From the NCBI GenBank assembly GCA_028023455.1, contig JAQFVV010000005.1, forward strand, positions 17,298,001 to 17,362,000: 64,000 bases of DNA, read 5' to 3'. Below are positions 1 to 64,000 of this stretch, in pieces. The DNA is from Epiperipatus broadwayi. Taxonomy: Eukaryota > Animalia > Onychophora. The position numbers were made by a program, and so were the translations under genes. The notes below the pieces were generated by a model. The model saw only the letters and a list, made by a program, of their open reading frames with translations, had not been told where the DNA came from and did not search any database. Position 1 is the stretch's first letter. The number at the start of each line of letters is the position of its first letter.

Positions 1-1056
1 TCTTTACTGCTTATGACCTGAGTAATGGTATGTACGTTCAATTGGTCTAAATTTTCCTAGGCCATCTTACTAATTCCTAAGATGTCAATATATAAAAGAT
101 CCATACCTGCATTAATCTGGAAATTAATATATTATTCTTTTTCTTTTATATAATATAAATGAGTTTATCTTGATATGCAATTCTTTCGACTGTTATAATT
201 TTTATATACATATGTATAATATCAGTACAATGTCCTAAAAATAGTTGCAATACATGAGAAATGTATTTTAGCACTTTCTAAGGCAAATTTACAATTTAAT
301 ATCACTAACCATTATTTAATGCAAAATAAGCAGATTAATATTTCATTATACTTCTGCTATAGTATAACTTTATAGGGTATATTAGAGGTTTAAACACTAA
401 TCCTCCATGTCAGAAAAGTAGCCTGAAATCAGATATAAAAAGCTTTATGCAGCTACAATTTTATAATGGATTTAAATTCAGCATTAGTATTAAACATTTT
501 AAATCATGCATGATGAGGCTCAGTTGTAGCTGAAACATATGTATTCATAGATATCAGTCTGCTTTTTTACATAAGATAATGTTTGCTCTGCATGATTTGG
601 TGCAGTGGGAGAATGGCAGAATCTGAAACTCCATGATTTGCAACTGTCATTTTCATTATTCAAACTTATGAACTTCCAAGTAATAATCATTTTATTTTAT
701 TTTATTTGTAAATCTAAATGATGATTAACAATCAAGTTTAAATTTGAGTTTGAAAGTACTAAAATAAGTTTTTGAATTATAGATACATATACATGAATCT
801 TAAAAAAAAACATATTCACAAATCTACATCTTAAAACACATCTATAAAAGCATAATGAATTTTATATAAATAAAATTAATTAAATAGATAATTAATTAAT
901 AAAAGGTAAGTGAAGAAATAAAAAACATTTAAGACAGATATAGTTGTTAGCTAAAGTCTACTCATGAACATATGGTATGTATACACACACGCACTCAATC
1001 TACTTGTGCATGTATATGTTCAATAAAATAAATTCAGAGTAAACAGGAGTTCTTAC

Positions 1057-1062
1057 CCTTGG
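1057..1062 (-). CDS. Candidate 6-nt microexon (CCA AGG, Pro-Arg)
   Basis: Minus strand tttttttatctgcctgcag|CCAAGG|gtaaga: consensus acceptor and donor 6 nt apart, frame-preserving, with TGC motifs next to the acceptor. Confidence 0.55.
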
Positions 1063-1686
1063 CTGCAGGCAGATAAAAAAATGTTATTCTAAATATTCTC
1101 CAAGATAATACCTTAGTTAATTGTAATAACATTTCATTACTATTAGTGAATGAAAAATTATTGTATTTCAACTGATTTTTAACTTCAAAAAAACAACAAC
1201 AACATCAACAAAAACTGTTCTATTCATAATGTAACAGCTTCGTTGAAACACAATACTTAAAAGATTTCAAGCAAAAAAATATTTAAAATCTAACACACAA
1301 TTTCACAGATTCAGTTTAAAAATGAACAAAATTTAAAGACAAACTTTTCTACAATTGTTAAATTGTATTAGTAATAAAAATAATATAAAAGAACAATTTT
1401 AGTTAATAATCTTATATATAAGAATAAAGTTATCTTTCTGTTATCTTAACATTATAGATAGAGATCATCTTTCTCCACTCATTATGGTAAAGGACAAATG
1501 CATCTGGAATATTGAAGCAGCTTCAATTTTTCACGTTATGTTATTAATACAATGCAGTGTTAGTCTTGACATTCTTATTAATTCATATATGCTGTGATTT
1601 TGTAACTGCATTCACACATATATGTATGCAAAAAGGTATACATATATACGTATGTATATATGCATATACAACTAAATTAATCTCAC

Positions 1687-1869
1687 CTTCTCCATCACAG
1701 GTACAGGTGTAACTACAGGTGTCCTCTCAGGATCCGCTGACTTGCCAACAAAGTTCTCCGCATTCTCCGAGACTTCCTCCTCTGCCTCCTCTGCGATGTC
1801 GGATAACTCTGACCGATCACTGCTATCGGTCTGGTAATCTGGACGAAAGTTGGACCGACCGTCTGGTTT
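1687..1869 (-). CDS. Host gene coding exon, 183 nt, KPDGRSNFRPDYQTDSSDRSELSDIAEEAEEEVSENAENFVGKSADPERTPVVTPVPVMEK; possibly RIM-binding protein (RIMBP/Rbp family) linker
   Basis: ttttactgtag|AAACCA...GAGAAG|gtgaga; 61 codons, phase 0. SELSDIAEEAEEE resembles, from memory, the SDLSDIxEExEEE motif of RIM-binding proteins between the FN3 and SH3 domains. Exon confidence is high; family identity about 0.5. Confidence 0.85.
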
Positions 1870-3100
1870 CTACAGTAAAATATACACAACGGATATTAAA
1901 GTTATGTTTGAAAAAGTCAAAAATACTGTCTAAAGCTGATGAAACTATATGAAACAGCTTCAAAGGAGCAGCTTTAGGCAGTGAGGAGGAAGTCGTCAGA
2001 GTTCGGGAGGTAAACCAGACATAATCAAAAGTTCCACAACATGAAGGAATTTGGGTAGTTACGTTTTGAATGAAATACATATAAAAACATTTACAAAGGA
2101 ATAAATACACTGCAGAGTGATGGAGAAGCATAAGATAGAATACACTTGAGAAAAAGACAACAGAAAGGACAGCAGATAAAATAAAACATTATGTTAAACA
2201 ATTTTTAATTAAGACCGGTTCACATCTACAAAAATATTGGTGACTTGATTAAAGATGATACCTTTTAGCATTTATGACTAAGAAAACTAAAAAATGATTA
2301 AGATATACATTATTCAGTGATCAAAATACTTATATGTTTTTTTCTTTCTTATGTTTTCCATATTTGATAAATAATTGCATGGTTAATTTTTTTTCCAAAA
2401 TTTGCTTTTGAATTACACACAAATCATTTAAAGTTTAAACTTATTAATGTAGCAATTAATTCTAAATATATTATTACAGTAATTCACAAGTCAGATTTGT
2501 AAAATTTGTAAAAAAAACATTTTTAACAAATTTGTAAGCAATGTCCACTTTCTTAGGCCATATTTTATATGATCAATAGAATGGCACTGTTATGGAAAAG
2601 TGATCCATTGTTTGCAAGTTTATTAAAAAATGATTCTTTAGGAATATAACTTGTAAATTATTGCAGTAACATTTTGCATAATTGCTCTGTAAATAAGTCT
2701 GTATTTTTTGCATTATATATTTAACCACAATAATTAATTTATGGTTTATTAAAAGATCATATAGATTTACACATTTCATTAAATATCTTCCATATAACTA
2801 CTATTCATACATAAGCTAATATATATATATGCGCTGTTTGTACAGATAATGAAGCTAGAATGTATATATTTACAAGCGAAATTTTAATTTACTAAAATAT
2901 AAACTATTAAATTAAAGCACTACTTAAGTTTTTAAAAAATCATTATATAAAGTATAAAATTATAACAAAATATCACCGAATCTTCTAGTTTAACCAGTAA
3001 GACAAAAGCAAGCTCTCTCCTTTATTGCCATATAGTGTATGCTGAAATAATCAATGATTACCAGATAAATATATTCTACAAATATTTATTTCTTTTCTTC

Positions 3101-4226
3101 ATTTATATTGTAATTCTATCATAAGCATTTTACCTGCTCATAAAGAAAAAAATTATTTTGTTTTAAACTTTCAATATATAGTTGATAATGCTTTCTGCCT
3201 AGTTGGTCAAATTCATAGCGCTCAAGCTCAATAAAATAGTGGGATAATTTGCAGTATCATATTAACAAAATTTGCAGAAGCTATTATCCCTAAATATGGT
3301 CCATTGAATCTAATTAATTCTGCATGCAGCTTAATCATAGAATGATTGTCCCATCCCAATTTGCACACACATTGCACAAACTTGCAAGCTTTAATTTTTT
3401 TTTGTATAAAAATTTAAGACTACGTAAATCTGAAGCGGATTATAAGGCCAATATTGAAGTTTATATTAAAGACTTGGTAAAAATAGGCTATAATTATAAT
3501 GCTTTGGTCAGAACACTCAATAAATTCTATTTCAAAATAAATACTCATCCCCCAGATCCCAATAATACAAATCACTGGATAAGTCTTCTTTTCATGCCTG
3601 GGATATTGTATCGTTTATGTAATATATATTTTAACACTTTCAACATCAGTTTTTGGACACCTCCCAATCTAAATAAGCCTATAAAGAACATCAAAGATAG
3701 ATTGCCTCCAAATTAAGTCCTTATAGGATTGATTGCAACAATTCTGCTTGCAATGCAATTTATTATGGGGAGTCGTGCACTAATATTGTCATGACATTAG
3801 CACAGCATACATACCTTTACAATTACATGAAAAACAATCCTAGTATTAAGTCAGTGTTCATTGAGTATAAAATAAACTCTGTCTAAAGCTTCAACCTGCA
3901 AAAGTTAATGTAATGTGTGCTGAATGCAATGATCAAAAGAGAAAGTTCAAAGAGGCATGGTACATCGCTAATGACTCCCATGCGATTAACAAAAAACTCT
4001 TACATCGCTTTGTTTAAAAAGTTGAATATGTAAATATATAAATTTGCATTAATGCTTGCTGGATTCATATTATCAACTCATCATGAACTTTAGCCACTGA
4101 GTTTAAGCGCTAAGAATTTGACCAACTAGGCCAAAAGCATGCTCAGTTGTATATTGAAAGTTTAAAACAAAATAAACTTTTGTTTATGAGTGGGTAAATC
4201 ACTTATAATAGAATTATAGATTAATA
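3101..4226 (+). mobile_element. Penelope-like element 3' relic (RT thumb/linker and GIY-YIG endonuclease) with inverted termini
   Basis: ORF 3324-3716 ends ...FWTPPNLNKPIKNIKD; a frameshifted continuation reads YRIDCNNSACNAIYYGESC (GIY-YIG-like). About 130-bp imperfect inverted repeat 3101-3230 / 4098-4226. Confidence 0.75.
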
Positions 4227-5502
4227 TAATTTCCTATCATTAGTATTTGAACCCCCATTCTTAGATTAATTTGAAAATTTTGTCTTTATCAATGAGACCT
4301 AGCATTGAAAGTTGGAAGGAATTCATATATACATTCAACATCCATTTTTAACTCCACTTTACTTATCAAGTTTAAAATCAGTCTAAGATTTTGAACCCAA
4401 GTCAGCTTCCTTGAACAGTTATAAAGTTCTAAACAGCATATATACATTTTAGTACCTTCAGTTTTTCATTAACTATAAGCACCTTATTTCTCTGGTTAGA
4501 ATGTTGAAAAAATACCACCAAACACACATAATGACTAATAAAATAAAAGCAGCCCCCCATTTTATTGTTACTTAATTTAAGCTAATGTAACCAGTGATTA
4601 TCAAATCATATATCATTCCTCAACAGAAAAAGACAAAAATCAAAAATTGGCCTGAAGATGTGGATTCAAATATTAATGATAGGAAATATATGCATCTGGT
4701 AATCTCTGATTATTCTAACTTACCCTAGATAGCAGAAAAGTGGTGAGCTAACTTGTTAGCTAAGCTAGATAGTTTAGTGATAATTTACTACATTTCTAGC
4801 CAAGAAAATAAGGTGCCTACAGTTAATGAATGACTGAAGGTATTAAAATATATAGTTGGTAAACTAGTTTCAGATCTATACAACTATTCAAGCAGATTGA
4901 TTTGGTTTTAAACTTAGGCTGAATTGAATTATAAGTTTTAAGTTTAACATTTAAAGTGAGGTGGTTGTTAAATGCATATACACATTCTTTCCAACTTCGA
5001 AATTCCAGGCCTTATTAATAAAGACAAAACCTAGAAACCTATTTGAGGATGGGATTCAAGTATTAAAAACAGTAATTATATTTGCATTATGCAAACATGG
5101 ATTACATTAATTGGTTCTAATTTGCAATTCAAATTTCAATAGTTTAATCAACTATAATATATTAAGAATTAATGTAGGATACACTGAATTTCAATGGCTT
5201 ATTAGAAATGATCACAAGTTCCAAGAACGCTGTACTCCTAAGGCAGTGTGATATAAAAATTAATCACTCAACAACAATTTTCAAAGGCAAGACATTTATT
5301 ATTATTGATATGTTTCAATTATTTTAGTCAGATATCTTCAGCCTACACAATATTAAACTATTATAACTGATCCTATGCTGAAAACGGAAGATAATCAATT
5401 AAAATAAAATTTAGCAACAAGTCTAAAGCACACACAAAAATACACATGCACTTTTGGAGTAATTTTAGTCTAAAGGAAAACTTGAAGACTAAGTAAAAGC
5501 AC

Positions 5503-5572
5503 TTAGAGTATAATTCAGCGACAGAGCGTTTGATTGTAAATTGAGATGACCTAAATTCAAATCAGAGTACCC
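5503..5572 (+). mobile_element. Decayed tRNA-derived SINE head
   Basis: taattcagcga-cagagcg-tttgattgtaaatt...ttcaaatc resembles A box, anticodon arm and B box. Confidence 0.4.
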
Positions 5573-8214
5573 CCAGTATCAGCTAATTGCTTGTGCAATT
5601 TAATGCAGTGATAGAATGGTGGATTTAAAGCTGAAGACCCCAGGAATTATTTTCAGCTCAAAACATAGAGAAAAAAATATTTGGCCCAGATTAACTGAAT
5701 TAATAATTGATTATTTAATTGTTAAATGAGCAATTAATATCTATGGGCATATAATATTAATATTTTTGTAATAAAAATATGCAAACACATTCATATATAA
5801 TAAATTTATCACAATTAAAAGATAAACTATGGCTTCAATGACTGCAGGAGTATCCAACTTTCAATTTCCACTACAATGTTGCATTATATTACAACTGTAT
5901 TTTTGTTCTTGGTATCAGAAGACCACTTATCTAACAAATCCAGATTAACTTGGAATCTTTATTAACTAGCTAATAACAGTTAGATACTCACTGATTAACC
6001 AATATTGGATGATTATCTACATTTTATATAGGGCATCTATATATCTTCTAAACCTACTTGTGATCTAAAAAATAATTTCCAAGGTTTGCATAGACTAGAT
6101 TCAAATTCAAATTGTGGGTATAACAGATGAATCTGTAATCACTGCAAGCATGAAACTCTATGCCAAATTCATAAAGCTGTGATTTAATGAGGTGGTTAAT
6201 TGTCATAAAGAATAATGTATGCTGATGAAATACATACTGAGTGCTCGGACATTATAGCTTTCTATAACCTTTTCCATGGTAAATTATAATGGGAACTGAA
6301 AATTACCGACTATTAATGCTGACTTCATTTTTGTTGTACATTTGTGATTAATCAATACTACATCAACAACTGTAATCATGACAATATGAAAGTGTATGTA
6401 AATTAGAAGTTATTCAACAGTCCAATCAAAACTGTAAAATTAAAAAATTAAATAAAGCTTTTGAAAAAAGCTCTGGAGAATACTGTAACACAATTGAAAG
6501 TGTAAGGCATAATAGATAGAAAAAAGATTTAAAATAAAATTTGTTAACAATCAAAATCGTAAGATTTAGGAATAATATAAAACAATGTGAAGAATGCATA
6601 AAAAAACAATTTTTTAGAGATTTAATTAATATAAAAGTTTATTTAAATAGATATTGCTGAAGGCAAACCCAATATTAACCAGTCAATTAAAATTGGATGA
6701 AGGTTTTTTTTTCTCTTATCATATCATCTAATTTACAATAGCTTGATATTTAATAACCAACCAATAATTAAACAACTATAGATTAACTATCTAAAAATTC
6801 TAAGTTTGATCTAGATTCAATCTCCAGGTTGAAAACATGACAGGTAAATGTACAAACTAATCCATTATAAGAAAAAAAATTAGAAGAAACCAGTAAACAT
6901 TTGTTACACTTTTACCCTTCTGAACTAATTACGATAATGAACTTTCTGCTCAATAAAAAAGTTAAAATATACAGAACTTAAAGAAAATAATCGGGACACT
7001 TATGATCTTTATTAATTGATGTAATGTCATCATCAAAAATTATACTGATCCTAAATGAATGAATGATAATGATATAATGTTTCCACGCTCAAGAAAATAC
7101 CAAAATCTATTCCCATTAGTAAAATATTTCTAAGTTTTTTGAACAATGTTAGTAACAAATATGATCATGTTACTCATAAAATCTGTCACCTAGACAAAAT
7201 AAAAATTGAATCTGTAATTTTGGGGGATTCGGGAAAGGTGTAATATTACCTCATGTTTCCTATAAGGATTTGTGACTATGAGCTGTACTAATTAGAGAAT
7301 CCTTATCTTAGAAAATAACCACAATTGACAATGACATTTATATTATGTGACAAACCGGATTCCATCTTTCCTTCTCCAATATCAAAGAGTCTACAGCTAT
7401 AATATATTCATGCCAAGAGTTAATTGGAATAATCAGTTCCGCCATAGTGGGATAATATAGTCCAATTAATATATATATTCTGTTTTTAAATTTCATAATG
7501 TTACTCCCAATTCTCATGGCATTTTTTTTACTTAGTTAATATCTTAAATTTTATTCTTGTATATTTCTCTAAATAATAGTTGATATAAAGCTGTTATAAT
7601 ATATAATTACTTTTTAGTACTAGACCACAATAGCTATACAAAAAAGTTGTCTACTTCTCGCTGGTGAAAGCTGATAGCGAACAACTAGTCTGGAGATTAG
7701 TTGATATTGTTATTGGGATCCATTGATCATTCATGCTTACAGAGATGGGTCTAATATAATTAAGGCCTGCTGGTCTTAATGCAAGGTGCATTAGTACTTG
7801 ATGCTTAATTACCACAGCATTAGCAATATGTATAAGTGACAGATTACTTTTTTATAATGACTATTTTATTGACAAGATTTTGACACTGGCTAAATTAACA
7901 TTTCTATTTTATTCCTTTCTGATTTTTAAGAATGAAACTCAACATGGTTTTTATCATCAAAAATAAGATCACAATTAGAAGATGTAAAAAAAATTGGGCG
8001 CCACTCACTAAGTGACATTTGATGGTTATATAAGAAATCATTTAAATTTTGTAATTTTCATGACTATTAATCAAGTATAACATTTAAAAGACTTCTAAAA
8101 ATCCTCTAAAAACTTTCATAACTAACTTTCTCCATATATATACAGATACTGACAAATATTACATGATACTAGTTTCAAACTAAAATTATTATTATTTTTT
8201 TCTCAAGTGTCATA

Positions 8215-8294
8215 GCATCAGCCGGGAAACGAACCCACTATCCCGGGACAACTGCTTGTAAAGCAACTGTCGCTGACCTCTCGACCATCAATGC
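8215..8294 (-). pseudogene. tRNA-like sequence (Val-TAC anticodon arm); tRNA pseudogene or SINE head
   Basis: GCATTGA-TG-GTCG(AGAGGTCAG)CGAC-A-GTTGC(TTTACAA)GCAGT-TGTC-CCGGG[ATAGTGGG]TTCGTTT-CCCGG-CTGATGC: cloverleaf with A and B boxes but an 8-nt insertion in the T arm. Confidence 0.6.
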
Positions 8295-9549
8295 TTGACA
8301 AACTATTATTAAATAACAATTAAAACTACATAAGCATGCTTTTAGTTAATAAGAAGGAATCATTCTCAAATGTATATAATAAGAAAAATGCTTTTCTTAA
8401 AGAATTTGTCTATTCTTTAATTAATCAATATTTTCTATCATAATATCTCAAAATTATATAATATACAGTTGAAAATGATAACATTCATAATAACTGAAAA
8501 TATGCTTTACTATGTCTATTCAGTGTAATATCTTAAAATTATATATATATATATAGTTGAAAAGGATAATATTCAAACTAAAAACATTATTCTAAAGTGT
8601 TATTTAATGATATCTTTAGATTGTATTATATTTACTACACATATATTTGTCATGATTTATATTATATGGATGTCATATATATAGTGATTGGTCAGTTTTT
8701 TAGTATCTAACATTGGTTTCATGTATTATTAGATGGCTATATCACTCCAGATATACATGCATACATGTGTGTGCAGTAAACATTAATAAAATCAAAGAAG
8801 TTTGTACCTATATATAAATTTATAATAGAATATATTAAATCAATTGTTTATTGCTCTGGAATTCATAAGAAGTTTGAGCCCTGGAAGTGACAGAGTTGGG
8901 TTGTCATCCATGGAGCTTCAGCTTCAAAATATGATGCTGGACTATTGTGTCAAATAATGACAGATATCAATGCAAAGAAAACACACTGACTACTAATTAT
9001 ATGTATTTCATTCTGCATCAGAAACTTATTCAGGTTTCTGCAAGAGCCAAATATTAGATTTCAAACAATGCACAGATATAGAGATGTTCACAATATTTAA
9101 ATTAAAATGCATAATTTTAATTAGGAATAAAAAATAAATCAAACACTCTTTGAACAGCCCTAGATGTATTATGTAAATGATAAGCAAGGATATTTGAATG
9201 AATTTCCTGTTGTGAAACAAAATACATACAGTGATGAATAAATAGTCAGTAACTTTTTGATTGTGTTGATATGTCTGACTATTATAAATTTATTTATTTA
9301 TTCTCTTCTTCGATTTGATTAATTATTTCATAATACACTATTTACCTAAATCTATGTTCCTTTCATGATAAATATATATAAACTTTAAAAAATAAAATAA
9401 AAATACTAATCAATAAATTCATAAATGTTACAATCAGCAGCATCAGCTACATGTAAATGAGTAAAGCCATTCCAACTTCAAGGGAAAAAAGATTCATTAC
9501 CTACAAATAAATTTTTCAATACATATACACAACAATCTGTAAACTACAA

Positions 9550-10690
9550 ATACATTCATAACATAAAACAAGCTGATTCACTTTTCTGTTTATTTAATAT
9601 TTTGTGATGCTGCTTTTTAACTTCTGAAAAAAACTTGGCTTTCTGAAATACTTCAACACTATATCTAATTGTAGCACTCCAACATATTTCCATTATCTGT
9701 TATATTTTCTCAATAGAACCGATCACTATTATACATTTTTAAAATGTCTTGTTAATCCTTATAATGTACATGAAGTCTATTTCTCCCATGAAAACCATGC
9801 TCAAATTCAACATTTTAAACATTCTTTTAGGAAGTATTATATTATTCACTTGTTTTACATATCCAATTCAAGAAAAGTTTTATTTTTACACAATTCAAGA
9901 ACATATTAATTGGTTTTATGATTTTATGTTGTATTTTTAAAATGTTATTGAGCACCTTTAAATAAATACTTCTAATGCTTTTACGTTGCATTGACACTTC
10001 CATATATTAAATAAAATAACACTTTTATATATAGTTATTTTAGTTGCAGCAACTATTTCTGTGATGAAATACTCTTTCATTTAATATGTTATAAACTGTA
10101 GCGTATTAGAGTTTAAGAAATTCAGCATCCAAGTCTACCTATAGCTAAGATTAATTAATTGGTTTACATTCTCAAGATGCTAATCATCCAAGCAAAAATT
10201 GGTGAGAATTTTTCTTCCATCACTGACTGATAAAGAATTTGACTTTTCTGCACATAAATTATTAAACCAAAATCATTATATGTTGCATTCAAAACATTAA
10301 ATACTTTCTATAAACCATTTTTTGAATTGATAAAAATTGCACAACCACCAGCATATTGCAAATAAAAAATTAAGATAATGTTTTTGTTTTATTTTTAAGG
10401 AACTCAAATTAAAAATTCCACCATTGAATCTGTATTACAACCTGAACCGTGTATCCTTAGGCCATTTATAAACAGTTTCAAAAATCACTTTCATTAAAAT
10501 TGAAAACAATATTCAAGCAAGAACACACTCTTCTTTAACAGTAGTTTTCATTTCAACTGCTTCAGATTTTCCATTGATGGCAATAATCCTTCCTTCCATA
10601 CCATCATGTAAAAGTTGTATAATATGATTAAACTTTAGGGGACAACCAATTTCAAACAAAGCCATAATTAGCATTCATATTTGCAGGTCA
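9550..10690 (-). mobile_element. RTE-BovB-like LINE relic
   Basis: Minus-strand translation IGCPLKFNHIIQLLHDGMEG..VKEECVLA..YRFNGGIFNL matches the RTE-BovB RT pattern; many stops. Confidence 0.7.
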
Positions 10691-10740
10691 TTCTACTATC
10701 CACCACCTGTGGAGACTTGGTACACCAATCGGTTCATGAT

Positions 10741-12900
10741 GAAGTAAGAGTGTATCTCTAGAGAAGAATTAGAGACAATATTACATATGTAAAGGATATA
10801 GAAAAGATGTTAGATGTGAAACACAGAGTGATAACAAACATAAAAGCATATAGTAAAGGAAATATTAGATTTGAAGAAAATGAATTGAATGAAGCAGGGA
10901 AGAAATTGAAAAGTGGAAAGGCAGGAAGTTTAGATGGATGGGCAGCAGGGCTGGTAATGAATTTAGGAAGTAGGACAAAATTAAATCTGTTATCATGTTT
11001 TAATAAAATAGCATAGAAGAGAGAATTTCCAGATAGCTGGAATAATACAAGGGTAAGGCTATTATTTAAAGGATAAAGTAAGGATCATAGAAATATAAAC
11101 AATTATAGACTGATAACAATAATGTCAATATTAAATAAAGTTTTTGCATATATGGTGACTGGAAGGGTGGAAAAATGGATGGAAGAAAATAATATAGTAG
11201 AAAAAATGGAAGGAAGTTTTTAATCAGATAGGTATATAGGAAATAGTTTATTTGTAGTCACACAATTTGTAGATATGAATAGGAATACAGGAAACAGGTA
11301 GAGTTATATATGATCTTTATAGATATAGAAAAGGCATACAATAGAGTAAATAGAAATAGATTATGGGTAAGTTTAGTAAATTTGGGAATGAACAGAGCTT
11401 TAGTGGATCTTATTAAGAGATCGTATGAAAATAATTATTATACGTATCAATTAGGAAATGTAGAATCGGTTAGAGTTAAAAGTGGGGTGGGACTAAGGCA
11501 AGAATGCACTGTCACCTATTTTGTTTTGTTATATTTGAGAGAAATGAAGAGAGTAATAGAAAAACTAAAAAGAGGGGTAGAAATGTGATTAATAGATGAC
11601 AAGGGAGTTATCAGGTCTTTTATTTGCTAATGATATCTTCTTGTGCACAGAAAAATGAAGATATGGGGATTAAATTTATTGAAAAGAAAAATCAAAAGAA
11701 ATGATGATAAATGCTGGGAAAAGAGAAGAGAAAGAATTTTTATTGGAGGATATACAGCTAAATGTGGTGAATAAGTATAACTATTTGGCAATCGTCTTAA
11801 GTAATTAGAGAAATTGTTTGGATGAATGAGAGATAAAATTAATAAATGAAGCAAAGAAAAGAAAAGGGTCTGATAAAGAAATTAACAGTGTTTTCATATA
11901 ATAAATATGATGTAGCAAGAAGTGTATGGAAGGGAGTGGCAATAGCAGAGTTAACTTATGGTAACAATGCATTGGGTGTTAGTAAAAGGATGTTAGATTA
12001 CTTAGAAAAAGCACAAAGATTAATTAGAAAGATATGCATTAGTTGCAGATGTGTGGATGGCAAAGGAGGCAATTCAAGGAGAAATGGGTTAGTTGTTTTT
12101 ATATGAGAGATGCAAAAAGCAAAATGAAAATGTTCAGTATATTGCAATTTATAGATAATAATCAAAATAGTATTTAATTGGGTTATAAGTAAACGACAGG
12201 CAACAAGATGGGTGAGAAAGGTAATATAGTAGGCAGAAGATTTGGATAAAGACTTTGTGTCAGTAACTTATACAAAAGGTAGGATAATTGTGTTAGGAGA
12301 ATTGTTGAGTGTTATAGTGGTAAGGAATGAGATAGAAAAATAGATGCATTAATAAAAAATAGGGAATTGGAGAAATAATATGGAGAGTAAATTTAAATAT
12401 ACATATAAGTAAACAGAATACTGGGTGTGAGTTAATTTATGATAATAGCAAGGAAAGTAGTTTACGGTTTGAGGATCAAACAGGATTGTTAGAAATAAGG
12501 AATATACACATAAATAGAGAAATATGGATGATTTAGTCTGCAAGTTATGTAAGGAAGGCATGGAAAATATTAGGCATCTGTTAATTGAATGTAAATGCTT
12601 ACAAGCAGAAAGTGTACAAATAATGAAGTTGTGGAAGAATAAATATAAACAAAATGATTATACAGAAAGTGGGTTCTTGGTTTTTATGCTGAGTTTAAAA
12701 AAGATAATGGGGATTTGTATATAAAGGCCATAGAGTGGACAAAGATAATGTTGTGGAAATGGGTTGGAGCAGGGTAGAGAAGAATATGGGAAAAACTAGG
12801 CAGGGAATGGAAAGACAAGATAAAATGGCTAACAGGTTTCTCTGGGCATAGGGCTGAAAGATTCCTGACTCTGAGAAAGGAGAAGCCATAATGCATTGCA
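10741..12900 (+). mobile_element. LINE RT relic, clade not assigned, 5'-truncated
   Basis: KAGSLDG, FPDSW, NYRLITI, FIDIEKAYNRVNR, GLRQEC, WKGVAIAELTYGN, C-terminal CKLC..H.LIEC zinc finger. Confidence 0.85.
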
Positions 12901-14498
12901 TCATAAAATATATACATCAAAAGAACTTTCAATTGCATAAATATAACTCTTGCAAGTTTAGCACAATAAATTTCCTAGTAATATATACTGCAAATTTTAT
13001 TCTCCATTTTTTATCTATTCTTTCAACATAACATTACGACTATCAAAATGTACTAATTCATAGTCGAGGAAAGCAGACTGTTCATAATATCACTTTTTAA
13101 TTTTTAACATTTTTGCTTTATTGTATAATAAACAATACTCATTAAGGTATTCTATGAGTGCATACCATAATTCATTGATATACTAAGACAAAAAACACTT
13201 TAATGAATATATAATATTATGTCTTTATTTTTTAGATATTGTACCTTTTGTTTATTACTTAATTTAGATTTAAGATAGGCAAAATAAAGTAAAAAAACAT
13301 TACTTTTCATTTATATGCTTCATATGAATTTTATTACAAAAATTAAAAGGAAGAGAAATTCTTGTTTTAGAGTGTATAATTTTATTAGGACCACATCTAA
13401 AATTTTAATAGTATTATAAATAAAATCGATTTAATATTCTACATTTAGCAAATCCTGTAAGTATTAGAAATAGTCATTTCTATCATATGTATATTTACAA
13501 AAATTTTCATTGTAACACAGAAAATATTTTTATTTTATTTTTTAATTTATTTATTTGATGTTATTTATAATATTATTATATATATTTCAAATTTTTATCA
13601 GTATACTCCTTGTTTCAATTCTACCATATCATAACAGATCATCAGCATAGAAAATCAGACTATCATCTCTTATCATGCATGCATTCGAAAATACTTTACT
13701 TTTCCAAATGAATTAAACATAAACACAGAGAATAATTTAATTTCATATACATAAATACATTTAACACATTCACAATCATATGAACAAAGACATCTGAAAA
13801 AAAGAAATAAACATCAAGATATGCATTTTCTGTTGAGCATATTCAACAGTTGGTTTAGATCATAATCTTTTACATATGTCTTTATCATTTGTTCAGTATT
13901 TATAGATAGCAAATTATTACAGTTTGATTTATAAGTTCTAAACTATCTGCACTCCCAACTCTGACACCAATCACTTCATAAAAATACACCAATGATTACT
14001 ACTAATCATTTATTAAATTAGACCTTATTCCTAGCCCATATATATTTACATAGAGATAGCAACATTTGAATCTCGCCATGTAGACAGTTTGATAATTTTC
14101 ATTACATCATACACATATATATTCATTCCTTAGCATGGACCATTTTTACTCGAGAAAAAAAAAAGATGAAAAATAAACTCCAGTACATGAACAACAAATA
14201 AATATATATATGTATGTGATATTAACAAAGTTCTATTTAAATTTTTATCCTGATAAACATATAGAGTTTAGAAACATATTTTTTTTTTATATTTATAACA
14301 AAGTACCACCAAAAGTCATGGGTCAGCTGCCCTATCACCTATTCAAGTGGATTAATAATAATTTTCTGACCATTCAAAGTAGAGTTCTATGAAAGTCAGA
14401 CCAAAAGTTAGTGCAAAATAATTTAGGATATCCAGACTAGATTTCATTATTATTTCCAGGTTCATAATCAATCAATTGTAACTTTACTATAAATCAGG

Positions 14499-14560
14499 AT
14501 TTAGTGCAGCAATAGAGTGACAGATTAGGGAGCTGAAAGTTCTGGGATTGAAGCTTAACT
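14499..14560 (+). mobile_element. Old SINE-like family head (related copies near 597, 5598 and 54735)
   Basis: Recurrent tt(a/g)(a/g)tgcag....gag/gaa motif followed by agctgaa; similarity judged by eye. Confidence 0.35.
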
Positions 14561-14708
14561 TGTCACTTATGGGGCTTGAAGATCACATGATCTTTAGCCA
14601 CCCTAATATATTGCCACTAGTTCTGAAGAGGTGTTCAATGACTTTTGGCAACATACCACATAGACAATAACATTATATATTGTTATTAATTAAAAATGGC
14701 AACATTAC

Positions 14709-14819
14709 CTTGGCAGTGGTAATGTCTGCTGTTGAAACTACTGGAGTTTGCAATGGGAGGGCTTGTCCAGGAGTGGGAGTACTGTAAGGTGCCCCAGAGT
14801 TATAACCTACGCTAGTAAC
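14709..14819 (-). CDS. Host gene coding exon, 111 nt, VTSVGYNSGAPYSTPTPGQALPLQTPVVSTADITTAK
   Basis: poly-T tacag|GTTACT...GCCAAG|gtaatg; 37 codons, phase 0. Confidence 0.85.
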
Positions 14820-15362
14820 CTGTAAAAAAAAAAAAAATTAAAAATGAATGTTTTAATAAATAAAATAAAAGAAACTATTATTAATAAATACTGATGAGAG
14901 ATTAGTTTTTATACAATAAAAGATTGGGCCATTTAAAAGAAAAAAAAGTACTGTTTTATTATCATGCTGAAACTGCTTGATAGCATTGTTTCTAGGGAAC
15001 ACACATAAATATAATGTTACCGGGTCCATCACCTTATTTGTGAAATAATAAGAAGAATAATTGTACGGGTTAACGTAATTAATTTATTTTCCTTAATAAA
15101 TTACTTAATATATATATATATATGTGCTCTGCGCACATATATATATTAATTGATTTCAAACGCTAATGAAGTAAAGCCTTAACTATTTAATAAATTACTG
15201 TAATTATTTTTGAAAAACAAAAACAAGTTATAATCACGTAACTTGATATCGCTTGTATTTATGATCATTAGATGGCGTTTTATCAAAACCACTGAACAAA
15301 GCGTATATTTGTTTACATAAACGACAAAAGAGTCAGAATTCACTATCTCTTTTGTTTGCCCA

Positions 15363-15409
15363 CCCTCAGATCAGCTGATTTCAAGCTAATTTGCTATCAT
15401 CAGTGAAGG
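15363..15409 (-). ncRNA. Type I hammerhead ribozyme motif, mirror copy in the left arm
   Basis: Exact reverse complement of 15993-16039; same sense as the host pre-mRNA. Confidence 0.85.
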
Positions 15410-15992
15410 ATAGAGCTAGAAACTAGATCTAAACACTGACTCCAAGTGTTTATGCAAAAAGTTTCTATCAGTTTGCAAGCATGAATTTTTCAGACCGGTA
15501 AAGTCTTCAAACTCAGCCTAATAAGCCAGATAGCTATATGGGTCTGATCTCAGTTCAGTTTCACCACATAGTCAAAGCCTCTGCAATATATATCATTGCA
15601 AAAACCTTTAAAGGTACATTTATGAAAAACAAAAACAAGTTATAATCATGTAACTTGATATCATTGTATTTATGTAAACAAATATACGCTTTGTTCGGTG
15701 GTTTTGGTAAAACGCCATCTATTGATCATAAATACAAGCGATATCAAGTTACGTGATTATAACTTGCTTTTGCTTTTCATAAATGTACCTTTAAAGGTTT
15801 TTGCAATGATATATATTGCAGAGGCTTTGACTATGTGGTGAAACTGAACTGAGATCAGACCCATGTAGCTATCTGGCTTGTTAGGCTGAGTTTGAAGACT
15901 TTACCGGTCTGAAAAATTCATGCTTGCAAACTGATAGAAAATTTTTGCATAAACACATGGAGTCAGTGTTTAGATCTAGTTTCTAGCTCTAT

Positions 15993-16039
15993 CCTTCACT
16001 GATGATAGCAAATTAGCTTGAAATCAGCTGATCTGAGGG
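15993..16039 (+). ncRNA. Type I hammerhead ribozyme motif
   Basis: CCTTCA-CTGATGA-T-AGC-aaatta-GCT-T-GAAA-TCAGCTGA-TC^TGAGGG. Stem I CCTTCA/TGAGGG, intact CUGAUGA and GAAA core, palindromic stem III ATCAGCTGAT, predicted cleavage after C16033. Confidence 0.85.
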
Positions 16040-19000
16040 TGGGCAAACGAAAGAGATAGTGAATTCTGACTCTTTTGTCGTTTATGTAAACAAATATACG
16101 CTTTGTTCGGTGGTTTTGGTAAAATGCCATCTATTGTAATTATTTTTACAATTTCTTTTTGTCTCTGAATATAACTACGAGAAATTTTTTACACTCGGAT
16201 ATTTTATTATACAGGTTAACGTAATTCATTGATTGATTTCCTTAATAAATTACTGTCAGATTTATTCGATTAACAATTTTATGATGATAAATTTAAATCT
16301 TTAACACGTGCCTACAAATATGCCTTTTCATATCTGCAAGAATTAAAACTTATCAATTAACAGACATTATTGCAAATATTCTATTCTAGTAGAATTCCCC
16401 AATATACGCCAGCGGTCTGCATTGGGAAAATCCCCCCCCCCCCCGCAAACTTTAAAAAGTCTACTTCATTGCTTGACAGACAACTAACTACATCATGATG
16501 GAAGAAATGAGAATGCTTTAATTACCGAACTGTATATGACTCTCTTTTTTTGGTCATTTTTGACTAAAGTATGGTGGATAATATTGATGGCACACCTATT
16601 AATAACGATTAATAATTTTCCAACTCGATTTTTTTTTTTTATGATTAAGAAATGTATTTTTTTTACAATTTCTTTTTGTTTCTGGATATAACTACGAGAA
16701 ATTTTACAGTCAGACATTTTCGCAAACCGTGACTGTTTTCGGGAGAACAGTGAAATTATGGTTTCCCCTAATCTTTTCTAACTATTTATACCTTACATGT
16801 TGAGTTTGGAAGTGGTGTAATGGGCTTATAATTATTACTTTTTAATATTACATTAGGTAAGTTGTACCATAATTACTTTTAAATGCAAATTGCAATAGTT
16901 CTGCAAACTTTAAATCAATCCACTCTGAAATGGTACAGTAGCGAAGTGTTAACATTGCTAAAAGATAGTATTGTGGGAACTCGCACAAACTGCACAAGAC
17001 AAAGCAAGCCGTTAGTTACAACAGAAAAAAAAAGTCTGTGGCTATTTGGTTTGACTGCGGCCCACTAAATGGCATATTTATATGCGTTTTGATGGGATCA
17101 ACGCCATCAAGCGGTTTCAACAGGCTAATAGAACAGTACCTGGATGGGATCATCACCATCAAATAATAGAACAGTACCGAAAAGAATGCAAGTATGATTG
17201 ACAGATTTCGATATTCAGGTTTGAAGAAAAAAAAAAGATGAATAAACAAACTTAATTCAGAAGAATTGACAATGGATAAATTTATGACATTTATTAAAAA
17301 AAGCAGCTTAAATATATTTTTAGAATAAAAAGAATTAACAGTACTGTAGATAACTTGCTAAGAAATAAAAAGTTTTGCAAAATGATTTAAGATTACATAT
17401 AAGATTGTCTTAAATTCATATATGTTTCTTAGATGTTTAGAGAAAAAAAATCAAAAATGAGTAGTAGTTGCTCTGTTTGATTTGATTTATTGATAACGTG
17501 ATCAATTCAAAATCTAAAAAGTCCTTGAATTGAAAGAAAATAATTAAATAGTTTATTGCTTGGAAATTCATAAGATGTTTAAATGATAGAACTGAAAACA
17601 AGCAGAGTTTGACACTACTACTACTACCCTAAACCATGCAGGTCCTTGGATTGCAATGTCATTATATCAGTCTGATGCTTCGATGTCATGACTTCTTCAA
17701 CAATGAAACATTTGATGTCCTGCTTGGTTTGGTTGCAGTAGTGGAATGAAAGATTCTGTAACATAAGATCAACAGACTGCATCTAGTTCTATTATTTTCA
17801 GTGTTTGAAATTCTTATAAACTCTTGAGCAATAAATCATTGGACTATTTTTTAAAAATCAGTTGATTGCTTATTATTATTAATTTTTCTGTGAGATTTAC
17901 GTTGAATTTAAAAAAAAGGAAAATATTAATGAATAGATTATGAAATACAAAAATTAATTAAAATTGTAGATAAGCAGAGGTGGGGAGGATATATACTGAA
18001 AAATAAAATAATAGATAGACTTAAGTGGACATGTTTGTATATTAATAGAATTGTAGACTATGTTAGATTAGAATAATCTAGTGTCAGGTAACTTCAAATG
18101 TAAGCAATAGTTATGATTATATATATATGCATACATATAAAACATGAACTAAAAAACTCTAGTAAGAATATCTGGGGGTGATAGTTTGGGAACTAGTTTT
18201 TTGGAAAGTTGCAACCAATACATTCTCTCCCCTCCAAACATGCAACATATTAGTGTTAACGTATTGTCAGAGTTTTAGAGAAGGCAGTTGCTGATTGGTA
18301 TAATTTTATTATATAGCAATTATTATCCAATGTTAAATGCAGTAATAAAAATAAAAATGGAAGATTTAAAGAAAGATGCAAAGATCTTAATTATGGGAAT
18401 ATTTATAAGAATAGAAGTAAATATGAAAAATGTGTAGATAAGAAAATATGCAAATGTTTTATCAGAAATTTACTAAAGATACAAAATTTTTATTATAAGA
18501 ATTGTTAAAAAATATTCAGACTTCTACAATAATTATTTAATTTGAAATTGTCAAAATTTATATCTAAATCAAAATAATTCACAAATAATTTTTGAAAAAA
18601 AAAACGGCATATAATTAAGATTATTTTGTGACTTATTTTAATTCTTTGAATTTAATATTAAAATAAATATCTTAAAAAAAATTCACTTCTTTGCACTTTT
18701 CACATTGTTTTTTATTTAATTATCTGGCACTTTTGACTATCTAGCAGACTTTTTCAGAATTTTAAAATATAACTGCATTACTAACATATAGTAATCTAAG
18801 GAAGTGGAGAGTGATATAAAATAATGTATATATGGCATATACATTCAAAAGCATATAATTTCTTTTAAGCCAAATCTATCATCACTTTGAATTCATTTTC
18901 CAATAATTTATTATCTTGACTTCTGAAGTGCTAAACTGATATCATAACAGATCTATTAAATTCTTATCAGGTTGTGGAGATTATAAATATCGGTTTTATC

Positions 19001-21180
19001 TAATGTATGTCATATAGGTTCAGCATCTTGATAAAATGTTGGACTCAAAGCAAAAGATTCCACAACTGATTCTCAGCTCACTAATGTAAATATAAATAAC
19101 TGGTTTAGTCTGACTGAACATAACATATCCAAATGTTATATGACTTTCTAAGAAATTCCAACATAATTATTTATTTTGCCCTATCACATTTAGTAGAGTC
19201 AGTATGTGAATACAGACTCCCAAACGAGCCTTGCCTGCTTCATTTTCATCCAGGAAAGAAATGATAACTAGGAGAACGAAAGTATCAACATTAACCTTAT
19301 TATGTTATTCAAGTGAATGATCTGAAACTCTTGAAATGAATGCTTTGTTTTACTCATACAATGAGACTTGCCTATATAAAGCTGATTGTGAAAGCTAGAG
19401 TTAAATGTCACAGGGTTATGATCTCCATGACTTTCTTGCTCTCTATGTTAGACAGATGTCATGTAGAATGTATTATATAGGTTGAAAAAAAGGCATTGAT
19501 AATGATTAAATATTATACAGGTTAGATATCTGTCAAATAACTGGCTTTGTATAGCAAGATATTGCTGACCATTAAATGAAAACAGTACAAATCCAAAGTG
19601 ATCCTCTAAAAAAAGTCATTTATCCAAAAACTAAATTAAAATAGGCAAAACTCTCTAGATGTATTGGTGATCATGTGATGTTTATTGGCTTATCCAGAAA
19701 CTGTTGTGAAAGATTGTTTGTAATGATATCTTATGTTTAGTGATTTTAGTCATTACTTGTAATGTTGCTGCTAGCTCTGGAAGAAAAATATTATTAAACC
19801 GCTAGCACGATGGTGGTAATTTTAAATCAGATTTATGAAATTGACACTAATTACTGGTAAGAATAAAAATAGTCCATAAATTTGCGAACTCATTATATCA
19901 TAGCATACAGTACCATTCATTTCGAGTTGGGAGCCAAACACATGCATATATAAAGTTTAATCTTCATGTTTTTATTAAGCAAATTCTGGAAAAGTACTGC
20001 AATGAAGTCTCTGTCTTAATAGAATTATTATTAAAATATAGCACTCTTTTTCATATGTTTTATTTATATTTTGTTTTTTATTATTATACTTGTTCGTTTC
20101 AGTATCAACTATCTATCAGACTTCTTCATTGCTCTAATTGATAAACATATATTATATTAGTATAACTAATAAAATACATTTGTCTTAATACTTTCTATTA
20201 TTGTAGTTGTTCCTTAAAATTTCAATTACCTAGAAGTCTTTTTAAAAGCTGTAAGACAATCAAAACTGTAAAAACCAACAATAACAAGTTGTTGTATAAA
20301 TAATATAATTAATGTAATATACTTATCAATTATGAAGAAGACTCTAACAGTTAGTCAAAAATATAAACTATAATAATAAAAGGCATTGTATATTTAAAAA
20401 AAAGTGCATAAAAGGAATATAATATTTTATTACCCATAATAACAATACCAGAAAATGAGAATATTTAATAAATCTACTAATAACATTCTGTTTGTGCTCT
20501 TTAAGATAATGGATCTTTCAATATTATATACTAAGAATTTACCCTTGTATTAGTGGTTTTTAAGATTTTTTCTTTGGATGGCTAACTATAGTCTGAAATC
20601 TTATCAGTTTTGAAGATTCTGTTAGTAATAGGAAAATTATTGCTGATAAAGGTTTCATAGTTATCATAGTATAAAAGATTTTAGAACTAAACATTTTTTC
20701 TCCTATTGCAGAAACTGAATCAGGAATATTTGGTAACCAGCATGATAGTATATATTGAATAAATTGTTTACCAATTTCAGTATAGATTAGAAATAATAAT
20801 ATTAATGACTGCATGAAAGATTTTACTTATATTTGAAAGAAAATCCATTAATTCCTCTTTGAGATCTTAAATAAATTGAGCATAACCATTGCAGCTATTA
20901 TTACTATGTGATTATTTATATGCATGAATCAGCCAGTATGGTACATTCATTGGCATCTTATCTTTGAGTTTACACTAAAAAAAAAACCACCATGGCTGTC
21001 TAATATTAAATGGGACATTGAAGGTAATGAGATAATTGATTTGATAAGTGGGTATGTATTTTAGTACAAAGGCATAAGTATTACGGCATGAGTGAATGGG
21101 ATTCATTACAAATAAAAAATGGAAGAACAATACTGTAATCAGACAGAATAACAAGATTAAATTAATGGAATACATAAAAT

Positions 21181-24100
21181 GAAAATAATTCAGGTTTATG
21201 CTCTAACAATTTCTTTTGCGATGAAAATGTAGAATGTACAAAATGCTTTCAATCAGAATGAACAATATTTTAAAATTAATGGGAGCTTTTAATGCTAGAA
21301 TTGGTAAACAATTGAAAGATGAAAGTACCTTAGGTGAATTTGGCTATGGAAATAGAAAAGAGAGGACACATGTGTATATGAATTTTTTCTTTGAGAAAAA
21401 TGCTAATTGGAAATGGAATTATCTAAATGAAGATACAGCAGAATTTACATTTATTGAGTAATAGAAAATATTCAACAAAGGAAGTAATCATCCATTAATG
21501 AGATGTAAGGTAAGGGTTAATTGAAAATGAAAGAGATGGAAACTATTACAAAAAGACGGTACTAACAATTGGGACTAATCTTAAGAAACACTCCAGTGAA
21601 TTTAAATTAGAACTTGCTAATTGTTTTAAAAAAATATATTAACAGATAACTGACCCTCTACTAAGAATAGCAACAAAGATCTGATACAAAAAAGTAGCAA
21701 TTCATCATGGCAAATGGAGAAAAGAAACATAAAAGTATGTAAAAATGATATATTAAGAAGAATTGAATTTCTAGAGTTCTGTAAAATAGTACAAAAAAGA
21801 ATTAATAATAACATAAAAATATATAATTGTGAATTGGAATAGAAGGCTGTAGAGAAGAATACATTTTCAAAAGTATAAACAACTGAAGCTTCCAATGAGT
21901 TATATCATGCTTGTATCCAATCACAACCATCCATCAATCCAGAAGTTAGATCAATGTCTCTGACCATAGATACATTAGAAACACATTCTTTGTCAAGCAA
22001 TTCATATACAGAAACCCTAGCCTTAATTTCTTTTTTAGACTTATTTTTTATTTTTTTTATTAATTACAATTCTATCACAGATTACTAAAACATATAATCA
22101 AAGACATGTAATAACAATCCTTTTCATGTGTCTTTGATCATATGTTTTGGTAATCAGTGATACAATTATAAGTACTAAAAAAAAATTAAGGTTAGGCTTT
22201 CTCTAGAAATAATGTGTATATGATGTTGAAATGTCACATGTGCTATATGAATTGCTAGACAAAGTGTATGTTTCTAATGTATCTATAGTCTGAGAGGTTG
22301 TCTGACTTTTGGGCTGATGGATGGTTGTCACTGGGTTACAAGCATGATATAACTCAAAACAAAACTCTCCATACAGTAGTGCCATCTTGTACCAACAAGA
22401 TGATCACACGATATAACTCATTGGAAGCTTCAGTTACTTCTTGTTCAGTTACATATAATCTGAGTTATTTACTTATTTATATAAAAGTATAAACAATATC
22501 TTGGTATTGAAAAAAAGTTACTTCAGCAAATAAAATGAAAAGATGAAACTATTACTTAAAAAAAGAGATGACATCATAAAATATATGAAAAAATTCTACC
22601 AAAAACTATAGTAATAAAAAACAAATTAACTGTTACAATTACTACAATTTCTGAATTGCAAAACATTTATTTATAGAGATAAATGCAATCGAATCTATGA
22701 AGAAAAAAATAGCTAGAAAAAATGATGGAATTATTATTGAAACTTAAAAGAAGCAGGTGAAAAAAATAGAAAAATTATTGTCTAAGTTATATATATCAAA
22801 TATCTAAATGATAAAGGTGCATTCTGAGGATTAGAAAAATGCAATAGTCATAGTAATATTTAGAAAAGATAATAAAAAGATATTAGAAATTACAGATCAA
22901 TCTTTTATTTGTTCTATACAAAATCTTTTCTAAGATAATTACAACTCATCTATAGTAAATTTAGAATTCTAAACAACCAAAAGAACAATATGGGTTTAAC
23001 AGAAGTTCTAAAACAGTAGAATATATCAAGTATTGAGAGAAATTATAGAAAGAATCAATGAATATCAGTTGCCATTATGCTAAGAATTTATAGATTAAGA
23101 AAAGACATTTAATTCCAAAAGCATTTTTACAATGATTAAGATAGTCATATTCTGAATATTTATCAAAATACAACAGCAATGATTAGATTACACAATGATC
23201 CTAAGAAGATTAACATTGAAAAGGTGTATGACAGAATGATCACAGATCTACAAAACTTTTTATAGTTTTACAAGAAGTATTTTGTGGATTAAAATGGGAA
23301 GCTAAAGAAATAAAAATATATGGAAATTATTTAAATCATCTAGATTTTCCAAATGATGTAATTGTTTTTACAAGGAATGCTTCAGACTTAAGGGAAATGT
23401 GGCAAGAGTTAGTTATCAGGTGAAAATAAAATATGACTAAAAATAAATGCTAAAAAGACTGAAGTAATGTTTAATGTTTATCCTCAGAAGATTATAAAGA
23501 TAGATAATTATTAATCAGAAGTTAATAACTTCAAATATCTTGATCAAATTATTAATTCAGATGTAAAGTTAATGGATGAAATTAATCATAAAATGAAATT
23601 TGGATGGAGTATTTTTGATAGAAATAACTTAGTATTAAAAGAAAATATGCTTATGTATTTGAAATAGAAAGTTTTTAATAGATGTATTTTATCAATTCTT
23701 ACTTATGGATGTGAGACTTGGACATTTAAAATAAAAATAATGTAGAGACGTCACACCACTCAATAAAGTATGGAAAAATGTACGTTGGGAATAGCAAGAA
23801 GTAATTTAAAACAAAATATTTGCGTGAGACAACATACAAATATCACTGATATCATCGAAAGAATTAATATAATATTCTCTTCATATAAATCCAATAAAAT
23901 ATATTCTTCTTTTTTTCTATCAAAAAACTTTATTTCTTTCTTCTTAAACCATAAGAAATAAAAAAAAGTTTTTTAAAAGAAAAAAGGGAGAATATATTTT
24001 ATTGGATTTACATGAAGAGAATATTATATTTTTTAATGAAAAAAATGATTTATTGTTGTTAAATTTTCTTTTCTAATAATGATGATAGTAGTTTAAATAT

Positions 24101-24345
24101 ATATTTTCGAAAGAATTAAGAGAATAAAATGGAACTGGGCTGAACATATTGCTAAAAGAGTTGATAATAAATGGATAGTTGAAGTTTAAAATTTAATTGT
24201 AAAAATTGTACAGATTTAGAAAGAGATCACATGTGAGATGAATGAATGAAAGGAGAAACTTTACTGATGTGTTATGGAGACGAGAGGTTAGAGATCGAAG
24301 AAAGTGCATTAAACTTGGAGAGACTATCCTGAAATGAATAAGTAA
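21181..24345 (+). mobile_element. RTE-clade LINE, old and degraded (APE endonuclease to RT 3' end)
   Basis: KIIQVYAL, MGAFNARIG..FGYG; RT remnants; 3' part homologous to 42452-43201; interrupted by the 21883-22482 fold-back. Confidence 0.8.
21883..22482. mobile_element. 600-bp degenerate fold-back insertion
   Basis: 14-bp TSD aaaagtataaacaa (21869-21882 and 22483-22496). Perfect 26-bp outer inverted match 21881-21906 / 22410-22435, long imperfect arms, inner hairpin centred near 22109-22124. Interrupts an RTE LINE relic. Confidence 0.8.
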
Positions 24346-25443
24346 TGGTGAAATGTCTGTGGGTTTAAAACTGTATATGTAAATAAAAGATTATTTATTT
24401 TTGTAAATAAGCACGAATTTCTTTATTTTAATAACATTCACTTTATTGGAGAAAATTATTCTAGAAATTCACTTAAGAGATCATCCTAAAATTATAGATT
24501 AAATTAGAATAGAATTTGTATGCAAATAAAGCTTGATGAATAAAAATTAAATCGTATATGTATATTTACCCCCCCCCCCGATAAATGAAGAAAAGAGAGG
24601 AAGCAGCTAAAATGGACTAGTAGACCGACTAGCAGCGACTCTAGTGGCAAATGGGAAGCGGCTACTTGTTTGTGAATAGAAAAGGTTATTAACAGCGAAG
24701 GATAATTAACTGAAGCTTAACCAAACTGCAAGAGACAAGTTGGGAACTGAGATGGTTAATAAATAATGCATCAATTGTGTGTAGCAATGTAAGCACTAAT
24801 ATTGCAAAATTTTACTAGTTTTACTCTATTCAGAAATAATATATACTTATTTGTATTTCAATAAACATTTGATTTGAAAGCACAAAGATTATTCCTGGTG
24901 TGAAAGAAGACTATTTTCGCCTGAGGAAAATAAATAGCATATGAATATTAATGGACTATTACCTTTTTATATTGTTTTTATCACATTATTATTGTTATTA
25001 AATACATCTTTTTCGAAGTATAGTATTTATTTATTTATTGCTTTGAGAGAAGAATTTGTATAAATGGAGAAAAACAAAATGTATGTTAACATGCTCTCCT
25101 CACATAAAATATAAAAATATTGATATACATCTGCAATCACTTGAGTGTTTATATGACAATAATGTAATAATAATAAGTGTATAAAAGAAGAACAAGTAAA
25201 ACGTTAGATATCTTGGAATGATGATAAATAAACCTTTTGAAAATATCAATAAAAATACTAATTAATAAATTTAGATAATTTATAACAATATTCTACAAAA
25301 TCAAAGATATTTTTCTTTTAAATATTCTTATTAAAACAGGCAAAACTCACTATATGTATGCTAAACACAGCAAGCTAGAGTAATCTATGGATGCCAGAAG
25401 GCTTGTGCATAAAATCCCCATCTAGTGCTCTCAGATCCAAGGC

Positions 25444-25485
25444 TCCTCACTGACGAAGGCCACAAGCCAGAAACTAGTCTGGGGA
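25444..25485 (+). ncRNA. Type I hammerhead ribozyme motif, copy 1
   Basis: TCCTCA-CTGACGA-A-GGC-cacaa-GCC-A-GAAA-CTAG-TC^TGGGGA. Stem I TCCTCA/TGGGGA, extended by TCCAA/TTGGA; palindromic stem III ACTAGT; GUC cleavage triplet. Confidence 0.8.
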
Positions 25486-25501
25486 TATTGGATAAGTAGG
25501 C

Positions 25502-25543
25502 TCCTCACTGACGAAGGCCACAAGCCAGAAACTAGTCTGGGGA
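25502..25543 (+). ncRNA. Type I hammerhead ribozyme motif, copy 2
   Basis: Identical to copy 1 over the motif, 58 bp downstream. Confidence 0.8.
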
Positions 25544-28513
25544 TATTGGATGAGTAGGCACTAGATGGGGATTTTATGCACAAGCCTTCTGGCATCCATA
25601 GATTACTCTAGCTTGCTGTGTGTGGCATACGTATAGTGAGTTTTGCCTGTTTTAACAACAGTTATACACAAGCATAAGAGATGGTGGACATGTGATGCTT
25701 ATTGGCTTAAATATTCTTATTGTTATATATATAAATCTTTATGTGAATCTTTATTGAGATATGGAATAACGTTTTTTGGTTTTGCAAGCTTTTCTAATAT
25801 GAATAGATTAGCATTACTGCAAAAAAAAAAAAAATCTAATAGAAGAAAAATATATCAATAAAGAAAAAAGTGTACACAAAAAACAATATTTCATTATTCA
25901 ATCAACTTCTGGATTATATAATTATAGAGAAAAAAAATTTTGATAGTATTTTCAAAAAACCTTACATAAAACAATTTGAAATGTGTCTAAGGAAAACAGG
26001 TATATACATAGTTTCAAAATATTGTAATAAATATGGAACTAGAGTAAGAAATCATTGTTTCTAAATTATTTAATAATTTACCTATAAAATTAAAAAGCGT
26101 ACAACTTTATAAAAAACAAAAAAATATATTAAAGAGGGGAAAAATTAGTATATAAAAAATATATGAATACCTAATGTTAAATAATCAATATTTTTATTAT
26201 ATAATTAATATATTATTGAAATGTAATTTATTGTTATTATTATTAGCTTATCTTATATTATGTTTAAAATTTTATGCAAATACCTATAATATTATAAAAA
26301 TATTCTTTTACAAAAGGCAACTAGGGCTTAGTAGGAGAAGAATGCAATCTATATTTGTGTAAATATATTTTGAATTGTATTCAAATGAATTAATCTAATG
26401 AATGTATTTATTTTAATAAACAATATATTAATATTAATAATAATTTAGCTCCCTGACTGGTTTTCAGAGATCCTAGGTGCAGCAATGACAGGATTCAACA
26501 GGATAACTACTGCAAATAATAGAATATGACAACATTAAGTTCTGCAAAACGTGAATTCGATAAAACTGACATAGACTCATGGAAAAGTTATGTAGAACAT
26601 GTTGAGTATTATAAGTTTATAAATAAGGTAGAAGATGAGCATCACAAAATGTCAACCCTTCTCTATTTTGCAAGGTAAAAAACAGCTTGCAAATAGACTT
26701 ACTGGTCCCAAATATCCAGAGGAACTTCCATATAAAGAAGTTGTAGAAATTTTAAATGGATATTTTATTCTGAGAGTATCAAAATAGGTAGCGGCCAAAA
26801 TTGAGAAACTGAAAACAATTATCACAAGAAAAATATGTGGACTCTAAGAAAGTAGCTAAACACTGTGATTTTGGTCTGGAAATAAACGATGTATTATTGG
26901 AACAGTTCATATATGGCATTAAAGAATGATAATTTCTGAAATGTATTGCTGAGTGATCCTAACCTAAGTTATGAAAGAGCTGTGGAGAAATGTGTCACAT
27001 AAGAAGCTTTACAAAATAATGCAATGGAGTTTATAGAGTCACAAGAGTCAGGAAAAATTTCACACATAAAACAAAATGTAACTGGAATATCTATTAATTA
27101 TCAGTAAAATGTACGTTTTAAATTAATACTAAAATTTATGTTTATTAAAAGTATTATGTAAAACTAACTACATAATAAAGTGGAAATAAATTATAACATT
27201 AATTTAATAATGAGAACAGACTAAAAAGTAAAATCTGATTACATAGGAATTCAATTGGCAATAATTAATTAATAATTGAATTCTAGAAGGATCTAATGTT
27301 TTAAAAAACCTTAATAGATAATAAAATACTTTCTACCTGGAAAATGATGAAACAGATAGATTACTCCAGAAAACAAAAGAGAAAGAAAACTATTTAAGCA
27401 GGGGGGAAAAAAAAGAAAGCCATGTCCTTTTTCTTCTCCCCTCATGTATTCGCATCATTGGGTTATGCATTGATGTGAAGCAGTGAAAGAAACCAGCGGG
27501 GATTTCTTTCCAGACCCAGGATCTTGACCCCTGAAGGTACTTAGGCTGACTAGGGATCAAACAGATAATCCTAATCTTATTATAATCTATATGTGCCTCA
27601 AGGGCTCACAAAAGTAATGACATTTGCCAGAATATTAGGTAAATAGTGGCTTTAATTTAAGTATTAAATGTATTATTAAGCAAGAGACTAATACTTCCTA
27701 GAAAGAGTTTAAGGAGGTGCAGAGATGGAATTGAATTTATGTGTATTCATATTGTAATCTATGTATAGCGTATAACTAATATATATATTGAAGCAATCAG
27801 TGTGTACGCACACACAGAGCTTCATGTTAGTTGTTAGAAATAGTATATATCTAGAGATTTTTAAAGATCAAATATCTAATTTTCATTTTTTTCATTTGTT
27901 TTTTTATTAAAAAGAATAATATACAGATGCATGTGTGTGTTGATGAATGAGATGGCTCATATATATATATATTTATCTTGTTTTATTGAAATGCATTTTT
28001 TTATATATATTTAGAAAGGAAAATATATTTCCTTTGTCTTATATATTTTTCCTAAAAGAAAATTCTTTCTTTGCAAATAACACTTTTTATGGTTCTGTTT
28101 TTTTTTTTTGAAACATTCATAGTTGCATGGAAGTGTTAGTTATTTTCTCATCTTTAAAGGCCATTAAAAATGCAATTAAAATTTTCATACCTTGATGGGA
28201 TTATTGCCAACTGATTTAAATTAAAGATCAATCATTTTCATTTCTAACAAAGGCAGTTATAATATAGGTGTAAAAAATATAGGATTAAACTGAAGGCTTT
28301 GCTGAGTAAAAGTTTTCATATAAATACTGGGCTAATTTTTCTAGTAGGGCAATCAAAGAATCAGAGTTGTTGGCAGTGAAAAAAAAAAGTTTTTTTAAAA
28401 AGTAAAAAAAGTTTTTAATAAGTTAAAAGTAAAATCAGAAGAGAAGAGAAGAAGAATAAAAGTAAAAAATCACTCTCTAATAGACCAATTGACTATATTT
28501 AAGCTGAGGATAG

Positions 28514-28874
28514 TGTAGAATACGGAGATGTTGACTCTAGAAACGTCCGGTTTTACGAGAACGAGAAAAAGAAAACGAGAAGAGGGATGACCAAGATGGT
28601 GTAACGTATAGCCACACGTGGAAACAAATGTCTTATTTTTCATTTGCCGTGAGTAACCAAACTTTTCTTTGAAGAGACAATTATATGTATACTTTTGAAT
28701 TTGTTGCTGTTTTTCCTTATGCACATTTTATTATCTTAAGCATAGACATTTTTTTGTATAATAACACACAATGTGTAACAAATAAACTAGCTTTAAGAAA
28801 GTAAAACTGTCTTCGACTCTAATTTAATCAATTGGGTTTTTGGCTGAGATCATTAACTTCCCGAAAACACTGCA
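28514..28874 (+). repeat. 5' LTR of Gypsy A (361 bp)
   Basis: tgtagaa...actgca; 13 substitutions and one 3-bp indel versus the 3' LTR, counted by eye. Confidence 0.95.
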
Positions 28875-28876
28875 GA

Positions 28877-28895
28877 TGGTGCAGTCGCACAGGAT
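28877..28895 (+). promoter_or_regulatory. Primer-binding site, probably tRNA-Ser
   Basis: tggtgcagtcgcacaggat starts 2 nt after the LTR; resembles the complement of a tRNA-Ser 3' end (tggcgcagtcg...aggat), recalled from memory. Confidence 0.65.
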
Positions 28896-28962
28896 GTTAA
28901 ATCGGAGGTTGTTTTTTTGTGCGTGATTTGGGAAAAGTGAATAGATCAGAAGAGAGATAAAA

Positions 28963-29760
28963 ATGGCAGTACCCTCACACATATTAAGAGATTTTGAAAT
29001 AGGAAACCCGGCAGGATGGACCCTCTACGTTGAACAAATAGATATATGAGATTAAATAAAGTCGAGGATGACGAAACGAAAATCTCGACACTGTTGTATT
29101 TCGCTGGAATAGACGTAGTTCAGATTGCTAAATAGTTGGCCAAGAACAAAACTCCAGAGCAAATACCGTATAAGCTATTAGTTGAAAAACTCACAAATTA
29201 TTTTCAACCAGCAATTACAAAAAGAGTCGCTCATTTGAGATTCAGAATGAGAAAACAAAACACATATGAAAGCTATTCGGAATATAACCTCACATTGCGG
29301 ACATTAGCATGAGACTGTGCATTCCTGGACCTAGATGACATGCTCCTAGACCAGTTCCTATATGGCATGACGGACCACAATCTGAGAAAACTACCCCTCA
29401 GTGAAATAGAGTTTGATTATAGCACAGCGATTGTGAAATGTGTGCCTCACGAGACACTGGTGATTAATGCAAAGGAATTTCGAGAGGGAATCCAAGAAAA
29501 AAATTACACGACAGATGTGCGTAAACAAGAACCATTGAAAACACAACCACAGATGTCGAGAGTCTTTTAGCTGTTATTGTTGTGGTATGAAAGGACACAT
29601 GAAAAGGACATGTAAGAATAGAACTTTGAAATGCCGGACTTGTGGCATTAAGGGCCACATGGAGATCGTTTGCAGAAACAGGGATGGAAAACAATACCGA
29701 AGTGATAAGGGAATGGAAGTGACAAGGAGGGCAGAAATAAAGAAATAAGAGACAAACCTG
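28963..29760 (+). pseudogene. Gypsy A gag with two CCHC zinc knuckles, disrupted
   Basis: MAVPSHILRDFEIG...; CYCCGMKGHMKRTC and CRTCGIKGHMEIVC; in-frame stops and frameshifts. Confidence 0.85.
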
Positions 29761-32729
29761 AGCGAACAAATAGTGCTCGATGTCAGAATAATAAATGTAA
29801 AAGTGATGATGGAGATAGACAGTGGGGCAGGGCTATCCATTCTGTCAATAAAAGACTGGGAGAAAATTAACACCATATCCAAGTCAAAACTAAATTTGGA
29901 TAAGACTAATGTTATAGCCACTGATGTAATTGAAACCAATGTTCAAATATGTGGAAAAATTTCGGTCCCAGTAAAATTAAATAACAAAAGCAAAATTTTG
30001 CCTTTGTACATAGTTAAAAAGAACATAAACCCTTACTGGGCCGAAACTGGTTCCGCCCACTGGGCATATCCATACAAGTGATTAAAACTGTAAAATTAAA
30101 AAATGTAGTGTGACAGAAATTCCCAAGGATATTTGAGGGAAAAATAGGAATACTGAAGATAGACACAGTAGACATAGAACTTACTGATGAGGCTCAACCG
30201 GTAGCAAGCAAACCCAGGAAGGTTCCATTCACACTAAGAGCAAAGGTCGAAGAAAGTCTGTCAGCCCTGGTAAAGGTAGGAGTGTTGTCGCCAGTGGAAA
30301 GTTCAGATTGGGCCACTCCAAATGTGATAGTCACAAAGCCAGACAGGAGTTTATGGATCTGTGGGGACTACAGGTTTACTGTAAACCAATACTTAAAAAA
30401 AAGTGTGTATCCGGTCCCGAATGACACAGAAATAGTGGCATCACTCCAGGAAGCTACACTTTTCACTAAGATAGATTTGAGGTCAGCTTTTCATCAAATC
30501 CCAGTCACAGACAGGTCTGCAAAAATACTAACTCTCTGTACTTATGTTGGTCTTTTCCAGTGCAATAAGCTACCATATGGAATCACGACAGACCCCAATA
30601 TATTCCAAGCTAAAATAGATCAAATAACGCGGAATATGGAGAGGGTGATCCCCTACCTGGATGACCTACTGATTTATGCTAAATCAGAAACCGAACTGAA
30701 GGAACGCGTGCTTACCATATGCGACCAATTGGAAAAAGTGGGAATCAGGATAAATACCACTAAGAGCATTTGGTCCATGAGAGAAATAAAGTTTCTGGGA
30801 CATATTATTGATCAAAATGGAAAACGTCCTAATCCCGAGAAGGTTGACACTATAAAAAACGCTCCAGTACTAAGAAATGTAAAAGACTTACAAGCATTTC
30901 TGGGAATGCTAACTTTCTACGAAACGTTTTTGAAGGGAAAAGGCACAACAGCTAAAACCCCTTTATGCCTTATTACACAAGGATCAGTGCTGGAAATGGA
31001 AGGCTGAATACCAAGCTGTTTTCCAGGCAACCAAGGATTTACCGTCATCTGAAAGTCTGTTGATGCATTACCAAGGTAATCAAGAAGTTATAGTAATTGC
31101 AGATGCTTCGGAATATGGGGTTGGAGCTGTCATATCATACTTGATAAATGGACAAGAATGCCCGATAGCCTATGCCTTCCATACCCTGTCACCCGTGGAA
31201 ACTAACTATAGCCAGTTGGACAAAGAATCCCTCGCTATCATTTTCACGGTAAAGAAATTTCATCAGTACATCTATGGACGAAATTTCACCTTATGCACTG
31301 ATCATCGCCCACTATTAGACATATTAGGTAAGACCAAAAAAACACCTGAAAATAGCAGCCAGAGAATGCTAAGATGGACTAATATACTGGTAGCATACAA
31401 TTATACACTAGTACACAAGCCGGGAAGGGACATACCTCATGCTGATGCCCTATCGCGTCTACCACTGAAGGCGGATAGACCACATGAATTCGTGGAAGTA
31501 AATTTATTGGAAGTGGTGAAGTAGAACAATACTGTATATAGTGCAAAAATAGCAGAGTGGACAGCTAGTGATCAGGGATGTTGCCAAAGGAGGACTTGGA
31601 TAAAGGAAGGATGGCCAAACCACCGTCCTGATAATCTTCATATAGCTATTGGAATGAATCCTTTCTACCTGTAATGGTCGTATCACCAGGACAGATCGTG
31701 TATTCGTACCGATGGAAGGTCTTGCTCAGATCTTAAGACTACTCCATGCCGGACACCTGAGAATAGTGAAAATGAAAGCTTTTGTCGCGTTCATATGTGT
31801 GGTGGCCAGAATTGACCAAGAGATCGAAGAGATGGTGAGACAGTGCCACAGTTGCCAAGCCGAGGCAAACCGGCCAAAAAAAAACGCTGAGCTCTTGGAT
31901 AGAACCAAACAAACCCTGGGAACGGATCCACATTGATTATGCCGGGCCTATAGAGGGACAAATGGTTTTGGTGGTGGAGGATGCATACATCAATTGGGTG
32001 GAATACTGGTTGGTAAGGTCGGCAAACTCGACATGTACCAAAAGGGCTCTCCAAGAGATGTTTACCATGCATGGATACCCCAAGATATTGGTATCGGATA
32101 ATGGAACAAGCTTTGCCTCCACCAGTTTTAGAGACTTCCTGACAGAAAGAGGGATACGTCACATTTTTGCACCGACATACCACCCTGAATCAAATGGTTT
32201 GGCAGAGAATGCGGTCCAGTGTTTAAAAAAGGACCTGAAGAAAACAAGAAAGACCAGGATGAAGGAGGCATTGCTGGAAATCATGTTCTTCCAACATTTT
32301 TTGCCAAGGTCTAAAGCTGGTAAATCACCGGCCGAACTGTTATTCAACAGAACATGTCGCACACACATGTCAACCGTTTTACCCCAAAAGGAAAGAACTA
32401 AGAGAGAACCGGAAAGTGATCCCCATAAACATATGAAAAGGTTCAAAAGAAATGATCCAGTCTGGGTGCGTGATATACTAAGGAAGAGATGGCTACCTGG
32501 AACCATCATAAGTGCACAATCAAGGACAATTTACCAAATAAGACTAGAGAATGGTACATCTGTCCATAAACACATAGACCACTTAAGGAGAAGATCTCCG
32601 TGTGCTCGAACGAATATCCCAGAACCTGTTGGAAATGCCAGTCAATGGGACATCTTACCTAAAGAAGATAAGAAAGTATTGCCACAAATAACACAGGAAG
32701 AGTTTTGCCAAAACAAACCAGATGGATAG
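29761..32729 (+). pseudogene. Gypsy A pol (protease, RT, RNase H, integrase), disrupted
   Basis: EIDSGA; WATPNVIVTKPD..ICGDYR, YLDD; ADASEYGVGAV, YSQLDKESLA, TDHRPL; HAGH..CHSC, SDNGTSF, YHPESNGLAEN. Confidence 0.95.
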
Positions 32730-32853
32730 GTTACTGGAAGTTACAGACCCGATACATGACACTGATAGCGGGCCAACCCAACAAGCTGAAGAGTTCACCG
32801 TGAGTGTAGGTTGCCAGAAAGGTTGAAGGACTATGTTCTAGAATGAGGGAAGA

Positions 32854-33217
32854 TGTAGAATATGGAGACATTGACTCTAGAAATGTCCGGTTTTACGAGA
32901 ATGGGAAAAAGAAAACGAGAAGAGGGATGACCAAGATGGTGTAACATATAGCCACATGTGGAACCAAATGTCTTATTTTTCATTTGCCATGAGTAACCGA
33001 ACTTTTCTTTGAAGAGACTTTAATTATATGTATACTTTTGAATTTGTTGCTGTTTTTCCTTATGCACATTTTATTATCTTAAGCATAGACATTTTTTTGT
33101 ATAATAACACACAATGTGTAACAAATAAACTAGCTTTAAGAAAGTAAAACTGTCTTCGACTCTAATTTAATCAATTGGGTTTTCGGCTGAGATCGTTAAC
33201 TTCCCGAAAACACTGCA
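32854..33217 (+). repeat. 3' LTR of Gypsy A (364 bp)
   Basis: Preceded by purine tract gaatgagggaaga (32841-32853). Confidence 0.95.
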
Positions 33218-35364
33218 GACAGATAATTGCTATGATCTGTGAGGAGTAGAAAAATTTACCGTTCCCTTCTCTGGGAAAATCTCCAGAAAAAAATGCATCT
33301 AAAGAAGAAGAAATCCAATTGATTCCATGCTGCTGCCAAAAGAAATGGAGAACCAACTTCGAAGCCAGTCTATCCTGAGTCCTATAAAGTCTAAGGTCGC
33401 TCCTGAAATAAGTGAACCAGTAAGAAAATAGCTGCCTCAATCAAAGTGACACAGTAATCCATCGCAAGTATGAACTTTCAATCTTTAAAAAATATTTATA
33501 TCTTTAAAAAATGCCTTCTATAAAAACTCTAGAATATTTAGTTTTCCTCAGATTTATAAAATTCGTAAAAGACTCTATCTTAAAAAAATGTGTTTCAAAA
33601 GGACAGTGATATATATATATGAGTGCTTTAGTTTTTTTTTGTTACTATTTTATTTAACAAGTCAATTTGTGTTATGACTAGATTACTTATTAATGGTAGA
33701 AAAAAAGAGTGTAATGTCTAATTCTAAGTGGAACAAAAGATTACTATAGAATTTATAAATACAACTTTTATATATTTTATTTTGAGATATGCCAGTATGT
33801 TTTCTTTAGGTATAAAAATATATGTTTGATTGACTAATTTATTTATGCCAATACAGTCAAGTATGGGGACAAATGATGTTTTACTATTAACCCAATTTAT
33901 GTATAAATTTGTTTGCTTTATCCCGAATCTAAAGTGGGAGGGGGGGTAACGATTTTTATAATGGTAAAATAAGAAACAGTCAAACTTAAATTTCTTAAAT
34001 CGTGTCTAATTCTGGCTTAGTTAAAAATGTCATTTATTTAAAAAAAACAGAGAGAGAGAGAAAAGAAATCAAATATAGGTATTAAAATCCACCCTCTTCC
34101 ATATATACATAATTACAATACCTTACTAAAGAAAACTGAAAATATAAATGAGTGTTAAAATTATTATTTATTTGATTTAGATTAAGATTCTTTGTGACAA
34201 TTTTAAAATCATATTAATAGTAATAATGATGGTGCTTCTTTTCTTAAATATAAAACGGACAATATTACTTATTACAAAGATATGTATTCATCTCACTCTA
34301 ATATATATTTAGTGATGCATGCATTTGGGGAAAGAGTAATATCTCAGCAGTAGTGTTTTTTTTGCCTCTTTAGCATTTTATGGTTAAACTTTATATTTGA
34401 AACCCTTGGGCATTTTATAGCCTATAAAATATGGTTATTTTAAAATTTCCCATTATTACTTATAAAACACAGGCTTAAGAAAATATCTATACAGATATAA
34501 GTTAATGCTTTTTATGGGCAAATATATCAGTGTTGCTTAATAGAATGATCTGTGCCTATATGGCTTTTAATAATGAATATGTCGAGTAATGCTACGTGAG
34601 CTGCCAGACGATCTTTCCTGGAGATAGCCATGTTAGTGAGCTGATAAATGGGTATACACTATGACGATAGGGATTCAAAGCCCAGCTCAATTATTTCCTA
34701 CACAGGCCAAGCTGATTGCGGCAGTGTTATCATAGGAACTTATATATATTTTATTGCTCGATTAAGGAGATTGGCCCATGTTTGCCAATGCCAATAATAA
34801 TATAGCCGGCACAGGATTCAAACACAGATGCCACTGAATGCTGTAATTAGATTTCTTGATCATGCCAGTTGGTAATACTATGTGGGATAGATAAACCATA
34901 TTTACCATATAACTATTGATAATGAAGGGAGCTAAAATTATGCTTTGGTCCATAACTTCTGCTGGGAATAATAAAAGTAATTATAATAATAAAAATATAT
35001 ACTTAGCTTTCCCTATGTATGTGAACACACACATAAATTCGTGTATATATATTTCTGGCTGCTAACCTAATTTAACCAGGTATTGCATTTACTCTTGATG
35101 ACTGGCATAATAATTTTATAGTGGCATATTTCTTAATCAAATATAATCATTATTAATATAAAAATTTGTTTTATGCTTACACACATATAATACTGATATT
35201 TACTATGTGTTGTAAATATTGTAATTAATAACTGACTGATTCATAATTGTGTTTGTCATGAATTCCAGTATGACTTCATTGAACACATACACACATTTAA
35301 TATTGATGTTTGTGATTGTCATTGTTATTTTAGTTCATAACCTTGGTGGTCATTATTGACAGGC

Positions 35365-35600
35365 AATTCTTTGTAAAAAATCATATATTTATCATAGTGA
35401 TATCTAAATACTGTTCCTTTCTAAATAACTGATAGTTGAATATTGTAATTCTTTTAAAATCATACATTTATCATAGTGATATCTAAATACTGTACCTTTA
35501 TAAATAACTGATATTTGAATATTGTAATTCTTTGTAAAAATAATACATTTATCCTTGTGATATCACTATCAATAACTGAGAGTTAAATGTTGGAATTGTT
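35365..35600. repeat. Minisatellite, unit about 80 bp, about 3 copies
   Basis: aattcttt...atcatagtgatatctaaatactg...aataactgata recurs at 35365, 35447 and 35526. Confidence 0.75.
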
Positions 35601-37719
35601 ATTTTTGGTTTAAATGTAACCCCGATATTGTAATTATTATTTTTTGGTTTAAATGTAACCCCATACATGGATCATAATAAGATCCATACACTGTTATTAT
35701 TATCTCTATCATCTAATGAATTGTATTAATAAATCATATATATCTATATAGTTGTCATGTCATTCCCTGATTCATCATATCCACCCAACTATGTCCACAC
35801 TTAATTAAATCATTTATGTGTATTCAAAACCTATGAACTATTTGTAAAATTCTGAACTGTATCAAAGTATTAGGTGAGTATCTTAGATTAATTTAAGAAT
35901 TCTATTGCATGACAGGCTAGGTTTGAAATTATAGAGTCCTTGTTTTACCCTGACCATCGCGACCAAAGAAAAACGATGACCAGTAGTAGCATCAGGAGTG
36001 TTGGTTGGATAATGGAGATTTTGGAGCACTGGCAAATAGGTTAAAGCTTAGTATTGTTCCGCGAATACCATATCCCGAACATGCTGGGTTTGAAGTACTT
36101 TTGCTAGGTCTCTGAATCTTGTTGGCTGATCACATGATTCTGACTGTTACAATATATATATATGTAAGAATATTTTTGTTATGTTATTAAAATTGGTTTG
36201 GAAATTGATCTGCAGTGGGGTTATTTTACTTTACTGAAAAAAAAAAAAAATTTAAAAATCATATTGCTAGTCTTAATCAAGAGAAAGTGAAAGATCAAGA
36301 CATAGCAAAATCTAGCACAGTTGTTATTTCGAACATAGCTAGAGGAATAATTAGCTTAGGGAAGGATAGTAATAATAAACAATCGAAATGTTGTTGTTTG
36401 GACAAACAACCATAGGCAAGTTTGATGTGGGGAACATCGCAGAATAGTCACTATATGTAACACAGATAGAGAACTTTTTTTTACCTTGAATGGCATTCAA
36501 GACAATAAAAGTGGTAGCAGTTTTGTGTTTTTTGGGAAAGAAAGTTATAGAAATTGTTAATAAATTTTATAACCCCTCCCCCAACATGATAGTGTAGAAT
36601 ATGAGTAATTAGTTAAGAAACTAATAGAATATTTTAGTCCTCAGCCATCCTGTCACATAACTCATTTAAAACTAAGGAATAGAAAACAATTTAAAGGGGA
36701 ATCAATACAAGTTTAATTCAGCCCTTAGAGAGCTAACTAAGGATTGCAGGTATGAGGATTATATAAAAAAGATACTCCTTGACCAATTACTCTGGAGTAT
36801 GTACAATGATAGATTGCAAGAACAATTAATAACTGATACTGATTAAAAATATCAGAGTGCTATTTAAAAAGGCATAGCTTACAAGCTAATAAGAAAGCAA
36901 GCTCAAGCTTTTTAAAATAAAACTGAAGATAGTCTAAATACACAGATTTATAAAACAGTCAGAGAGAAAATGTAGTAATCCACACAAACCTGAACTGGAA
37001 AAGGGAATAAAAATGGCATGTTATTGCGGCAGTAAAAATGTTCATAAAGCAAATGAGCGCAAATGAAGAGAAATATTTTAAATGTGGTTTTAGGGGCACA
37101 TCGTGCACATGTGTAGAAAACCCAGTAATGAGTTAAATAAAGAGAAAATGTGAGGACAAAAGAATAGGGGAGATAAACCCAATATTAAATTTACTGTTAG
37201 AAATACAGGTATGGAGGAGTAACAATAATTCACATGATCGAATTGGAAACTTGCAGAGTAAATATGAAAATGGAAATAGATAGAACTGGAGAGCACTATC
37301 AGCAGCCGACGCTATGTTAAAACTTGAAAAAACTAATGTAAAAGCTCGTGATGTAAGCAGCAATGCATTAAACATACTGGGAAAAGTACAGATACCGGTT
37401 AGAAACCATGATAAAATAATTAGATTGTCGCTATACATAATGCAAGGGAGATTCAGCCCTATAATAGAAAGGGACTGGTTTAAAGCAACTGGAATTCAAG
37501 TTAGCATATTTAAAAAAAATTGCCCTCGAAAGAGAAGTTAAAAACAAATGCCCAGACCTATTGTCCGATGAGTTAGGTAAGATAGCTACAAGCCTGGTAG
37601 AGATTGAGCTAGTTGACAATGCATGCCCCACAATTTGCAAACCACAAAAGATACCATTTTCTCAAAGAACAAAAGTACAAAAAAAAAAAATCCAGTCATT
37701 GGTCAATAAAGGCTTATTG

Positions 37720-38745
37720 TTGTAATATGCATTCGAATTAAAGATCTTACCCCCTACCTTATGTAGTATTTGATACTAATAATTGTAAGACCGTATCGTG
37801 CTTCCCTACAAATTTTGGAAAGTGGAAAAAATTGCAAAAGGTCATGGAAGCACCTTTTCTAAAACTCACGTGAATATCTACGTAAATTACTAGACAAATA
37901 AAATATCTGAGGTTGCACATAGTTTTGTAAATCATAAATTTGGTTTGATCAGTGATGACAAATTATTTGTCAATCACCCACCCCAAAAAAAAACAATAAA
38001 ATAACATCAAAACTTTTGCCTTTTTCAACTTTGGTTTTTTTTTTTTTTTTTAAAAAAAAAATACAGCGACTTTCTTTTTTTTTTTTGGCTATACGGCGAT
38101 TTTTGTTTCGGCTTTATTTGTACACTGCTGATATACTAAAACTTTTCTTTTTAAAACCAATTTTTATTAACTTTTTTTAAAAAATAAATCAAACCAAAAA
38201 TAACTTTGGTCTGGCTATACGGCGATTTTTGTTTCGGCTTTATTTGTACACTGCTGATATACTAAAACTTTTCTTTTTAAAACCAATTTTTATTAACTTT
38301 TTTTAAAAAATAAATCAAACCAAAAATAACTTTGGTCTCAGTGACAACAAATTTTTCTTTCCATCTCCCCCCAAAAAAGTTAAACTAAGATCAAAACTTT
38401 TGACTTTTTCAACTTTGGTTTTCTTTTTTGTTTTTAAAATACAGCGATTATATGTGATTTTTGTTTTGGCTTTATTTGTATTACGTGATGTTTTTAATTT
38501 TGCCATTTTTGAAAAGAAAATGTACAAATATTTGAATCAAATCTTGTATCATAAATTATTTACAAGAATGTCAAAATATTGGTAAAAAGTCATATCAAAT
38601 GTTATAATATGTCAAAAGATGAGTAAAAAAGTCGTATCAAATATCCAAATATTTTTTAAAAAGGTGGAGAAAATGTAAAAATATTTTAATAAAAGTTGGA
38701 GAAAATGTAAAAATATTTTAATTAAAAATAGTCAGATGCGGATCG
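37720..38745. mobile_element. Unclassified non-coding insertion interrupting the RT of element B
   Basis: T/A-run-rich DNA with internal sub-repeats and an exact 126-bp tandem duplication; RT-like sequence stops before it and resumes after it; no terminal inverted repeat recognised. Confidence 0.5.
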
Positions 38746-41700
38746 ATATAATTGTGTGTTTTTAGCAAAGAAACAACGTCACCAAGCGACTGGCCTGGAG
38801 TATCGATTAGTACCCATTTGGCATGTCAACAGCCCCAAATATATTTCAGGCAAAAACTGATACACTAATGAAGGGATTTGAGGGCATCATACCCTATTTT
38901 GACAATATATTAGTAACAGTGGACTCGAATAAAAGTTTATATCAAAAATTGATAAAGATATGCACAAGTTAAATAATTTCAGACTAAAACTAAATGCCCA
39001 AAAAAGTGTATGAAATATTAAAGAATCTCTAGAAAAGGGGGTTTCCTTCACCTGAAAAAGTAGAAGTCGTAGAAAAGATGGAAAAATCAAAGAATGCCAA
39101 AGAACTTCAGGCATTTTTAAGCCTAATTAACTGCCATTTCTATAGAATAAATCAAAAGTAGCAAAACTCCTTTTTTGAGCTGCTAAAAAAAATCATAAGT
39201 GACAATGATTAAAAACCTATGGCAATTGTAGATGCACTAAAGGCCTACTGTCATCAGAAAAATTATTGGGCCATTTTGACAATAATCAAGAAGTAACTTT
39301 AGCCACAGACAGGTCAGAATGGGAGGTAAGGAATGGTTCTATGTCATCTATGCTATAAGGGAGAATGTCCCATTGCCTATGAGTCCAGAAAACTCTCCAA
39401 AGCCGAGAAAAACACAGCCAGATAGATAGAAGCTATGGCAATAATATTTGAACCAGAGAAATTTCACCAACATATATTCAGCAGAGCATTTAAAATAATA
39501 GATCATAAGCCATTATTAGGTATATTGGCAAGCAATAGACTAGCTCTTGACCATTTGAGTCTTAGGATGCTAAGACGGAAAAATATACCGGCATCATATG
39601 ATTATCAGCTGGTCTATAAGAAGGAAAAAAAGATACAGCTTGTGGATGTGTTGTCCAGAAACCCAGAAAGACGGGAAATCCAGATGAATGCTATAGAGAT
39701 AAATTCTATAAATGCTATGCAGTCTGTGATACTTAACAGTAATACAGTGGAAAAATGGATGAGGGAAGATAAAGGATACCAGCTGCTAAAGTGCTGGATT
39801 AGGAATGGCTGGTCAGCAAAGAAAACAATGCATGGCACTGCTTTATGGACTAATAGAAATAATTTATTGTTTAGTAAAGGGTGTATATTAATGGGAGACA
39901 GGGTACACAAAGGTCACCCTGGAGTAGTGCGCACAAAAGCTTTAGTGTGTAGCTATGTCTGGTGGCCAAGAATAGCAATAGACATAGAGAATTATATTAA
40001 AAAATGTTCAGCTTGTCAACCACAAAGAAACATGAAACTGAAGGAATATATACCATAGTCTAAAACAAATAACCAATGGCAGAGACTTCACATGAACCAT
40101 GCAAATGCTATTTATGACAAAATACTACTAATGTTGACAGATTCATATTCAAAATGGGCAGAATACCATATTGTTAAAAATAAGAATACTAATGAAACAA
40201 TAAAAATACTAAAAGTGACTTTCTCATGTCACAGATTGCCAGAAGTAATGGTCACTGATAATGGCACTGGATTTACAGGTCAAGAGATAAAAGAATATTT
40301 TAAAAAAAATGGAAACAGACACATATGTGCACCCCCCTATCATACGGAATTGAATGACCTCACTGAGAAGGCCATTCAAACAAAAAATCAATAGGAAAAT
40401 CTTTGAGTAGCAACATGCAAAATGTTTTATAAGATGCACTGCTGCATTAACACTCAATGCCATCAACAACTACAGACAAATAGCCAGCGGAGTTGCTGAT
40501 TGCATTAAATTAGACATGTTAATGCCAAAGAAGAATTAATATTTCCAACATAAAATGAAAAAAAACCATTATGAATTAGTGAAGAAGTATGGATACACAA
40601 CTCGCTGCAAAAGAAATGGATCAAGAGTATTATGGGAAGGTCATTCAGACTAATAGTAACCATTGAAAATAAAAATTGTAAAGAATATAATAGACACATA
40701 AATCATATTTATCACTGAACCACAGAAGCGACACTTTATCCAACGATAATAATACCAGATAATGAAGAATCAGCAAAACAGATTGGAAAACAAAAAAGTG
40801 AAGATAAATCCGGAGGCTGAAAGACAAGACAATCTACAACCCCAACTTCAAAGTAAAGCTGAAATAAAAGTAGAGATTGAACCCAGGGAAAGGCAAAAAT
40901 AACCCAGATCTAAAAAAATTACAGGATTATATATAAATGGAAAAATTTCTGAAGTAAGCGGAGGATTGGAATATCTATTAATTACCAGTAAAATGCACAT
41001 TTTAAATTAATACTAAAATTTAAATTTACTAAAACTATTGTGTAAAACTAGCTACATAATAAAGTGGAGATAAATTAAAACATTAATTGAATAATGAGAA
41101 TAAACTAAAAAGTAAAATCTGATTATGTTAGAATTCAATTGGCAATAACAAATTAACAATAGAATTCTATAAGGATCTAATATTTTAAAAAACCTTAATA
41201 GATAATAAAATACCTTCCATCTGGATAATAATGAGATAGATAGATTACTCCAGAAAACAAAAGAGAAAGAAAACTATTTAAGCAGGGAAAAAAGAAAGCT
41301 ATATTCTTTTTCTTCCTCCCTCATGTGTTCACATCATTAGGTTATGCACTGATGTGAAGCAGAGAAAGAAACCAGTGGAGATTTGTTTCCAGACCCAGGA
41401 CCTTGTCTCCTGAAGGTACTCAAGCTGACAAGGATCAAACAGATCACCCCAGATCTTATTATAATTTATATGCACCTCAAAGGCTCACAGAAGTAAAGAC
41501 ATTTTCCAGAATATTAAGTAAATAGTGGCTTTAATTAAGTACTAAGTGTATGATTAAGCAAGGGTCTAACTTCCCAGAAAGAGTCTAAAAAACTACAGAG
41601 AGTAGAATTGAATTTATGTGTATTCATATTGTAATCTATGTATAGCATATAACTATAAATGTATATACATTATTATGTTATTAAAATTTGAGAAAAGTAA

Positions 41701-42451
41701 TAAATTTAGAAATCATATTGCTAGTCTTAATCAAGAGAAAGGGTAAGATCAAGACATAGCAGTAGGAAACTTGTTAGAGAGCCGTCTAGCGTTAGAAAAG
41801 AACAAAAATGCTATTATTATGGCAAACCAGATATTTTAAAAATAAGTGTAAATGTAGAATTAAAAATTGTAGAAACTGTGATAAAAAAAGATAATTTAGC
41901 AGCTGTCTGTCATTTTGGAGACAGTAAAGCTACTAATTTCTCAAAACCAGATTATAAATCTGAAGAAAGATTAAATTATGAGAATGTTAGTATAAAGAGG
42001 GTGAATGGACCACATATTATTAGATGCAGTTATTTGCGATCAAACAGTAAAAATGAAAGTGGACAGCGGAACCGGTCTATCAATGATATCTCGTTAAGAT
42101 TGAACTAAAATTAGTGGAAAATGTAAAAGAAAGAGATCACTTCAAGATACAGATGTGATAGCTATAGATATAAATGTCAATAACATTTATATTCAAGGAA
42201 AAGTGGTAGTGTATATAAAATTAATTTCTAGAATAAAATTGCTGACACTTTGCACAATAAGTAAAATTTTCTGTCCATTGTTAGCAAGAAATTGGTTCTG
42301 ACCACTAGGTATTCACATAAATGTGAATAATAGCTTGTTAAACTCCAGAACATTAAACAATGGTAGTGCGGTTATAGCAAATTAGGTATGAAAAAATCTA
42401 GGACTCCTCAGACCCAATTAACAAAGCTAGTATCACCTATTTGTAAAATAA

Positions 42452-43201
42452 TGCTTCAGATCTGCAGGAAATGTTGCAGGAATTATCAGATGAAAGTAGG
42501 AAAGTAGGACTAAAGATAAATGTTAAAAAGACTAAAGTAATGTTTAATCGATTTGCTCAAAATATGAAAATAAAGATTGATTATGATGAATTAGAAAAAG
42601 TTAACAGTTACAAATACCTTGGTCAGATTATTAATACAGATGGAAACATAATGGAGGAAATTAATCATAGAATTAAACTTGGTTGGAGTGCTTTTGGTAG
42701 AAATAACTTGATACTAAAAGGAAATATGCCTATGTGTTTGAAAAGGAAGGTTTTTAACAAATGTGTTTTACCAGTTCTTACTTATGGATCTGAGACTTGG
42801 ACACTTAATAGAAGAGCAATTCAGAGACTTCAGACCACTCAAAGAAGTATGGAGAGATGTATGTTGGGAGTAACAAGAAGAGATCGTAAACGCAATGTAT
42901 GGGTAAGAGAACAAACAGGTGTTACTGACCTCATTGAAAAAATTAAAAGATTGTAAGTGGAGTTGGGCTGGACATATTGTTAGAAGAGATGATAATAGAT
43001 GGACAATTGTAATTTTAAACTGGATACCAAGAGATTGTAAAAGACCCAGAAAGAGACCACATGTGAGATGGATGGATGAAATAAAAAAGTGTGCAGGGGT
43101 GATGTGGAGAAGAGAAGCTAAAGATCGGAGAAGATGGATTAAACTTGGAGAGACCTTCATCCTGCAGTAGATTGATAATGATTGATAATGATGATGATGA
43201 T
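42452..43201 (+). mobile_element. RTE-clade LINE, 5'-truncated
   Basis: GLKINVKKTKVM, YKYLGQ, CVLPVLTYGSETW, KWSWAGHI..RW; ends in a (GAT/GATAAT)n tail. Confidence 0.9.
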
Positions 43202-45191
43202 GGGGGCTTACTAAATTGTAAATGGACCCTGGTGAAATAGTGAAAGCAATACTGAAGGATATAAGAATAATAAAATTATGGTAATGGGTAGGAGTTGAAA
43301 AGACATGTTAAACACCTTCAACATTGTCATGGAGATACTTTGCCAGATATTCATCTAAATAAATCCTTAGAGAAAAAAATAGAGAAAAAAGATTTTTTAT
43401 TGTAGGATTTAATTACTGATTCAGACTATGTTAAAGTAATTGAGTATAAGCATGTGTTTGTACAGGAGGAAACTGAGGGCAGAACTACTTCAAAAGAAAA
43501 AGAAAGTTATTCCCAAAACTTCATAAAAGCAAACCATCTGACAAGTTTAAAGTGATTATAATATATTAAGTCAATATTTCTAGAGTAGGGGGGAGGAGTA
43601 AAATGTCTGCACATATTCACCTGTATATGGAAATAAAAAATACTTATTTTTATAAATACGCAAGGATTTTATCATTTTAATAATATCCCCTTTAAGGGAA
43701 AAAATTACTCTAGAAATTCAAGAGATTATCTCAAAATTGGGTAAATGAGGAAAAGGGAAGTGGTTAAAATGATTAGATTGGATTAAAGTTAGTGTTGATT
43801 TGAAGTGATAACAGATCAGCATTAAAGAGTGACTCAATGATAGACTAGAAGACTGACTAGCAGTGATTATAGTGACAAACTTGTTTGTGAATAGAGGAGA
43901 TTATTACCAGCAAAGGGTAATTAATTGAAGCTTAGCCAAACTGCAAAAGACAAGTTGGGAATGGAGATGGTTAATAGATAACATATAAATTGTGTGTACC
44001 AATGTAAGCATTAATATTCTATACAGAAATTATATATGCAATTTGTGTTTCAAGAAACATTTGATTTGAAAACACAAAGATAATAAATGGAGCACTCCTA
44101 GTGTGAAAGAAGATTATTTTCACCTGAGGAAAATAAATAGTGTATGAATATTAATGGATTATTACGTTTTTAGATTGTTTTTATCACTATATTATTGTTA
44201 TTAAATAAATCTTATTATATATATATTTAAAAGTATAATGTTTATTTATTTACTTAGCTCCCTGACTGGTCTTCAGAGACCCTCAGGATACAGCACATAA
44301 TTAAAAATGATGAATTACTGAATATTGTGAATAAATGCACTTAGACATTATTTATTCATTCATTATTTGACTAAGATAAAAGTTGTTGTATAATAGTCAA
44401 ATTCTGAAATGGGAACAATGATAGTATAAGACTCATAGAACGAGTTTCAGGGAACACCCTTCATCACTTGTATCTAGCGTCAATATTACTAACTATATAT
44501 CAAAATATATGTCCTTGTTGACTCTAAAGAGCATTACATATTTTAAAATTGTGCTTCATTTTTCACATGTTGAAATAAAAAAATAAAATCTACTTAATTA
44601 AAAAAAAAAAATCAGACTATTTTGATTCATAATAATATTGAAGCTTGGCACAATTGATGAAGATGATTCCTGTGAAACTAGTACTCTGAGCCTTGCTATT
44701 TTTCAGAATTTTGTACCTTCATTAAATAATGAGCTAAAAAAATGCATAAATAAATTCATTCATATTATTATAAGATGTATACTGCAAAATATTAATAACA
44801 CAATTGGTTATATAAAAATAAATGAATTTGGAGCCCATTTCAAATTAATTTAATATATGTTAAAATGAAATCATTTTTAATAAATCAATTTATTGTCCAC
44901 ATCTTAATGTAAGAAACTTAATAAAGACTAAATTCTCTTGATATAAAGAATAATTAAATATGAAAGTAATAAAAAAATTAAGTAATGCTAAATATAAACA
45001 ACAATAACAAAAAATAATATTAGGCAAAACAAAAAATAAAAGTTGAACAATAATGTGATTCCTTATTTCTTACAAATGTAAGTTACAAAAAAAAATAATT
45101 AAAAAATAAAATATTAGGAAAAAAAAGTACACGAAAAGAAAAAAAACGAAAATAAGTAAAAAATGGAAATGAGGATATGAATGAAGCTTAC

Positions 45192-45272
45192 CTGAGGTTG
45201 GGTAGGAGATAATGGGCCTATTACAATAGGTTCAGGGGCTATAATTTGATCATGTTGATAATCTCGCTCCTT
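45192..45272 (-). CDS. Host gene coding exon, 81 nt, KERDYQHDQIIAPEPIVIGPLSPTQPQ
   Basis: ttctttttttt-ctgtcag|AAGGAG...CCTCAG|gtaagc; 27 codons, phase 0. Confidence 0.85.
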
Positions 45273-46825
45273 CTGACAGAAAAAAAAGAAACGAGCAAGA
45301 AGGAATGACTAGAGATGAAAAGATGAATAAAAATAAAATGATTGAAAAAGGAAAAAAAAAGTTTCTAAAAGAATCTAATTTGTTGTCAACTTCTGATATT
45401 TTCTTTATTATATGAAATATAATCTGAGAAGAAAAGAATTATTCTAATTAGTAATTTATTTTTAAATACTGTATATATAATTTTCACAACTTTGTAAAAT
45501 AGACATTTCCTCACTTCTATTTAAAGAAACCAACTATAACAATTTGCAAATACACTCTTTTTCAGGTAAATGTGAATATGAATGAAAGAGTTTACAAATT
45601 TAAACATGCTTGTAGAAGGATGTTTAAAAATATGAAATATTTTAGAGTATAAAATAAAACTTGCTTATCCACATTCATAGTATATACACTTGCTATTTTG
45701 TGTATAAAATGATCATTAAGTTTTTGCAGTCAAGTCAAGATCAAGTAGGTTAATATATCTGGCTGCATATATATTTATTTTGAGTTAGTTATATTCTAGG
45801 AAGGACATTTTTTTAATCTTAAAAAAGTTAAAAATACTTTTAAATTAGTTATAAATAATATTTTAAATTCAATTATCAGATAATATGAATTACTTTTACT
45901 ACAAAATTTACTTATTTTTTCTTTGAAATATTAAAAAGATAACATGACTCACATTTATTGAAATAGATATTCAATTTTTTTTTTTTTACAAATAATTGCT
46001 TGAGACTATTAAAAAAATTATTTCAAAAGAAACTTTTTAAAATTTATTTTGAACTCTAAGACTCTTCCCCCCCCCCCCACATATATAGGAGAACCACTCA
46101 ATCATAACAGCAGACATGCTAAGTAATAAATATTAGTAAATACATGAGTAAAATGTGTACAATATTAAATAGATGAAAATTTTATATTTAAATATTAATA
46201 CATGACTAAAATATGTATTATATTAAAATAAAATGGTCAATGAAAGTACAACCTCAGACCTCCTTATTTTTTCAGTATTTTCACTAAATATGAAAAATAA
46301 ATAATGATGTTACAGTTAATTTGAACAAAAAAATTAACAAAAAGGGAATTTATAATATTGAGCATACATGACGAACACATATATACGTAGTATTAAAATA
46401 ATAAGAACGATAAATACACGAAAATTTTATATTTAAATACATATAATATTAACAGTAAATAAATGGATAGGAAGTTTTGTGAACATGTGATATGTCCAAA
46501 CATTTATCCTTGCCAGTTGTTGGAAGTACAAACACAAAACTTTGTTTCCTTTTTTTCAGTTTTTTCACTAAATAATATGAACAAATAAAAGAAAAAAACT
46601 TACTACTTGTACTTGTTTGTAATATTTATTAATTAAATACTTTCTTCCTTTCTTTTACATTGTAGCATTTTTTTTCATAGTAAAAAATGTGGTGGCGAAT
46701 AGCAGAAGATAATAATATTATACATATTTAAATATAAAATTCTCAAGTATTTATTGTTTGCATTATTACTTTAATATTATACCTATTTTACTCACATACA
46801 GACTGTTATGTTACATTGATTAATT

Positions 46826-47572
46826 AGTATGTGATGCGATGCACTGTGACTTCTTATACGGAATCAGAAATCTCGAATCTCTTAGCAACTATGTCCAGAG
46901 AAACCTGTTAGCCACTTTACCTTCCCTTTCCATTCCCCATCCTATTTTCCCATATCCTGCTCCATCCCATTTCCACAACATAATCTTTGTCAATTCAATG
47001 GCCTTTATATCTAAATCCTCCTTATCTTTTCCCAAATCCTGCATAAAAATCAATAACCCACTTTCTGTATAATCACTTTCCTTATATTTATTCTGCCACA
47101 ACTTAATTATTTGCATCCTTTCTGCTTTTAGGCATTTACATTCAATTAACAGATGCCTAATATTTTCTATGCCTTCCTTACACAACTTGCAGACTAAATC
47201 ACCCATGTTTTTCCATTTGTGTGTATAATCCTCTGTTGCTAAAGATCCCATTCAAACCTTAAACAGTAAACTTGCTATTATCATAAATTAACTCGCACCC
47301 AACATTCCGTTTACTTCTATATATATTTAAACTCTTTTTACTCTCCATAGTAGTTCTCCATCTCTCCAATTCCCTCTTCTTTATTCTTCTATCCCATTCC
47401 TTACCACTATAACACCCAACAATTCTCTTAACACAATCATCCCATTTTTTGTACAAATATACTGACATGAATTCTTTATCCAAATCATCTGCATACCGCA
47501 TTATCTTTCTCACCCATCTTGTTACCTGCCCTTTATTCATAACCCAATTAAATACTATATTTATGCCAATAG
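46826..47572 (-). mobile_element. Second copy (3' end) of the 10741-12900 LINE family
   Basis: DLVCKLCKEGIENIRHLLIECKCL nearly identical to the 12524 ORF; homologous 3' terminus. Confidence 0.85.
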
Positions 47573-49318
47573 AGATTAGGTGGCTCTCCCATGTGTGAAA
47601 AAAGTCCCAGAGAACAAACTAAAAAAATACCAAAAAACAAACCGTAAAAATTCAATATTTAATAAAATTCAATTTCAATATACAAATAACAGGTTAAAAA
47701 TAAAGTTATTAAAAATAAATGTTTTTTTTTTTTTATTAATTTATATATTCTAATTATAAAAGTATAAGCTTTAACTCAGACTAATGTAATCATAAATATA
47801 TCTTTCATAAAGTTAGTTTTTTTAAAAAAATTTTTTTAAACATTATGTCCTTAGCTGACTTTTGACTATTACAAGTTACAGACATAACATAAATTGGAAA
47901 GTGGGAGTATATATATATGCTGTTATTGCTAATTTACACAGTGACTTTAAACAAAACATTCATGTGACAAAAACTAACAATAGAAAAAAATTATGCATGC
48001 CCTTTTCAAAAAGATGCCTATTCTCCCTAATTAATTTTCATATTTAAATTTTATATAAATTACCAATAACAGCATATATATATAACGACTCTCATTTTCC
48101 AATTTATGCTATTTCTAAGACTTGTAATAGTCAAATGTCAGCTAAGCACATACTGTTTAAAAATAAATAAATAAAAAAAACAGACTTTATGAAAGCATTT
48201 CTCTATAAGGTTTTCATTTATCTATATAATTTATATACTGAAAAACCATAAGTTCAATTTATATCCTTATAAGGAAGATTTGATATATAAGTATACAAAT
48301 GGAAAAATCTGGGGAAAAATCATACAGTAATCCCATGTATAAAATGATAAAAATAGTTACATCAGTATAGTTTTCCCATGTCCATCTGGTATGCTAGTTG
48401 CCCCTAAATAAATACAATTTTGGAGTTAATTTTTTTACATTGATGTTCTTCATTTAATTAATGTTATTTTCTAGCTCAGAATATCTACATATCTATTTAA
48501 TGACTAATACTGAGTGACTCCCTGAGCCAGCTGTGTTCCAGCTAACTTATCTATTCTGAACTAATTTGAGAATTCTTTATATATATATAAAACTCTCATT
48601 CGACTTTGGATTTTATTTTCAATCTTCAAATAAAGTATTTAATCAGCTTTATTCACATTTGTTTATTCCAAGAGTTTTAAAATGACTGCAAATAATCATA
48701 CCTTCAATTTTTGTTGAATTAAAAACAACAACTTTTAAATAGTTATACATGATAAGTTTAAAAATACAATTTCATCAAATCTACCAAAAAAAAAAAAAAA
48801 TTCTAAAAAATATACAATTAATTTCCAATCATAGAGAATTAGATCATGAAAAAAAATTAGATAAAGCTTTTTTAAAAAACAGATGATTTTAATAAAATTA
48901 AATTATTTCCATTATCTTGTCAATGGATTGTGGGGACAAAAATCATTAACCCCTGGAAGATTATATTAATCTTCTGATGTCCTGAAATGTATATGCAATT
49001 TCTTTTCATGGTGAAACATCATGAATCTATTGTTCATACACATTATTTTTCATTGAATAATTGCAAAATAACAAGCCACACTGTGGCTTGTTTTATCATA
49101 GATTGTAGCAAAGATGTAAATTTGATTCACACTTCAATAATAATTAAAATAATTCCTTATCAAATTGCTTAAAATATTTAATAAAAAAACTAAAGATAAA
49201 CTTAATCTTTTGTAATTATTTAGGATATATATATTTAAAATTAAATATTTTCACAAACTTAAATAAATATTAAAATTTATAATGAAAATTTGTCATAAAT
49301 TAAACAAGCTAAATCTGC

Positions 49319-49534
49319 TATGATGTAACCAGGCAACCATCAATTAAAATAGACAGTCTAAGCTGAAACATGTGATTTAGTAATTAATAATAGCATTTTT
49401 CTGATTTATCTTTATCTAAAAGAAGAATTTTTAGCCTTAAGGTAAAATCAGACAAACACTATCATTAATTACTAGATTCACATGGTTCAGCTTAGACTAC
49501 CGATTTTAATTTATGGCTGTCTAGTTATATCATA
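49319..49534. repeat. Imperfect fold-back of about 215 bp
   Basis: Arms of about 75-90 bp: tatgatgtaacc...gtctaagctgaa...taattaataatag versus its near-complement ending ...ttatatcata. Confidence 0.65.
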
Positions 49535-49769
49535 ACTAAATGTTTAGTTTAATAATGGAACATTCCTATTATAAATTTCAATGTTTACTATATAGATATC
49601 ATTCCTGCAGACTTTGTTATTTACATAAATCACATAAAACTTTAAACAGTTTTAAGTTATACGAAAAGATAGTTTACACATGAAAAATATATAGACTGGG
49701 TTAGTATGAAATTAGAAAAATGTTATCATTCAATATTAAAAAATAAACAAACAAGGACAATCCCTTTAC

Positions 49770-49844
49770 CTTCTGCTTATGAGAATGTCTAGGAGAAGGA
49801 GCACGATCAGGGGGTTTTGTATCAAGATGGCTCCAGGAATGAGA
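49770..49844 (-). CDS. Host gene coding exon, 75 nt, SHSWSHLDTKPPDRAPSPRHSHKQK
   Basis: tctttctctgtgttctcatag|TCTCAT...CAGAAG|gtaaag; 25 codons, phase 0. Confidence 0.85.
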
Positions 49845-52800
49845 CTATGAGAACACAGAGAAAGAGAGAAAAGACACATAGAAAGATAAGCAAACAGTGA
49901 AGTATGACATGAATGAAAAATGTAATCTAAGAAAAAGTATACAGAGGAAGTGCTATAAAAAGAAAAAAAAATGATAAAAACTTATAGAAAAGTAATATAC
50001 ACAAAAACATCTGCAAAAATTAGTGCAACAATCAAGATTGAAAAAAATTGAGACAAACAAATTGTGATAATTAAAAAATTGGTCAGCTAAGAGAAATTAT
50101 AAATAATTTTTAGCATTTTGCTTCTTTCTTGGAAGTTTGAATCACTAAGAATTGGCTAAAGATATTTACTATAATTATGATTTCTGATTATTTCAAAAAA
50201 GAATATTAAAGAACTAATGTTAGTTTACAATCTATTTGGTATTGCTCAAATAATGTAACAAGGGAGGAAAAAATGCATCGACTGAATTATGAGCATTAAA
50301 TAGCACTTTTCAATGAATAACAGTATTATTTTATGTTTTAAATGGAAGCTTTTCCTCATATTAAAAAGTTCATGGTAATTTCGGAATATATTCTGATTTT
50401 AGCACATTATTCAAATAATTATTCTAAATATTTAAATATTTAGCATTATCATAATATTTATACAATAGATTTATTTAGTTAAAAACACACACACATTGCT
50501 AAAAAAAAAGAAAAGAGGTTATTTATAAATATCTTTTTCATTTGAAAATTTAAAATGAATTTGGAATTAGAAACCATAACAGGTAGTATTTCTTCTCTTT
50601 ACATTACAAATTTGTGCTTTAGCACAAAGGACAATAATAGAGTCAAGTTCTCCAAATTTCTGGAATGAGCTCTAATCGTCATTTTTAATGCCCAAATATC
50701 ACTCAAACAACTAACAATTTACTTGTATTTTTTTTTTGCATTTTGGAGTTCAAAACAATGGCAGATTCAAGAGCCGGAGATAGTTGGACTGAATCTCAAC
50801 CTGTAATTTCTGGACTTCAAATATTAAATGACTTTCCAAGAAACAAATTATTCCACTATTTTTTAAAAAATATTTACATTAATTATTTTTATGAAATAAT
50901 TTGATGAGTTACAAATATAATTTTAAAAATTAAAATGATAAATGTTAAGGAGACGGAAATAGATTAAGTCATATTTAATTTTTTAAAAATTGCATTTTAA
51001 AAATATTACAATAATCCCCATTATAGCATGCATTCAATTTAACATCTACTTTACATAAGTCTTATATACATTAAATTCACTGCTACATTGCAGAATAGGT
51101 AACTAGGCAATAACATACTACATATACACACATTTAACAACTAATCTTAGCCACTAAAGCTAAAAAGATGAATATTTTCACAGATAAAGGATGACTGTTT
51201 GCAATTATTTGACGGGGAAACTTTGTGCAAGTGGTTCAAAACCATTTTGATTAGATGAAAGAAATGATCTCTATTTTTCTCTACTTTGACTGAATTTGAA
51301 CAAGAAGTTTTCTGTCAAAATACACAATGACCATTAAATGAAATTAATATATCATTAACATTCCAATGTGATCACATACATTTTCTTCAAAGAAAGTGCT
51401 AATGAAAATGTATTATAATTATATTAAAGCATTCAGCATATTTTCATTTTTTTCTACAAAACTATTTTATTCGCATCATGTATTTTGTTGGAAAAGTTTT
51501 TAGTCAAACACAAACAGCATAGTAAAGAAATAGAGCAGATCATTGTTTCTTTCAAGCTTTTGATAAGTCTAATCAAGATAATTTTAAACCATATACATGG
51601 ATTTGTTTTTTGATAAATAGTCATAAAAAGACAAGAATGGAAAATATATTTAAACTTTGACTTCTAAACTAGAAAACACTAATATTTCCCTCGTAGAACT
51701 TTTGGAGAGACTTTCATCTTGCAGTGGGTTATTTAAAAAAGACCATTATATATATATATATACTAATAACAATTTTAGAATGTTAAAAAATGTACTACAA
51801 TTCTTTTTATATATGCAGTATATACATTTTTCTACTAAATAATCACCTTTTTTTACTCCACAGACTGAAAAACGGCTGTCCAGAAAGAAGATTCCCACCC
51901 TTTTTGCCAAACTAATAAAACACTATGTTCTCATTGCATAAACTTTTTCAAAATATTTAAGAATTAAATGTAGATCCTGATAGAGTAGATGAAGAATTAT
52001 TATTAAAAAATACCACAGCACATAAATAAATATGTTGCTTTATATTCAGTTTTGAGTTAGTCCATGAGCTAGATAAAGTTTATAATAATAGCACATAATT
52101 AATTTTTTTTTTTTTTTGGGAGATTTACTAAAAAATAATTTAGTTGCTGAGTATTAGCAAATGAAAACTTATCAATAATATTACATAATATAATGCAATT
52201 GTAGTATGTCATGTGATCAAAAACTAATTTTGCTTTCGCCGAAAAATTTCTTGGTAAATGATGATCAACCAATAAAAATAGTTGATCATTAGAATTGGTT
52301 TGCTACTTCTTTATACCCAATTCTTATCAGAATATTTAGTTAATGCTAAAAACAGGTTTATTAGCTTAAAGAAGTCTTTTGGCATTGCAATTCAATTAAC
52401 AAAATACTTCATTGGTATCATTGGTAATTTTCATTACATTATACTATCTGTGTGATTTAGCATTGTGAAAAAACAAGTAATTCTAAAGTTTTTTAAAAGT
52501 TCCCAAACCAAAGTTCAATCTATTACTTCTGATGTTCAACTTCTTGAACGACTAATCACTCAGTTATATTATAGTGCATTTTATTTATTTAAATATTACA
52601 GATACAACAACTCCAAAAAATCTATTGACAGTCCTCATTATGATCATGTAATAAGAAAACAGTTATTATTAGAGATGATTTCCTATAGCTGCATTCCATT
52701 AATTATTAATTTAAATTATTATGCTATTTAGAAATGGTATTTCCGTTTTATTAGAAAAATAATTAAAGGATTTATTGCTCAAAAGATCATGTAATGTTTG

Positions 52801-54857
52801 AGCACATCAAGAATATTTATTCTCGAAGGTGGTCCTCTGCTATTGCAGTTAAATATGCTGGTTTTTTAAAGTTAGGCTCATGATTGACTCATTTTAATTT
52901 TATGAGCTGGAATAATATGACACTCCAAAATAATTTAGGAACATTTTTATAACAAGTTATTTATTTATCTAGCATTATAGATTTTTTAAATATTCTGCTT
53001 TATTACTGTATAACATGCTTTCAATATATCATGTTCATAGCTTATAATAATATAATTCACGAGTTCTTGATATTAGTGTAAAAGTAGTGATTTAGTTATT
53101 CAAAAATATTAAAATTTATTAAAATTGCTCACTTCTCTGACAGAGGGTTATTTGTATCTTTTCTATTGATCAAAAAGCAGTCATTTGCTATGCCCAGGCC
53201 TCATTGATTTTACGTTTTCTATCTTATCTCTCCATACATATAATTTTTGCTTTTGATAATTCAAATTTATGACCAGTTTTTTGTTTGTGGTCAGTGAATA
53301 TTCTTTATTTTTAAGGGCTCTGTCATATAAATATCTATATCTATTCTGGGATAATCTAGTGAAAAGGCTGGCCTGCGATTCACCATAATATGATAAGTTG
53401 CATGCAAGTTAGCTGCATTTAAGATTTATCTTTCACAAAAAAGATATAGAATATAATTTCTGATACAAATGATCCTTACATAAAAAGAAATTTTCCAATA
53501 TCATGATAACATTTAAATTTCAGTCTACATTCATGGTATGTGTGTGCTGGGGCGGGATGGGGGAAGGGAGGTGGAGAGTCAAATAGAAAGCTTACAGAAA
53601 ATATCTCATTAAAAAAATTGTTGTTAATTTTTTTAAAATTTTTCAATTGTCAATGGGGTAATAAAAATCCATTATATATTATTTTTCCTTGATTTACTTA
53701 TAATTCACAAACAAAATTTGTAATAAAATGTTAAACAATGCAATTAAATTCATATTTTCCCCTCATTTTGCTGCAAATGACTTGGGAATATTTTTAAGTA
53801 GGCAAAAGATACACCATTTTTAAATAGTCTATTCCTCTCGAGCAAGATATTCCTAATGAAACTCATGATTGTTGAGTAATAATGGTAGAAGAACAGTTTA
53901 TCTACTTCGTTTTTGTCCTATGGCAATGGGTAACTAAACACCCATTAGCCAATATATGCTGAAAGGATGGCTGAAATAGCTATCAGCCAGCTATTTGAAA
54001 ATAAATCCTAATCTTGATTAAAACCTGAAAAAAATTTCTAAGTTTATTTATGTGGATTCGAACCCAGCTCAAAGTAATTTTTTAATAAATGCTAACAAAT
54101 GAAATATTTCTGATTTTAATTTCTTTTTCATTACTGTGAATTATTTAAAATTAAGTGTTAAGTACTAGAATTTTAACAGTTTGTAATTTTTTTATATTTT
54201 TAACCTAGTAATTAAGTTTTATATTTTATTTTTATTCCAATTATTTGGGGAGTTATTTTATTAAAATTTTCATACAATGTAATAGAATCAAAAGATAAAA
54301 GTTCCTAAATTAAGGTTCAATTTGTTATTTCTAGTGCTCAAATATCATTCAACCTCCTGGCAGCTAACTATTCAATTTTTAAAAAATATACTAACAATTA
54401 TAACTATTGTTAAATGGCATATAATTTGCTTTTTTGAAAAAAAAATATCATTTTAATTAACAAGTTATATTTAAGCAATGGTGTTTTTATCTTCACTCAC
54501 AATAAATAATTCAATTAATTATAAAATAGACATTAGATGGCAATACTAGGTGAATAGCATAAGCGAAGAATTGTTGCATTAACACCATTCCTTGGTCTAT
54601 TAGTCAGGAAATGACATGATTTTGATCAAGCTCTAAATGAATTCAGAAATTGTATACTGAATGATTGGCTGTACAAGAAGATAAAAAAAGTACTATGGCC
54701 AAACATAGAGAAGTAAGCTAAATGGAATTGTGATTTAGTGCAGTAATAGAGAAACAAACTTCAGAGCTAAAGAAACATGTCCTGAAAATCATATAATTTT
54801 CAGAATAACAAGCCATATATTTAGTAGACTCTGAAATTATGTATCAGTATATATATA

Positions 54858-57800
54858 TATGTAATCTTATAATTAAATATTAGTAAATCCAGTAATCAAA
54901 AATTTTGAAAAGAATAAAAAATATAATCGTCACTTAGGAGCACTTTCGACTATCTTCATAGTCTTTGCCAACTAATTCTTTGAAAGTTTAACCTTCCCAT
55001 AATTCCATGATCATAACATTTGCTGCCTGCCTATTGATTAAGTCTCGCTTGTATTTATATATTAGTAGCTTCCTTTATTTTTTATTATTATTATTTCTTT
55101 CAGTTTACAATATTTTTACATTATTATAATTGAAATTAAAACTATATATACATGATTTATTATGGATGTAAAAAAACGGAAGCTGATACGTTATTATTAC
55201 CGTTGCAATTTTATTTCATGTTTGAACCCTTTTTAATAACAGCAAGTACTCTTTAGTTCTTTTCTCCAAGGTACATCTCATTTCCTCTATATATCCGTTA
55301 CCACATCTGCATATCCATTTATAAATGATGCAGTTTTTATTTATAAATGTTTTATCTTGAGAGTTATTTATTAATTTATTTAATGTAGGAGGTGCATAAA
55401 ATGCAATGTCACATATACCTTTATAAATTTTCCTTATGAATTTGTTGTTGATTCGAAATATATGATATTGATATCCACATTTTACCTTATTATTAATATA
55501 TTTTTTATTTTTATATTTCGTATTAAAATTTTTAATAGTATAATAAATATGATTGTAATTATAGACAACATTTAACAATTTATTGGAATATATTTCAATA
55601 TTTTTGCCTTTATCCTAAGGACTTCAAACCTGCCATTTTATGTGACATTGGTACTTTTGATTTATATGGAATATAGCCTCTTTTTTCTATTGGTTTAATA
55701 GTCATATAGTAATCCAGTTTATCTATTTCTAGTTATTTTAAGATCGAGGAACTGAATGCACATTAAATTTTCATCTGTTTTGATCGATTTTAAGCCATTT
55801 ATATTATTTAATTCTTTAACAATTGTATTTGGCTTGCCGTATACAAAAAAATCATCGGCATATTGATAATATAAAATAATATTTTTTTGATAACATTCTT
55901 TTTTCAAAATACTTTCTTTGTATGTAGAAATTACAAAATTACATATTTGGGCAACTGTAGACAGACCCATTGGCCAGCCATCACCCATTTTATAAAAATC
56001 CTTAAAAACTGCATAAATATTTTTATCAATAAATTAATGTTTCAACTATAAATTTTATTATTTTCACATTATTATTTTCAGCCTCAAGGTAATAATTATG
56101 TTAATTTATCTAGTATAGATCTCGATTTTCAACAAAAATATATATTAAATCTTTATGCAAATTATGTTGGTGGCCAATGGGAAAATAGTGATCTAGAATT
56201 GAAATCTGCTATAGAAAATTCCTTAGGCATAATTAAATGTGATCTAAAAATTTGCAAGGATTTAGTAAATAAGCAAAAGAAAAGAATTTTAATTATACAA
56301 TGAATTATGATTGGAATGTACAAATATCTAAATTTAAAAAATTTAGATCTGAAAATAATGTAGTATGTACAAAGGAAGATAAAGGATTAAGAATGTGTTT
56401 ATTACTAAAATCTGATTAAGAAGATAAAGTTATTACTCAAATGAATATCTTAATTTTATTAAAGTTAGTTAAGTAAATATATTACATATATAAGTGCAGG
56501 TATGAAAAAGCCTGTACTGTAGAAAAAATTCATATTTAAAGTAAATATAGAAAATGTGCATATTTAATTTATCAATAATATTTTTAAAAAAGCAAAAAAA
56601 AATGTGATTGACAATTATACTTACTATAAGATTTATCCTTCTGTGGCACTCTTTTCAAATATAAAACTACATAAAGAGAATGAACCATTTCGGTTAAAGG
56701 TTGATTGGGGGTGGGACATTTTATTATGAAATGTGTCGATTAATTGAGAAAATGTTACAGGAAATTCTTAGCTTTGGTAAATATACAATACTTCATCATT
56801 TGATTTTGTTAGTAAAATTTGTGATGTTATTATTGATGTTGATGATGTAATATGTATCTTAGATGTAAGTGAAATTTACAGATCAAATGGCTTCTACTGA
56901 AATTATTTCTGATGCATTAAATTTTAAAAATGTTAATGTGAAAATAATAAAATTTATAGTTGAAACATTAAGCTTTATTGATAAAAATATTTATGCAGTT
57001 TTTAAGGATTTTTATAAAATGGGTAATGGCTGGCCAATGGATCTGCCTGCAGTTGCCCAAATATGTGATTTTGTAATTTCTATGTATGAAGAAAGTATTT
57101 TGAAAAAGAAATGTTATCAAAAAAATATTACTTTATATTATTGATATGTCGATGATTGTATGTGGCAAGCCAAATACAATTAAAGATTTGTTTAAAGAAT
57201 TAAATAATATAAATGGCTTAAAATGGTTAAAAACAGATGAAAATTTAATGTATGATCAGTTTCTCGATCTTAAGATAACTAGAAATAGATGTAAACTGGA
57301 TTATTATATGACTATTAAACTAATAGCAAAAATAGGCTATATTCCATATAAATCAAGAGTACCAATGCTACATAAAATGGCAGGTTTGAAGTCCTTTTTA
57401 TTCAAAAATGATAATCTTTGTAAATATTCATCGGATAAAAATAAAAATATTGAAATGTATTCTAATGAATTGTTAAATGTTGTCTATAATTACAATCATA
57501 TTTATTATACTATTAAAAATTTTAATATGAGATATAAATATAAAAAAAATATTAATAATAAGGTTGATTCTTCTATTAATAAAATGTGGATATCAATACC
57601 ATATATTTCAAATCAACAAGCATATAACTCTAAATATAAAACCTCATTTATAAATAAAAACTGCATGATTTATAAATGGATATGTAGGTGTGGTAGTGGA
57701 TATATAGGGAAATCGATATGTACATTGGAGAAAAGAACTAAAACGCACTTGCTGTTATCAAAAAGGGTTCAAAATTCGAAACAAAATAGCAAAGGTAATA

Positions 57801-57956
57801 TAACGTATCAGCTTCCATTTTTTATGACCATAATAAATCATGTATATATAGTTTTAATTTCAATTATAATAATGTAAAAATATTGCATTATATTTTTTGT
57901 CTTTTTCAAAATTTTTGATTACTGTATTTACTAATATTTAATTATAAGATAACATA
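54858..57956. mobile_element. Penelope-like element with long inverted duplication of its 3' part
   Basis: Plus strand about 56070-57880: LFSNIKLHKENEPFR, GNGWPM, YVDD/YADD and FLDLKI (PLE RT), then IYKWICRCGSGYIGKS (GIY-YIG). Inverted copy 55108-56071 pairs with 56934-57885; outer arms extend to about 54858 / 57956. Confidence 0.9.
54934..54975 (-). ncRNA. Decayed hammerhead motif in the PLE pseudo-LTR
   Basis: TTAG-ttggcaa-a-GACTAT-gaag-ATAGTC-GAAA-GTGC-TC^CTAA: stems I and II and GAAA intact, CUGANGA core mutated; located 3' of the endonuclease. Confidence 0.55.
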
Positions 57957-58310
57957 TTGCTTTGAAAAAATACAGACATCGATTTATAAAATTATTACAT
58001 ATATATATACCTAGAAATTATTAAGGAGTCATTAAAGTTCATGATATGGCATTGACATTGAGATATATAAATTTCTGTTCAGAACAAACTAACTACTACC
58101 AGTAATGGTTAAGTGTTACAATGCTGTTATAGTATCCTATTGCCTAATTACTCTACCACTTTTGGGGAAGAGAATGTAGCATCCAAGTATAATGCTCATC
58201 ATGTAAACTCACAAGGATTGCAAAATATTTTTTTTTACTTTGAATAGTAACATAATATTTCCAAATATTTTTGTGCATACAAAGACAAAAGAGAATAAGA
58301 GAGATCTTAC

Positions 58311-58379
58311 CTGATCCTGAGAAGATAACGGACATTCTATAGGTTTTGGTTCATGGTGGTGGGACTGTGAATAAGTGGG
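58311..58379 (-). CDS. Host gene coding exon, 69 nt, PTYSQSHHHEPKPIECPLSSQDQ
   Basis: Long pyrimidine tract ending ccatctccccag|CCCACT...GATCAG|gtaaga; 23 codons, phase 0. Confidence 0.85.
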
Positions 58380-59264
58380 CTGGGGAGATGGAAAATGAAT
58401 ATTTAGAGAATAACAGAAAAGAATGAATAGAAAATAGGAAAAAAAACACAACTTTTTCTATATTTCTACACTGTCATATTTTAATCCTTCTACATTCAAA
58501 ACGAATAAGTAATTTACATCAATCAAAAATAAATTTGCCAATGAAGTAAAAAACAAAACAAAAATAAAACTCACTAAAAATCATATAAAGTTTACATTAT
58601 TATACAGTAGCATGGTAATGTAACTTACAAAATGTTTATTATATTATAAACTGTTATTTTTAATGCAAGATTACCTACAAATAATCAATGTACTTCTTTC
58701 TCTCTCTATCTTATATATATATATATACACACACACAGACTACATAATAATATTTGTAAAGCAATAATCTTCAAATGTGCATATTTTAAGAACCCTTCAC
58801 AAATTACTTTCCAGCGTAGCAATCCACTAATTCATTGAAAAATAAATTCACATTTATATAATCTCCAAGAGCTTAAGAAGGCAGTAAGATTACTCATTCA
58901 CATATCATAATGATGAAACATTATATTAATAACAATCTTAGCAAAGTCTCAATCTACTTGCTCTCAGATATATATATTCTATTAATTTTAAGATTGTAGC
59001 TAATGTAACATTTTCCCAATGTAAAATACATATCACTAATTTACTATTCATATAAGATTTGGGGACAAGATAAATGTGAATTCATTTTTCACCTAATACA
59101 TTAAAATGAGTCAATTATTTGTAAGTTTGTTAACAATGTTTTCTAGAAAGTCTGACTTGTAAAGGATTCTTATAGTATGTATATTTGAAGATTATTATTT
59201 CCTAAATATTATTATATAAATTAATACACTGTACATGCTTACACACACCTGCACATATATAATG

Positions 59265-59482
59265 TAATATATAAGGGATTCGAAAGCAGATTTTCACACG
59301 ACCCTCAGCTCTCCATGCCATCTCATATTGCTGACCCACCTGATCATACACATGTTGAAAAGATAAATAATCACCAATACCATATTTCATGCTAAACCAG
59401 CAATCAGGTGGGTCAGCAATATGAGATGGCATGGAAAACTGAGAGTCATGGGAAAGTTTGAGTTCAAATCCCTTATATATTA
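59265..59482. repeat. 218-bp inverted repeat (MITE-like or fold-back SINE)
   Basis: Perfect 33-bp inverted repeat 59312-59344 / 59403-59435; termini taatatataagggatt / aatcccttatatatta. Confidence 0.75.
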
Positions 59483-61529
59483 AATATTATTATATATTTT
59501 CAGCACTACATATTTAATAGCTACTATTGTTTTTGGGTAGTTAAAATTAATAGAATTTACACATGTATATACATATGTGCGTCTATGTGCATGTGTCAAT
59601 GTTTATTCAAATATTTTCACAATCTAAAGATATCCACATATGATTTTAAAATAAGAAACTCAATATATACGATTGAAAATTATTTTGACTAGAAAAAATT
59701 CCATCCACATAATATCCCTTTGAAAGAAACTTTGGCTATCTTATTACTCCAAAGTATATTTTAAAATAAATCAGAAATTTTTCTATTCTATAATTTTGTG
59801 AAAATTGGATAATAAAAAGCTGGAGTAGGATTACAAAGCATCTTCCTCAAGTTTATACTTTGTAAATTGTAAGAATGTGTGTGAGAAAAAAAACAACTTA
59901 TTAATTGAAAAACTATGAAAAGATTTCTTCTTTGACAATTTTTTCCAATTAGTGTTTAATTTATTTAATATACAACATTCATTAATGCAAATTACCTTTT
60001 AAAAAAATCTTCTTAGCTGCTCATAGTAATCTCTGAAAATAAAACTAAGATATTAGATTCCATTCTAATTGGAAAAATATGTTATTTTCTGCCAATAACG
60101 ATTCTATGACTATGCATAGAACAAACTTGGTACAAGATTTCATAATTTCTTTATTGTATCTTTGAGACAGAAAATTATTTCAGCAATTATGCCAGTGATA
60201 TCTTTTATTTAATTACTGAATTATCAAAGTTTATTTTATGTATGAAATAATTCTATTAATATTATTGGGGTTATTACCAAGGAACACCCTTTTAATAAGA
60301 ATAAGCACCTAGCATGCATAGACACCCCCAGAAATCTTTGTAGTACTATCTAAAAGGATTTTGGTCACAGAAAATAATTGAGGAAAAAGGCAGTGAGAAG
60401 AAAAATGCAACCGTTTATTAAAGCATTATCATATTAAACATGATCACAAATCATCTTTATTTCTTTTCATCAATATATTTTGTAATAGAGATTAGTTGTG
60501 TTCTATTTCCATAATGAACTCAATGATGTCAAAAGTGTTCAAGAAATTAGAAAAATCATCAAGAGCAATCCTAATATTGAGTCAAAACAATAAATATACT
60601 ATAGGCATACAGATATTATAGGTGCTGAATTAAATATTGTTACTTCTACATCTCACATAAAAATAGATATCAGTTGGAAAAATTGGTAATGTCATAGCTA
60701 AACCCAATGTTTAAGTGAACAATTGATCATTAAATACAAAACATATATTCGTTAAAAATGTTTAATTTAATTCACTTACCTAGGGGGGAGGGCACAATTT
60801 TTTATTACTTATCTAAATAAAGACAACACTAAAATCCATATTACACCAACAGAAAAATCATCATTTATTCAAAATTTCATGGATTATCTAAAATACACAA
60901 TGGGATCATATAAAGACTGAATATAAGCTCTGATGGCTCTCCAACTAAAATCTTAGCTAATTTTTTAACTTCATATTCAGCAATATTAGAGATTCAATCC
61001 AGTTTCTCAAAAATATTAAAAAAATAAAATTATCCAAAAAGAATATTTTAATGAACTTTGACTGTTTCATTCTTCTCCAGTGCTAGTAAAAAATGCTATT
61101 AAAGTTTTGAAAAACTATTTAATAATTTTTTTTTTTCATTTCAAATGAAGAATAGTGAACAACTATAAAAATAGATCTGTCATAGGATTATATGTTTGGC
61201 TTGACCAATGACTTCCTTGTTAAAATTATATTTTATTATTTTAGAAAGTTTATTTATATGAATCAAGCAGTTTATATATAAACACATAACTTCTTACACA
61301 TTTAAATTAACTAAACCAGATGTAAAATAAGGTTAACATTAGTATTTTACCACAATGGTAATAGAATTATTGTAAGATAAAGTGACAAAATTAACATATA
61401 AAGCTAACTAAAAAACAGGGTTGAACTTAGGCTTTCAACTTTTAAATATTTAAAAAAAAATTCTGGAATGGGAAGAAATATAACTGCTTTTAAAAACAAG
61501 TAAAATTAAAAAATGAATAAAAATCTGAC

Positions 61530-61604
61530 CTCTTCAGGAAGCATTTGGTAGGATGAAGTGATGTGTTCTTGTGACTTTAGGTCGTGCTGGTTCCAGTAAC
61601 CAGA
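61530..61604 (-). CDS. Host gene coding exon, 75 nt, SGYWNQHDLKSQEHITSSYQMLPEE
   Basis: Minus strand tttctatttttta-tag|TCTGGT...GAAGAG|gtcaga; open in phase 0; GC-richer island in AT-rich DNA. Confidence 0.75.
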
Positions 61605-63399
61605 CTATAAAAAATAGAAATTAAAAAATACAATGTAACAAATTTTAAATGTCATAACTTGGATTACAAACAACAAAAAAGAAACATACAATATACATAT
61701 ATTATCAAGAAAGCAAAATCTGAAAACATCTAATAAGATCATCAGTGCATTATAAAAAATTTTGAATACTAGATGCTACAATATGACACTTTATTGCTCG
61801 AGGGATCATGTTATGTCAAAGTAATTAAAGTGATAAAGCAAACTTTGATTTAGAGAACCCTAATTCTCGAGTCTGTCTCTCTACTAGTCTTAAATTGCAT
61901 GAGCACTAGACACTACAATTATTTTAAAAGTTAAACAGAAAACAATGGAAAATGATATCTGATAACAATTAAATGCTTTCATATTGTTTTGTTATTGTGT
62001 TCATAATCAGGATTAATAAGAGTACCAAACTCCCCATACAGTAGTACCACCAAGTGGAAGGCTTTGTAATCAATGGATGCAGACAGTTTGTATATAAAAT
62101 CCTTATCTAGAGCAAATAGTGATCATGCAATGTTTTCATAGTCAGGATTCTTAGGAATTAACAAACTAGCTTTCTATTTAATATGCAAACATGGAGTAAA
62201 TAAATTTTTATGGCATACCAACACTGACGATGATCAATTGTTTTATTATTTGAAAACAGTATTATCTATTAGAAGATTCTTCAGAATCAATAAATCAGCT
62301 TTGCAGCAGTAGTTGAATTAGAAACAGTTTTCCACAGTGCTATATAATATAAACTTGAGAAATCAATGATTATCAGATGCATATAAAATTCCTATCCTTA
62401 GTATTTAAAACCCCTCACCTCATACCCTATTAGTGAAAAATGGTGGTAAAATATCAACAATAGTCAATGATATTTTTTATTGCTCGACTCTTTTAATCAA
62501 TAAACTTTCTTCCATTATTGATAAGAAAATTACCATTTATTCAGGAGTCAATCAAGCTGCTTTACTGTAAGATTACAAACATCTAAATAGAAAATAATAG
62601 AAAGCTATTGTTTATATGAAACTCGTAAACAAACACAAAACTTACATAAAGTTCTAAGATAACAACAAAACTTTTAAATTTTCTTTATACATGCTTCCCA
62701 ATTTCATTTTTACATGTATTTATTATGTTAACAGTCTATTATAAATGCAAGAGTCAGGATTGGAGGTCATAAAAAAAGAGGATTCAAGAATTTTGACAAT
62801 GGACTCTGCAACTCTTCTGACTACAAATCTTGGTCTCCAAATGAATTCTTGAACAAGTAAGACAAAATATCACTTGGAAAAAAATGATTTGAGTGAAATT
62901 TCCTTTTTTTTGATTACACTATAAAGATTGATTTCATTGACAAACACTATGTTCAGCGGTAATCTATCATATGCTGCCACTAATTATATAATATGGTGTC
63001 AATTAATAAAAAAATGTTCTAATCAGACTGTTTCTCATGAAGTGGTTTCTTTTCATGATCCCTTTTCTTAACAAATGTTTCTGGAGTCTACTGCTATGTC
63101 TAAGCCAATGCTTACACAATTGGCTGCGAATATAATTACAGATAAATGTTGTAATAGAAAAGTAAATAACAAATACAGCCAAAATGAGGTTAAAATAGAT
63201 TAGTTTATAAATCTGCCGAGTTAATTTTCGACACAGAGTGTCTGTTTCAAAACATAACTGGTAGATAATTAGCATATTGTGATAGTAATTCCGATTATAA
63301 AAGATTAAACTTGGCAGTGTTCGAGAGATTTGCACAAATGCATGTATAATAGGGAACTGCAAAGTGCCACCTACGTTGTCAGATTAAATAACTAATATC

Positions 63400-63923
63400 T
63401 ATTGAGGGGACCACTATTGGCTCATATATTTATTATGTACTGAATTAATTAGGTGCCAAGCCTCTTTTATTTTGTGTGGTTACTCTCAAGGCAAACAATC
63501 CTGGCAGATGCAGGTTTAAAAGGATCCGCTGGCAGCTCTCTCATGCTCTAAAAACATTGAGCTGCATAATGAATTCATTTTTGCTCTATTATACAAATAG
63601 GCATGAAGGAAAATTCTCGATTTCAAGTTGGCATGGGTCTCCCTGTAGTATTTGCTATTGCAGGACATGCAGTCTAAGGCATATACTAATTGTGCCTTGT
63701 CATCACTGCAACCATTATCCTTTGAATTATTAATAAGTGTGTTGAGGGATGGAGGGCATCTAAAACCAATACTGATGACTTTAAAAAGAGTGGACTTTAA
63801 TTTTGAGTGGTTGTTGGTAATAAATGGCATATGTTGATAATTTAGTTTAGAAACAATAAGGAAAAAAAAAAAGCAGTAAGATTGAAGTGTTAAATCATAA
63901 CATAATAAATAAGTATGCCTCAA
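63400..63923 (-). mobile_element. Penelope-like element relic (GIY-YIG endonuclease)
   Basis: GFRCPPSLNTLINNSKD...LVYALDCMSCNSKYYRETHANLKSRI; shares a PPxLNxxIxNxKD-like linker motif with the other two PLE relics. Confidence 0.75.
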
Positions 63924-64000
63924 AGAAGGCTGAAGACTTAATAAAGGATTTTTAGGAAAAAGCTACATATATAATTTCCTAGAATTAATGTTGAATTTGG

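Follow-up and report, generated by a model that had tools for sequence, protein, structure and literature searches.

An inverted pair of 412-nt units at 15212-16134

The window, by which we mean the whole 64,000-nt stretch of Epiperipatus broadwayi DNA that was analyzed, contains at 15212-16134 a 923-bp non-coding insert flanked by two copies of a 13-bp duplication, tgtaattattttt, at 15199-15211 and 16135-16147. Direct repeats within the insert (15206-15250 vs 15618-15662, and 15669-15724 vs 16081-16136) define a period of 412 nt, and its inverted arms (15266-15662 and 15740-16136) are 97% complementary over 397 nt. Each arm comprises ~1.14 units, traverses the unit junction seamlessly and carries one type I hammerhead motif. 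The unit has a GC content of 36%, and neither an ORF of >54 aa nor a tRNA or tRNA-like head was found in it. The features are as follows.

15199-15211, no strand: left copy of the 13-bp target-site duplication tgtaattattttt; its last T is common to the element's terminal TGAAAAAC, and the site is single in other copies of the host repeat
15211-15675, minus strand (ribozyme sense): left arm, ~1.14 units; ends outward at unit position 111 (...TTTTTCA), a canonical 3′ end of the family
15211-15261, minus strand: 51-nt tail, unit positions 61-111, present only at this end of the insertion
15363-15409, minus strand: type I hammerhead motif of the left arm, matched by the structural descriptor; CUGAUGA from 15403, C17 = 15369
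15670-15675, no strand: 6-nt microhomology tttatg, the meeting point of the two 5′-truncated arms (arm overlap at L001 1501-1506)
15669-16136, plus strand (ribozyme sense): right arm, ~1.14 units; stops at unit position 56, 4 nt before the canonical ...TTGATCA end
15726-15784, plus strand: internal copy of the putative priming module, in which the 8-nt direct repeat TCATAAAT (15726-15733 and 15777-15784) flanks a hairpin at 15734-15776
15993-16039, plus strand: type I hammerhead motif of the right arm, with a predicted cut after C16033
16135-16147, no strand: right copy of the 13-bp target-site duplication

The right flank of the insert is part of a repeat with >1,400 candidate places, other copies of which provided a view of the empty site. 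In those copies, a sequence resembling 16206-16256 (ending ...aataaattactgt) directly abuts the sequence from 16135 onward, and the 13-mer is therefore single, as judged from the coordinates of adjacent matches and one read joint (15105>16138). The single 13-mer, together with the layout of repeats and inverted arms, confirmed the 923-bp non-coding insertion with its 13-bp duplication that had been proposed in an earlier, sequence-only reading of the window, and the same holds for arms of more than one unit with a seamless head-to-tail junction, and for their join at tttatg. That reading had also described the arms as starting and stopping at different positions in the unit. The ends do differ, but they are not arbitrary, since the left arm ends exactly at one fixed 3′ end of the family and the right arm 4 nt short of the other.

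A non-canonical type I hammerhead motif

On the plus strand, the motif consists of a 6-bp helix I (CCUUCA/UGAGGG, 15993-15998 with 16034-16039), a core formed by CUGAUGA (15999-16005), GAAA (16020-16023) and U16032-C16033, in which C17 is 16033, a 3-bp helix II (AGC/GCU) closed by U·U, and a helix III (AUC-AGCU-GAU) of 3 bp with a 4-nt palindromic loop. Its mirror on the minus strand runs from 15403 to 15369. The type I features present are thus the conserved order of the core with helix I open, the U-H cleavage dinucleotide and the three helices. A structural descriptor gave four matches in the window, two of them within the insert, vs none in 60 simulated windows, and the core is kept in 60 of 66 family monomers, the family majority being the intact form. 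The motif is not a chance match.

The intact type I core claimed earlier therefore stands as far as core and helices are concerned, but it is not a canonical one. U·U stands at 10.1/11.1 in place of the conserved G10.1-C11.1 pair, in the family majority as well as the window copy, helix II is 3 bp long, and the Rfam hammerhead model (RF00163) found no match, either in the whole window at the gathering score or in 14000-17500 at E ≤ 10. Because of the U·U and the short helix II, cleavage by the predicted hammerhead may be weak or absent. Similar symmetric mismatches occur in two other motifs of the genome (U·U in L037/L053, and A·A at window position 25450), and the sole Rfam returns were chance miRNA-like matches on a (TA)n palindrome. 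Two motifs lie exactly or nearly 412 nt apart in 22 of 44 family arms. The window copy, with only one ribozyme per strand, is unable to release a monomer itself, and is probably inert as a source.

Two fixed 3′ ends in a high-copy family

The 412-nt unit has >2,100 first-look candidate places in the 5.6-Gb genome. Scoring 40 of these candidates yielded 180 matches, mostly 92-98% identical. The 27 independent loci analyzed comprise 21 fold-backs and six single arms (one with a 19-nt inverted stub). Throughout these loci the arms are 5′-truncated at variable points and hold 0.1-2.4 units, the inner junction is different in each locus, and the length of one arm, anywhere between 38 and 913 nt, does not depend on that of the other. 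Among the places scored, the longest arm is ~2.4 units and long tandem arrays were not seen. The junction overlap between arms averages 3.3 nt and is at least 2 nt in 14 of the 21 fold-backs, which extends to the family the microhomology join first noticed in the window copy. The family lacks LTR, PBS and PPT and has target duplications of >4 bp; at non-TA sites they measure 10-13 bp (10-11 bp in L011 and 13 bp in the window copy). A run of (TA)≥3 adjoins 42 of the 48 outer ends (median 12 nt), and one end abuts (GT)n.

The permuted breakpoints that had been expected were not found at the outer ends. Instead, 22 of the 48 end at ...TTGATCA, 25 at ...TTTTTCA and one is truncated, such that 47 fall at two sites, 51 nt apart (unit positions 60 and 111), with one on each side of a hairpin. 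Both ends could be read in 20 fold-backs, and every one of these is heterotypic, pairing position 60 with position 111, for which the chance under random pairing is ~1e-6. A simple target-priming model leaves this constant heterotypy unexplained.

The one-sided 51-nt tail is, in effect, the hairpin between two 8-nt direct repeats TCATAAAT, and the two 3′ ends of the family fall after the TCA of each repeat. In the predicted fold of the monomer, both repeats are unpaired and the hairpin between them is formed. The sense strand folds at -120.6 kcal/mol (z -5.6) and the antisense strand at -86.6 (z -3.0), a difference of 34 kcal/mol in favor of sense. Taken with the hammerhead motif, the sense-biased fold suggests an RNA intermediate that would be processed and compact, as in published retrozymes. 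Two possible RNA runs, which were guessed to be RNA and consist of short assembled contigs, cover the flanks as well, and are indistinguishable from low-coverage DNA; they showed no pile-up of starts or ends, and no contig in the available runs spanned the element.

Divergence and the nature of the template

Monomers share ~94.5% pairwise identity with heavy CpG decay, and the arms of the window copy differ by ~3%, all differences being private and five of them at CpG sites. The family is therefore not especially young, contrary to what the low arm divergence had suggested. Two related organisms also contain it. Greater likeness of monomers within a locus, sought as a sign of a circular template, gave no signal (94.7% within arms vs 94.5% between loci); monomers are no closer within a locus than between loci (94.7, 94.6 and 94.5%), which fits a single old burst and gives no independent proof of identity at insertion. 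A non-CpG marker at unit position 221, the one marker tested, is consistent inside 22 of 23 loci, from one arm to the other as well, vs ~50% agreement between loci, and shows a single template type for both arms. Since the cDNA ran across the ribozyme site as well as the unit junction, its template was either a circle or longer than a single cleaved monomer, and the earlier claim that reverse transcription had continued past the junction is upheld.

Relationship to Penelope-like elements

Insertions of Penelope-like elements (PLEs) are characterized by 5′ truncation, partial tandems, an inverted 5′-truncated copy, a 30-40 bp tail at one end and a microsatellite bias, and PLEs of the Hydra clade insert into (TA)n and have hammerheads (Craig, Yushenova, Rodriguez & Arkhipova 2021, PMC8557442). 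The 412-nt family shows these hallmarks: its 3′ ends are fixed whereas its 5′ truncation varies, arms form partial tandems, 21 of 27 loci have an inverted partner, the tail is confined to one end, and insertion is biased to microsatellites. Its anatomy thus agrees with the published signature and speaks for the PLE-type target-primed insertion that had been put forward.

Potential mobilizers are abundant in the genome, with >10,000 first-look GIY-YIG places in a six-frame search and ORFs of up to 901 aa. We assigned RT and GIY-YIG to PLEs from the precomputed domains of homologues (RVT_1 and GIY-YIG for those of the L047 ORF) and from six-frame GIY-YIG matches; Pfam returned no families for four PLE ORFs, probably owing to their extreme K/N/I-rich composition. 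A search for an autonomous partner, by blastn at word size 7 with the unit against 28 loci found through GIY-YIG (10 with ORFs of 514-901 aa), a tiny sample relative to the >10,000 places, gave nothing significant. The one real blastn match, in L053, is an unrelated nearby fragment of the 412-nt family. Two PLE loci (L047 and L048) have a minimal hammerhead and then end at (TA)n. The hammerheads of the examined PLEs have a different core (U3-A8) and no helix III, these minimal motifs at PLE 3′ ends having been spotted by eye only; a canonical-core descriptor found none on the full-length PLE loci, and a relaxed-core descriptor gave mostly false positives inside AT-rich ORFs.

A model for insertion and its alternatives

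We consider it likely that the insertion belongs to a high-copy, non-coding family of the animal non-LTR retrozyme type with a 412-nt unit, and that this copy was inserted by target-primed reverse transcription of the PLE kind. The evidence from the whole family supports the non-autonomous, hammerhead-bearing retrozyme-type element originally suggested. We infer that the family would move through an RNA intermediate that may be circular and self-cleaving, with PLEs as the putative machinery. An AT-rich target, usually a short (TA)n run and in the window copy TGTAATTATTTTT, would be opened by a staggered double nick, and both free 3′-OH ends would prime cDNA on the element RNA at either of two single-stranded UCA|UAAAU sites that bracket the 43-nt hairpin. 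The cDNA would be copied from a template of >1 unit, which may be a multimer left uncleaved or a circle copied in successive rounds, and it would pass the ribozyme site and halt at a variable point. The two 5′-truncated cDNAs would then be joined head to head through a few bases of microhomology, and gap repair would make the 13-bp duplication.

Three variants of this scheme were considered and rejected. A snap-back, in which one cDNA copies itself, would make arms of one type consistently shorter, by 51 nt or more, but the position-60 arm is longer in 12 loci and shorter in eight. A scheme in which two polymerases follow one another around a single circle and switch to the displaced strand predicts inequalities of arm length that fail in the window copy. 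That (TA)n microhomology by itself directs priming is contradicted by the best (AU)4 run (unit ~138-146), which lies inside a stable hairpin and is never used. The pairing of ends might instead reflect a fixed geometry, in which a two-headed RT/endonuclease complex holds one RNA hairpin and uses both of its flanks as priming sites, although we regard this as a doubtful idea at present. If true, the 412-nt family would serve as a sequence-level model of PLE integration and as a compact non-coding substrate for its reconstitution in vitro. We know of no worked-out explanation so far for the PLE tail at one end only.

The strongest alternative, unlikely but to be taken seriously, keeps the PLE-type mobilization and regards the hammerhead as a decayed, non-functional relic, the element being a SINE-type passenger of PLEs copied from linear read-through templates with neither self-cleavage nor a circle. 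It would account for the U·U in place of G10.1-C11.1, the 3-bp helix II and the negative Rfam search, and for cDNAs, such as those in L002, that read across the ribozyme site as many as two times; PLE minimal hammerheads are, moreover, poor at cleavage in vitro (Cervera & de la Peña 2014, PMC4209133). Against it, the motif is retained in those 60 of 66 monomers with an intact majority form, and the sense fold is the stronger by 34 kcal/mol. Furthermore, linear templates would shorten in each generation, whereas a circle regenerates arms of >1 unit, and no arm exceeds ~2.4 units among the scored places.

That the sequence is a truncated pseudo-LTR or 3′ end of an autonomous PLE, with copies dead on arrival, is largely refuted and very improbable. 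PLE insertions are indeed strongly 5′-truncated and have pseudo-LTRs with hammerheads (PMC8557442, PMC4209133), and vertebrate retrozymes are related to PLE pseudo-LTRs according to a 2026 preprint (10.64898/2026.07.22.740005). However, in all 27 loci unrelated flanks or (TA)n enclose the repeat on either side within 0.5-1.7 kb and no ORF is present, and the unit lies 3′ of a PLE ORF in none of them; the arms continue into the same 412 nt, for up to 2.4 head-to-tail units, rather than into coding sequence, and the unit has no similarity to the 28 PLE-derived loci by blastn at word size 7. Least credible of all is a DNA-level element (a fold-back transposon or MITE), a locally made palindrome or an assembly artifact: long inverted arms within a flanking duplication do look like fold-back elements and palindromes are a known assembly hazard, but inner junctions are locus-specific with arms of 38-913 nt that vary independently, outer ends are offset by 51 nt and are not mutual inverted repeats, single-arm copies occur, duplication length is variable, and 21 separate loci on large contigs share this architecture.

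Comparison with known systems

Metazoan non-LTR retrozymes are head-to-tail repeats of ~150-450 bp with low GC and a type I hammerhead in each monomer, which allows tandem copies to release monomers (Cervera & de la Peña 2020, PMC7229834; de la Peña et al. 2020, PMC7761336). The 412-nt family resembles them in its AT-rich, non-coding repeat of a few hundred nt (412 nt, 36% GC), the head-to-tail order with one type I motif per monomer, target duplications of >4 bp, a compact predicted RNA, thousands of copies, and a genome shared with PLEs, their proposed mobilizers. It differs in that its arrays are very short (at most ~2.4 units per arm seen) and mostly head-to-head pairs, and its hammerhead is without the G10.1-C11.1 pair. 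Expression as linear and circular RNA of monomer length, demonstrated for the published families, is putative in the 412-nt one.

With PLE insertions, especially those of the Hydra clade, the family shares truncation, partial tandems, an inverted copy, a one-end tail, (TA)n targets and a hammerhead upstream of the 3′ end (PMC8557442). Unlike PLEs, it has no RT/GIY-YIG ORF, shows no similarity to the PLEs sampled, and its tail is 51 nt vs 30-40 bp and can be defined as a hairpin between 8-nt direct repeats. Its ribozyme motif resembles the minimal and dimeric hammerheads of PLEs in type I topology and a 6-bp helix I, and both these and metazoan type I hammerheads in its short helix III, whose palindromic loop (AUCAGCUGAU) could allow a helix of 10 bp to form in a dimer (PMC4209133). 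The PLE type, in contrast, has a highly conserved G10.1-C11.1 pair, a bulged nucleotide 5′ of helix II and, in its minimal form, a helix II of 6-8 bp, vs the symmetric U·U and 3 bp of the 412-nt unit (PMC4209133).

A parallel to the inverted twin is found elsewhere among retroelements. In twin priming of L1, both nicked target strands reportedly serve as primers, and the resulting inverted segments are said to be joined through microhomology within one target duplication. The 412-nt fold-backs would be alike in all of these respects, but both of their arms begin at defined positions inside a template that is repetitive or circular, overlap fully in sequence and have no poly(A).

Implications

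The 412-nt family clearly belongs to a known kind of element, the animal non-LTR retrozymes mobilized by PLEs, and not to a new one. Animal retrozymes and their suspected dependence on PLEs have already been published, and the link between the two was based mostly on co-occurrence, a shared type of ribozyme and, recently, sequence relatedness in vertebrates. What the 412-nt family adds is the anatomy of the insertion site (the inverted twin, the one-sided tail and the (TA)n target), which supports the published model. For annotation of this genome, a repeat with >2,000 candidate places is explained, and such fold-backs are real insertions, not misassemblies. Finally, the strict pairing of two priming sites about a hairpin offers a small, testable clue to the odd structures that PLE integration produces.

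Organization of the insertion and its host repeat

Re-analysis of the sequence bore out the layout proposed in the sequence-only reading, that is, a 412-nt period, inverted arms of more than one unit each, a tttatg join, a 13-bp duplication and an insert of 923 bp. The unit length is given by the spacing of direct repeats (15206–15250 vs 15618–15662, and 15669–15724 vs 16081–16136). Each arm comprises ~1.14 units and crosses the unit junction seamlessly. The longest ORF in the element region is ≤54 aa, and a tRNA search of the region found none. The main features are:

15199–15211 and 16135–16147: 13-mer tgtaattattttt, flanking the whole element
15212–16134: insert between the 13-mer copies
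15266–15662 and 15740–16136: inverted arms, 397 nt each, 97% complementary
15670–15675: arm-to-arm join, tttatg
15726–15733 and 15777–15784: copies of TCATAAAT, flanking a hairpin (15734–15776)
15060–15211 and 16135–16400: host repeat around the insertion, >1,400 candidate places, 79–90% identity

The right flank belongs to this abundant repeat. In its other copies, adjacent, overlapping matches place sequence like 16206–16256 (ending ...aataaattactgt) directly against the sequence from 16135 onward, and the read joint 15105>16138 agrees with an uninterrupted host repeat. The 13-mer is thus single at uninterrupted sites, which indicates that the insertion at 15212–16134 and its 13-bp duplication are real. 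On the left side of the insertion, two copies of ttaataaattact (15093–15105 and 15187–15199) enclose an 81-nt stretch with a (TA)n palindrome (15107–15151), suggesting a local duplication or a small insertion within the host repeat. The window (GC ~28%; assembly 5.6 Gb) also holds LTR-retrotransposon gene fragments at 30282–32729 and 39435–40058 (RVT_1, rve integrase core and integrase zinc-binding domain).

Hammerhead motifs and predicted RNA fold

The putative hammerheads considered here are:

Right arm, + strand: helix I CCUUCA/UGAGGG; core CUGAUGA; helix II AGC-AAAUUA-GCU with closing U·U; GAAA; helix III AUC-AGCU-GAU
15403 to 15369, − strand: mirror hammerhead, left arm
25318–25721: second, unrelated element, two tandem minimal motifs 58 nt apart between inverted arms; C17 at 25479 and 25537; CUGACGA-A-GGC..GCC-A-GAAACUAGUC
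L037:1169–1202 (+) and L053:6500–6467 (−), two loci with PLE copies nearby: third family, ACCAA-CUGAUGA-U-UGCUG..UAGCA-U-GAAAUAUGUAUAU-UGGU

The predicted cut position (C17 = 16033) agrees with the motif as first mapped. A structural descriptor returned four matches in the 64-kb window, two in the element and two in the second element (at 25450 and 25508), and none in 60 composition-matched simulated windows. The family majority sequence is identical to the window motif. The helix III of the window motif is short and ends in a palindromic loop, as is typical of metazoan and PLE hammerheads, for which a dimeric mode of action is assumed (PMC4209133). In contrast, published hammerheads carry a G10.1–C11.1 pair, described as highly conserved, where the window motif has U·U. 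The claim of an intact type I core therefore stood only in part: core and helices are present, with all core positions intact in 60 of the family's 66 monomers, but the 10.1/11.1 pair is replaced, and an Rfam search gave no hammerhead match for the element, even at E ≤ 10. A comparable symmetric mismatch is found in two unrelated motifs of the same genome (A·A in the second element, at 25450; U·U in the third family, which lies near, but outside, PLE copies), suggesting that it may be a local style of putative hammerheads in this genome.

A monomer taken from ribozyme site to ribozyme site at one family locus (L002:1454–1865) is predicted to fold at −120.6 kcal/mol (z = −5.6 against dinucleotide shuffles), pairing both monomer ends via an extension of helix I; its antisense is predicted to fold at −86.6 (z = −3.0). 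Published retrozyme RNAs likewise show compactness in sense polarity. Such sense-specific predicted compactness argues that the RNA of the element may matter in ribozyme polarity.

A family of fold-backs with two kinds of outer end

Copy number, breakpoints and target duplications were checked, as the sequence-only reading had proposed. The unit has >2,100 first-look places in the assembly, and 40 scored candidates yielded 180 matches, mostly 92–98% identical. We mapped it (positions numbered from window 15669) on 27 independent loci out of >2,000 places, chosen for a full-length match, so that longer arms are favoured. There were 21 fold-backs and six single arms, one of which (L004) bears a 19-nt inverted stub. 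Inner ends fall at many points of the unit, as in 5′ truncation, and the arms overlap at the inner junction by a mean of 3.3 nt (≥2 nt in 14 of 21 fold-back loci). The 5′ ends (inner and single-arm, L001–L030) are non-uniform, clustering at ~199–242, 54–75 and 375–408 of the unit. In the RNA, the last cluster falls 10–40 nt downstream of the ribozyme cut. Polymerase pausing or RNA 5′ ends could account for the clusters.

Outer ends are far more restricted. Among 48, 22 follow ...TTGATCA (position 60), 25 follow ...TTTTTCA (position 111) and one is truncated. Each of the 20 fold-backs in which both ends can be read pairs the two kinds, an outcome with a probability of ~1 in a million if pairing were random. 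(TA)≥3 directly follows 42 of the 48 (median 12 nt), and copies at non-TA sites have clean duplications (13 bp in the window, 10–11 bp in L011). The window copy is a normal family member: its left end lies exactly at the position-111 end, and its right end, which stops 4 nt before the position-60 site, was joined via TG microhomology to an off-target AT-rich site.

The 51 nt present in one arm and absent from the other form the hairpin between the two TCATAAAT copies; in the predicted monomer fold the hairpin forms and both repeats are single-stranded. The only perfect (AU)4 run of the unit sits in a 15-bp stem and no end ever falls there, which rules out priming by simple (TA)n microhomology. 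In the right arm only, two T>C changes 6 nt apart (15767 and 15773; unit 99 and 105) convert G·U to G-C pairs in the 3′ half of the hairpin; they are rare in the rest of the family (3/69 and 1/67).

Template and age

Because the arms traverse the unit junction and the ribozyme site (twice in L002), the cDNA template must have exceeded a single cleaved monomer in length or been circular. Copying past the junction, as had been claimed, is thus upheld, with a circular and a longer template as alternatives. At position 221 (A/G), the sole non-CpG polymorphism that is balanced, the units of a locus share the same base in 22 of 23 loci, including across arms, vs ~49% agreement between loci; the two arms of an insertion thus derive from a single kind of template. 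Snap-back and follow-the-leader models are ruled out, since arm length is independent of end type in the family.

All arm-to-arm differences in the window copy are private to one arm, five of them at CpG sites, consistent with ~1.7% decay of two arms that started out identical when inserted. Identity is 94.7% within arms, 94.6% between arms and 94.5% between loci, which looks like one burst followed by decay, and CpG sites are much less conserved than others (0.745 vs 0.977). With ~94.5% identity between loci and CpG decay, the family is not especially young, contrary to the original suggestion.

Relation to Penelope-like elements

PLE insertions are characterized by heavy 5′ truncation, partial tandems, an inverted 5′-truncated copy beside the 5′ end, microsatellite bias and a tail of 30–40 bp that is often confined to one end (Craig et al. 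2021, PMC8557442); the 412-nt family displays every trait on this list. Hydra-clade PLEs insert at (TA)n and carry hammerheads (PMC8557442). The genome has >10,000 first-look GIY-YIG places, with open frames of up to 901 aa ending in a GIY-YIG domain, and homologues of the 800-aa ORF of the PLE copy L047 carry RVT_1 and GIY-YIG. In the autonomous PLE copies L047 (2940–2976, −), L048 and L050, a minimal hammerhead of the U3-A8 core type (UUGAAAA...GAAACGUU) lies just before the 3′ end. The distance from motif to end is 13 nt in L047 and ~35 nt in L048, and these ends abut (TA)9 and (TA)5, respectively; in L050 no (TA)n adjoins the motif.

The unit aligned at the nucleotide level to none of the sampled PLEs, a very small sample of those GIY-YIG places. 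It adjoins a PLE ORF at 0 of 27 loci, so that the family escapes the objection that it always lies directly 3′ of one. A PLE 3′ fragment (L053:3668–5755) is a head-to-head pair with ~1,012-nt arms, 100% complementary, and a 61-nt spacer, apparently a very recent twin insertion of a PLE. The PLE ORFs (514–901 aa; L043–L052, e.g., L043:5436–8138) are highly K/N/I-rich. Pfam searches of whole PLE proteins at E ≤ 5 gave no RVT_1 or GIY-YIG, and a six-frame GIY-YIG search passes the cut-off; the composition probably hides these genes from routine annotation.

Place among known retrozymes

Non-LTR retrozymes have been described (PMC7229834, PMC7761336), and a PLE origin is put forward in these papers as well as in a 2026 preprint (10.64898/2026.07.22.740005). 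In the retrozyme papers searched, neither a twin-arm architecture nor targeting of (TA)n is described for retrozymes, and the word "inverted" is absent from the 2020 paper; the 2014 paper on PLEs notes motif pairs lying on opposite strands (PMC4209133). PLE mobilisation would nonetheless lead one to expect the twin-arm, (TA)n-targeted architecture. What slightly extends the literature is a single point, the precise delimitation of the tail together with the strict heterotypic rule. The 412-nt family would be classed as a further member of the known animal retrozyme type.
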